A stretch of 64,000 nt of DNA from Lama guanicoe (Eukaryota): contig MU055937.1 of NCBI GenBank assembly GCA_013239625.1, positions 1,054,001-1,118,000 of the forward strand, given 5' to 3'. Below are positions 1 through 64,000 of the stretch, piece by piece. The translations under genes and the position numbers were made by a program. The notes beneath the pieces were generated by a model, which made no database searches, was not told where the DNA came from, and worked only from the letters and a program-made list of their open reading frames with translations. Every line of letters starts with the position of its first letter. The first letter of the stretch is position 1.

Positions 1-2
1 GA

Positions 3-11
3 ATGAATTGA
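3..11 (+). promoter_or_regulatory. minimal upstream ORF ATG-AAT-TGA (M-N-stop)
   Basis: Read directly at 3-11; the stop overlaps the next ATG (TGATG). Confidence 0.6.
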
Positions 12-109
12 TGGGCACACTCCAACTGCTGGGCTGGAGAGACTGGACTTGGTCTTGCCATTTCTGCTTCTTTGAAAAAGGAGACAACTTGGGCTTCCTT
101 TTAATTTAG
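11..109 (+). promoter_or_regulatory. 32-codon upstream ORF (MGTLQLLGWRDWTWSCHFCFFEKGDNLGFLLI*)
   Basis: ATG 11-13 with G at +4, open to TAG 107-109. DIO2 5'UTRs are known to carry inhibitory short ORFs. Confidence 0.55.
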
Positions 110-168
110 TTTTTCTCCTTCTCCCCCACCCCCAGCCTTCCACCCTTACCCCCCCACCCCCTCTATCA

Positions 169-332
169 NNNNNNNNNNNNNNNNNNNNNNNNNNNNNNNN
201 NNNNNNNNNNNNNNNNNNNNNNNNNNNNNNNNNNNNNNNNNNNNNNNNNNNNNNNNNNNNNNNNNNNNNNNNNNNNNNNNNNNNNNNNNNNNNNNNNNNN
301 NNNNNNNNNNNNNNNNNNNNNNNNNNNNNNNN
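169..332. other. assembly gap (164 N) covering the DIO2 start codon and first ~30 codons
   Basis: Run of N. Confidence 0.99.
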
Positions 333-463
333 TCATTCTCCTCAAGCACGTGGTGCTGCTGCTGAGCCGCTCCAAGTCCACTCGCGGGGAGTGGAGGCGC
401 ATGCTGACCTCAGAGGGAATGCGCTGCATCTGGAAGAGCTTCCTCCTCGATGCCTACAAACAG
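333..463 (+). CDS. DIO2: type II iodothyronine deiodinase, coding exon 1 (5' part lost in gap)
   Basis: Translates ILLKHVVLLLSRSKSTRGEWRRMLTSEGMRCIWKSFLLDAYKQ, matching mammalian DIO2 residues ~32-74. Ends at phase-0 donor CAG|GTGAGC (463/464). Confidence 0.98.
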
Positions 464-2369
464 GTGAGCTGCACCCAGAGGGGCTTCTCCGCAGGGCAGC
501 GGGGCAGAGGCAGGGGTGTCTGGGGCTGGAGGCCAGCAGGGGCACTGCGGGGAGCATTGTGGAGCCCTGTTCTGTGGTCATGCTCAAGTGAGCTCCTGTG
601 TTTACTCTCTACACCTGCAATACCAGTTAGATTTGGGGATGACAGGTATTAAGCCATAATGACTCTGTGGGACCGAAGAAGGAGTCTTTCTAATAAGGGT
701 CATTAATGTCTGGCTCTGGTTTTGGAGGAGAAGGGTGTTTGTGTCTGTAGAACAACTTTGGGAGAAGTCAGAAAATGCTGGGGGAGGGCAGACTGCTACA
801 TGTATCCTGCTCCTGTCATAGGCTGGCATTTGGATGTTTTGCTGGATGAGCGGCTATGTGAGGTGCCTGCTTTAGGAAAGACAGTTCAGTGGTTAGGCAC
901 TAAAAAAGCAAGGAAAAATAAAAACACCACTCAGAACTCTCAGGGAGTTCACAAGATTTAACAAAACGGTCACAGCAGGTGTGATTTGGCATAATCGCTG
1001 CTTGTTTCCGGTAGAAGTAAGAGTTAATGAAAACAAGTCTGCGTGCGCTGTCATCCTCTACCCTGATTCGAATCGGAACCTTTTGAAGCAGTTATTAGGC
1101 ACTAAGTCCCTGTTACTAGTTATCAGTTTGCAACAGAAAGATCTAAGAACCGGCTGTCAGAAATCCAGACTTTGTTAAGGAAACCACGTTTGCTTTGTTT
1201 CTCAAAAGTTAAGTAAGTTGTCTTAAAGAGCAGATAAGTCTATGGTTTATGACAACCTCAAAGCTGTTATAATTCGTGCCTGGAACACTGGAGCAGTCAC
1301 CACACTTACTTGTGGAAGTCAGGTCCCGGGGGCTGGTCTCTCAAAACCAGAGCTGGTGATCTTTGTTTCTAAGTGAAGAATACTGCTTGGTGATGGTGGA
1401 GCATCTTTAACGCAGATCTTAAAGGGCAAAGAGGAAAAGGCAGTGGTTCTTTGTCAGTTTGCTCCCTCGCTCTCCACCCATATGACTCCTGAGGGTCCCT
1501 GGGTTTAGGAAGAATTGACTCATTTGGCAAAAACTACTATCAAAGCAAGCATTCTCGGTTTTCCCTAACAGCACTGAGGGACCTTGCCTGAGATGCCAGG
1601 GAAGAGAGCTTGAGAGGAATATGGAAGCCAATGAAGTGGTAGGCTATACGCAGGCTGAGCCTCAGAAACGGAGCCGGAAAACTCAGATAAGAGGGGGAAG
1701 GGAATGAGTCCTCCGTAAATAAACGCTAGAAAAATAAACCTATGCACCAGGAAAGGAAAAGAAGTAACTTCTAGTAACAAGAACTCCAGACTAGAATCCT
1801 TCCACTGAAAATCTAACAAGTATTCAAAAAGAAGATATTCATTCTGAATTAGGGAAGTTTTACTATATAATGACATGTCTTTACCTTTGAGAGTGACCTG
1901 CAGAAGATTTGCATTTGTTGCCTTAAAGACAGGAGAATTGTAAGAGCTCTTGTTAGTAAGTGAAAACTTCTTTATAATATGAAATGATGTTCAAAGTTCT
2001 AACTTATGATGTACATGGGGTGAATGGGAGATGCAGGAAGGAGATACTGAGATGATCATTTCATTTCCACAAATGTATACAGTGAGGGTGAATTTTTTAT
2101 GTTTTGTTCTGAGGGGTAGAGAATTTGGAGGAGAGTGGAGTGTGCACAGGTATGCCAGGCATATTATTAATTAGGAAGTTTCCTCATCTATATCTGTATT
2201 TCGTAGCTGCTAAGTGATAACTTGCCAATACCAGTTGTTTGATCTCAGCAAATTAAACTTTTCCTTTTTTGAAAGGCAGTTGACTTTTGCCTATAAAAGA
2301 AAAGCCACTGCTTTGGAGAATTTTACTTATATGTATATATATACTCTCACATAAAACATGAGGTTTGTG

Positions 2370-2530
2370 GGAGGAGGGTATAGTTCAGCTGTAGAGCACA
2401 CACACAGCATGCATGAGGTCCTGGGTTCAATCCCCAGGACCTCCATTAAAAAAATAAGTAAATAAAGAAAGAAACCTAATTACTTCTCCCCTTCAAAAAT
2501 AAATAAAATTTAAAAAATAAAAAAAATGTT
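2370..2530 (+). mobile_element. tRNA-derived SINE, camelid Vic-1-like, with 16-bp target-site duplication
   Basis: A-box-like TAGTTCAGCTGTAGA, B-box GGTTCAATCC (2424-2433), A-rich tail. Flanked by AAACATGAGGTTTGTG (2354-2369) and AAACATGAGGGTTGTG (2531-2546). Confidence 0.88.
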
Positions 2531-4694
2531 AAACATGAGGGTTGTGATGTTACCCACAAATATTCAGTAAAGTTGTTTCTCCTATTAAGCAGCTTACTAA
2601 AATTGAAAAGGAAACAAATGCCTCTTTAATAAACTTTATAATTTATTTCCTCATTCATGGACAGTGTTTCATTGTGTTGCAGTATTTTGTTACCTGGGTT
2701 CCGGGAGACTGAGGAGGAGAGTGATTTGTTTTCTGTTTTCGCTCACAGATTGTGTACTCTTCTCCTGTGTTGTTTCTGTCTCCTGATTTGATTAGTGGCC
2801 AAGTTTATGACTGTTGTTACTATGTTTGCCTTTAAAGACTTATATAATAGTTGCCATGAGAAGCAGCACCCTAAGAAGCCATACAGCCAGTGATGAGACT
2901 GGACTGGGTGCATGATGAATGGAAACACGGCTTGCACCGAGTCTAGGTGTCTCCTTCTGCCTCCTAGTATGGCAAGGGTGGTGGTGGTGGCTGTGGTGGC
3001 ATTTGAGGGTCACTCAGAATCCCTGAAACAGGTTGAATCACTGCCCTGAGTGTAATGGTCATCTCTGCCACTGTCTTTGGGTGTAGCCTTTTCTAGAGAC
3101 ACACTGAAGGAGGCTCTGCCTGAGGGGGGCATCCCAGTGTTTCACAGTCCTGACTTGTGTTAGTTCAAGGCTGCCACCCTGTAAGAGGAGGTTTCCAGGA
3201 TGAGGGGTAGGTGCTCATGTGATGTGATACGAGGCATGTCATTTCGAATTCTCCTTGCTGTTGAATGTCAGATAACTGGAAAGATATTTAGAGAAAGTGC
3301 ACTGAAAGTGTCGTCCCTGTCCTTGGCTCCTACAAGAGGCAGCAAAGAAATTAAAACAAATTAAAACAAAACAAAAAATCCTTATCCATTAGAACGTTGA
3401 AGGGGATTTAAAATTAATGTTATAGAGAAGCCTTTAAAGACAGTTTGGGTTTGGTTAGAGGGAGTGCCATGCATGATTCTGATGAAAAAGAACGCCTACA
3501 GAAATCTGTGAGAGATGGAGGTGCATAACAGATGTTTGTTATTTAAGTTTTTCCTGGTCAGTGTCATTGCGTCAAACACTGCATGCTTGTGCTGGTGCAC
3601 GAAGACTCGAAAATACAACCAATAAGCAAGTTTCTCTGTCTGGGAGCCTGGCTCCTACCTAAATGAAGTGTAAAAGTAAACACACGGTATAGATGCTGAC
3701 AAGCAGTTTAGCTTCTACATGGTCAATATTGCTGTGGCACAGAAAACATATTCATTTGAACATATAATTTTGGTTTTGAAAGGGTCTCTTTAACATTCTC
3801 CTCCCCCTCTTCATTCACCTCAGCCTTTTGACACCAGTTTCTACAATGGAAAATGGCCCTTTTAAAAAAGAAACATTCCCAAAAGAACACAAAGAAGGCT
3901 GCAGCCAGAGCTTGTCCATCAGTTGGATAAAACACTGGGAAATGATAGAGCTTAGAGCTATGTTTTCAAATTACAGATCAGAAAGAGAATGGCCAAAAGG
4001 GAACTGAGCTCAGAGGAAAGAGTAGGTGGCTTATCCTTCAACTCCAACTTACTTGGCCAGTTTGAATGTAAATGGTTAAATCGCTGTTTGATAATTGGCA
4101 TATTTGTAAGGACACTGATGTATCCTGGCCATTATGTCAAAGAATTCGAAATTTCTTGATAATAAAGCTATCCCAGGGCTTTGGACAGCAAGAAGGGTAT
4201 GTAAAAATAATTCTGCCACATAACACCCCCACCCCCTAATTTTCTCATTTGCTTTTCTTTCTATCATGAGATTAGATGATATTTTGTCCAGAAGCCTTTC
4301 TCAGGCTATGGAAAAGAAAAAGAGAAAACAAGGTTAGTAGTATATGATCTATTTCCAGCTTCTACTTGATGAATGGTTCTTTCTTTTTTTTTCCCCCTTG
4401 CCCTGCATTTCACAGTCCACATGCTAAAGCAGCATTATCCTTTCCTCTATGTGCTGGAAAGTGTCCATAAAGGGAATCTTATCATCAAGGGAATCGAATA
4501 CATGCCATAAATTTACACTCTTGTTCATATTTATAAGTATGGCTATTGCAACATCTGAGCTTGGCCCAGAGATGTCCTCTGTTGTAAAAATGCAAGCCAT
4601 TTATTTACCTCCCTTGTTGGTGTTGTATTGATGGTGATTACAAAAACATAAGAAAGGACAGCTGTAATAGTGCAGATGAAAGAAATTAAAGTCA

Positions 4695-5149
4695 NNNNNN
4701 NNNNNNNNNNNNNNNNNNNNNNNNNNNNNNNNNNNNNNNNNNNNNNNNNNNNNNNNNNNNNNNNNNNNNNNNNNNNNNNNNNNNNNNNNNNNNNNNNNNN
4801 NNNNNNNNNNNNNNNNNNNNNNNNNNNNNNNNNNNNNNNNNNNNNNNNNNNNNNNNNNNNNNNNNNNNNNNNNNNNNNNNNNNNNNNNNNNNNNNNNNNN
4901 NNNNNNNNNNNNNNNNNNNNNNNNNNNNNNNNNNNNNNNNNNNNNNNNNNNNNNNNNNNNNNNNNNNNNNNNNNNNNNNNNNNNNNNNNNNNNNNNNNNN
5001 NNNNNNNNNNNNNNNNNNNNNNNNNNNNNNNNNNNNNNNNNNNNNNNNNNNNNNNNNNNNNNNNNNNNNNNNNNNNNNNNNNNNNNNNNNNNNNNNNNNN
5101 NNNNNNNNNNNNNNNNNNNNNNNNNNNNNNNNNNNNNNNNNNNNNNNNN
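4695..5149. other. assembly gap (455 N) in the DIO2 intron
   Basis: Run of N. Confidence 0.99.
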
Positions 5150-5404
5150 AAGGAATGCTTTGCTCCTGGGGAAACCAAAGAATCCTCCATCATTGAAGAC
5201 AATGATGATTCTCCCATTCCATCTCAGCAGGGCGCAAAGCTGAGCAAACCAAGAAATTCTCCATTTGAAACCAGTGATAATAGGAATTTAATTTTCGTGG
5301 TGATCAAATGAGAAATGAACAATAGTATCCTTCTAAAAGATTCATTTCTTTCAGTTTAGAGCAGACTTTTCGTTAAAGATTTTTTCTTTATTTCTTTATT
5401 GTTG

Positions 5405-5515
5405 CTAAATTGTCCTCCATCCGCAGTTTTTAGCAAAGATGGACAAATTTTATGATTAGTATATGATACTTACCAAAGCAGACTACTGGGCTGCTCACAC
5501 TTGGACTTCCAAATC
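5405..5515 (+). other. DIO2: homologue of the human DIO2 isoform-b cassette exon with in-frame TGA; canonical splice sites absent
   Basis: Translates LNCPPSAVFSKDGQIL*(TGA 5453-5455)LVYDTYQSRLLGCSHLDFQI, versus the recalled human insert LNCPPSGFSKDGHILULVYEAYKSRLLVYSHLDLWM. Preceded by a pyrimidine tract ending TTG rather than AG. Confidence 0.75.
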
Positions 5516-5925
5516 ATGGCTGTGGGTTTTCCCCTCATAGTTTTTGTCAGTAGACTTGTTCTTACCTGCACATATTATCTGACCTAGTCACCCTTATGAA
5601 CTGGACATCTGTTTATGGACATTCTAATTTGCAGCCAGGTCCTATGGCTGCTCAGCAAAATAAAGAGAACTGGCTCCTTTCATTTTACGCACTGACCAGC
5701 TGAGATAAACAAGAACACCTCAACAGCATTCGGTGCTGACTGAGACACTGCTCTACAGTGGGAGTCCAGGTCTCACTTCGCCTCAGTCAGCTCATCCAGC
5801 ACCCAAATAGGATTCTGTTCATTGCAGGTCAAGGTTATTATTACATGTAAAGTTCTTCACTGACCCCTGCCTAGGATCGTAACAACTGTAACTCATTCAA
5901 TAATTTATTCAACAAAAATTTTAAA

Positions 5926-6040
5926 GTATATATATATAAACACACACACACATATATATGAATTTTTTCCCCAGCTTAACAAAATGCCACCTCCCCCTCT
6001 CCCACTCTGGACCTTAAACACACATACACACACACACACA
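5926..6040. repeat. (TA)n/(CA)n microsatellites
   Basis: TA and CA runs at ~5927-5959 and ~6018-6040. Confidence 0.85.
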
Positions 6041-7939
6041 AAGATCGTTACATATTTGATAACTTTACTAATTTTTGATTTTAGACCAAAGATGTACTTG
6101 TTCTAAATTTTCTAAGGTAAAGTTTTTTTGTTTTTGTTTTTTTACCTTGTAGTCTGTATTTCAAAAAGAATTATGTGGCTGGATTATATACATTGTCACT
6201 AAAGAGAAGGAGAAGGTGTTCCAGCTTTCCAAGAAAATTAATTACAGGTAACAAGAGAGTCACCTGTGACTGAAGTGTCAGATTAGATTATTCAGCTGAA
6301 TAATCAGGAATAATGCAGGGATCAATAGTTCTGCTTGGGTGAGAGTCAGAGCGTCAGAGGCCCATTTTACAAGACGACAGGATTGCTCAGAGCCCTTAAA
6401 ACGACTCCAACACGCACATGGCTGTTTTCACCTACCGAGAACCTACAGGTCTGTAGTCCAGACCTCCCATATGTGTTGCTCACTTAAAGAGAATTTGCTA
6501 CAACAGCTAATGGGTTCAGACTGATCTGAATGCATCCAGATCTTTATATCACAGTATGTTGAGAAACACAGCACAATATTATTAAAAGCAGTCCTCCTAG
6601 AATCATTACTGCTGTTTTAAGTGTGAAAGATCTCACGAGAAGGTGATAATGATGCTACCTACCACCTAAATCCACAAAGAAGTACAAAAACAAGCCATAG
6701 ATTAAAAAACCCTTGCAGTGCCTTTAAAATGTATACCTTTAAATTTCAAGTATAGTTTAAAACCTCAGAGACAATTGTAGCTCATATAAAACAATCCACC
6801 TAAAAGTGGCTTATTAGATTTCTCCATCTAGTGTCACTTGCAACATAACCAAGAAAATTAATATACATTAAATAACTTTCTCTGTGATAGTGACTGAAAA
6901 CAAGTGTACTTATTTAAATCACACCAACAGTTTCATTTTCTAGAAAAGAGGATTGTTCTTCCAAGATTTCTTTTAGAAAATGAACGGTACTTTTTTCAAA
7001 CCAGCCCTGATAGGATATTTCACGAGGGAAAGAAAGGACTTCGATTCTTTCTCTATGGTTAAAATGAGTTATGCATTAACATTAGAGAGAAGCTTCTGAA
7101 TAGAAGCCCTTGAGTATTTTATATCAGTGTGGATTATTGAGTTTTTAACAATTCACTTCTAAGTGACTTCAATTACCAGCAATGTCATATGTGGTAGTAT
7201 TTATATGAGGGGGTGGGGGGGAGTCGATGCAGTTGGAAGTGTTTTATAATATTAAGAATAGTGTATAAGAATCAATTGTGCTGTTGTAAGTTGTCCCTAA
7301 TGTTACTGGCTTTGATAAAACCATTCTAGGGGAAGATCCAATTGTGTTAATTTAAACTGAAGTAATTGGCTCTTTCATGTTTCTTGCTTTTTATTATCAA
7401 TTTACATATTCAAAGACCAGCAAGCTTTCTTTCAGTCTGTGTTCAACCATTTAAACCATGTGCAAAGTGGGCACATGGAAAAATTTTCTTCTATATCTCT
7501 TCTGCCTGAGTATTTTATAATTCAGAGGAACTTGTTTATAAAATGTATGGTAGAAAAGTAAAGGGTTTGTGACTCCCTAGATTAAAAAAAAAGGGGGGGA
7601 ACAAACAAAAAAAACACATGACAAATGAGAAATTAAAAGTAGAATTCTACAAAAAGTAAAATTGTATGTTTTTGTTCATTCATTTGTTTGCTTGTTTAAT
7701 GGAAATGAGATTCTAGTCAAAAGAACCCCAAAGTATGCAGAAGCCATAGAAACAAACCTCCAGGATGGGTGTCACACTGAGGAGAGCTCAAATCACTTCC
7801 AAGAATAATTTTTTTTAAATGTAGAATTGCCCAGGAAAGTGGTGTTCTGTTTCACATGTTTGCATGGCACCCATAACGGCAACCTCCACCCCCGCGGTGC
7901 TTTGTTGTGTAACCAAGAGCTCTTTTCCTTATAGGGGAG

Positions 7940-8040
7940 ATAGGCATTATTGTCACCACTCTACAGATGGGAAAGCCGGAGTCTGGAGAGATTAAGTGGG
8001 AACAGGCCTTCTTATAAATGGTGCACTCCAGGTTTGCTAG
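7940..8040 (-). mobile_element. MIR SINE fragment
   Basis: ATTATTGTCACCACTCTACAGATGGGAAAGCCGGAGTCTGGAGAGATTAAGTG resembles the reverse complement of the MIR core. Confidence 0.6.
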
Positions 8041-8555
8041 TTCTGTGCAGCCCACTAGTATCCTTGTCCAGTGGTTGAGATTAAATGCCTTAGCATCAGG
8101 CAAGAAAATAAAGGTCTTTTCTGAGTATTTTAGAATTCAGAAGTGGGGATTCAGAAAGAGGTACTATGTCCCACAATTCTGATAATTTGTCTTAAAGGGA
8201 CTTTTCAAATGAAGTCAATTGATCATTTGTTACACATTGTGTACAAAGCACTGACACAAAGTGAGGATAGTAAAGAATGCCAGCCTCAACTTAATTAGGA
8301 AGAGAGTCAACATCAGTGCCTTCAATGATGAAAATAATTACATTTAGTGACTAAACAGGATGCAAACGATTTTTATTCCCTTTAAGGCCATTTGTTACCT
8401 GCCATGATGGCTTTCTATTCAAATCAATATGTTTCCAGTGTCCTCTGACAGATACACCACATTTTATTAGAGCCAGTTGTTTCTACATAGAGTGAATTGA
8501 AGTGGCAATGTGTTTAATGTGGTAGTCTCTTCCTCTTTCTTTTTTTCACCACCAG

Positions 8556-9143
8556 GTGAAATTAGGTGAAGATGCCCCCAATTCCAGTGTGGTGCATGTC
8601 TCCAATTCTGAAGGAGGAGACAACAGTGGGGATGGTGCCCAGGAGAAGACAGTTGATGGAACTGAGTGCCACCTTCTTGACTTTGCCAACCCTGAGCGCC
8701 CACTGGTTGTCAACTTCGGCTCAGCCACTTGACCTCCTTTTACCAGCCAGCTGCCAGCCTTCAGCAAACTGGTGGAAGAATTCTCATCAGTGGCGGACTT
8801 CCTGTTGGTCTACATTGATGAGGCTCATCCTTCAGATGGTTGGGCGGTGCCTGGGGATTCTTCTTTGTCTTTTGAGGTGAAGAAGCACCGAAACCAGGAA
8901 GACCGATGTGCAGCAGCCCACCAGCTTCTGGAGCGTTTCTCCTTGCCGCCCCAGTGCCGAGTTGTGGCTGACCGCATGGACGACAATGCCAACGTAGCCT
9001 ATGGGGTGGCCTTCGAACGTGTCTGTATTGTGCAGAGACAGAAAATTGCTTATCTGGGAGGAAAGGGTCCCTTCCACTACAACCTTCAAGAAGTCCGGCG
9101 TTGGCTGGAGAAGAATTTCAGCAAGAGATGAAATCTAGATTAG
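8556..9143 (+). CDS. DIO2: type II iodothyronine deiodinase, coding exon 2 (selenoprotein; UGA=Sec at 8730-8732, second UGA at 9129-9131, TAG stop 9141-9143)
   Basis: VKLGEDAPNSSVVHVS...RPLVVNFGSAT-U-PPF...LLVYIDEAHPSDGW...AYLGGKGPFHYNLQEVRRWLEKNFSKR-U-NLD*. Deiodinase catalytic motifs are intact. 269 aa if both UGAs are decoded, 265 aa if the second terminates. Confidence 0.99.
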
Positions 9144-11319
9144 CTGGCTAAAGGTATGATTGTAATAGAGCTTTTTTTTTTTTTTAAATAAAAACTATGT
9201 AAGAAGGAAAAGAAACTAAGAACTGAATCCACTATTTCAACTGAGTCCTGTTGTCTCACAGAAAGACAGGAATTTACACGTCGGAAGAACAAAAACTTCT
9301 AACATCTCAGTACTACTTTCACCACTCAAATGGCGTTCGGCAAAATAGTAGCCTATCACTTCTCTTCCTAAGTAAAAAGCTCTGAGTAAAAAGATCCCAA
9401 GATGGAGAAGAAGAAAACTTGTTTCAGCATACGTTCATTCTGCCCTGAGAAAGAAGTGGAGCAGCTGACGCAGGCTCTGGGACCTGAGGAGACGCGCGTG
9501 AATGATTACTATGTTAGGGAAGCTACTGTCCTTGTTAGTATGAGGGGTCTCACCTAGGCTTTACTCAGCACAGACGGAGTCCACCTGGGTAGTTCCCAAG
9601 TGTTTACTTATAATGAAGCCTTGAGCGCAGACCTTGTGGTTAGGAGCTAGGTGATTACACGTTAGAGTAGCTTCCTTGGTTCTGGTTTCTAGCCACGTAG
9701 CGCTTGCTCTCTGCTGGTCTAAATATCCCAGAATTTACAGGCATGTTTGCAGATATCACAAATGATCCCCCCCCAGAGGGTGAGACTGACCACCTGAAAT
9801 CTGATGGTTACTTTCTAGGCAGAGGCGTGGGGCGGAGGGGGAAGTGCTAGAGGAAAATCAAATTGGCATGCTAGGAAAAGGAGGCAGAAAGTTTAGGAGG
9901 CATCATAGGGCATCGCCTTGGAACTGTGGAGAGTGGGACTCATCTGTTAGCCACAGAAACATGGAAACATGCACAAGGCTAGCACAAGAAGCAGCTCAAC
10001 TGAAATAGCAAAGAGAATATACATATGAAATCGATGTATTTATATGTTCTTAGATTGAGGAAGAAAGGGGGATTGAGTGGGGAAAGATGCACTTTAGTAT
10101 TTGTATTACTTTTTGAAACATGTTTGTGGTATATGTATTTTCAGTCGGTGAATTATTCCCCAGGGTACTGATGGAAGGTCAAACCAGTGTGTCCAGGGGT
10201 GCTGGTCTGTCCCTCTTCATCCCTGCAGTTCTGATGTGGCCCCACTCATTCTTGGTCTCAGTGTCTATGGCAGTGTTCTCTGAATGTTGATCAGCTTCTG
10301 TGGGAGGCAGATGCCCTGGCTATTCAGCTTCAGCACTATTTTCCTCCCAAAGTAGATAAACTATAGTGAATGACAGGTAAAAACAAACAAGGTTTCTTCA
10401 GTTGCATAATAGAGGAAGAGGAATTTTGAGACAATTCTCATCAGTAATTTTGGAGGCTTTGATAATAAGGCAATCCTCAGTATCATGGAATTTGGCAAAA
10501 TGAAACTCCCATCAATATTTAAATTTGAACTTGGGTCTAACTTTGTTTCTCTAAGCTGAGAGCAAGGAATCTAAGGCTTCTATAGTACGTTATTATAATA
10601 CTATTTTAATATATATATACCATATTTCTCTTTAAAGTGAAGATACTATAGTTTTACTTATAAGTAAACCTAACCTCCAAAAGAATAGCCCAGCCAATTT
10701 TGTATCATACAATTTTTATTGTAAATTTGAAGATGTTATCAAATCACAGTATATGGTTATATTTATATGTACAATCAAAGGTTCTCATGACCATTCTATT
10801 AATAATTGAATCATAAAATGAACTTAATAGAGAAAGATATCTAAATTTGAAAATCTTCCTGAACTAGTTGCCTGAAATGAGAAAAAGTGAAAACTAAGTG
10901 TGCAAGAACCGAAAGTCTATTTTTTTTAAAAAATGGAGCAACAGAATAGTCATATCACTACATAGTTGATTACTTAGATAGTAAAGCACCATTTTAACTA
11001 ATTATTTTTTAACTGCAACATTTAAGATTCCTAGGGTTCTAAACTCTAAGAAACATACCCACAGAGAAAGAAAGCAAATTTTGAAAATGTGACACTGTCT
11101 AAGGAATTTCTGGAAAAATCACGTGGAGAACAGATTATTTCAGAGTCCGCGATTGTTAAACTCTGTAACTCAAGGCTTATCAGTGGGCTCCACTGATTTC
11201 TATCTTCAAAATGGTGCTGAAACTTCTGTGGTACCCTGGAGAAAAAAAATGAAGAATTGGTGGCAGCACACTCACACTGTTGTCCTTAAACTTCCCCTTT
11301 GTTCTGCACGTACAGTAAT

Positions 11320-11550
11320 GGAACAGGATGTTAGAGAAGCTGGTGGGGGGATGAGATTTGGGTAAGGCAGTCAGTGCTAGTTGTCTGGGGAAAAGGATGA
11401 TGGAAAAATTACCCAGTTGTGATATTATTTTTAAAGAAAGAGAAGGTGTGTGCATGCAATTCCTCTCCCTGAGGATAGACCAATGGAGAAGCGAAGCAGA
11501 GGAAGTAAACATACAAAGGCACAGGCTGAATATCAGGGAAAAAGGTTCAA
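11320..11550 (+). mobile_element. possible ancient CR1/L3 LINE 3' remnant inside the 3'UTR
   Basis: Colinear blocks CAGGATG, CTGGGGAAAAGG, GAGGATAGACCAATGG, GGCTGAATATCAGGGAAAA resemble the L3/CR1 3' end (ORF peptide RLNIREK ~ CR1 RLDIRK). Confidence 0.4.
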
Positions 11551-13900
11551 CTGAACATAGAAGAGTTGCTGGAAGAAAGGCTGTTGGGGCACCGGCGGAG
11601 AAAGTGAATCGACAAAGCTCAGGAACTCTACGAGATGCAGAATGGCTCGGTGTTCTCAGAATTGTGATAAGCCTGTATCGTTACGTAGCTTATTTATCTC
11701 AGCATAAACTCTTACGGTTTCCTGTGATGTATCTTTATTAGCTTAACAAGAACTCATTATTTGAGATAGAGGAGAATCAATGTTTAGCTAGTATGCTCAG
11801 AGAAATTATTAGATTGTTAACACCCACCCCACCTATCCTGTCTTTTACAAGTTACGTTCCTTTGAAGACTTGTAGTTTGTATTCGCACAAGGCAAAGTAT
11901 ATATAGATATATGATTTCCTCTTCTTAGTACCTAAGCATCCACCCCAAAGGCTATGTTTACGTGGAGCTACCAGTTTAGCCTTTAAACTGAATTAGCTTG
12001 TCTATTATTGAAATAGTTTCCAAGCAATGTTAAATATTATCACAGCATCTGGATTTACTCATTTAATGTTTGAAAGACTTGTGTCTTGGAACTATTCAAA
12101 GCTGACTTAATTTTATTGCTTAGAGAAAATATTAGTGGAATCAACAATGACTTTCTTGAGTGGACATGAATGAAAAGCCTGCACAAATGGGGTGTAAGTA
12201 TTTGATAACAGATATTAAAATGTAGCTGATCTCCTTCGAAGCAGGTTACTAATGCTATTCTTTGCACAGCTAACATGCCAGTCATTTAACTGATATGACT
12301 TTTCACATTCATGTTTTCAGATCTCTGGTCCTGTGTCTTCACCTTGTTTATAGAATGTACCCCTGGTTTTTGGTAATATCAACTTCTAAAGGTCTATTGA
12401 TTTAGTTTAATTCTCCTGTCATTAATCAGGAAATGCCAGTTCTGTGAAGAAGGAAAGAAGAAAGGTCTGCTGTGTTTCATTTTGCCTGAGTGTGTTTCAC
12501 TTTTTGGGTCTTGAATAAAAGTTAAGAAATACGGTGAGGTCCTGTGTGGGTGCTGCCTTGCTGCAACAGATACCAAGGGGCAGGTTAAAGACAATGCCCA
12601 TGCCTTTGGGACAATTCCCAGTTGGATACAAGGTGACCTCAGCATGCCCAATGGGCTATGTCCATGGCAAGAGGAATGCATTGATGTGCAAGACTTCCCA
12701 TCCTGTAAGTCGTAAGAAGATAAACACGGGCATTTTTTCTACCTAATCTCTGATAGTTTGGAAAATAAGCTTAATTAGAATCACATGGTCATTGCAAAGG
12801 GGAAAATGTAGACACCAATGCCTGCTACATTGAAGAATTGATAAAAAAAAAAAAACATTAACCAGCATTTAAAACTGTTTAGAACATGCCCAATGTTATG
12901 TCTCTGAGCAGTGGAGATCAACTGTGAGGCTTTTAATTCCAGGAGTTTTTTCTAAAGAATTGATATTGCCAAAAATCAGAACTAAAGTGTTTTTAGTTAT
13001 ATTCCACCCTCCTCTCTACTTCCTCCTTAATCTTAAACATAGAAGCTAAGCCCATGCTTCTTATGTAAGTCCAGAATGGGGCATAAGTACCAACCTCTGC
13101 TTGGTGATCAGCATTCTCTTGGTAGTATCCTGAGGTCCCCGGTGAAAGAAGGGGATAGGGCCTGGGAGATTCAGGAAATTACTAACTGGGAAGAACTAGG
13201 CCCTGAGGGCTTGATCTGCTGGTCTGGGAAAATTTCTTCTCACCTTTGGAGAAGAGCTGATGATTGTCATTGAGTGACTTAAGCAAAACATTACTAACAT
13301 GTTTTCTTAAACATGAGCAAAACTTGGGCCATTTCCTAATGCCTTATGTTCTGGATAGCACCAGAAGTAAGGTTTCAGAATTAAGAGATCCAGTTCTGTT
13401 CCAAGATGAGTCTGAACCAATAGAAAGCAAACAGGTACAGATGTCCAAATGATACTGTTCACGCAAGCTGGGGCTCACTGCCCATCTTGGGCAGCAGCAC
13501 CAGAGCTCCAGAGAGTTTATTTAATATTTACCTAGGAGACTTCGAAGACACAGGAGATGTTTAATGAAGTCACTATTTTGGCTCAAAACTCCCCCCTTCC
13601 TCCAAAAAAGCAAATAGGTAAACACATAAATGAAAGAAGCCCACAGAAGGGAGTGGGAAATAAAATTCTCTCAAGACATATCCAGACCATGTCACTGGTT
13701 GGTGTGGTTTTTGTGTGGGTTAAGATTGGAAGATGTGAAGACATAAGTATCCAGTACTTTATAACCAAAGCAATTAAAAGATGTTGGGTAGGGAACGTTG
13801 GCCAGTTCTATTTAATTTTGCATCACATTATCACCAGACTCTATCACTAGCCCAAGTAATCGGGCACCCGAAGAGGGAGATCGGGATGTGCAGAAGTTAC

Positions 13901-13970
13901 CAGTGTGCAAATGATAACTACTGATGAAAGAGTCCTCGACTCAGTTAGTGGTTGGATGTGGTCACATTTG
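13901..13970 (+). promoter_or_regulatory. SECIS element (form 2 / type II)
   Basis: AUGA 13911-13914; helix II AACUACUGAU (13916-13925) pairs with 13944-13953; unpaired AAA 13927-13929; mini-stem GAGUC/GACUC (13930-13934/13938-13942); GA 13955-13956; helix I UGUG/CACA. Confidence 0.96.
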
Positions 13971-14190
13971 TTTGCTTCTGCCCATCTCTGTCTCCCCAGC
14001 AAGGAGGATACTCGGGGCATGATGCTATGAGTACTGGGTAAATGTGGTGAGAATGTGTGTGTGTGTATCTCTGCTTCTCAGTTGCAGAAACAGAAATGCT
14101 TTGGAGATTATGCGTAGAAAGAGTGTTATTATATTGGTGCTGAGTGGTATGTGTGCTTTTAAATTTGTTCTTGTATTTTAGTAAACTTTG

Positions 14191-14204
14191 AATAAAAGAA
14201 TAAA
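14191..14204 (+). terminator. tandem AATAAA polyadenylation signals of DIO2
   Basis: AATAAA at 14191-14196 and 14199-14204, followed by the GT/T-rich CTTTGGTTCTGTTTGTTTATTTTT; ~230 nt after the SECIS. Confidence 0.88.
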
Positions 14205-15074
14205 GTTACTCTTTGGTTCTGTTTGTTTATTTTTAAATGACTCTCTAGACCTTGCCCTTGGCTGGAACACATTCATGGTTGACAAGGGAAAGAGAATCCA
14301 TCATTCTAATATTTATTCCTTGGTATTTGTGGGCAAAATCACCAGCAATGCCAGGTTATTTTAATCTCATGCTGTGTGCCAGAGTCTTCAAGGAAATCAA
14401 GACAAGTTAAAAGAAAATCTTAAGATACTTTCCATATTCATGAACAAGTTGCACACGGAATTCATGGAAAGGGGCCTGTTAAAGAGACTGTGGAACAGAT
14501 TTCTACTTTGTTGTATTTACATCTCAGGTTTTCTAAGTGCAATAAATAAACTTTCCAGGAAGTTAAATACATATCACACACATAGAATATATGTATGTAT
14601 GTGTGTACACATATATATGTGTATATGTATACATGTATAATTTGTTATATAATTGGCAGTACAATAATGTGGAGTTAAAAAAAATCAACATCTGAACACA
14701 TTTATATCAAGCACTTCCCACTATGATAAGGTATAAAGGATGAGAATGGTTTGCGAAGGCAGTGACCTGTTAATGACAAGGATGTAATTGCAACATGGTT
14801 AAGTACGTGCATTTTGTTCCTGAAAACAGATGACTTAACCAAAGTATTACTATCTCTTGAGACTCTTGCTCATGATTTCCTACACATAGTAATCTAATTA
14901 ATATTTGTAGTGTCATGTAATATTCCAGAATTTCAGTGGAATTTTAAAGAATCATTACTTTGACACCTATTGATTGAGTTTCTATTCCTTGCAGGGCGCA
15001 TCTGCGCTAGGTGTAATGTGATGTGCAAAAGCAGTAAAACTAAACTCACAAAGACATGACTCCCTCGAGGAACC

Positions 15075-15430
15075 TGTCGTGGATTCGTCAAGACTGCAGG
15101 TGGCAAACTCCAATTAGTCTGCAAAAAAAGTGAATATATTGGCTGATAAAAGAAAACCGTGGAAATGGCTGGGATGAAACTTACCTCAGGGACAGCAGGC
15201 TCCAGTGACTTAGAAACCTTCAGTGCTTGCTAGGTCTTCGGTGTCTTCTCTTTTTTGGGTATCAGCTTTTTCTTCTAGACCAGCCTCTCCTTACTCTGGG
15301 TAACCCGGCTAGGGGAAGCTCCTCACTGACATTCTATCAGCTGGCTTAAGTAGAGTTTGAAACTATCTCGAGAGAAGGACTTGAACTGGACCAGCTTGTG
15401 TCACATGTCCACTCTGTTGTCATGGGACTA
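15075..15430 (-). mobile_element. old MaLR (MLT1-type) LTR remnant
   Basis: Degenerate blocks such as GACTGCAGGTGGCAAACTCCAA...ATATATTGGCT and GACCAGCTTGTGTCACATGTCCACTCTG. Confidence 0.4.
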
Positions 15431-17023
15431 GGGTCTGTTACCAGAAGGACTGTAAGAAATGCTGAGATTATACAAAGGTATCGGAAGTTAACTCAATGGC
15501 AGTTATTTTCAACTTACCCTAGAATGAGGGTTAAATAAGAATACTTACTTAACTTCCCTAAAAGTGAGGGGAACCTCAATAAGTGACTGGGTGTGTACAG
15601 TCATTAAAAACATTCGAAGAAAGGGTAGAGCTCTCAGACTAGACTTTGTGGAGTTTAAAAGGACTTGAGAGGCTGGGCAAGATTTAGAGAAGAAGATGGA
15701 CTGTCTTCCATTTAGTAAGTCAATATGTATTTACTAATATGTATTTACGAAGTATCTGTCAGTTGTGACTAAGGAGGCCAAATCAGTCAAAAAATTAAGA
15801 CACTAAAATGTGTTGATCATTTTTAGAAGAGAGAATTCAGTCTAATTCATAAAAGTTGAGAAAACTGAGGATAGGAGATAAATTTTCTATTTCTTTGTGT
15901 TTCTTCCTCTCTCGGGTGAGCAGTTACATAACTAACATTAAATCACTGAGTGTTTGAGCACCTATTAGTATAAATAAAGCACTAGTCATCAAAATACTAC
16001 CTTCAGTGGGTGTACGTACAAATGGTATAAACTATGGTTTCCCACACTGTTAAGTGTTTATAGTCTGGCTGGTAAATGAAAAATCTAAACATGATATTAT
16101 CTCATGTACTAGATATGCATCTCCATACGCACTGAGCCTTAAAACCTTGAAGTTTTGCCATTTAACTTCGTCTAGAAGGGCTTCTAGAGTAAACTGGATC
16201 GAAAAACATAGAATAGGGTGTTTTGTAAAAATAAAGAAGCCTTCCAGCCAACACTGAGCCCTGAAAGACATTCCAGGAAAATTTGTAATAAAATTCCTCA
16301 GTATAATAATGTGTTGTATTGGGGCGTTTTGCAGAGGCATTCACAATCCTTTCCCAGTTTTCACATGGGTAAGGATTCACTGTGGCTTAGTCATCTTCAT
16401 CAACCCCTGTGGCCTAGATTTTGTGCAATGGACAAAAGGAAGATATGCTGGAGTAAAAGGCATAAATTACCAACATACACTAGTGTAAAAGTTTGAAAAC
16501 TTAATCAAGACAAATGCAAGGTTTGTTGTTGTGAAATTAACCAGCTGTCCTGGGTAAGCCTGCACATCTAGCCATTGGGAATTCATGGGTCTACCTGCAA
16601 GAGCCGACTGGCTAGAGCCCTGCTTCCCTTGCAGCCCAAACTCTTTGTACCCTGTAGGTTAAACATCCAAGGGGGAGCAATTCTGGGTCTTGTAGCTGCA
16701 TAGGTCTTTTGGAGTAGCAGAAGAGATTCTAGGTACCTCTTGATAAATGGTAGCCACTGTAACTGGCCCAAATCAGGGAAATTGAACTGAGAGAATGCTA
16801 GGGATCCAGGAACCCACCCATTCCCATTCCTGCTTCAAAAAAGGGAGTACAGCTTCTGTTTCCTCTCCTGGCTTTGCTGTCCACTTTGTATTTCCCCATT
16901 CCCTCCAGAAAATAAAGAACTTTAGCCTGAAATCATGAGCATGAATATGGGATGTGGTGGAGTGTACTGTATTATTGATTTAGTCTATATACTTCAGGCA
17001 GAAATCTTGATTCATACATTTTA

Positions 17024-17356
17024 TTTATTTCTTAAATATATTTTTATTGAAGTACAGTTTCTGGTGTACAGCATAATACTTCAGTCACAAAGGAACATAC
17101 ATACATTTGTTCTCATATTCTTCTTCATCATAGGTTACTGCAAGATATTGAATATGATTCCCTGTGCTGTACAGTATAAATTTGTTGTTTATCTATTTTA
17201 TATATATTAGTATCTGCAAATCTCAAACTCCGAATTTCTCCCTTCCCACCCCCTTCCCTCCCTGGTAACCATAAATCTGTTTTCTATGTCTCTGAGTCTG
17301 TTTCCATTTTGTAAATAAGTTCATTTGTCTTTTTTTTTTGATTCCACATATATAAG
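17024..17356 (-). mobile_element. 5'-truncated L1 3'-end insertion with perfect 16-bp TSD
   Basis: T-rich tail then an artiodactyl-type L1 3'UTR (TTTATTGAAGTA...CTGGTGTACAGCAT...CCCTGTGCTGTACAGTA...GGTAACCATAAATCTGTTTTCTATGTC). TGATTCATACATTTTA at 17008-17023 and 17357-17372. Confidence 0.9.
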
Positions 17357-18817
17357 TGATTCATACATTTTAGACAACATGTGTGAGGCAATTTACTAAC
17401 ATGTGTACTGGCCAGAGGCATAGATGTCCTTATAGGCCACTCCCATAGGAGGTGGCATCCCCACTTAATGTTGCAGGCTGGTTATTCATCAGGTGTTCCT
17501 ACTTCGCCACCAAGATTTCATTGCTCTGTATGTTTCTGTGCATTTATACCTTATGGATTACCTTTGTTACCTTAATTGTTTGAGGTTTAGGTGCTCTACC
17601 AATTCCACTGGGAAGAGTGCATTGTAAATATTTGGCATAGGAAAATTTCTTTAAAGTGAAGAAAATCCTAAGGGAAAATTTAGGAATTCCCATCCTCTGA
17701 TGGTGCCAGGGAAATCTAATCTTCCATTTCCAAACCTCCTCCACTTTTATAATGGCTGCACTTTCCTTCATCAAACCCAACACTAATTTTTTTTTTTTGG
17801 TGAACTTCCCTACCGACTCTACCCATTTACATGTGCTCCCTATTATACTTTAAGGATGTATAAATATAGGCTATGTGTTATAATGACAGAAATCTCCTAA
17901 ATTTATTCTTCCTTATGGAAAAATTTCTTTTGACATATATATTCTCAGTTTGTGCACATTTTAAAAAAGCATCTCCCTTGAGTATACTGAGGAGTACCCA
18001 CTCATATTTTTCTAAGTTCTAAGTTCTTGCTTGCATCGATGTCTTCGTTCTCTGTTCTGGTGCTCAGGGCTTCCATACAGGTGATGAGTGCTATCAGGCC
18101 CACGTTTTAGTTATACCTTTAGAAGATTTGTCATTATCTGTTATAGGCACACACTTATCTACACTTCTATAATGTATTATTGATAGTAATCTATGTAGTT
18201 CTCTCCATGGTATAAAATGGTTACCTTCTAAGCCATAGAGAAAAAATAATCCCCTTATGTAGTGAAGAAGAGAGATAGGTTGAACCTCAACTGAATTGAA
18301 TTGTCAGTTCAGTTGTGACCAGATGGAGCAGACAAGGCATGTTCCTACTGGTTGTGCCATGATTATAGAAAAGACATCAAGAAATTATCCAGGGTAAAGG
18401 CTGTATCTGCTTCTTGATGACTGAGGTACACCTGGTTACACCCATAGCCCAGGAACACCAAACATGTTTGTCTGCTGGTTTTGCATGGCGCTGGAAGGCA
18501 TCCAAGTAACATACAAGTGGCAGTAATCCCTTGAGTGCTGTGTTGCTTCACTGACTTCTTATTCTTTGGGAACAGTCTTCTAGAGTCACCAGTGACCTCC
18601 TTCTAATCTAGACAAGTCCGGAGGTATTTTTTTTTTTTCAGTATTCACGCTCTTTCATGTGGCCCTTCTAACTCTTCTACTTTCTCTTTTGCTGTTCTCT
18701 CCTCCTAGTCTATTTAAAGTGGATGTTCCTATAGGATTATATTCTATATGTATTCTGTTTTTGTCTTGTATTCTTTCTGAAATAAGGAGAGAGGAAAATG
18801 TCATTGCAAATTACACT

Positions 18818-19255
18818 AGGTAGCATTAGGTTTGCCTGTGAGGAGCAGAGACCTAAAATAACAATGACTTAACCAAGACAGAAGCGTATTTTTCTCTCTC
18901 ATGTAAAAATCCTGAGGTAGGTGATCTGCAGCAGGTATGGGAGCTCTGTTCCATGAAGTCCTTAATGATCTAGGTTCCTTCTAGTTTTCTGCTCCACCCT
19001 CAAGATGCCTTATGGTCCCAGGCAGAGGGTAGAAAGGAAGAGAAAAAAAGGGGTCAAGGTATGTATCTACCAGCTATCTTTTAAGGAGATTCTTAGAAAC
19101 TGTTTTATAGACATTTCCACTTATATCCCACTGGCCAGAGCTTTTGTCACAGAGGATGCTACCTTCAAAGAAGGTTAGAAAATATTGCCTTTATTCTGGA
19201 CAGCCATGTGCCCACCTGAAAATTCTATTACTGTAGATGAAAGGGAAAACATGTT
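18818..19255 (-). mobile_element. MaLR LTR (MLT1J/K-like)
   Basis: AATAACAATGACTTAACCAAGACAGAAG, CACTTATATCCCACTGGCCAGAGC, CTTTATTCTGGACAGCCATGTGCCCA. Confidence 0.6.
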
Positions 19256-19259
19256 TGTA

Positions 19260-21630
19260 AAGATATTTTCCTATATTTTCTTCTAGCAGTTTTAATATTT
19301 GCTTTTCATAAATATGTGTTTTACCCACCTGGAGCTAATTTTGTGCATGGCATTAGGTAAGAAATTTAATGTGACTTTACTGTCTTAACATGTAATTATT
19401 ACAGCATCTTTATCTCTTTTCTCCCAGTGATCTATGATGCCAGTTCTGACAAGTTTCCATTTATACATGACTCTGTCCCAGGCTCCCTATCCTGAATTTT
19501 CCTTGTCTATGTGTTTTTCTCTAAACCAGTATTATAATACATCTTTATTATTGTGTTGAACCATGAGGAATTACCAATATTTGCTCTTGACCTATAAAAA
19601 TATCAGCTTCGTATGATTCAAAACTAATGTTATAGTTTCACAAACAGCTTTGTTATTACAAATTCCTTCCCTTACTCTCCCTATACATATTTGTCTTGCT
19701 ATAGAGCATCTTGGCTATTTTTGGCACTTTGTTCTTTCAGATAAATTTTAGAATCAGTTTTCTAAGTCCCAAGAAAGAACAATTTTTAGCACTTTAATTG
19801 AAATTTTGTTGCATTTTCAGTGATTTTGTGGGATAATTGCCATTTATGTGGTACGGCATCTTTCTGTTCATGAACGTGATATAGCTTTCCATTTATTTAG
19901 GTATTCTTTACTCGTTTTCAATGAAGTTTTGTAATTTTCTCAGTGTCTCACCCATATTCTGAAATGTTATTCTGGTGCAATATTTTAGTTCTATCTGTCT
20001 CAAATTATTATCATTTCATACACAGACATTGTTCATTTATGTTTACTTTCATATTTGCCAATTTATTGGCTTGCCAGTCCTTGAATGTCAGGGCTACCTC
20101 ATGAGATGAGTTTCTTTTTTCCTAAAATTTATTCTTTAAATATTCTCCTAGGGAGGATGCATTTGTAGTAGACTTTTTCCTCTTTCCCTCTTTTCTTATC
20201 TAAAAATATCTTTCTCATCTTGTTCATTAGGGAGGGATATAATTACAGATAATCTTTTGGAGATAGTTTACTGGTGTTTCCAGTATTGCTGTTGAGAATC
20301 TGTTGACAATCTGTTACCAATTTGTTTGCATTTTTCCCTTCCTCTGGGTACATTTTAGATTTTCTCTTCATCATTAGTGTTTAGAAATTTCACTACCATG
20401 TGCCGAAAGCGCGATTTCCTTTTATTTACTCTTACTGGTATTGTTGTTCTTCCTAAATTGAAGATACATGTTTTTCAAGGAGTCTAAAAAATTCAAAGCC
20501 ATTAATTCTTTGAATATCAATTCCCCTTTATTTATTTGTTTTACTCATCTGTTAACTCCAAATAGTTGTATGTGTGTCATTTTATTCTCCAAGTCTTTTG
20601 TTCCTTTTTTTTTAATTTCAAGGGCACTGCATTTTTTGTTTGTTTCTTCTAATTTCTCCTGTGAGTTCTTCAATTCTCTCTTCAGTTGTGTCTAATCTTT
20701 GTTTAACCAATTCATTGAGTTTTGAAGTTCAAACTTTATATTACTAATGTATGAAAGTTCTTTTGAATTCTTTTTCAAGTTTTCCTGGTTATTTCTTGAA
20801 AGTACCATGTTAAATATTCTTACTGTTAATTTTTTCTTTTCTCTCAGAATTTTAAAAACATATTTTAAGGTAATTTGTATCTGATTATTCCAACTCTTAA
20901 GACCTTAGACTGTTTTTCTCTTATTCGTGTTGTTAGGGCATTGTTTACTTGTGTTTTTGATAGTTTTACATTATATCCTTCCTTTTGGCAGATACTAATT
21001 TTTGGAGGTTCTGAGGAATCCAGGTTATGGTAATTGTTTCTCTAGACAGGATTTGTGTTTCCTTCTGTCAGGTGTCCTGGGCCATTAAAAACCTGGAATC
21101 CCTTAAAAATTAATTTTCCTTGCAGTTTCTAGAATGCAAAGGTAAGTGTTCAGGTCTCTATCACCCGTGTCAGGGCAGGCTTGTCATTGTGAATTTCCAG
21201 TGGAGACTCATTTTCCCTTTCTACCAAAGCCTAAGGCAAACGCGTTCCTCTGTTGGTCCCTTTCCCAGTGGAGGAATTTTTTTCTGGCTTACATTTTTAT
21301 TGAGGGACTATCCCTTCAAGTAACCCAACTTTCTGCAGGAGTCTCAGATTTGACTTATTACTGTGACCCAGACTGAGGTCTTTCTCACCTTTCCTGATCT
21401 TGGCCATTAAAACCTGAGCATCTAAATTCCTGCTGTCAGGAAATGCCATGGGCAGCCTGACTTTGTAACACTGGCTTATGTTCAGTTTCAGGCTCTTTTA
21501 GGCTTCTTTTTTTTTAACCTGTAAATTTCTCTTACTTTTTTGTTGCTAATCTATGCTGTAAAGTCTATTTGTTTTCTTTTATCCAGAATTTCTTAGTTTT
21601 TTTAGTAGGTTTTTCTGGAATATGCAGCCG
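19260..21630 (-). mobile_element. degraded old L1 (L1M/L1ME-type) fragments
   Basis: Strongly T-rich plus strand with antisense ORF2-like blocks (CACCTGGAGCTAATTTTGTGCATGG; TTGGCTATTTTTGGCACTTTG...TAAATTTTAGAATCAGTT) followed by ORF1/5'-like sequence. Confidence 0.7.
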
Positions 21631-21699
21631 ATACTATTGCTCAAAGAAGAACTTGATGGTACTCATTTTTATGGGATGTTACTCATTCTCATGGTTATT

Positions 21700-22150
21700 A
21701 TCATCAATTCTATGCTAATGACAGTGAATCCCAAATCTTTATCTTCAGACCCAAACTCTCATCTGCTTTCTATTTCCTATAGGCATTTGCTAATACGAAC
21801 TAGCAACTTGAATATTTTATCAGCTGTTAAAGCTTGAGGTGTCCAAAGTGGAATTTATCTTCTTTAAATAGATTCTCCCATCAAACACTGCTACTTTGTT
21901 ATTTTAACAAGTCAACATTATTCCTAGTGTTTAGCCTGTAAAACTTGAAAATACTAGAAATCATTACTGCACCTTCATACCCTTTATGCAACCTGCCACT
22001 CTCTCCTCTCTTTGCCCCAACATCTATATTACAAATTATTTTAAATTCGTACGCAGAATACAAGATCCTTACCATCTCATTTAAGATTAATTTGATAATT
22101 TAATGCATCTAATATACATGATTGTCTGCTTTGTGAAAGGTAGTATGCAA
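21700..22150 (+). mobile_element. L2 LINE fragment
   Basis: CCCAAATCTTTATCTTCAGACCCAAACTCTC...TGTCCAAAGTGGAATT. Confidence 0.5.
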
Positions 22151-23494
22151 GCTGCTGCAGATGATACAAAAGACACGCTGTTTGGCTCTTAAGATTCTTG
22201 GTTTCAAACAACTAATAAGAAAGAAGTTATCTACTAAATTCATATATGTTATTATTTAATCAAGTACTGACTAAATATAAACAATTGTGTAAGTGTCTGG
22301 ATCAGTCAATACATGTATGGGCAGGAACAAGAAGGAAGAGATTTCAATGCTTGCTGGAGTTAAGAAATGACACTAAAGACAACATAAAGGAAAGCAGAGC
22401 TGAGAGAGATGGTTTACTGATGACATCATTTCAGTACCTGCTTTAGCCATACTTATAGTCTAGCTAAGTAAGTCAATAAATTCCTTTCCTCCTTTTTCCT
22501 TTGGCTTCTTTTTGCTAACCTCTTTGTCACCTTTTAAAAACAAAACTATTATTTAATTCTAGCTATCCTTCACTCTCCTTTAGGGGTCTGGCTGGGGTTT
22601 AATTTCTGTAATAAGAAGGATCCAAGTTATCTACCTTCAGTGAGGTTTTGATCTTGCAATGCCCCAAAATTCCCTCCACCTCCTTGACCCCATAGTTACT
22701 ACCTATTCCTCAAGACTAACTGACCCTTTGAAGTGTGCAGGGGGTCCTCTTACAGTTTTCTGGCTTTTTTGGGGGTAGCTATTATATTCATTTTTTAATC
22801 TCTTTGAACAAAATAATAAAATAACATGTAGCTAAATATTAACTATTTTCTACCTCCCTTAATTTCTGTCTTTAATGAACATTTAATATAGGAAAGTAAA
22901 TATTTTATAGTCATCTTTCTATCCCCCCAGTGATAAACATAATGCCTGATTCATAGTATAGAGCTCAAAACATATTTCTTGCACTGAATCTTGTGGCAAC
23001 AGGACTGTTCCCTGAGAAGTAAGAAAAAAATGTTTATTCCTCCTACATCTGCTACCAACTGCAGTGAAGTCTCTGATTCAACACGCATATTTAGAAGACA
23101 ATTACTCTGTAACTTGATGGGTGGTCAGGAACATTTTCTTCCAATATAAATATTCTTGCATCATAGGCATGCCTTAAAATTCAGCTTCAAACAAACAAAA
23201 AAAGTCAAATTATTGGCTAGAAATGTGAATTATTAAAAGTTAATATTTTTACTTAAATCCCCAAAAATGTGTTCTACCATTTGACCCATTAATTTACTGC
23301 CTTGTTTGAGCCTCTGATTCTAATTTGCCACTAATAATAATAAGTTTGAAAAACAAAAACCCATCATGGATTATGTGTGGTATATTTGCTGGACTCTATG
23401 AACTATGAAGAAATTCTGCTTTTAAATCTGGAGAAACATCTTTAGATTATTCACTGTTGGAGATTCTGTTACAGATGCTACTGCTAATTTATGA

Positions 23495-23610
23495 CTATGA
23501 AGGCAGAGATCTTATTTGTATTGTTCATTCTTTTCATCTCCAGTTAATGCCCAATACCATTCCTTGAACATGGTAGATGCTCGATAAATATTTGTTGAAT
23601 AAATGAACAA
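23495..23610 (+). mobile_element. L2 3' end
   Basis: GAAGGCAGAGATCTTATTTG...ACATGGTAGATGCTCGATAAATATTTGTTGAATAAATGAA. Confidence 0.7.
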
Positions 23611-23989
23611 AATAATGTATATAATAAGGTTAATACAGCATCAGCACTTTTGTTTGTACAAGCTGGACCTTGTATAGCATCCTGTTTTCAGAACCACGTT
23701 GCTATATGGCCACTCAAATAATTTTGCACCCAAATCTCAAAGCATTTATTTGTCATTCGATAAGGCAATGTGCTAATGCAGATAGTCCATAAGCAGACCG
23801 ATGACTCGAGCGGTCAGAATACCTAACTTCCTGTAGCCCTGTTGGCAACCAGCTATGTGACCTAGGGGGCTATCAGCTTCCTGGTCTAGTTTCCTTATTT
23901 GATTTTCCTACGTTCCTTCCAGCTCTTACATTCTGTATTTTATATCTACTTCATAAGTGTTTCATGTTCCAATCTGACTGGACTACCGT

Positions 23990-24232
23990 TGAAGGTACCA
24001 GCCATTCCTGCTGCTACTCAACCTGAGTAGTTTTCATGCAGGAATGCAAGTCTGGTATGATCAGACCTTCATACTCTTTAAAAAAAAGAAAACCCAGAAA
24101 TCTGGATTTTTCTGTGAAATTTCAAACTTTTAAATTTTGGCCACAAAGTCAAATAGTTTTAAAACACTGTTTAATCCAAACAAAACACAACAGTGGGCTG
24201 GGTTTGTCGTATGCACTTCCAGTTTATGCTTT
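23990..24232. mobile_element. hAT-Charlie DNA transposon remnant (MER103-like)
   Basis: CCCAGAAATCTGGATTTTTCTGTGAAATTTCAAACTTTTAAATTTTGGC and CCAAACAAAACACAACAGTGGGCTGG. Confidence 0.55.
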
Positions 24233-24729
24233 AAAGAATTTTTTTTTCTACCCTTACCATTTTCAATGACTCCTTATCTGGTCAGTGAAAAACAGCTGCT
24301 GCATATTATTTTTCTGCTGCTTCCACAAAGCATAGATCTAGCCCAGGAGAGTCAGATCATGATATGAGTAGGTTTCATGTCCTAAGATGATACTGTAGTT
24401 ATGACATAAGGAAAAACTATATTCTTGGTTAAATTTCATTTAATATTTTCAAGAGGTAATATGGCTAGTTATTTCACATAGGTCTCAATCAGAAAATTGT
24501 CACATTATTTGGGAAGAGGAAAGGGAAATCTACAAAGGGCTTCAGAAGTACTGCAGTCAGCAATTCAGTAGAAACCTTAGGATCTACTTCCCATTTTTTG
24601 ATCAAAGAGAGATGACATAAAGTAGGCTCAGCGAGGGAGGAACGCTGTTTCATACCTAACCCGATTATATTCCTTCTACAAGCTTTATGCCTGGTGAAGT
24701 CATCTAAACTTAATTAAAATTTAATTGAA

Positions 24730-24900
24730 TCAGAATGGTATGGCAGAAAGTCACATGGATACTGGAGTCATACTTAGGTGTGAATCTAATTTCACTGAGT
24801 AACTGCATGACCTTAAAGTTATTAATCTTGTCTGTGCCCCAGATATCTTTTCTACAAAAAGAAATAATAGTACTTGCCTCTGATGCTTGTTGTGGGGAAC
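24730..24900 (+). mobile_element. MIR SINE
   Basis: GGCAGAAAGTCACATGGATACTGGAGTCA...CATGACCTTAAAG...AATAATAGTACTTGCCTC...TTGTTGTGGGGA. Confidence 0.65.
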
Positions 24901-25859
24901 AGAAATAACACACGTATAGATATGAAGTCTATAATGCATAATAGCCAAACTTAAACTAAATTTAGCATGCTTGGTTTTGGAGTCCCTTCTATGTGACAGT
25001 TTCTGTTTGTGCCTTTAGAGGAAATAAACATGAGCCAAGCACTGTTCCTGCTCTCTCTTGAGTGCTCTAATTGGTGAAATAAAGTACAATCACATATATC
25101 TTTCACTTATGGTAGATTCGAATGTATATTAACAAACAGAAAGCATAAGAGCACATTTAAGAGAGAGTTCTATATTCTGTGCCTCCTTTGTGGACACTTT
25201 TATTACACTCCTCACTGAAAACTCCTTTGTCTTGATTATTTCAGAAGGAAGAGGTGGATTGAGAAGAGATGCTGGGAAATATCTTCCAGGAAAATGAAAC
25301 AGCACAAGAAAAATCATATTCTTCAGAAATCATAGGACATATGGTGAAGACATTGAGGAAAAATGTAATGGAAACAGGTTTTAGGACGACGGTGATAATA
25401 GCAGAGGCAACTCCCCTATCACCAGATACCAACAGAAGTGGCCGAGGTCATGCAAAAATGTGGGAAAACAAAAATTTGTGAAATCCACCTCCTAAAAATA
25501 TTAAGAAATGAAGCTCGAAAAAAAGCAGATTAAATAAAGAATAGAACAGTGACCTAAAACTTCTCCTCCTATGACGAGCGAGTGCTCTCTGCTTGGGAAA
25601 GTAGAGATTAGAGGAGACCAGTGGATGGAATCGATGAGACTCCAATTCAGAGGAATTCATAAGAAGCAAAAACTAGAAGACCAAAAGTTTTTATCCCAGA
25701 GAAATGGAGGAAGTACACTGGGCTTCTCCTGTTAGTAGAGGCCAAGTGTGACTGAATTTCTTTCTTCTTTTATAAGGACTTATAAATAGGGAATATCACT
25801 AAACCCACAAAAATGGTGCTCTATTCAAAAGGATAAGACCACATTTTCTTGGGTGGAAG

Positions 25860-27450
25860 AAGAAAAATTAGAAGTATTTTTATTCTTATTATTGACATGA
25901 TTCAAAAAGTTGTCCCAGCTATGAAAATTGAGCAAACAGTTGTGAAAGGCTATATTCTGAAATCATGAAAGATTTCATGGGAATTTTTAAAAAGACTTAA
26001 TTACAAGAAGGTGATGAAAATTTGATGGAGTACTCTTAAAACTGAAAAATAATGTTTGAAACTTTGAAAATATCTCCAAGAACCTATGGGATTAAAAAAT
26101 GGAATTCTTGAGAGGAAAAAAAGAGAAAATTGGACACAGATTTAGAAAAAAATCTATGCAAAGTAGAACATAAATCAGTAAGGAACAAAAGAATAGAAAG
26201 AAGTAAAGAAGTAAAAGAAGAAATTGTCCTAAAATGAAGAAAGATCCAAATCTTTGATTGAGAAGACTTGCCAATTATCAGGTAAATTTAATGCAAATAT
26301 ACAAACATCTAGATATAGCTTGTTGAAATTTTTAAAAATTAATGATAAAGGTATTTGAAACAGGTTGAGTTAAAAAGAACTAAGATGGGGTTGGCATCAT
26401 TGTCTTCTCCAAAATTCTGAAGACAGTAAGAATAGAAAATGAGCAAAAGGATTTTGGTTTTTAAAAGATTGTCACATGAGAGTTCTATACTGATTAAAAT
26501 TGCCATTATTGTGTTTGGGCAGTGGAAATGTATTTCAAAATTACTGGGGCTAGGAGAGTATGTCATCGCTGCACCCTTCTGAAAAGAGAAACTACACATA
26601 CACACACATCCTAGGAAGACAATTGACAGTTAAAACGAAATAGAACAGTGAACTTAAGAATAAGTAAGTTACAGTTAAAAAAAAAAAAGATTGGGTTTTG
26701 AGCAATAAAACTCTTTGAATATGGATAATTATTTCTTGGGTGATGAAACATTTTTGCTATCAATCATAATAAGAAAAGTAATAATAATAATTTGGTCTTA
26801 AAATTCAAATTCTATAAACAAAAACTGGGAAACTGATGAGGAAATGAAAGAGTGATATAAAATCATGTCTTATCATGTACTGGGAAAATAAATGGGTACT
26901 TTTCATTCTTGATGCTAGTAAGTAGAGAATAATTAGGTTATAATATATTTTTAAAATAGTATTAATCTTTTCATCATTTCCAGAAAGAAAACATGATGTG
27001 AAACTTCTAAACCATTGGAGGAAAAAGGAGAAAAGGTAACCTTAGATAAGTGTCATGACAGAATAATTGAATAAGCAGTAACTGTATACACTGAATGTCA
27101 GCCATCGTTAGTTCTATCTTATCTAAATATGGAATAAGTTTACTTGTTTGTTAATGCTTGTCAATATTTTACATATTTTTGTAATAAGCACAGATTACAT
27201 AATAAGAATTTATATTTTGAGCTAGTGCAGCAAATGTTATTTTAACAATTAAAAATTATTTTCAAGTATAGAAAAATGCTACTGATACTCTATTAAATGA
27301 TAAAAGATGCCTTCACTTTTGTAAATAAGTAGATAGACATGTGTAGATAGACTGAAATATCTTCCAATGGTGAAATTAGGATTAAAATTTATATCATTTT
27401 TCATATTTTTGCGTGAGTTTTCCACAATTACCCAAGATTATTTTTGTAAT
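25860..27450 (+). mobile_element. degraded HAL1/old L1 (ORF1-like plus 3' region)
   Basis: A-rich strand with L1 ORF1-like blocks (CTTTGATTGAGAAGACTTGCCAA; ACATCTAGATATAGCTTGTTGAAATTTT; TTGGCATCATTGTCTTCTC). No intact ORF. Confidence 0.55.
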
Positions 27451-27479
27451 AACGAAAACAAACAACCAAATGCTGTCAA

Positions 27480-27945
27480 GAGCTTGGCTGGAGCTACATT
27501 GTGGAGAACTTGAATACCAGGCTAAGGGGTTTGGTCAATGGGGAGCCACTGAAGCTTTTTAAGAAGGGAAGTGATGTAAACAGATTTGTATTTTGAGAAG
27601 ATTAAGACAGAAGTCTTGTTATTGTTTAGATTGGATTCAAGTAGAAAATTGACTGGAATTTATTGTAATGGTCTAGACAGGAAACAATAAGGGCCAGAAC
27701 TAAATCTCTGCAGCAGGGATAGAAAAGAGGAGAGGCATTGGATGTAATAAAGAAACAGTCAAGGGGACTTGGTGACAGCATTTAGTGTTAGAGAGTTCAG
27801 AAAAGAGAGGAACCAAAGAGACGGAGAGGCAAAGTTGTTGGGAAAACAATGGTGCTCTTAAGAGGGATAAGACAGTGAAGGGATGCAGGAAGAGGGAAAG
27901 GTTTAGGAAAAAGGATGGTGAATTTGATTTCAAACGTGTTAAATT
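27480..27945 (-). mobile_element. L2 LINE fragment
   Basis: CCAGGCTAAGGGGTTTGG, CAATGGGGAGCCACTGAAG, CAGATTTGTATTTTGAGAAGAT. Confidence 0.65.
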
Positions 27946-30389
27946 CCTGCTGTTGAAGAAACATCACACCTTTGGACTTTATGGGATAATGACTGCACTC
28001 CACCTAAAATACTCTCTTGGAGCTATAATGGTCTCATTAAATGATCTTTCCCTTCCTTGATGCACATGGGCAGAAATCCAGACACTCCCAGCCCGCTCTG
28101 GCCAGTGAACCATACAAGTGCCTGCTTCCTTCCAAGCTTTGAGTTTAGAAGCATAGTTCTAAACTCAATGTCAGAGACTCCACATAGGTCAAAGTGTGCC
28201 TAGGTGATTCCTGGTAGTCCCAGCCAGCCATCACTGCTCTTGGACCATGGCTACTGAGGTCTCTGACCTTGGCTCAGCACTTTATAGGGTCAACCTCTCA
28301 AATAGGGTGTGTTCCTTTATACTCCTCCCCTCATTTCTATACTGCTCTGGGAACCTGAGATGCTAAATCCATTTCTCAGCACTTGCAGTCCTCTTCCCCT
28401 GTCTGTTCTTCTCCCAAGAGTGAACTACACTGTTGTTCTTTTTCTCTTGACCCCACTGGATAGCCAAGGGGTAACTGTTTTGGAGGAGGATTCCATCCTG
28501 AGGTGGGTGTCCACTCCACATGGCTCAGGCTTTTTGTAGTAAAAGATGGAGGCAGATGTGGAAAAGAAGGTGAGTGGGCCAGAGGATGGGACCTTCATTT
28601 GTGCTTTTGCTGTGAATCATGCAATCTACCTGGGAGAAGACAAACACAAGGCAACTGAAGGGCATTTAAAGTCTAGGAATATATTAGTATTTTGGTTACT
28701 GGTACTAATATGCTGAGTGTACTGGCTGGCAAGGGAAAAATTAGGTACAGATTTTTTTTTATAAGGCATTTTTTTCTTAACCACAATTAGAGGCCCCCTT
28801 GAAGAGTTTTCTTTCCCTTTGTGACTCACAGAAGACTGAAATCACTATTTCCTACTGAGGGGAACACATGAAAAAGGAGGAGATGTATCACACTTTGGTC
28901 TACTTTATTGGCCTGGTTCCTAAATAAAGACCATTTCCCGCATATTCCTCCTTAAGCCATGCCTCCTTCCATGTCCTTAACACCATGCATAAGCCCCAAA
29001 TTGCTCTTGTAGAGTAGATTTAGTCACTTAAGTGATGTACATCTCTGCTTCCATCCCCTTTTTACAAACCCTCTCTACACTGAGCCCTACTGCCTTCTTT
29101 TATCATGTAGCCCTGAGTTTAATGGCCATACCTGGTTGGATCAAAGGAGAGGGACTTGAGCTAATGTTCCTAGGTGTTAGGAAGTCGTGATGGTAGATTG
29201 CCTAACATGTTATGTTGGACAATATGCAACCAAAGGAGGCCAATTGAGATAAAGAGAAGACAGAGAGAGGCCAAAAGGCAGATAAGAGAAATGAAACAGC
29301 TTCCCCACTCCTGGACTTCCAGCCCAGTTCTTATCCCTGTGGAGCCCTGCTCTTCCTTCTCTTCTCTCAGCTGCATGCAAAATCTCTTATGTGTAGGCTT
29401 TTGTATGAGCTAGCTAGATGTCTATTCCTTGTAACAAATAATCACAAAGACCCTTATGTCAGCTACATCTGGGAGAACTTAATCCTTTGCTCTTAAAGAT
29501 TCACTGGTTGACTCTACTGGATTTGGTCATGTTGACCATTTATCTGTCATATAAGGATGCTGCGGCAGGAAAGGTGCCAAGATCACTCTGATAACTGATA
29601 GGAGATCTGAGTGCCATATCTTGGCTTGGTTTTCTTCCTTTGGCTGTCCTCATATTAAACTCTGTTCTACAACTCAGTCCTACTTCATATATACTGTTAG
29701 TCAAAATAGGATCAACAACTTATCAAAAATATCTACAAGCTGCTTGGTACAGTATGCAAATCCAATTCTTTCCTGGTTAACAAATGTTTCCTCTCTTTTC
29801 CTTATAGGCAGTCTCCCTTCTTGGTTTATTCTAAATGCTATACTGAGTAAAGAGGCCAGTGAGCAAAATTTCTGTATACGTTCTTTTTACCCTTCTGATT
29901 ATACATTGTTCAAACAATGTTCCTGACTTTGCTAGAAACTGCTCCCTGGGAAGGCAAGATAATAAACTTAAATTCATACTCAACCCAATCATTTGGCAAA
30001 GCTGTTAAAACACTGGCCATTTGAACAGTATTCCAGAGCTCCTTCACTGACCTCTGGTCTCAAAACTCAGTTGATCCTCACTGTGGACAGTCATAGGCAG
30101 TGAGAAGCCTGAAACCATCTCCTTTTTCCTGATCCTCCTCTTCTATTGCTCTGATTTCTAGGAACCCCTTTCCTGCACGGCTTGGACTGCCCAGAAGGGA
30201 TTCTCTGCATATCAGCCACGGATTAAATGCAGTCCACTGTGGAATTGTACTTAGCAGAGAATATGGTTGGCAGGTTTTCTCCAACCTACTTCGCAAATAA
30301 TTTTGGCTCACATTCCAAAGTGTTACATTGTATTTAGACTCTCATAGCCAATAGGTAGGTAAAGGGAAAAGGAAGTTATAGGTTCAAAT

Positions 30390-30800
30390 TTTATAATGCA
30401 TTTTCAGTTTACAAAATGCTTTCACCACATAAGTTTACTTGTTTTCAGAAATCTCTGTGAAGTAGATACTATTATTTCCATTTTTTACTGATGAGCACAC
30501 ACATCTGGGAAGTTAATGACTTTGATAAATGGCAAAGCTAAGACTTGATCTGCAAATCAGTGTTTTTTTTCCCCCTGTACTCTGCTACCATTCATTTCTT
30601 CAGTCAACAAACATTTCTTGAGTACCTGTCTGGGTTGGGCGCTGTGCTGGAAATTGAGCATACAGTAGTGAACTTCTCTCTGCATCTTGGGAGATCAGAA
30701 AAGACTTTGCAGTAGGAGTGGAGTCCAAGCTGAGGCGGGAAGAAGTGGTAGATGTTACTCAGGCAAAGTGGGAGGGCTGGGAGCATTCCAGGCAGACCAA
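30390..30800 (-). mobile_element. MIR fragment followed by L2 3' fragment
   Basis: CAGTTTACAAAATGCTTTCAC...ATTATTTCCATTTTTTACTGATGAG (MIR), then CATTCATTTCTTCAGTCAACAAACATTTCTTGAGTACC (L2). Confidence 0.6.
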
Positions 30801-32443
30801 ATTTTTATCTCTAACCTCTCCCAGTGGACCTGAAAAGGAGAAATTAGTCAAGGAAGCTGAGAGATAAATTTCCACAATTGTGTAATCTCATATTTAAACA
30901 TGAAGATATGCATCCGTTAGATTTCCCTTTTCCTTTAACTGTCTTGTCACTACCTCCATGACACCAAAGAAAAATATTGTGTCTTGTCACTACCTGCTCA
31001 AGACCAAAGAAAGTTTAACACTTTTCAAAATGGCCTTTGATTTGTTTTCACTAGCTTAATGAAAACTCTTTGGCAATCTGGTTTGTTTCCACTATCTCAA
31101 TGATAGTTAAAGATAGAACTTTGACCGTTTCACAAGAACTGTGAAACTGCCTCCTCTTTTGAGGCCACCCTTTACAAAGGCTGGCCTACTTTTTCAAAAG
31201 CCAAGTAGTGTAGGTGGCTCACACAGCAACCATTAGAAAGAGGGCTACTGGCGGCAGGAGCAAGGTCTGTTCCTCGGTATTCCGTGGGGTGTTTGTGCAG
31301 ATAGGAAACACTTCCAACCAGTGAAGCAAAGTCCCAGCTCCTTTAACCACACACAGGACAGCCCTCTACATAACAAAGACTAACAAAGACTAACAAAGCC
31401 ACAGGCAGGACAGCCTGCTTTGGATGCATTAGAAGGCTGACGTTGTCAGCCCTCAGATTGGCAGTTGTCAGAAAAGAGGAAAGGATTGAATCCTTGCTGA
31501 ATTATTAAGTCTTCATCGTCTTCCTAATGAATCCCATATTCCACTGGCTTGGAGCAGAGTCAGCCCCCAAGCAACATAATAAACATTGCATTTGGAAGCA
31601 GGAAAGAATTCACAGGGGTGAGGTAAGAAGATAGTTTACAATAGAACACTGAGAACAGCACTAGAAGGAAAGAGAGGAGAGAACAGTGTAAAGAGCAGGA
31701 CCCAGATGAGCTGGCTGAGGCTTGATTCCATATGACATGCACAAGGAGATAAACCCAGGACACCTCCATAGGCAGTATGGTTAAAGCCCTGCGCTAAGTC
31801 ATCGCTGAGATAGCTATTTCTAAGTGAATTCATTGTACGTAGCTAGGATGGCAATTTATGAGGGAAAAACTCACTACAAGGTCCATAATACGGGGCTATT
31901 TGAAGAACAAGGGGTGTGGTCAGACCCCTGCTGCTGGTTCAGTGGCTCAGGAGGCTTGATTTCAGGGTAAATGAATCTGTTTATAAATGAATATATTAAG
32001 GCTTCAGAAAACACTTTTAGAATGACTCTTACAAAATTATTATTTTATTAAAACTAATAAGACTCAATCCTTACTTTGAAGTTCACAGCTTAGAAGAGAA
32101 GACATTTAAATTAAGGTTTATTGTAATGATGTAGAGTGCTCTGGCAGAGATTTGCGTGGCGTGCTGAGAGAGTAAAGAAGGGACAAACTATCTCTCCCTG
32201 GGAGAGTTAGGGAAAGCTTCCCGGTGGAGGAGACATTTCATCTGGCTCTTGATGGGTGAATAAGAGTTTGCCAGAGTGATGAAAACAGAAGCACATTCCA
32301 GGACAAAGGAATTACCTGTTCCCTCACATACCTGTCTCCACTACCTCCTGTTAAAATCAAACATGTTATTTGAGAAAGCTCACCCTTGTCTTTGTCAAGG
32401 GTAAATTTATTATATTTGAAATGAAAGCCCCGAGGATGGAGAA

Positions 32444-32780
32444 CAGTGTGGTCAAAAAGAAATAAAATGTGAGCCACAAATGAAAGCCACAAATGTAATC
32501 TTGAAATTTATAATAACCACATTAAAAATAAGAGTAAAGGGGAGCTGTTTGATTTTAATAATCTATTTTATTTAACCTAATATATCCAAAATATTTTCCT
32601 TTCAAAATGTAATCAATATAAAAACATTTGGGTGATATTTCACATTCCTTTTCTGTATATTTCTATATCTTTGAAATCTGTTTTGTGTTTTATACTTTAC
32701 AGCATATTTCAGTTCAGGCTAACTACATTTCAGATACTCCGTAGACACATGTGGTTCATGGCTACTGTACTGGACAGCTT
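32444..32780. mobile_element. hAT-Charlie MITE (MER33-like)
   Basis: CAGTGTGGTC...ATGTGAGCCACA...TTTAACCTAATATATCCAAAATATT...CACATGTGGTTCATGGCTACTGTACTGGACAGC; ~335 bp. Confidence 0.75.
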
Positions 32781-35700
32781 GGAAAACCAGCCTGTTAACT
32801 TTGCAGGATGGGATGCCCCCAGGGAGGGCAAACCTAGAATGAGTCACAGGAGAGGCCTGGGAGTACAGAGGCTGAGGGCGCTCAGCAGGGGTCCCGATGA
32901 CCAGCTTTGCCTCCTTCCTGATTTTATCCAAAACCAGCCCGCAAGGTCAACGCTGGTGTCTGCTGCTCCACCCGCAGAAAGTATGTCCAAGTCAAGTTTT
33001 CCTGGGAAAACTCTCATTTTGCTTTCCCTTTTAAATTTTATTTTAAAAGCCCACAGGCCATTCTTCTCAGTACCTAATAATGTCTTTTCCAGCTCTCTTA
33101 GGAAACAGGGCCCTGAAATTTCCCTCACATACTAGCCCAATGGACTCTGTCTCTGTTCCATGGAAACCTTGCCCAGAAATGACCTCACGGACCATCTCTT
33201 CATGGCCAGAGGCAAGGAGTACTGTCTGGGGCACCAGGAGCAGGGGTCAGAGGCAAGCTCAACTTCCCCGAAATAATGTACTGCCATTTCCACCACGGAG
33301 ACCAGTCAATTCAGTGCCCCCAAACTAAGTCGGCTGTGGCCAAGGCATAGACAGAGCAGGTCCTCGAAGCTCCTGGATCCCTTTCGTCTAGAATGGCCAA
33401 GGAAGCCAGTCACTGTAGACTTTCCTCTTAGGCCCTGGCTTCCTGCTCCTGACTGACCCCCTGGCTTGCACCCAAACTTCTGGCCCTCATATACTACCAA
33501 TACTTAAAATGAAACAGTAGATAGACTGCCACTGCACTCAACCTGGTCATTTTCTCTAAGCCAAGTTCTCATTTATGCTCCTACAACATTAGTGGAAGCA
33601 GTGCAGGATGCGGCTGTAGCTGAAGGATTTGCAATTGAAATGATAGAGACCAAGAGATACGTTAATCAGTAGATGAGATGCCATTTGGTAAGAGTCCTGT
33701 GCTGGTCCTTACTGCTTGTGAGAGTTGGTTCTGTTGTGTATGGATGCCAATGGGCTATTTGGAAGAAATAAGCCACTTCTATTCACCCTTTTTGGCAGTC
33801 GACAGCTCAGGATCTCTGTGGAACGTGCTGGAAGAGGTTAAAAAGCAGGTACTCTAGAAAGATGCCATGTATCTTTCAATGGGAAGCCAAGGCAAGTTAG
33901 AGTGCAAGTACTGTGTAGTTTCTGTTTGGGTTGCATCACCATCGTCATTATCATCAATTATTATTGTTGTTGTTTTCTCTAGTTTTGCTCCTTTCTTGAG
34001 TTTCATGTATTTTAATTATTTAATTGTGTTTACATTCTCTCTTCTGAAAGGCTTTTAGGCAGCCCAGTCCACCAGAAGACAGTATGTATGCATATATGCA
34101 AGTTCAGCCTTTGAGTACAGGTAAATAGATAAGACAAATCATTGCTTAAATCATTATAGACTGGGTCATTACCCACAATACCATCTGCTGGTACTTTTTC
34201 AAGCCTCCTTCTATTAAAGAGCCATTAAATTACCTCTTATAGGAAGCTTGTAAATCAGCCTATATGACAGATAAGTAGGACAACCAAGTAACTTTGTTTT
34301 AATTGTCTCTGCCACCATTCAGTATCACTCAGCCCATTTATTCATTGATAACACTTTAATGAAAGATACCCTAAATTTGATCTTGTCAATGGATGGGGGT
34401 TAAGGGAGGAGGTGGGACTGCAATACTGGGGATAAGAGGCTGAATCCCATATGGTTCTATTTATACAGTGAAATTGATAGCGTGATTTTAAATACGTACC
34501 TCCCTCTGGTGGAAAATATTTTTTTGTTAATAATTTGAGAAAGTAAACTGAAGTGGAGAGGATTTTGCATTTATCTTTGCTGATGATACATTACTCATAG
34601 AATCTCACTCGAAACCCATCTAAACATATTGTTATCCCAGGGTAAGGGACCTGTATTGCCTTTGCTATGTATCAGTGTATATTATATATACGGGGCTTCA
34701 TCTTCTTTGCTGTCCGTGCATTCACCAATGCCCCAACACTTGATAATTAGTCCTGTTTTAGTTTTTGCTGCCTGTGGGAATTTGTCTGTGTTGTGTGTGG
34801 ATGCCTTGGCGAGAGTTGGGGCTGGACCAGCCAAAGCTCAACTTAAGGGCTGTGTTCTTTATTGCTGGAGCTAGACAAGGGATCTCACTCAAGACTAAAA
34901 GATGCTAAAGCCAGAGGTGTTGGCTCAGTCAAAAACTGTAAGAATAGAACTAAGTAGCAAATTTTGAATGATAATGAAAATGAACACTAAATCTGGATGA
35001 CTCAAAGTTGGAAACCAAACTTAAGAGTATAAAGTCAAGAATTTGGAGCTAGGAAGATGGTATTAAACCACTTAACTAGTAAATGCAGGATTTGGACAAC
35101 AAACCTTTGTTTACCGTGACTCCAGATTTCTTCATAAAATACCAAACTTCCTCTTCTTCTATTAATAACTCGATGTTAGACTTTGGTCATGTTATTGAAT
35201 CTCCTGTTTCATAGGTAAGAATATGACCTCACAAGCTGGCTATACTTGTGAATAAGTTCTGAAAACATTATGCATATGTCATTATCATCAGACAGCTAGC
35301 TACTTCCCAGAAATCCTCAGAACCGTACTTAAAGAAGAAAGAAAAAAAGCTATGTCTTTGCATGGTCTACATAGTGTACACAGCCATCTTAATAGATAAA
35401 CATTTGTATTGGTGGGCTCTTTCATTTTCATATTACTGAATTTTGATGGAATGTGTTTCATGGACTCAAATTGTTAATTGATTGGACTGACTGGTTGTTA
35501 ATTACGTCTAAGCAGCTGAACCAAACTTGTATAGACCCATCAGAAGCATTCCTTTCTGATGATCCTGGTTCCTCCGAAGTTTTAAGGGCCTGCAGTAGGG
35601 AAAATTTTTTGACAACCAAGTTTGCTTTGGCTTTTCATAGTGAGCAGTGGATGTGTCATGAAGTTCACTAGGGAGGCTGTGATGATTCTACCCATTGGGC

Positions 35701-35937
35701 AACTCCTGAGATTTGCTCATGTGTGTGTGAAGAGCACATCTAAAACCTCACTGAACATTGTTCAATGTTTAAAATGCAGTTGAGGTATTTTCTCTGCTGG
35801 GTGAAGGCAAAATTTTCCCTCCCATAAAAAATTAGTATGATTTCTTGGATATTTTCATGGATATTGAGAATTGTATAACTGATCATGTTTCTGTGTTTCT
35901 GTTTTTGCTTTAATTTCCAGGAAAGTTCTGAGAAAAT

Positions 35938-35947
35938 TTATATATAT

Positions 35948-35986
<39 letters not shown>

Positions 35987-35998
35987 CACATATATATT
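35938..35998. repeat. compound (TA)n(CA)n microsatellite
   Basis: TA run followed by a long CA run. Confidence 0.9.
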
Positions 35999-36818
35999 TA
36001 CATGTTTATATATTTGTGTTCAATCCCTCCCTTTACTTAATGTCTGTTTTTATTTGTATTTTTCCTTATTTTAGTTTTTAAAATATTATGACATTAATTT
36101 CCTAAAAGCTGACTCAAGCCCTATGTGATATTTAGACCTTTATATAAATATACAACTACTAAACATTTATAATAATGTTAAACGGTATCCACAAGACCCT
36201 AGTACAGTTACTTGAAAAGATAGTCATGTTGCTGGTTTTCAGAAATATCAAAATAAAAATAATGTTTCTCCCTTTTTTCTCTGTTAATCCTGCTTGTCCT
36301 TCATGACCCAGCTCAAGTTCTGCTTTCTTCATGAAGACTTCTTGGCTGTCCTAACCAGATGACTCTATTTTTGGAATTTCCATAGTGCTTAGCGCTCACA
36401 GGGCACAGTTTAACATTCAGTTCTGCTACCTTGTATTTTTCCTTTATTGTTTCTGCTCCAGCCACGCTGGGCTTGCTTATTATCCTTTGACTCTGCCTGG
36501 TGCTTTCCCAACCGTGACTTTGTTCTTGCTGCTTCCATGTCTCTGGGATGGACTCTCCTGCCCTCTTTATATCAAATTCTACCACTTGCCAGCATCTAGG
36601 TCAAATAACCTTGCCCCACAAAGCCTGAACAGTCCAGGTTAGCCAGGAACATCTCTAAATTCATAGTGTCTACCGTCTATCCTATGGAAATTATTTTAAT
36701 AGGTTTTTTGGGATAACTTCCATATGGTCCTTATAACACATTGTAATGATTTAAATTTCAGAATTTACCTTGGGGAACTCTGGGAAATATGAGTCACATC
36801 TATTGCTATACCCTATGG

Positions 36819-36973
36819 TAGTGGTTCTCCAAATTAGCTGTGAATCAGGATCAGTTGGAATGAAATAAATGCAGGTATACAGGCCCTAATCTGTATCAGT
36901 CATTGACAGTCTCTGGGGTTTTCCCTTGGATATCCATTTTATTCTGATGCATGGCCACATCTAAGAACCACTG
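36819..36973. mobile_element. MER5-type hAT MITE
   Basis: Terminal inverted repeats AGTGGTTCT ... AGAACCACT; internal GAATCA and ATTCTGATGCA. Confidence 0.7.
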
Positions 36974-37424
36974 CTCTGTGAGGATATTTAGGGAGAATAA
37001 CTCAGAAGGATTTTAACATGTTTGAATGCCGAAGTTTAGACCTTGCTAGAAAGTGATAAATCAGTTGCTCCAAAAGATAGAACTTCATGCCAATGCTTAG
37101 AGAAAAATTCCAACTCTTAACAAAATGACAGTTCCTTAACATTTTGCTGGACATTATGGCCTTTCTAAAAGTATGTTTACCACTCTTCCATGTCTTACTG
37201 TATAGTCTGAGTCTTTGTTCTTATTTTTTATAATAAAAATAATGAAATCGATACTGCAATTACCTGAATGCTCACCTGGGGAATGTAGGACTTATCCTTG
37301 TCCAAACTTACGTTACAATACCAAGGACCAGTCTTAGTCTGTATCTTTAGCTGCAAGTGAGAAAAATATCAAATCAAATGAGTTTAAGCAAAAATAGGAA
37401 TCTATTGGATGGGAATTTACTGCC

Positions 37425-37815
37425 TACAGTAGAAATAGGTTGGCTGTTCACCAAAGCATGGCTCCTCTTCTATGGGAACTCACCTGCATTTGTTTCTCAT
37501 CCTCCCTACAGTTGGGCATGCTCCTGTGACTGGGTTCTGCCATGAGATGTGGGCAGAAGTGATGTGGACCACTTCTAGGCTTGATCTATAAATCCCACCC
37601 CTGTAATACTCCATTGGCTTTTCCCATTTGTTCCTTGAGTAGAGAAGTCTCCCAAGACCAGAGAGAAGGGGTTCATGAGATGGAAGGCACCTGAGTCTCC
37701 CTGAGCCACTGCTCAAAGAAAAGCTACCTGATGGGGCTACATAATAGGTAAGGACTGTGTGAGTGAGAGAGAAAAATCTTATGTTAAGCCACTAAGATTT
37801 TGAAATGGTATTAAC
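37425..37815 (+). mobile_element. MaLR LTR (MLT1I/J-like)
   Basis: TGTGACTGGGTTCTGCCATGAGATGTGGGCAGAAGTGATG...CACTTCTAGGC...TGTTAAGCCACTAAGATTTTG. Confidence 0.65.
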
Positions 37816-38814
37816 CACTGGATTCACTGCAGTATGTCGCGTAATAGGAAATAAAAAAGAACAACCAAATTGTGAGAAGGGCTGTTATGCACTTGGACTC
37901 CTTCAGAAACAACTAGAATTTATATTAGAATGTCTTTCCAAATCTGTATTCACTTGTTTCTAGAGAGCTATTAAACCATCTTCTCCCAATTTATAAGGAG
38001 AGTCAGAGAGATCATGTACCATAATTTTTACCTGTAGAAAAGAGATATATTGGAATTTAGAAGCAAGTAGGAAAGAACACAGAGAAGAGGCACTCCTCAA
38101 AGTGCTTCTTATCCAAAGAGACATTGGATAAGATCCAAAGGCTTGGCTCATTATCTATTAGACCCCAAATTAAGGAAGATTTTCAACCTCCTTTGAGGAG
38201 AAAGGGAGAGAACGCTCTATTAATATTTTGATGGGCTTAGCATCCTGAAACTTTGCCCTTGAGTTCACTAAAAAATGCAGACTATTACAATGACTTACAT
38301 ATCCAGACCAAAAGATGTGTGTTTTACTCCTATAAACTATCAGTTTTTCACTTATTTATTCCTTGGCTGCTGTTGAGAATATTAAGTGCCTTGTGAACTT
38401 TCTAACAGTCCTTTTGACTCTCCAATCTCATTTCAGTAAGTGCCTAGCATGTTTTCTCACTGATGGCTTATTGACTTGTCACTTTCTCCTCTCTTTACCC
38501 TAGAGTTTTATTTGGACTTATGAATTCAGATTAGAAATTCCATTAAATTGCTGAAGGAGGCATACCATTATTTTAGAGGAAGCCTAAATTAGGAATGCCT
38601 CTCTTTTCTGGACTAGATTAGATTATACTTGCTTCTTTGGATCGTATTGAGATGGGAATTTTTAATATTAATATTAGTCAAAGAGGTTTAAATATCCCTC
38701 GCTCCCTATCAAATAATTAACAATGTCAAATATACTGGAATATTATCTTCTCTGATTTTAGCAATTTGTTGAAAGTGAGAATCTTCAAATAGTTAAAACA
38801 TTCTCCTCTCCTAG

Positions 38815-40240
38815 AACTCAAGATAGACTGTAAGTGATAACAAGTGAACTAAACTATATTACAAATCAACCACATAACCACAATAAAGAGGGTAGGGGAG
38901 AAAAGAGCTAAGTGATCTTGGAAAGCACTATTTCAACTGAATCCTGTAAGGCTGACTATAAAAAGAACTATATACCATTCTTGTGCTTTAGTTAGTAAAT
39001 TTGTTATTCACAGAAATATGTATTAGCAATTCTATAACTTCTTTATTTGGATTCTAGGACTGAATAAAAAAGTGAATACAATGATACTTTGAAATCCATT
39101 CCTTGTCAGAGAAAGAACTTGCAAATAAGTAAAAAGAGGAGGGCTAAAGAGAACCGTGAGCTACTGGATTGGAATCAGATATCTGATTATAAACTCAGTT
39201 ACATCTGAATATAAACATGATTTTTAATATACAGGGAAATAGATACAGAGGTATATGTATGTATGGATTGGAATACATCTGTATATTTTCTAGATCTGCC
39301 ACTGTGAGAGCCTAGAAGTAATGATACCCCGGTACCAAGAAGAGCACCTACCCCCTAGATTTTGGTCTCTAAACACAACTCATCAACTAAAGAATCCATA
39401 CTTCGCAGAGAAATATCTGATTCAAGGCTAGGTTTGGGAAAGCACATGATGAGGCTGGAACATTTTATGATGCTAGAAAGTAAGAAATACTCGAAAACTG
39501 ATGGGATCATCTCAAGGAGTCAACTTGAAAGAATTCCAAACTGAGACAATTTGTGTAATAAAAACATAATGATGGCAATAGCTTAAAATATGCAGAATAA
39601 AATGCCCATGAGTCCATATAAACATAAATAATCAAATAGGTGGTGGAGAAGGGACAGTTCTTTAAGTTGAATTCCAATTAATAAATGAAGAAGTCATGGT
39701 GGAAATAAATGCCTGAGAAACCGTCAAACCAAGGGGAGCCTAAGGAGACAGGACAACAAAATGTAATGTGTCATTCTGGATGGGATTCTGGAATAATAAA
39801 GGATGGTAGGTAGAACTAAGGAAATATGAACTAACTGTGGACTTTTAGTTAATAATAATGGGTCAACACTGGCTCATTAATTATAATAAACATTGTAAGC
39901 TGTCGGTAAGAGGGAAACTAGGTGTGGGGTGTATGTGTATCTTAAAACTATTCAAGAATAGTTTATTAAAAGACATACTTTAAAAAATCACCATTTGGTA
40001 TGTAACATTATAATAGTTGTTACAGTCAAATGTCATCAATAGATGTTAAAGTTAGTGGGTAAAATATGAAGAGAAATAGGATATTTGTGTAGTTTCAAAG
40101 TATCTCAGCATCAAATGCTTATTATTTACAAAGGGAACATAAATAACTTTATAGCAGAGAAACCTGGCAGATACCACCTTATCCAAAGGCAACACCAGTA
40201 ATGAAACTTGTTGACAATCTATGCCTCCTCTTAGGATGCA
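38815..40240 (+). mobile_element. L1MC-type 3' region, with a second L1 3' end nested at ~39710-39983
   Basis: CCACATAACCAC...CTGTAAGGCT...CTAGAAGTAATGATACCCC...AAATCACCATTTGG...GAAACCTGGCAGATACCACCTTA. Confidence 0.7.
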
Positions 40241-40253
40241 AGGTGCCTATAGG

Positions 40254-40413
40254 CAGTGCTCCTTAAGTTTCAATATTTACATGAATCACCTAAGGATCTT
40301 GTTAAACATTAAGATTCTGATGGAAGAGAGATGGGGCCTGAAATCCTGAATTTCCTGGAATATCCCTGGGATCTGGTGCTCATGTCAAGTGGACCACACT
40401 TTGCAAATCAAGG
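40254..40413. mobile_element. MER5A1-like hAT MITE with 8-bp TSD
   Basis: CAGTG...GAATCACCT...CTTGTTAAA...GATTCTGA...GGACCACACTTTG...CAAGG, flanked by CCTATAGG (40246-40253) and CCTGTAGG (40414-40421). Confidence 0.8.
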
Positions 40414-42146
40414 CCTGTAGGAAAACCCTATAAACTTGTCAGCAAAGGGGGAGTTGGGCGGCAGGAGAGTGTTCTCATCCCTTGTGTAAACCTCCTCCAG
40501 ATTTTCCTTTACCTTACTTTTCCTTACATTGAGATTTCTGTCTCCAGTGCTCTTTTAGCATCATAAATATCTAAAGTTCAAATATGTATTATTTCTAAGC
40601 AAAATGCTTTAAGTGAGGGATTTGCACGTGACAAGTGCTTTCCTTTCTTAGAGCAGATATGTAGCCCATCGTGTTGGAAGAGGCAGGAGGTTTAAGCATA
40701 CTTTGCTTAGAAGTAGTCGTTGAAAGACTCAACCTGTTAATATTGTCTGGTGTCTATGAGTAGGAAACTTTGTTGCACCATGTGTGGGAGAGGCGCATTA
40801 AGGTACCATTTTGGGAATCCTCAAGGTTCACAACTACCACAAAAGACCGAACAGTGCATTAATACCAAGACTGAAGAGAAGCTTTCCAGCAGCACAGAGC
40901 TGTGCAGGATGGAAGACACAGGTATCACGGTGCATTAACTGGTATTGATTCAGATGGAATTTCGTATCCTCATAGAATTCTGCATCTGGTTACTGTTCAG
41001 GCTTCTCAATAGCCAGTGGAGTTGCTGCAGGCCTGGCCAACAGCCCTAACCTTCCCATTTCAGAGACAGCAGCTGCCTAATGATACAGAACTAAAGGGCC
41101 CTCTTCAGCAGGATGATTTGAAAGAGCACTCGAGCCGTTTTGTTCTTGGCCTTAGTTGCTGGACTGAAAAGATCCTCAACTGTAAGAAAGCGTAAATAGC
41201 TTTGCTGCCTGATGTGCCTGCATTTTGTTTTGGGGTCATATATGAATTTATGAGAGCTGAGCTAATGTCATCTAAGAAAATGAAATTGGGGTGGGAGAGG
41301 GTCCACATGTCAAGATTTTGGTCAGCCCCTGAAGGGTGTGTCTCAGCCAGCAATTGAAAGTGACTGGAAATAGTGTAGTTGTTTTTTTTTTTTTTTTGTC
41401 CCAGGACATTTTCTTTTTCTGGCTCCATATAGCCATCTCTACTTCCAATCCTTTTGCTCTCAGCAGGCTTTCCTACCATGTTCTTTCATGTTTGAATCAC
41501 TGATGGTTTGGAAAAGCTGCCTGGCTTTCAGTTCATCCTGTCCCCTCCCACCTCGCTCTAATGTTGGTCTCTAATTATCTTACCTGACTATCTCTTGCCA
41601 CTCACAAACAATATTTCACCTTTCACATAACCTTAGAGACCATTTATCTGCATGTCGTCAGAGCCTCTTAAGGCAGATGATGCCTTCAAATTTCTGAGGG
41701 ATATTCATACGTAACCTGGAATTCTGTTCTAAGTCAAACTTCCAATCTCCTTCCCCCCAAAAAGTAAATATTGTTTCTGATAAAGAGTTTCTTGAAAAAC
41801 TGCTGAAGATATGATGCACCAAAATAAGGGATAAGCAAAAAACCCACAAATATCTGAGATCCAGAAAGCATGGAAACCAACACAGGAGAAGACTAAAAGA
41901 AACAGTCAACATGATGATCAAGGGAGATCCTAGGATGACAGCTGTGAAATAGACTTCAAGAATGACAGTGTAGATTGGAAAAAGAGGATAGAAGACCTGA
42001 GGGGAAATTAAGTTGAACTATATTCGGAGTTTGGAGAGAGGCAAAATATGTCTGGGGGAAGGGAAGACACGTAAACAGATCAATGCTCATCTTCCACTCA
42101 AGTACCTGGGAAAAGTTAAGAAAGAGTATAAATGTACTCTTTTCTC

Positions 42147-42196
42147 TCATGTTTACACAGCACGTGTAAAAATGTACACGTGCTGTGTAAACATGA
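42147..42196. repeat. perfect 22-bp inverted repeat with 6-nt loop
   Basis: TCATGTTTACACAGCACGTGTA-AAAATG-TACACGTGCTGTGTAAACATGA. Confidence 0.95.
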
Positions 42197-42454
42197 AGAA
42201 GGAAATAGTGGAAAAGAACAGCTAAGGGAGTTGCAGATACTTGCCTCTGAGAGTGAAACGTGAAAAAGAGCACAGAGATGGCTGTTTTGTTGAAAGCCTT
42301 GCAAAGCATATATTTTTCATATATATGTATATATATATGCATATAAATGTCAAATATTGATTGTTTTTATTTTCAAATAAGTGGATGGAGTGACTTACTT
42401 CAAGTGATATGCAACCTTGATAATGGTCTTAAGAGTCAGGTGACTGAAGTAATT

Positions 42455-42960
42455 CAATTCAAAAACCACGTATTAAGCATGTGCTGTGTGCCAGGTGCTA
42501 TGGGAACAAAGTCAAATAACATTTCTGCCCACAAGGGCCTCACAATCCAGGCCAAATAGGACACACACACAAATACTATGATGCAGAATGTGATAAGAAA
42601 TATTACAAATAATGCTCTGGGGAGCATGGAAGAAGGAGCAGTGACGTCAGAGTAGCTGGATTCGGGAAGGATGCAAGGGGGGTTGCATGAGAATGCCATT
42701 GCCCAACATCCTGGGTGAGCTCGTTTGCTTTCTAGTTCTTGTTCCTCTTTTTTGTTTGAACAGAAATCAAATGATAAATTTAAATTCTAAATTTCTCTCT
42801 TTAAATTCTAAATATTCTTTGAGTTAGGAGAGATTTGGCTTCTGGAGACAGGTGAGGGGAAGGGCATTACAGATGAAGAAGGAACTACAAGAGAGTTGCA
42901 GAAATAGGGCACAAAGGTGTGAGAGGAGAATGGCAAGTGTTGTATGTGAGTGCAGCGTGC
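42455..42960 (-). mobile_element. L2 3' fragments
   Basis: TTCAAAAACCACGTATTAAGCATGTGCTGTGTGCCAGGTGCT...CTGCCCACAAGGGCCTCACAATCCAG. Confidence 0.65.
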
Positions 42961-43159
42961 ATGAAAGTGATCTGGCCTGTGGTTGGTGGAGAGCAGTGAA
43001 TACTCAGAGAAAATTGAGTTGTGGTTTCTTTGTATTCACAGTGTGAATACACAGTATTCACAGTGTCTAGCTAGTATCTGGCATGAGGTAAGCAAGTCAA
43101 TTTAATAGAACGGACTCAGCCATCTGTCTCTGAAGTAGATGCATCCCTGAGGGATGATA

Positions 43160-43325
43160 GTAGTAATAATAATGCTGGTGATTCACCTTTATTGAGTATT
43201 TAACACGTGCCCCATTGAAGTAAGCACTTCACTGAATCATCCTGGCTTCTCTAGGTGGTAGATATTATTAGTAAGTTCATTTTATTGATAAGTAAAACTG
43301 AGACTTAGAGAAGTTAAGTGACCTT
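43160..43325 (-). mobile_element. MIR SINE
   Basis: TTTATTGAGTATTTAACACGTGCC...CATTTTATTGATAAGTAAAACTGAGACTTAGAGAAGTTAAGTGACCT. Confidence 0.7.
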
Positions 43326-43999
43326 TGGATTTTGAAACAGATACCATTCTTCTCTTTATTTTAAATTATGTAGGTGTTTAGATCACCCAGTTATAAAATT
43401 GTGTAACATTTTTAGAGGATCACAGTATTGCTTTATTTTATCCTATAAAGGCTCAAATTGTTGCATTTCATTCAAAGATGGCCACAAAATTACATAAATA
43501 TGATCCGAACTTTGATTTAAAACAGTACATATAAGATGGCATCAGCAATATGATCCAGCATTATTTCATATACCAATAAGGAATAAAATAAACCACTAAT
43601 TAAATTAGAACATGCCACCAACCCCCATTTCAGAAAAGTTAAAATGTGAGAGAATGTCCATCTTATAATGAATGAAATTTACTAGTTATAGGGTAGTGAA
43701 ATTATACATGGTTTAAATTCTCTTTTTTATAATATATGCATCTTTCTAAAATGTCAGCAATTGACGCTATTACTTTTATGCTGAAAAACGTTAATTTTTT
43801 TTAACTGCTGAAAATATTTAGAACATCCTAACAACCCAGAATATAGATATATAATGTAGATGGTAAGTATCAGTGTAACTTGTACTATTCTCATTTTCTG
43901 AATTAAATTCAGTAATAGCTTTGTGATTGACATATGTGAGAATTAATTCCCTAGAACAGACTGCTGTCACACAGTTTAAAAAGGAAAGAGGATTTCCTG

Positions 44000-46430
44000 C
44001 AAAAAATGTGGGGGAGTAAAGACATTTATTCTAATTCCTACCACTTCCCATGCCAGAAACCTAATGAACACAAAAGCTTAAAATTGGAAATGTAAAGTCT
44101 TATTTGTATTAAAGCTTGGAAATGACTGAAATTCCCAATTACAGTCTATGAATCGTAATCATCCATCAAATATAGTAGGACTTGAACAAACAGAAGGAAG
44201 ATACTGAAAGCCAGTATACACCTCTCTGAGCCTTAAGCAGAATGTAGATTTCTCTCAAAGTAAGTAAGGGTCCTGATGTGTCCGTCTAATGATTTTGTTA
44301 CTTGGAACAATAAGGAGTACGGGTGTGAAGGGTCATGGGAAAAGTGAAGAACATGAGTGTCGGACATGTACTGCTGACCAAAGATAAACACTAAATCATC
44401 AAATAGAAGGCCTTTGTGATAAGTGTAAGTCACATAGACTTACCTGAGAGATCTGCTGCATAAAGATCTGGTTCCCCAGAGCAGAAGACACAGCAAATCT
44501 GGTTAAAAAAAAAAAAAAGTGCAGAAATGACAAACCAGTTGGCTCAGGTCAAACACCTCCCCATTCCCACACTATTCTTTTAGGAGAAAGTAGGCCAGGT
44601 TAGAACTGCTAATACTCAAAAATGAGCAATAAGTGGAAGGGATCCAAAATAGGACCTCAGCATAAATGCTACAAAACAAAAAGATGAAAGATATAGAATT
44701 GATATTAAAGGGCAGATGAAAGTACATTTTAGGACGTCATAAACTTCCTAGGAAGTAGAAGGAAACTTTAGCCAAATACTCTTTATACCCTCAAAGAATT
44801 GGAGAGACACAGAGATATTTGGGAAAAAAATTAATGATATAAAAATAATAAAAAGAGATAAGACAGTATTAGGAGATAGAAGGGGCACTGACAAAGCTCA
44901 AAAAAGAAGAAAAAAATAACAGTTACATAAATAGAAGCTACATTAAAGGCAGCAGCAAAAAATAAAATTGATGGTACTAATACTTCAAAACTCAAAAATA
45001 TCATGTCAGTGACATGATGTTTAGGCTTTGGAATTTCACAAAAGAAAATATAATTAAAGAACTGATAGATATGGAAGCTAAAGGAGATCAAAGAATCATG
45101 TAATTAGTTTATCTGAGGTATAGAACATACAGAAATGGAAATATAGTCAAACATGAAACAAAAATCTCCACAAATAAAGGAAGACAAGGATTTCCAGGGT
45201 GAGGGGGTAAGAGATCAACCCCGCAGACACAGAAAGAGAAAGGGCAGTTTGACTTAAAATGTGATCTAGTCTCAGAGCTTTCTCATTGCCTTAACAGAGT
45301 TCTGAGACAACAAATATATGTATGATGCAATAATTCTGTGCCTAGTAAAGAGATTGGTTTTGTATAAACGCCGTGAATGGTATTCTCAAGCGTGCAGGGA
45401 CTCATGAATCCTCCCTGGATTACAAAAAACAAAAAACAAAAAACAACCAAAAAAAGAGAAACTTCCTTGCTAAAATTCAGACTCTGAAGAGATACATCAA
45501 CTAAAGAAAAAGGGAAGCTATGTCTTTTAAGAATTGTCAATAAACACAGATTCAGTTTAAATATGGGCCTTAGCTTGAACAACTGTGGGATTACAATAAC
45601 AAACTGAATGTAAAAAAAAAAATAAAACCTTGACAATGTAAAATTGAAATATGGTACATAAATATCTGACAAGGTAGGAAAGGAGAGGTGGAAGAAAATA
45701 TAGGTGGTGAAATCTCCTCATATTCCATAGCTGGAAATAGTATGTAGCATAAATACTGCCTAACATTGAAAAAATCAAGACACAGAACTTTAGTACTTAA
45801 TATTAAATTGTAAATATAATCACTAAGAAAATTATCATAGGAAAGAATAAAATCAAAAGCAAAGTAGATAACCAAGAAATTTTAAAAATACATATGGCAT
45901 ATAAATAGTTTTAAGACCCAATTACTTGTTATATGTTGTCTATAATAGAATAAAATTATTTTTTAAAAGAAAAAAGGACTTTTAACTTAGATTTAAAACA
46001 AACTACAATAAAAACAATCAAATAATCCATATTATTAAAATATAAAAATCTTGGAAACAACCTACATGTCAGGTTAAATATATTTCAGCCCAGGCATACC
46101 ACGGAATACTCTACAGGGATTAAAAAGAAGACATCTATCATCTATCAATCAATCAATCTATCTACCTATCTATACACACTAATATGTAGATATAGTTAAA
46201 ATAAAATACCCTGTTATCTGAAAAGAACAAGTTGCAGGTAACTTATAAGAACATAGAAGTGCTTAATTAATAAAAAAGCTTCTAAATGTATAGAAAATTC
46301 TAGAAGGATGCTCAAGAGGCAACTTATATTACTTATAGCTTGAATAATGGAATCCATTTTATATCTTTCTGTTTGAATTTTAATATTAACATATATTACT
46401 TTTGAAATTAACTTTAAAAAATAAAAAAAA
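44000..46430 (+). mobile_element. degraded HAL1/old L1 plus L1ME-like 3' end
   Basis: A-rich ORF1-like region; TTGGAAACAACCTACATGTC...GGAATACTCTACAGGGATTAAAAAGAA at ~46050-46130. Confidence 0.55.
46133..46175. repeat. (TCTA/TCAA)n tetranucleotide repeat
   Basis: ATCTATCATCTATCAATCAATCAATCTATCTACCTATCTAT. Confidence 0.8.
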
Positions 46431-47654
46431 ATTGCCTTTCCTTTTAAAAAGGATTTTGCTGAGGTTTGTCTTCCATTCGACTATAAAACATAAGGCTAAC
46501 ATTTTATAGTTATTTTTAAAACAAGGACTAAAAATGGTAAAATACATCATAAGTTAATTTTCTATTTAAGCTAGCTAAATTCATGGAATTTTGGAGGGAA
46601 AATAGCATATTCATCTTTTTAATGTACTCTCCTACCAACAAGGACAGTCACAATTTATAAAGTCAAATCATATGAAGATGTAGGATGTTTCTGCAATTTT
46701 TTTTAAATGAATGCACATCTTACACAGAAAGGAATTTTCACTGCATATGAGAAACCTAAAGGCCCAAAGGAAAATACACTATCAATGAAAACTACTGAGG
46801 GGATCACAGGTGATTTTTTTTCTTTAAACTCTCTAGATTAAAAATTCTACAATTAACGTGTATCACCTTTGAAATAGGAAGAATAAAATTATAAGAAGGA
46901 GGCATAAACCAAATTTTGGTATAGGAATGTAATTTTAAAAATATACACTTCTCCACTACAGAGCTGTTTTCAACCTCCTTTTTGGCTTTCCTTCCCCTCC
47001 TCCCTTTCTTAAAGCCTTCTAACTGCAAACATTTGTTGAATCCCCAGCAAGAATGAGTTTTCCGTATAGGAGTTTATATTTCAGTGGTGGAGAGACACAA
47101 CTACTACAGTTTAGTGTGTGCTATAATAGAATATTGAGGAACACAGAAAAGAACTTGGATTAATTAAATAAATAGATCTGGGAAGCTTAGAGATAATATG
47201 GTGAAAGATATTTGAGGTGAATCTTGAAGAAGGAGCATAATTTTGCCAGCCATTTAAAGAAAGGGAGCTAGAGATTCAGAGCTCAAGACATTACTTAGCG
47301 TGAGTTAAAGTTACGCAGTCAGCCATGTAGTTTGGCCAAAGGACGTGCTCTGTTGTCTGGTGGGTGTGAAGGTGATAGTCTGCCCATGCAGACTGGGATC
47401 TATTTGTGAACAGACTTTAATGCCTCTCCAAAAAGGCTGAACTGTATCTGACTAAGCGATCTGGTGTTGGTGGGGTTAATGGATGATGAGGGAGAGGATG
47501 AGGGATTTATTGCCATTGCAGTGATAAGGGGTGGGGAGTCATGAGATTTGTACGTATTGCAGAAGAAACTTGAGTTTTTAAAAGTGTCTTTAAGAGTGCT
47601 GTAGTAGGCACTGAGAAGCTACCACAAGTTTAAAATCAGAAAGACATGTTAAAG

Positions 47655-47773
47655 TGAGTGGACCGGGAAGCTAATGAAGCTTAAACTTCTGCAGTCTTCA
47701 CTTTCAGGCCCTAAAGAGGCCCCTCCTGGAAAACTGCCTACTTCAGACCCCTCAAAGCTTGACTCTGCCCCTG
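47655..47773. mobile_element. hAT MITE (MER63-like)
   Basis: GAAGCTAATGAAGCTTAAACTTC ... CTTCAGACCCCTCAAAGCTTGACTCTGCCCCTG. Confidence 0.5.
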
Positions 47774-48289
47774 TTGACTGTATCTGTACCCAGTAGGACA
47801 TCCTGCATATGATGGACTCAGAGAATAGTGGTCTTCTATGGAGGAAATTGTTTCTCTAAGTTGTCTTTCTCTACTTTTATTCTAAAGACTGTCTCTGCCT
47901 TCTCAGTGAACAGGAAAATCAGGAGAGTGAACAGGAAAAGTAGTAATATTCTAGCTCAATAATGGACACAGATATCGACTTTCTGGAATCGATATTCTCT
48001 TCCTTGCTTTTTGCAATAGCCAGGAGACAGAATGAATGATGTGGGTAACACCTGAGCCTCTGTCTTCTGCTTTTGTTCAAGCTTGGACAGTTCCTTGAGT
48101 ATTCTGGGCTCTTCACCTCCTCAGGTCTTTGGTACCAGCTGTTTCTTCAGTTTATGTTTTAAATTACAGTTTATGGTAAATTGTTCTCTTTGCTCCTGTG
48201 GGGCCTGTTCTTTCTTATCCTCAGCATCAACTTCAACATCACTGGACTTCCTCAAAAGGACAGATCTTGTTCTGACCTCTGGTACCATA

Positions 48290-48675
48290 ATTGATAACCA
48301 CTAAATCTCAATGGCTTAAGACAACAAAGGTCAATTTCTCGTTCAGACTTCAGGCCCAAACCAGCTCAGCAGGACAGTTCTGCTCACTCTGTAGTCACTC
48401 AGGGGCCTAGACTGATGGATGTTCCCTGCTCATAGGGTGTCGTTTCCCACTGCTTCTACAACATCCTTGGCAGAACAGGACAGAGAAGGTGCAGAATTGT
48501 ACTGGCACACCAGCTCTTAAATACATCCACATAGAAGTGATGCATGTCCCCTGCTCTGTGACTAATGCAAAAGCACATAGCCAGATACAATAGTAAAGGA
48601 TTAAAAAGTACAATCAGCTCTCAAGTTCGAAAGGAGAGGGGAAGCAGAATCTGGTGGGCAGCACTTGTAAGTGTC
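48290..48675 (-). mobile_element. MaLR LTR (MLT1I/J-like)
   Basis: AAATCTCAATGGCTTAAGACAACAAAGG...GTCACTCAGGGGCCTAGACTGATGGA...CAGCTCTTAAA...AGAAGTGATGCATGTC. Confidence 0.6.
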
Positions 48676-49465
48676 ATTTACCTTATCTAGAATTGGTCCC
48701 TTTTCTCTTCTCCATCTCGGTGAAGCCCAATGAAGAGCAACCCTCTCTACCACCTGAGATTGGAACCACTTAAAAGATAAGACAAAGAATTCAAAGGGGA
48801 TCCTGGAGATCAAAATTTTAGCTTTGTTACTGAACACTGGGCTGGAGGAAATGGCTTAGATGTGTGGCAACAGACAGCTTCCTAATATTTAATGCCACAT
48901 TTAGACCTGCACTTTTTGGAGGGGGCTTTGATGAAAGTTGGTGCCTTGGAGGAAGGAAATGGAAGAGTTATTAGGCATGTGGAGGACCTACTCCTGGACT
49001 TACCAATCACAGAAGTCATATCACCTTCCTAGAGCAGGAAAGAATCAGATGGTTAGAAGGAATGTTACTCTAATATTGTTCTCACACATGGAGATGCAGG
49101 TTATATAAGGGCATCAGGGTGCATCTCAGTCTTATTTCTGAGTTGTGTACTCAGTTCTTAGCAAGGTACAGGGCACAAAGAAGAGAATTTGATGCCTCTT
49201 AATTGAATGAGTGAATAAATAAATGAATGAATGAGTGAATAAATGGTTATCTGCTAATCCCTGAGTCAGATTTGCCAAGTATCACAGTGGGACTAAAAAT
49301 GACATAAAAGGCATTGTGCCTGGAATTAATAAATCATATATGTCAATTAATAATGTTAAAATAATATTATTTAATATTATAAATAAGATTCTTAGTGTAC
49401 TATTTATCATAGCAATTTTAATTATATAAATCAACATGATATATAAAATTATATTCTTGTATTTT

Positions 49466-49532
49466 ATATTACAAATATACAATTATGTATATAATATACA
49501 TATTAGAGTACATAATTGTATATTTGTAATAT
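49466..49532. repeat. perfect 24-bp AT-rich inverted repeat with 19-nt spacer
   Basis: ATATTACAAATATACAATTATGTA (49466-49489) and TACATAATTGTATATTTGTAATAT (49509-49532). Confidence 0.95.
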
Positions 49533-49599
49533 TACCCTATTGTCATTTACTCTAACCCCTGCACTATTTATAATTGTTTTTATATTAATATAAATTTAC

Positions 49600-49647
<48 letters not shown>
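49600..49647. repeat. (ATT)~15 microsatellite
   Basis: Uninterrupted ATT run. Confidence 0.95.
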
Positions 49648-49649
<2 letters not shown>

Positions 49650-51329
49650 GTAAAGAATATATACTGACCTGAAATCATTTAAGTTCATTTGTAGATCCTC
49701 AAAATAGACCTTAGGCTGCATTCACTTTTTTCCTGATGAGTTAAGGTGAGTGCATGTCTTCCTGCCTGTTGTCTTAATTCCACTCTAATAGCATCTGCAG
49801 TAAGTGAAAGTTCAAAAACAAGTGGAAAGTAAATTTAAAAGGGAAACCGAAGATAAGTTTTAAAAAAGGAGGAGGCAAGAAAATGATACAGAGATGGTCA
49901 AGTTCACAAAAAACCAGAGAGATGATACTTTATAAAATATGTGGCACATTTATAAGTGATGAGGAACATAGGGAAGCAAAAGCAAGGAGACTTAAGCTTA
50001 AAATAATTCCCAACGCAGTAACAGCTAACACACACGCACATACAACATAAAAAAGCACCAATCAGAGACAAAAAAGAATGTCGAAGTCTCAAAGACCGCC
50101 TGCTCCAGCCCCTATACCAGTGTTAGCTGTGCGGAGAGATGTGTGTAACACAACCGCATCTGAGAGCCGGGGTTCTCTCTGAGACCAGAAAGCACTGAAG
50201 CCATACTAGGGCTAATTCAATTTACTCAGTAACCAAATTAATATCAATTAAGTGTAGATCAGTTAGTTTCATTAATGAGGAAAAGCTCCTAAAAAAGGTA
50301 GAATCATGAGCTCAATATGGGCCACTGAAATTTTATCTATTGGAGAACACGTGTTATACTCTTAACCCCAGTTACCCCAGTTACACTTGTCATCAATGTA
50401 TTTGGTAATGAAGAGAATGCAGTGGAGGTGGCAGGGGGTGGGAAGTATATAGGGTAGACTTTATTTGGAAAGGAGAATAGGCATAGTGTATATAATCCAT
50501 CACCAAGAAAATAATTCAAAACGCTTGTGTTGTGAAGGTAAGTCAGTAGCATCATCTTTATAAAGGGCAAGATATTCTTATTTGCACATATCAGTAGGCT
50601 ACTCAACCCTGTAGCGTTGGTAAACACTAATGTAAATTGTGTGAGGTAAAGTGGATGGATATTTTTGGGTGATTTGCGTATACTTTTAGCAAGAAAGGTT
50701 TTGGTGCTGTCCAACTAAATATGTCAGGGCTTGGAAGTGACTCTGCAACATGATTGATGTGTTTGAAAATTGATGGGTTGGAGATGATTATGGGAAAGGT
50801 ATACTGTTTCTAAAGTTTTGAAGGGGGGTCTGGATTAAACATGAAGTACTAAGAACTTCAAACAGATGATGGATCAAGACTATATATTGATAAATATTTT
50901 CAAACTGTAGGAAAACATTAGATCATAGAAAACTTGAATTTTAATGAGGACATACTTGGCCAATCCTGAACTCAGAAGAGACTTATTAATGTACGCTTAA
51001 ATGTGTTCAGAGGAAAGCACAGACCAACAATACACATGCTGTGTATATAAATGTGCATACAAATACATAGCTATGTAACTAAATGTGTGTGTATGTGTGT
51101 ACTTAGATCAAATTGAATATCAATGGACAAGAGTCAAAGTAAATTATCTGTACTTAAAGAGCAGTGTATGTATTATATTTTCATTTATTCTTTTATTAAA
51201 AGAATATTTGCTGAGGCTAATACTTTCTTGTTTAAAGGCTGTTCTAATGACCTGTGAGATTCTGTCCAGCTCAGCAGTTTTTATAGAAATACAAGCATTG
51301 AGAACTCACCGTGTACAAGGTCCTTGACA

Positions 51330-51505
51330 TTTATTTTAAATTATTTGATTTCCTACAATAACTCTATGAACTCTGAACTATCCTCTCTATTTTAGAAATG
51401 AGGAAATTGAAGCTGGAGGAGAATAAGTAATGCGCCTAAGTCCTCATGATTAGAGGAAGGACTAAATTTCAATTCTAAAGCCCATCTTTTAATTCTATAC
51501 TGCCT
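51330..51505 (-). mobile_element. MIR SINE
   Basis: CTATTTTAGAAATGAGGAAATTGAAGCTGGAGGAGAATAAGTAATGCGCCTAAGTCC. Confidence 0.65.
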
Positions 51506-53524
51506 CTTTTTGTACTTTTTATCAAAACTGGTAGCATGTAAAAATATATCCATGGGTTTAGGTTGTAAAAATTTCAAAATTTAAAAAACACTTATTTTTT
51601 TTTAAAAAAAAGCCATAAACAAAACAATTTTTGTAGACAATAAAGCAGATGAACTTAAATAAATAAGCAATTAGACTTGACAATAAAAAGCTAAAGAGAA
51701 ATAAAAGTTTGACTTCACAATTTAAGTTAGTATCACAAAGGCTAATAGCCGCCTTTCTGTCTTAGCCAAAATATGAACTCAGTATGATGAATTATGCATT
51801 ATGTGAGCTCAATCTGATTGTGAAATCCTCTGAAGAATTTACTTGAATCCTGTTTTTCCAGTTACAGCTTTTACTTGCTTCAGGGAGAATGTGGTAGAGA
51901 GGGCAGATTCATAGAAAAAGAGCAAGTAAGACAGAGATTTCTTTAACCTACCTCACTAGGGAATATTTGGGAATTTATGGACATACCACATTAAAAAAAA
52001 GAAAGCAAGAAGAATAACAATAGCTAACATTTCTTGAATGCTTATGCATGTCAGGCTCTCTTTGAAGAGCTTTACGTATGTTATCTTGCTTAATCCTCAC
52101 AAAACAAAGGCAAGAATAGACCTGATTAGAAGCCTTGGCATTATGGCACTACTTTTTCTGGTTGAGATGCACTCTGCTTAATAAAAGAAGTGAATATATC
52201 AATCATATATATGAGCTGTCAATCATGTGCTATGTAGAAAGAATCATTACAGAGTTACCTTAAATACCAAGCTTTTCTAATACATTTTAACTGTGATTGG
52301 ATTTATAAAACATTGATTTAGGTAGGAAATTTCAAAACTATTTTTAAATTAAAAAATACACACCGTGTTCTTCTCGTATGTGTCTGTCAACCCCGCTAAA
52401 CCTAAAAATGGCTGGCTTAGAAACTTGGAGCAATAAGTTTAGCTAGAAAGAGGATTCCTCTTTTATTTTCGTTTTTGTTATTAAAGTCATTTATTAGATC
52501 TGTACTAAGTGAATGGCTTAGAGTTCTTCTCCCACAAGACTCATTTTCACTTCCCTTGATCCCACTGTATTTTTCTGTGGCCATGGACCATGTCAGCACA
52601 AGCAGTTGAAAAGGATAATATATAGTCTGTTTCTGGTTGCCTGTTCAAGGTTAGAATCATGGAACGCTTAAGTTGGAAGAAACACCCTGTATATCATGTA
52701 GTACTTTACCTTTCCTCTGTTTCTGTATGGATGAGGTAAAAACAAACAACTAAAGACTGGTAAAGAGACATGACTTTTGTGATCAATAAATATTTATTCA
52801 TTTTTTTCTGCACTGGATTACCCACATGTCTTAGTACTGTTTAGTTTTGGCTAGTTTCTCAGATCATGCAAGTGAGTAGGTAAGTATTTTGGTAGACTGA
52901 ATTCTTGGCTACATGTCAGTGAAATTTGTAATTTGATCCCTCTTCAGCCTATCTCTTATTGATAATGTAGTTATTTTTTCCGAAAAAACAATTTGACCAT
53001 CATAGTTCACAATCTGAATATCAGAGTCTATTATCTGGCATCTAGCTTCATATGCACTCTTGGCCTTGATCCTTTTGCCCAATAACTCACTGAGAACAAA
53101 GTAATGAAGTATTGCAGATCACACCCTATAAGATTTAATGGCTTAATTACAGTCATGTTGCTTATAACTTGTCTTTAATAATTCTCAAGATGGCATTGGG
53201 TCATCTCATCAAGACACCAGTGAGAATGAAGATTGTCTGACTGACAGTGTGTATTGTCAGGACACAACCGGAGCAATTTGTTCCAATAGGTACTTAATGT
53301 TTACTCACCCCATGCTGAATACAATGCTAGGTCATGTGGGAAACCCAAAGAGGTAGACGATGTGGTCTTTGAGGAGCTTCTGCGGTACTAAAGAGTTTCT
53401 GTGGCACCGTGAGTCAGGGCGAGGTGTTGGCATGGGTAAATCAGAACAGAAATCCAGCAGCAAGATGAGGTGGATGGAAATGAAAGTGCTTATCTGAGGA
53501 GAGAAGGTAAACTAGTTCCAAGAG

Positions 53525-53820
53525 AATAATAACAACTTGTGTACTGAGTTCTTATTTTGTGCCAGACACTGTCCTAAGCATTTTACTTGTATCAGTATAG
53601 TAATATACATTATAATATAATCTAATAATTTATATTAATCTAATTTATAACAATCGAATGAGGTAGACGTTGCTATGGTTCTCATTTCAAAGATGGGGAA
53701 AGCTAGGCAGAGATGGGTTAGTTTACTTGCTGAAGACCAGGTGCCTGCAAATGGAAGGAATCAGATTTCAAATTCAGGCAGTATGGCTCCACAAGTCACA
53801 TGTTAAATCACTAAACCACA
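53525..53820 (-). mobile_element. near full-length MIR SINE
   Basis: TACTGAGTTCTTATTTTGTGCCAGACACTGTCCTAAGCATTTTAC...CTCATTTCAAAGATGGGGAAAGCTAGGCAGAG...GATTTCAAATTCAGGCAGTATGGCTCCA. Confidence 0.75.
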
Positions 53821-56800
53821 GTGACTCGAATAGCTGTTTGTTCCATGACAAACATAATTAATTAATTGGCCCATAGTCAAAAATGTCTTAAAGAAACCTC
53901 AGGAGTGCATCTTGTTCCCTAAATGACAGTAGAGATTACAATCACATTGACATTTATGGAGTTTTATAGATGGTTTAAGAGCTCTAGTCACCTCAGTGTT
54001 GGAAAATATGGGAAAACAGGTACCAGAGGAGATCATTATCCTGTTTATCTTTTAAAAGTATCCTTAATATTTTGTTTTAATATACTTTTATATTTTAGTA
54101 ATGTATATTTAATAAAATATAATTCGTATATATTTAATGGTACATTTAAAGAATATTTTTAACAAAGTCATTACACAAAAGAATCACTTATGCTCTAGCC
54201 AAGAAGATTACCTAGCCAGAGCATCACACTCTCATTTAGACTTCATAGAAAAGGTGAAATTTCAGTGACCTTTGAAGAAGAGTAAGTATATAGAGTAGAC
54301 TTGGAGGAAAACAGTATATTAGATGAATGGCAGAATGCAGGGTAGGAGGTCAAATGTGGCAATGTCAGCTTTATAGCAGCTTCTCAATGAGACCACGGTC
54401 AGACTGCCATCCAAGCATTCACTCATTTTCTTTCCTGATAGCTTTATGCTTGTGACAATTCAGAGAAGCTTAAGCTGATCTTTTAGGTAGATAACCAAAC
54501 TTCCAGCACCTCATTTTAGATCCTCTCCAAGGAATTTGAAAGAAACCACTATAATGAAATCTATTCGTCTCTTACAAAGATGGTAGTCACCTTAGTTAGA
54601 CTTTATATCCAACGACATCAGAGGCTACTGAGTGTTGAGATAATCACCCAAGATAAACAATTGCTGTCCAATTCATTCAGAAAGAATAAGCTTTTTGAAC
54701 AAAGTTGCCTGGTTTATATTCCAAAATCGTGAGTCAGCGAAAAGTTTTGAGGATATTAGGGGGAGTCTCAGTTAAGTTCCAAATGTTTTTTCCACCAAAC
54801 GCATCAGAATTCTCAGTCTGTAAACATGTATCTCGCCATGCTTTGTGTACTGGTCCCAACACAATATGCAGGACCCCTTTCTCTCTTGATTATATCAAAA
54901 TTTCTAAGCCATATAATTCAGGTATACTTTAATGATAATGTAATAACTCAGGCCAAAATCCAAGGTAGGAATTGCTTAATAGTTTCTAATAAATGTTTCC
55001 CAATGCCTTTTGTCTTTTACTAATAAAATGATTATCTTAATCTCATATAGGCATGCCAACACAACATGTCCTTTCTCATCAGGGAACTCCAGATGGTGTA
55101 ATAAGTTGTTGGATTTGACCTATAATTTTTTGTGGCCATGCTGCCAAAGCTCTGGCACAATTATCAGATTTAGTCACAAGAACCTTTTCAAACAGGCTGA
55201 TTGTGAGTTCATGCTGTCCTCTGACAAACAGACATATTACTAATGCCACGAGGAGAAAAGTCTTGGAAGCTCAATCTAGCGGAGGTTATAAGGTTGACCA
55301 TTTGGGCTGAATTGGACAGTCACTGAAACAACTGCTCAACCCATTAAAATTATAAGTAAATAAATACATTAAGCCATAATTTTAATTAATCAACTGTGGT
55401 TCAGAAATGGGTTGAGAAATAGCATGGCACTGTGAGGCCAAATAGCATAGGAGAAACTTGACTGGATGCAACAGAGAGGATCCTGGTTCTGACAAGTTCT
55501 AAGTCCCAGTTTCCTTATCTGTTACATATTGAAATTATTACTAAATGACGTGATTAGGAAACTTCATTGGAGAAACTTACAGATATGGTCAAGAGTTACT
55601 TTTCTGAAGCTGTTTTAACTTTTTTGAACAGTAGCTAAGTTGGTCAAGACCTTTAAGACTTAGCAGTTTTTCCCTCAGTTTCCTCCTATTCTACCCACTA
55701 TGCAAAGAAACTATAAGCTATTGGAAAGAATCACACTTTGGTTATCATTATATAGATCCCACAGTATTGCATAGTAAATAGTTTTCAATAAATTCAGTTG
55801 AATGGAACTATTTTTTATCCACACTTGAAGATCAAAGGGCAAATGTCTTTGGGAGTCTTAAAATTCTGTATTACTTCAAATCCAAATCAAGTTTCTTTGG
55901 ATCCTACTAAATGAGCTGCCTGCTTAATTCATAAATTTTCCCACTGAAATAGCATCTTTCCTACTGCTGTTTATGGAGAACCCTTTTGTCTCTCCAAGAC
56001 TGCCTGGTATCTCACCCATTAGGGAGGTGGTCAGAGTTCAGCTCAAGTTCAAAAGCTCTTCTCTGTCTAAGGTAGATGCAAGAACTATGTACTTACTACA
56101 TTTTATCACCAACATTAATCTCGTATCGTGTCATTAGAAAGTAACTTCTTTCTGTGTATGACTTCAAAATGGAACACAGGTAAGGACATTTATTTCTTTT
56201 TGCAGGAGCTCATAGGACTATTTTGGCAATTCGATGGGGTTATGCATAAAAGTCTCCCAGGACCATGCTTGACCCAGGCTGGGTGTTAAATCAATGTTAA
56301 TTCTCTGTTTTTCTTAACCACCAGGAAATACATACAAAAGCCAGCTTTCGCTTAAAAATATCTTCTTTGTCGAAAGTTGTCATTCCTTAGTTTTTGCTTA
56401 TTGGGCTTCTTCTGTATTGAGGAAACAGCTCCAGTTTACTGAAGGGGTAAATCTGTTACCTTTGATTTTCTGTGGCTAATTAGTCTCTTGGACCCCTTTG
56501 GTTAATACTGGGAATGCCAGATAGTGGAGGTCGTTTTGAACTCGTTCTTCCTTCATCAGTCTGACAGTTGAAATTCCAAAGGCTATTTGTCACTTTGTAG
56601 TGTCATCACCAGTCCACAATGTTAGCCAACTATGAGACTCCGCCTCAGAAATGACTGCAGATCAGCTGTTAGTGAAGGACCCTGGTAGGAGGGCCTTTCA
56701 GCTACATGCCGAATTTCTCAGGAACAGAATCCTAATTTGTTAAGCTTGTGTTACTACCCAGTCTTGGCCTACATGCCCAAACCATCTTGGGAATGAAACA

Positions 56801-58624
56801 GAGATTGAATTCAGTTTATTCCTTTTAAGTGACTGACTAAAATCTTTTTATTAGTTTTCCTTTCCCAGTGTGACTAGTTTTATTTCCTCTTCAAATTATT
56901 GTGTCTAAATAGACAGGGCCTTGGAATGAGATCACCAAGTCAACATTCCGTTATGAATCTTTTTTGACTGCAAGGAATAGAAGAAGCAGAGGATAGGGTA
57001 GGGAGGAAGGAGGTAGGGAATTACGTGTGAAAACATCCCAGACGAGAGCAAACACTGGTGACCAATGTCAGGCACATTTCCACCTGCAGCTGCCTGGAAC
57101 TAAGCATGCTCATTATTTGATTAGGGGATACTTGGTCAGGTTCACTTGATTCTTCCAGAATGGCTTGTCTCATGTGCGTTCCCATGGTCAATCTGTCCTT
57201 GGACTTTTTAAAAGGCCTTTCAGAGACATATACTAAAAAGCACTTTTTCCCAGATTTCCTTAGAGGAACATCCATACTAGATTCTTCTTTTAGTGGTATT
57301 AATTTACTGAGTATGGATGGAAATTTCCCTTCTTCTTATTGTCTGTGTTTGTTTTCCTTTTGAGCCAGTCCTCATCTTAAACTTAATGTTGTTATGCAAA
57401 AAGAAGGAAAAATTTACTTGAAGAAGAACCAAAGAGGGTTCAGTTCAAGCCTGTAGTTAAAAGAAACTGCTCATTGTTTCTTTAATGTTCCAGTTTTCTC
57501 TGTGTTTTTACAAATATGCAATTATGTAGAGACATCCTGATTTCTGAGGGTAATTCAATTAACTGATAGAATGACATGTAATAATCATTCAATTAAATAG
57601 GACTTTGCTGCACTTAGTATAAGGACCAGTACATTCTTTTAGATATGTTAGAACCCATGAAGAGGTTGCATTAACCAATAGGCACACTTAGGGAAAGTAT
57701 TATCGCCAGTGGATACACACTTGAACAGTATCACAAGCTTTTTGGATTAATGGCGGAACCCAGAGCTCAGATTCAAAATACCAGCTGTTGAAAGAGAATT
57801 CAAGACGAAATGTTTTATACGTTTGTGTCATGGAAAACAACAATCTGCTGCACCATTTTTTTTTTTCAGGTGGACTCTCTCCAAGTTAAGTAGGGCGATG
57901 CCCAAGGAGTGTTCTGTGAATTCTATAATCATGTCCTCTTTGTATCAAAATTCTCATCAGTTGGTCAAAAAAATAGTGTGATAGTTCTACCTAATTAATT
58001 TTTTCCAACAACCAGGTAATTGATAAAGAAGATTAACTCCCTCAAAGGTTTGGTTTCCAAGTATTATAAAAATTACCACACCCAAAATCTTATCCTTTGT
58101 GGGATTTAGGAAATGTGCCAGAAAGAGCTTCCTAGGAGGGTCTAGTACTATGGCAGAGGAGCCTTGTGAAGTATCTGGATTTCTAGGCAATTTCCAAAAG
58201 GCTGCTTACAGGGACATTCTCATTGACCAAGAGCACTGGCTCAGGCTTGACAGTGAAGACTACAATTACCTGTTTACTCAACCTACATGCTACATTGGTA
58301 TAATGAGGGAGGTTGGGGACCTACACAACCTACTCTTCCATATACATCTTTTCTCATGCATAGATTAGAACAATAGAGAAATCTTCCTCCCTTAAAAGAG
58401 CAATTGGTTTTCTTGGTGTAAACCCAACTTTATACTGAAATCACTCAATTAAAAGTAATTCTACCAGTGAGAAAAGAGAATGTGGCAAGGGAATTAGGAG
58501 GCATCCCTTTCATCTGTGATGTTTTATTTCTTATGCTGAATGATGAATTAATGGATTACATTATGTTATTTTTATACTTTTTGGTACATGTGAAACATCT
58601 CAGCATTAAAAAAGAATCTCCCAG

Positions 58625-59080
58625 GTGAAGGGTAAGAATTTTAGACTTTGGAATCACAGAGACTTAAGTTTAAGCTTGGGTTAGCCTGTATCACAACTGT
58701 GTTTTTTGAAAAAGTTTCTCAACCACAGATCAATTTATTTATCCTTGAAATGAGAATACAGCGGTACCCACTTTATAGGGTTGTTTTCTGGATTAAAGGA
58801 TTTAATGCATTTACAATGCTTACTGCTTGACACACTGCACTCAAGACATAGTATGTATATACTTATGCATGAAGTGCAGGTTATCTCCTATACGTCTGTG
58901 TAGTATAATTAGTCCCTTTAAAATTTATTGGCTGTATCATCCTGGCTAAGTCATTTAAACCTCCAGAAGTCTAATTCTTCATCTTACAAAGTGAAAAGAA
59001 TTAGATTACCTATCCTGTCTTTATTATGAGATCTCTAGGAATATTAAATGCAATAGTGTGTAAAAACACGTTGAAATATT
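58625..59080 (+). mobile_element. two adjacent MIR SINE remnants
   Basis: AGACTTTGGAATCACAGAGAC...TATAGGGTTGTTTTCTGGATTAAAGGA; second core GGCTAAGTCATTTAAACCTC...TTCTTCATCTTACAAAGTG. Confidence 0.65.
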
Positions 59081-59304
59081 TGAAGTCATCATACAAAATT
59101 AAAGCATCTTTTAAAAAATTAAAACATTTTTTAAGTTACCATTTATTCATTCATTTAACTTTGTTGTTGTTGAGAATCTGCTGCTGTACTGGACACTCTG
59201 CTACATTCTGTGACTATAGAAATGATTTTTTAAAAATATGTGTTTTCTACCCTCATGCCCTTTTAGGGTCCACAGCATGGTGAAGAGGACCAACAGTAAC
59301 TAGG

Positions 59305-59657
59305 TACCTTAGTCAGCTCAAGCTGACTATAGATTGGGTGGCTAAAATAACAGAGAGACATTTCTCACAGTTCTGGAGGCTGAGAAGTCCAAAATAAAGC
59401 CAGCAGACTCAGTATCTGGTGGGGTCCCTCTTCCTGGCTTGCAAAAAGCTACCTTCTTACTGTGTCTTCAGTTAGTGGAGAAAGAGAGAGAGCTCTGGTC
59501 TCTTCCTCTTTTTTAAGGACCCTATTCCTATCATCAGGGACCCCACTGTTATGACCTCATTTAAATCTATTTCCCAGCAGCCCCACCTCTAAATACTATC
59601 ACGTTGAGGGGTTAAGGCTTTAACATAGGGATTTGGAGGAAACACAAACCATGCATA
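59305..59657 (-). mobile_element. MaLR LTR (MLT1A-like), inserted in an L2 remnant
   Basis: CATTTCTCACAGTTCTGGAGGCTGAGAAGTCCAA...ATGACCTCATTTAA...CCCCACCTCTAAATACTATCAC...GATTTGGAGGAAACACAAAC. Confidence 0.8.
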
Positions 59658-60194
59658 AAATTAAGGAAAATGGAGAGAGGAAATTATTTGCCAAGGCTTT
59701 GTAGTGGGAAGGAGTAAGGTAAATCATGAGGACATAAAGACTCCTCCATGCTACTGTAGAGAGGTGGGAAGTAGATGCTGTGGTGATACGCTGGAGAAGC
59801 AGGAGTGGACAGTCAATAAAAAACTTTTTAGACCATGTTGAAGATGCTGGTCAAAGAAATCATTGAAGTTATCTTAAACATAATGTTATGTGGCCAAATC
59901 TATTGTACAAGGTCATTCTAATGGCTGTGTAATGACCAGATTAGAAAGAGGGAAGAAGGGAAGTGGGAAAGAAGGAAGAGTTTTCATTAGTCCAGAAAGA
60001 GATCCTAGGAGTTTGAAATAGAGTGGAGGTGGGGTGATATTGAGGACTGAAGAGTGGGTAATGGATTGGATTTGGGTTGGAATAGGAAGAAGAGTTTCCT
60101 GCTTCACTGACTAATATTAAAGATCCCAGCCTATGGATGAAAGATTTGATGTAAAGTTTTTGAATGGTCTTTTAAAGGGCAACACTTTATTGAA

Positions 60195-62030
60195 AGATAA
60201 ATTAATTCGTTTATTCAAAATGTATTTATTGAATTCCTAATGACAAAAGTAGTGGTCATATAATAATAAACAATAGACAGATGCAATTCTGCTCTTATAG
60301 AACTTGCAGCCTAATAAGGGAGAACAAATAAATAGATTAAATGATCTTAATTATGATAACCCTGAATCATTTTCCTGTGGCTACCATAACACATGACCAC
60401 AAACTTGGTGGCTTAAACAATAGAAATTTATTCTCTTACACTCCTGAAGTCCAAGAAGTATCACTGGGTTGAAATCAAGGTGCCAGCAGGGCTGAGGTTC
60501 TTTGAAGTTTCTAGGGGAAGAAACCACTCTTTGCCTCTTTGAGCTTCTAATGGTTGCTTGCATTCCCTAGTCTGTGGCCTCATCACTCTAATTTCTGCCT
60601 GCATGGTCTCTGTCGCCTCCCTGGCTGTGGTAAAGTCTTCCTCAGCCTCCCTATTACAAAGACACTTGTGATGGCATTTAGGTCTCATCTTGGGAACTCA
60701 GGATAATCTCCCCATCTCAGGATCTTTAACTGGAACACAGTTGCAAAATCCTTTTTTGCCACATAAAGTGACACATATTACAGAAATTAGAGCATGGATA
60801 TCTTTTGAGCTGCTATTTTTAAGCCTACCACATTCCCTATGAAGGAAATAAACTTGAAACTATGATGAAGAATAATGATAAGGATTTACCTGATGGCTGG
60901 ATGGTAATGATAAGGACGACTAGAAAGCTAAATTGAAGAGATAAACTGAAACCTGATCATTTAGGGCCTTGTAGGTGTCCAAATTTTATTCTAAATTCAT
61001 CGGTAACTCATCCAAGGAATTGAATTAGAAAGAGGATGTAATTTGATTTACATGTTTATAAAGATAATTGTAACTGCTATAAAGAAAATTGATAGGAGAT
61101 GAATGACAATGGAAGCAGGGCAACATGCCAATGGGCTACTGTGGTCATAAGGGTAGGAGAGAATGATGATTAGAACATGGTGGTGACAGTGGAGACGTAG
61201 CATCATGGACAAAGTGGAGATTCCCATTAGAGATAAAATTATATGTATTTAGATTGATTAGGTGTAGAGGGTGAGAAGAATAAAGAGGAATAAGGGGTGA
61301 CACTTAGATTTCTAACTTTAACAATTAAATAGCTGATGGTGTTACTCACAGACATGGGGAAGGGAAATACAGAAGGGAATAGAAGTTCTGCCTTGGAAAT
61401 GGGAATCTCAGATGACCATGAGGCTATGAAGCTGTCAAGTAGGCAGAGGGTGAAGAGGTTTAGATCTCAGGGTAGAGATATGGGACAAAAATATAAATGG
61501 GGGGATATTTAGTATAGAGATATAATAATTAAAACAATGAGAATGGATTAAGTCACTTAGAAGGAGTTGTATGGAGAGTCCAAGGCAAAACCTTGAGAAA
61601 TTCCAATACTTAAGTTTAGATAATGGAGGAAAAAGCCAGCAAAAGAAAGTTAGAAAGAATGACCAGTGACAGAATGGGAAACACCCAGAAGAGGATATTG
61701 TCATGGAAGTCAAGAAAGGGGAGTGTTCCATTAAAGAGGAAAGAAAGGACGTGCCCTTTGTATTTGGCAACATGAGAAGAGCAGTTTCCCTGGAATGATG
61801 GGACTGAAGCCAGGGTGGACTGATGAGCTAATGGGAGAAGGAAAATTGTGGATACGAGTGAGGAAATTGAGACAGCAGAAACTTTTCTGGAAGTTTTTCT
61901 GTGGAGGGAATCAGAAAATAAGAGATTTAACAAGGCAGAGACTTTAATTCTAAAGGGAGATACCACTAGGGTACAGTTGTATATTTTCTGAATAGGGATA
62001 ATACAATAAAGAGGAAGAAAGTCAGTGACA
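60195..62030 (-). mobile_element. long L2 LINE remnant interrupted by the MLT1C-like LTR
   Basis: L2 3' end TTCGTTTATTCAAAATGTATTTATTGAA at ~60205; resumes after 60833 with purine-rich L2 blocks (GGGCCTTGTAGG; GATGGTGTTACTCACAGACATGGGGAAG; TTTGGCAACATGAGAAG). Confidence 0.75.
60363..60832 (-). mobile_element. MaLR LTR (MLT1C-like), inserted in an L2
   Basis: CCACAAACTTGGTGGCTTAAACAATAGAAATTTATTCTC...GACACTTGTGATGGCATTTAGG...CAGGATAATCTCCCCATCTCA...AGCCTACCACA. Confidence 0.85.
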
Positions 62031-63107
62031 TAGTGAAAAAATACCTAAATTAGTCCCCTGGTGACTGTGTAATGGAGTAAAGGATTAGCACACTTTTCAG
62101 CAGTCCCATCAACTCTCCATCTCTCTGATTTCCACCTGTGTTCTGACTGTCCCCTGGGAAGGAGACAGAGCTCTTTTACTGTTAACCAAAGAGACCATGT
62201 CTATCTGAGAGGCTATACCATACCTGATAGCTTTCTTAGCAGTCACTTTCATTTATTTGCTCTTTCCACTTAAGAAGTCCTGAAGGTTCTTTTATGAATT
62301 AAGAGGAATTTTCTTAAAATCATTTTTGATTTCATCCCCATACATCACATGTCTTGCTAGCAATAATTCGGCCAGCTCTGTTTCCTGGGTTCCAGCATGA
62401 GGTGCAATGGGAGGGCGGTACTAGTCATCAGATGTTCCCAGGTGCCTTTAGAACAGGGGTAGTCCAAGACGTCACACACAGCACCCCCACCCCACTGTCC
62501 CTCCCTGTCCTCTTCCCCTCCTCCACGTGTAGCTCCCCACAGTATAGCACTCCATGCTTCATCCTATCTAAAGTTGGACTATTTTCCGCAGGTAAATCTA
62601 TAGGCAGGCGTTTGGCTGGAGAGGAGCCTTCAGAGCATTGAACACTCCAGCCTCCAGCCCCCAGCTTTACCTCTTCGCTCTCCTGCCTCGCGACGAAAGA
62701 TGTCAGGGCTTGACTGCCAGCCTAGCCACTTACTGCTCTGATACCCCAATCACTAGCTTCCTTGTCTTCTTTGTAAAAATAAAATTTAAAATGTGCCTGA
62801 AGTATAGGAGGTAGTTGTTACTAGCAGATGTCGAGGAAGAACTGGAGATTGTGGCTGTGCTCCACGAAGACATAGAATTCGTATTTTCAGTGACTCAAGC
62901 TGCCGTGTCATTGGGAAGGGATAAGGTTAGCAGAGGACAGAGCTCTCTTTCCTCTGTCCATTCCTTTCTGGGGTTTGAATTTGAACAGTCCTGTGATTTG
63001 TAAGTACCACCCCTTATGCTCCCCGTGTTAACCTTGAACGTCCCCAGTCAAAGAATCTGGTGATTACCTCCCCATGCCAAGGAGAGCGTATGTGACAGGG
63101 GACCAGG

Positions 63108-63127
63108 AAAGGTCAAGGTCAAGGTCA
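63108..63127 (+). promoter_or_regulatory. three perfect tandem AGGTCA nuclear-receptor half-sites (DR0-DR0)
   Basis: AAAGGTCAAGGTCAAGGTCA, with half-sites at 63110, 63116 and 63122. Confidence 0.4.
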
Positions 63128-64000
63128 TATTTTACCAAAAAGATTAGAAAAAAAAGCCCCAAGGTCCAGGCCATGTTCCCAAAGATTCTCACCTGAAAAA
63201 CAGACATAAAACAAAAGACATGGTTTTTGGTGTTTGGTTCTGAGAGTTAAAACATATAGTAGGTCAAACGTCCATTGTTGCAACCACAGGACAAAAATCA
63301 GGCTTGATAATGATGTTCATGAACCTGTGACATGGCAGTGCCCCAGAGGAACCCGATTAAGTGTTGCAGTTAAGAGCCAGCTGTCCCACGGGTATAGATT
63401 CTGACCTGTGTGCACACTGAGGCGGTTTGGAAACACTTCTAATCCTGGGTGAGCTTGGCAACTCAGCCATTCCTAGTGACAAAATCAACAACCCCAAGGA
63501 GAGTACTAATGCCAGACTTAACTACCTTCGTCACAACCTGGCCACAAAGGAATCGGCATTTATATTTTGGATACTTGTATTTCAAATAACAATTTTAGCT
63601 TAGGAAAACAAATCTATGATCATGGGGAAAGCTTTTTTTTTTTATATAACTTCTCTAGCAATGGTAGAATCCCTTATCTCAACAGTACACATTTAGACTT
63701 GCCTAGAATATTCTGTATTTTTCTAAGATACGCTCTTGTTTAGTTGTTACCTTAACTGCTGGGATGACAAGGCGGGGTGATGTTTAGAACCCTTATAATG
63801 ATGGGCGACTGGAGTGTAGAAATGGGAGTGACTTTCCTCTGTTGAAGAGTGTTCTGAAATGCAGGGCTGACATTCTGATTCTCAAGTAAGGACTACATAC
63901 TCCTCTTATAAGCAGGGATATAACTTTCCAACTACTAGTAGGTGAAGCTGAAAGCCCATAGTCTTTCTACAACACTTCAAAGGAGAATCTGGATCAACCA

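What the first reader, a model, noticed from the sequence alone, without database searches (positions are those of the whole stretch)
5360..5521. Hidden intronic 'third-UGA' cassette exon of DIO2: frame and TGA kept, splice sites changed
Seen: 5405-5515 is open in the phase-0 DIO2 frame except for one TGA (5453-5455), giving LNCPPSAVFSKDGQIL*LVYDTYQSRLLGCSHLDFQI. Recalled: human DIO2 isoform b inserts a 108-nt exon LNCPPSGFSKDGHILULVYEAYKSRLLVYSHLDLWM between the same two exons. The copy here differs by a frame-preserving 3-nt indel and keeps the TGA. The homologous acceptor reads TTG|CTA and the homologous end has no GT. However, an in-frame AG lies upstream (TTTAG| at 5359, stop-free to 5405) and an in-frame GT lies downstream (GCT|GTGGGT at 5521/5522), allowing a 162-nt exon. 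Inference: this UGA, unlike the two in the last exon, would sit 60-66 nt before an exon junction. It could therefore act as a selenium-sensitive poison exon (NMD unless Sec is inserted). Alternatively it is just the unexonised precursor of a primate exon. The ORF track misses it entirely.
Basis: partly seen in the sequence, partly recalled or inferred. Interest (0 to 1): 0.8.

Follow-up and report, generated by a model that had tools for sequence, protein, structure and literature searches.

The report
DIO2 intron precursor of primate exon
This stretch of a thyroid-hormone gene's intron matches a known minor primate exon but lacks that exon's splice-in signal, so it is most likely ordinary intron DNA, not a selenium-controlled switch.

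Summary
The sequence facts hold. 5360-5521 is open in the DIO2 frame except TGA 5453-5455, and 5405-5515 is orthologous to a cassette that five named primate DIO2 protein models splice after exon 1. The exon reading is poorly supported. The primate acceptor position reads TTG. The substitute AG at 5359 has no branch-like motif and competes with an upstream out-of-frame CAG. The donor is middling. The peptide changes about twelve times faster than exon 1 (21/36 vs 2/43 columns), mouse lemur has Trp at the UGA column, and none of 56 non-primate entries examined carries the cassette. Against this, frame plus TGA survival is somewhat better than neutral (joint chance about 0.01-0.18) and the cassette is slower than a neighbouring one (p=0.08). 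Best reading: unspliced intron with proto-splice signals that primates exonised. A selenium-sensitive poison exon is not excluded (about 6%). A second primate cassette's orthologue (6085-6247) keeps an AG and a strong GT, has an in-frame TAA, and is the better poison-exon candidate. No mammalian DNA or RNA-seq was available.

The parts
335..463 (+). Visible coding part of DIO2 exon 1 (start hidden by N gap 169-332); strong phase-0 donor after 463
   Evidence: Pfam T4_deiodinase E 7e-11; 100% identical to dog, horse and pig entries, 95% to named primates; U1 duplex -11.1 kcal/mol
5352..5354 (+). Competing upstream CAG acceptor, 10 of 11 pyrimidines before it; out of frame, reaches TAA at 5406-5408
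5360..5521 (+).
5385..5404 (+). T-rich tract ending in TTG at the position of the primate acceptor: a proto-acceptor without AG
   Evidence: 82% pyrimidine; primate peptide starts at the codon 5405-5407
5405..5515 (+). Orthologue of the first primate DIO2 intronic cassette (36 codons in primates, 37 here); 3' end of the alignment uncertain
   Evidence: tblastn of five named primate proteins; 21-26 identical of 35-36 columns; end ambiguity
5453..5455 (+). In-frame TGA; aligns with a skipped codon in three primate models, with Trp in Microcebus, and with a longer gap in Rhinopithecus
6085..6247 (+). Orthologue of the second primate cassette; keeps an AG acceptor with branch-like motifs and a strong GT donor; in-frame TAA 6118-6120, 27-nt insertion and 2-nt frameshift relative to most primate models
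8556..9131 (+). DIO2 last exon coding part: whole catalytic thioredoxin-fold domain, Sec UGA 8730-8732, second UGA 9129-9131
   Evidence: PDB 9h48 match E 2.8e-111; Pfam
13903..13967 (+). [quoted passage not shown]
   Evidence: Rfam RF00031, 35.9 bits against gathering 35

Best explanation
5405-5515 is ordinary DIO2 intron in this non-primate mammal, descended from the same ancestral DNA that primates use as a minor cassette exon. SHOWN: homology, position, open frame, TGA, a strong pyrimidine tract ending in TTG instead of AG, and fast amino-acid change. INFERRED: the spliceosome here joins 463 to 8556 and skips the segment because the tract has no AG. One base change at that TTG, a gain in primates or a loss in this lineage, accounts for the difference at the acceptor. 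The TGA is an inherited intronic triplet that only looks like a third Sec codon because the mRNA has a SECIS. The 5360/5521 pair is a chance AG/GT pair.
For: No AG at the orthologous acceptor. The 5360 acceptor has no yTnAy motif within 60 nt and is preceded 5 nt earlier by a CAG with an equal or better tract that leads to TAA. The donor matches 4 of 9 consensus bases (232 of 438 intronic GTs match at least as many); its U1 duplex is -4.7 against -11.1 kcal/mol for the real donor. The intron holds 50 in-frame AG..GT segments with a single TGA at least 55 nt before the donor, covering 15 different TGAs. Parsimony changes: 21 in 36 columns against 2 in 43 for exon 1, p=6e-6; window-primate identity is not distinguishable from the neighbouring broken cassette (Fisher p 0.14-1.0). 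Microcebus has Trp at the UGA column, and neutral survival of a TGA is 39-65%. The cassette is in 5 of 8 named primate entries and 0 of 56 non-primate entries examined. No Pfam match and no unusual RNA fold (z -0.87).
Against: Keeping frame, TGA and no other stop has a simulated joint chance of 0.04-0.18 at distances 0.15-0.2, but only 0.009-0.06 at 0.25-0.3 (distances and indel rates are assumptions, and about 0.3 is my recollection of the genome-wide value). The cassette shows fewer changes than the second cassette (21 vs 35, p=0.08; Cercopithecinae-Propithecus 32/36 vs 24/36, p=0.05). The 5360 acceptor is among the top 14 of 242 intronic YAGs by pyrimidine content, and all 3 segments with both sites at the candidate's level use it; only 3 of 221 control stretches reach both thresholds (thresholds set after the fact). 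By U1 energy the donor is in the top 56 of 438 and may be the orthologous donor. Absence from non-primate protein models is weak evidence, since the primate models are probably projected from human annotation (inference).
Confidence: 0.69

Rival explanations
1. Noise-level cryptic exon: 5360 (or 5355) to 5521 is occasionally included, and the product stops at the UGA (or TAA) and is removed by NMD, with no selected role.
For: Acceptor in the top 14 of 242 YAGs; donor in the top 56 of 438 GTs by U1 energy; UGA 66 nt from the junction, past the 50-55 nt rule (PMC4105750, passages); Sec insertion is only about 10-25% efficient (PMC8704476, passages), so most such transcripts would terminate even when selenium is ample.
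Against: No branch-like motif; stronger cryptic pairs exist in the same intron, such as 6085-6247; no transcript evidence.
Confidence: 0.13
2. The segment is not spliced but lies in a slowly evolving non-coding element (enhancer-like or splicing-regulatory), and low local divergence preserves frame and TGA as a by-product.
For: Window-primate identity of 60-72% matches a distance near 0.2, against 46-66% for the cassette 600 nt downstream; 21 vs 35 changes, p=0.08.
Against: The difference is not significant; only peptide models were compared, so silent sites were invisible; no Rfam match or stable fold.
Confidence: 0.1
3. Conserved selenium-sensitive poison exon: an old cassette whose acceptor moved 45 nt upstream in this lineage. 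Inclusion puts a UGA 66 nt before the last junction, so DIO2, whose own UGAs are in the last exon, gains NMD control that eases when Sec-tRNA is plentiful.
For: Frame, TGA and absence of other stops kept (joint neutral chance 0.01-0.18); net indel is one codon; SECIS present; donor could be orthologous; precedent in the SELENON Alu exon, whose UGA-bearing inclusion isoform is an NMD target (PMC9076623, passages).
Against: Orthologous AG absent; competing out-of-frame CAG; Trp in Microcebus and single-codon gaps in Saimiri and Microcebus that may hide frameshifts; in all five primate models the cassette is followed by a second cassette that ends the frame; escape from NMD would give a protein with 54 extra residues just before the catalytic domain, and the human 36-residue form is, as I recall, inactive.
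Confidence: 0.06
4. Functional coding exon giving a DIO2 isoform with a third selenocysteine.
For: Open frame, in-frame UGA and SECIS.
Against: Amino-acid change about twelve times that of exon 1; Trp rather than Cys replacement; no domain or redox motif; no long-isoform protein found (0 of 86 named proteins).
Confidence: 0.02

Closest known systems
Primate DIO2 intronic cassette 1 (human variants hDII-b/hDII-c, Ohba et al. 2001, PMID 11165050; citation seen in reference lists; content recalled; UniRef models P0138, P0140, P0142-P0144)
   Same: Orthologous sequence, same intron, same frame, TGA at the same column.
   Different: No AG at the acceptor here; one extra codon; donor position uncertain; no transcript evidence in this species.
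SELENON Alu exon (PMC9076623, passages)
   Same: Intronic segment of a selenoprotein gene with an in-frame UGA, exonised in a primate lineage, inclusion isoform degraded by NMD.
   Different: SELENON's exon is Alu-derived, shown to be spliced, and regulated by ADAR1 and hnRNP C; the authors treat its UGA as a premature stop. Here no second copy was found in the window and splicing is unshown.
Selenium-dependent NMD of GPX1, SELENOW, SELENOP mRNAs (PMC4105750, passages)
   Same: UGA more than 50-55 nt before a junction, with Sec insertion competing against termination; this is how the exon would work if included.
   Different: In those genes the UGA is the functional Sec codon in a constitutive exon; here it would be an optional, non-catalytic UGA.
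SELENOT extra intron-1 exon (PMC3316567, section 16)
   Same: [quoted passage not shown]
   Different: Carries several stops and a frameshift and has human EST support (13 of 88); closer to the 6085-6247 segment than to this one.

Membership tests
Orthologue of primate DIO2 cassette 1 (sequence) | Homology at the same intronic position and frame | tested here: met
   tblastn E 1.4e-6 to 4.6e-11 for five named primate proteins
Primate-type DIO2 cassette exon (as an exon) | AG acceptor immediately before the first cassette codon | tested here: not met
   TTG at 5402-5404
Primate-type DIO2 cassette exon (as an exon) | GT donor at the orthologous 3' end | tested here: inconclusive
   Ungapped alignment gives AT after 5515; cheap-gap alignment prefers GT after 5521 or 5525
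Primate-type DIO2 cassette exon (as an exon) | Spliced transcripts | not testable with these tools
   No RNA-seq; no protein model in 56 non-primate entries examined
Conserved poison exon (AS-NMD) | Stop more than 50-55 nt before the last junction on inclusion | tested here: met
   66 nt for 5360-5521, conditional on splicing
Conserved poison exon (AS-NMD) | Usable splice signals | tested here: inconclusive
   Good pyrimidine tract, no branch-like motif, competing AG, middling donor; MaxEntScan/SpliceAI not available
Conserved poison exon (AS-NMD) | Splice sites conserved across species | tested here: not met
   The proposed acceptor is 45 nt away from the primate one
Conserved poison exon (AS-NMD) | Nucleotide conservation above flanking intron | tested here: inconclusive
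   Peptide-level proxy only: 21 vs 35 changes, p=0.08
Conserved poison exon (AS-NMD) | Inclusion isoform rises on NMD inhibition | not testable with these tools
   Needs experiment
Functional selenocysteine codon | In-frame UGA with a SECIS in the same transcript unit | tested here: met
Functional selenocysteine codon | Aligned with Sec/Cys in orthologues inside a constrained protein segment | tested here: not met
   Trp in Microcebus P0142; 21 changes in 36 columns; no Pfam match

The most novel reading that the evidence does not exclude
An ancestral placental-mammal cassette in DIO2 keeps a non-catalytic UGA as a selenium sensor. Its donor is conserved, its acceptor has turned over, and inclusion converts an NMD-immune selenoprotein mRNA into an NMD target whose survival depends on Sec insertion, tying local T3 production to selenium supply. 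It may act together with the conventional poison cassette at 6085-6247.
Probability: 0.06. Interest if true: 0.65.

Novelty: already known. Interest (0 to 1): 0.17.

Why it matters
As best explained it matters little: it is the intronic orthologue of a minor primate DIO2 exon reported in 2001, and a tidy example of exonisation from a proto-splice site. If the novel case held, it would be a conserved exon whose job is to carry a recodable stop, a new route for selenium control of thyroid-hormone activation. I found no paper on conservation of this cassette outside primates or on such a role in ten searches, but the library lacks most subscription journals, including the two primary papers on these variants.

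Tried and rejected
Search with the 54-residue cassette against proteins of 96-2000 residues: 8 candidates, none significant (weak evidence). Last-exon search: 162 hits, 120 listed, 86 named ones examined, none with the cassette between the two exons; 34 unnamed listed hits not examined. Exon-1 search: 93 hits, 64 examined, 29 unnamed ones not examined. phmmer against 50% representatives: 5 hits, one being P0143; the other four are unnamed and were not examined, among them P0195 (147 aa, query 14-53 on its residues 1-40, E 3e-4), whose origin stays open. The cluster-member look-up could not be made, so accession numbers and evidence behind the primate models stay unknown. The second-cassette row for the window used the wrong frame and was discarded; one search replaces it. 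Rhinopithecus was left out of the counts because its model skips ten codons. A repeat origin was checked only by self-comparison within the window, with no convincing second copy. RNA structure around the cassette is no better than shuffles. Ohba 2001, two look-ups (a PMC id and a DOI) aimed at a RefSeq recoding paper, and a 2008 deiodinase review were not held. No collection of mammalian DNA or reads was available, so DNA-level conservation stayed unchecked. No supplements were read; alignments in supplements of PMC3316567 are image files and could bear on DIO2 isoforms.

Full report
Setting. The window holds DIO2 of a non-primate placental mammal. The visible part of coding exon 1 ends at 463, the single coding intron runs 464-8555, and the last exon starts at 8556 with the Sec UGA at 8730-8732 and a second UGA at 9129-9131. 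A SECIS lies at 13903-13967. Exon 1 is identical to dog, horse and pig entries and 95% identical to named primates. The stop 9 nt after the second UGA is the non-primate pattern described in PMC3316567 (passages).

Observation. 5360-5521 translates to 54 codons with one stop, TGA 5453-5455. The AG, TTG and GT positions and the 60/66-nt distances are as stated. An exon-1 search returned 93 proteins, of which 64 were examined. Five named primate models (Rhinopithecus, Propithecus, Microcebus, Cercopithecinae, Saimiri) join exon 1 to a peptide that aligns to 5405 onwards with E 1.4e-6 to 4.6e-11. Three other primate entries and all 56 non-primate entries lack it. So the segment is the orthologue of a primate cassette. 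The 2001 report of two human splice variants exists (citation seen). Its content, insertions of 108 and 242 nt, is recalled because the paper is not held.

Is the open frame special? Not by itself. 21% of 37-codon windows in this intron have no TAA/TAG and at most one TGA. There are 514 in-frame AG..GT segments of 60-250 nt without TAA/TAG, 137 with exactly one TGA, and 50 with that TGA at least 55 nt before the donor, involving 15 different TGAs. Among single-TGA open stretches of the same shape, 4 of 14 in the intron (the candidate included) and 44 of 221 in control strands and downstream DNA have an in-frame AG upstream and GT downstream. Against my reading, only 3 of those 221 reach the candidate's level at both sites, although those thresholds were set from the candidate itself.

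Splice signals. At the primate acceptor position the window has an 82% pyrimidine tract ending in TTG, a proto-acceptor one base away from AG. The substitute acceptor at 5360 has a good tract (top 14 of 242 YAGs) but no yTnAy motif within 60 nt. Five bases upstream is a CAG with 10 of 11 pyrimidines before it, whose use gives another frame ending at TAA 5406-5408. The donor after 5521 matches 4 of 9 consensus bases, which 232 of 438 intronic GTs equal or exceed. By forced U1 duplex energy it ranks better, 56 of 438, but is -4.7 kcal/mol against -11.1 for the true donor. These are crude scores; MaxEntScan and SpliceAI were not available. The last three cassette codons do not match the primates, and one column needs three base changes, so the site of the orthologous donor is open: after 5515 (AT) under ordinary gap costs, after 5521 or 5525 (GT) under cheap ones.

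Constraint. On a tree of the window and four primates (Rhinopithecus dropped), parsimony gives 2 amino-acid changes in 43 columns for exon 1, 21 in 36 for this cassette and 35 in 36 for a second cassette downstream. The cassette is far from a coding exon (p=6e-6) and only borderline slower than its neighbour (p=0.08). Window-primate identities (21-26 of 35-36) do not differ significantly from the neighbour's (16-23 of 35; Fisher p 0.14-1.0). Three primate models skip one codon at the UGA column, which I scored as the stop; skipping of Sec codons is a documented annotation flaw (PMC12822975, passages). Microcebus has Trp there and lacks a nearby codon, most simply TGA to TGG (inference from protein only). 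Saimiri also lacks one codon. Such gaps in projected models can hide frameshifts (recalled). Neutral simulation gives 39-65% survival of the TGA alone. For TGA, no other stop and no frameshift together it gives 0.04-0.18 at distances 0.15-0.2 (which fit the observed identity) and 0.009-0.06 at 0.25-0.3 (rates assumed).

An internal control. All five primate models continue into a second cassette, whose orthologue is 6085-6247. It is recognisable at similar identity yet carries an in-frame TAA (6118-6120), a 27-nt insertion and a 2-nt frameshift, so recognisable homology in this intron does not need coding constraint. It keeps an AG with two branch-like motifs and a donor ranked 6 of 438. Its geometry implies a 134-nt primate exon, matching the recalled 242 minus 108. 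If any segment here is an old poison exon, this is the better candidate, and its stop is UAA, which selenium cannot rescue.

Mechanism. Most likely (0.69) the segment is removed with the intron and does nothing as an exon; primates use it because they have an AG after the pre-existing tract. If it were included, the UGA would lie 66 nt before the last junction, beyond the 50-55 nt rule, whereas Sec codons in a last exon are predicted NMD-resistant (PMC4105750, passages). Sec insertion is only about 10-25% efficient (PMC8704476, passages), so most such transcripts would terminate even with ample selenium. Read-through would place 54 residues directly before the catalytic domain, which begins at the last-exon start (PDB 9h48). 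I recall that the human long form is inactive (Gereben 2002; not found). Rivals: noise-level cryptic inclusion (0.13), a slow non-coding element (0.10), a conserved selenium-sensitive poison exon (0.06) and a functional three-Sec isoform (0.02).

Comparison and novelty. The closest systems are the primate DIO2 variants themselves, the SELENON Alu exon with its UGA and NMD fate (PMC9076623, passages), selenium-dependent NMD of GPX1-type mRNAs and the SELENOT extra exon (PMC3316567, section 16). Passages of PMC11167750, PMC3365412, PMC13134290 and PMC12936836 that I saw did not discuss this cassette. The segment is the sequence orthologue of a known primate exon and fails the exon test at the acceptor. 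Verdict: already known, interest 0.17, with a 6% chance of a more interesting reading that a mammal-wide DNA alignment and RNA-seq would settle.

Noticed in passing
window 6085-6247 (+): Orthologue of the second primate DIO2 cassette with AG acceptor, branch-like motifs and a strong donor retained; inclusion after exon 1 would give TAA 127 nt before the junction. A better conventional poison-exon candidate than the reported segment. Internal donor after 6116 and internal acceptor at 6153 also look strong.
   Followed up: partly
window 5352-5365 (+): Cluster of four AGs; only the one ending at 5359 is in the DIO2 frame, the other three reach TAA or TGA stops quickly.
   Followed up: yes
window about 2372-2530 (+): tRNA-derived SINE-like insertion with A-rich tail; resembles a camelid SINE from recollection; ARAGORN finds no tRNA.
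   Followed up: no
window 169-332 and 4695-5149: Assembly gaps; the first hides the DIO2 start codon and about 31 codons of exon 1, the second ends 210 nt before the proposed cassette.
   Followed up: no
P0142 (Microcebus model): Trp at the column of the cassette UGA, suggesting loss of the TGA in a primate.
   Followed up: partly
P0195: Unnamed 147-aa protein whose first 40 residues match cassette residues 14-53 (E 3e-4); origin unknown, not examined.
   Followed up: no
Many named DIO2 proteins: Database models that skip the catalytic Sec region, a known annotation flaw for selenoproteins.
   Followed up: no
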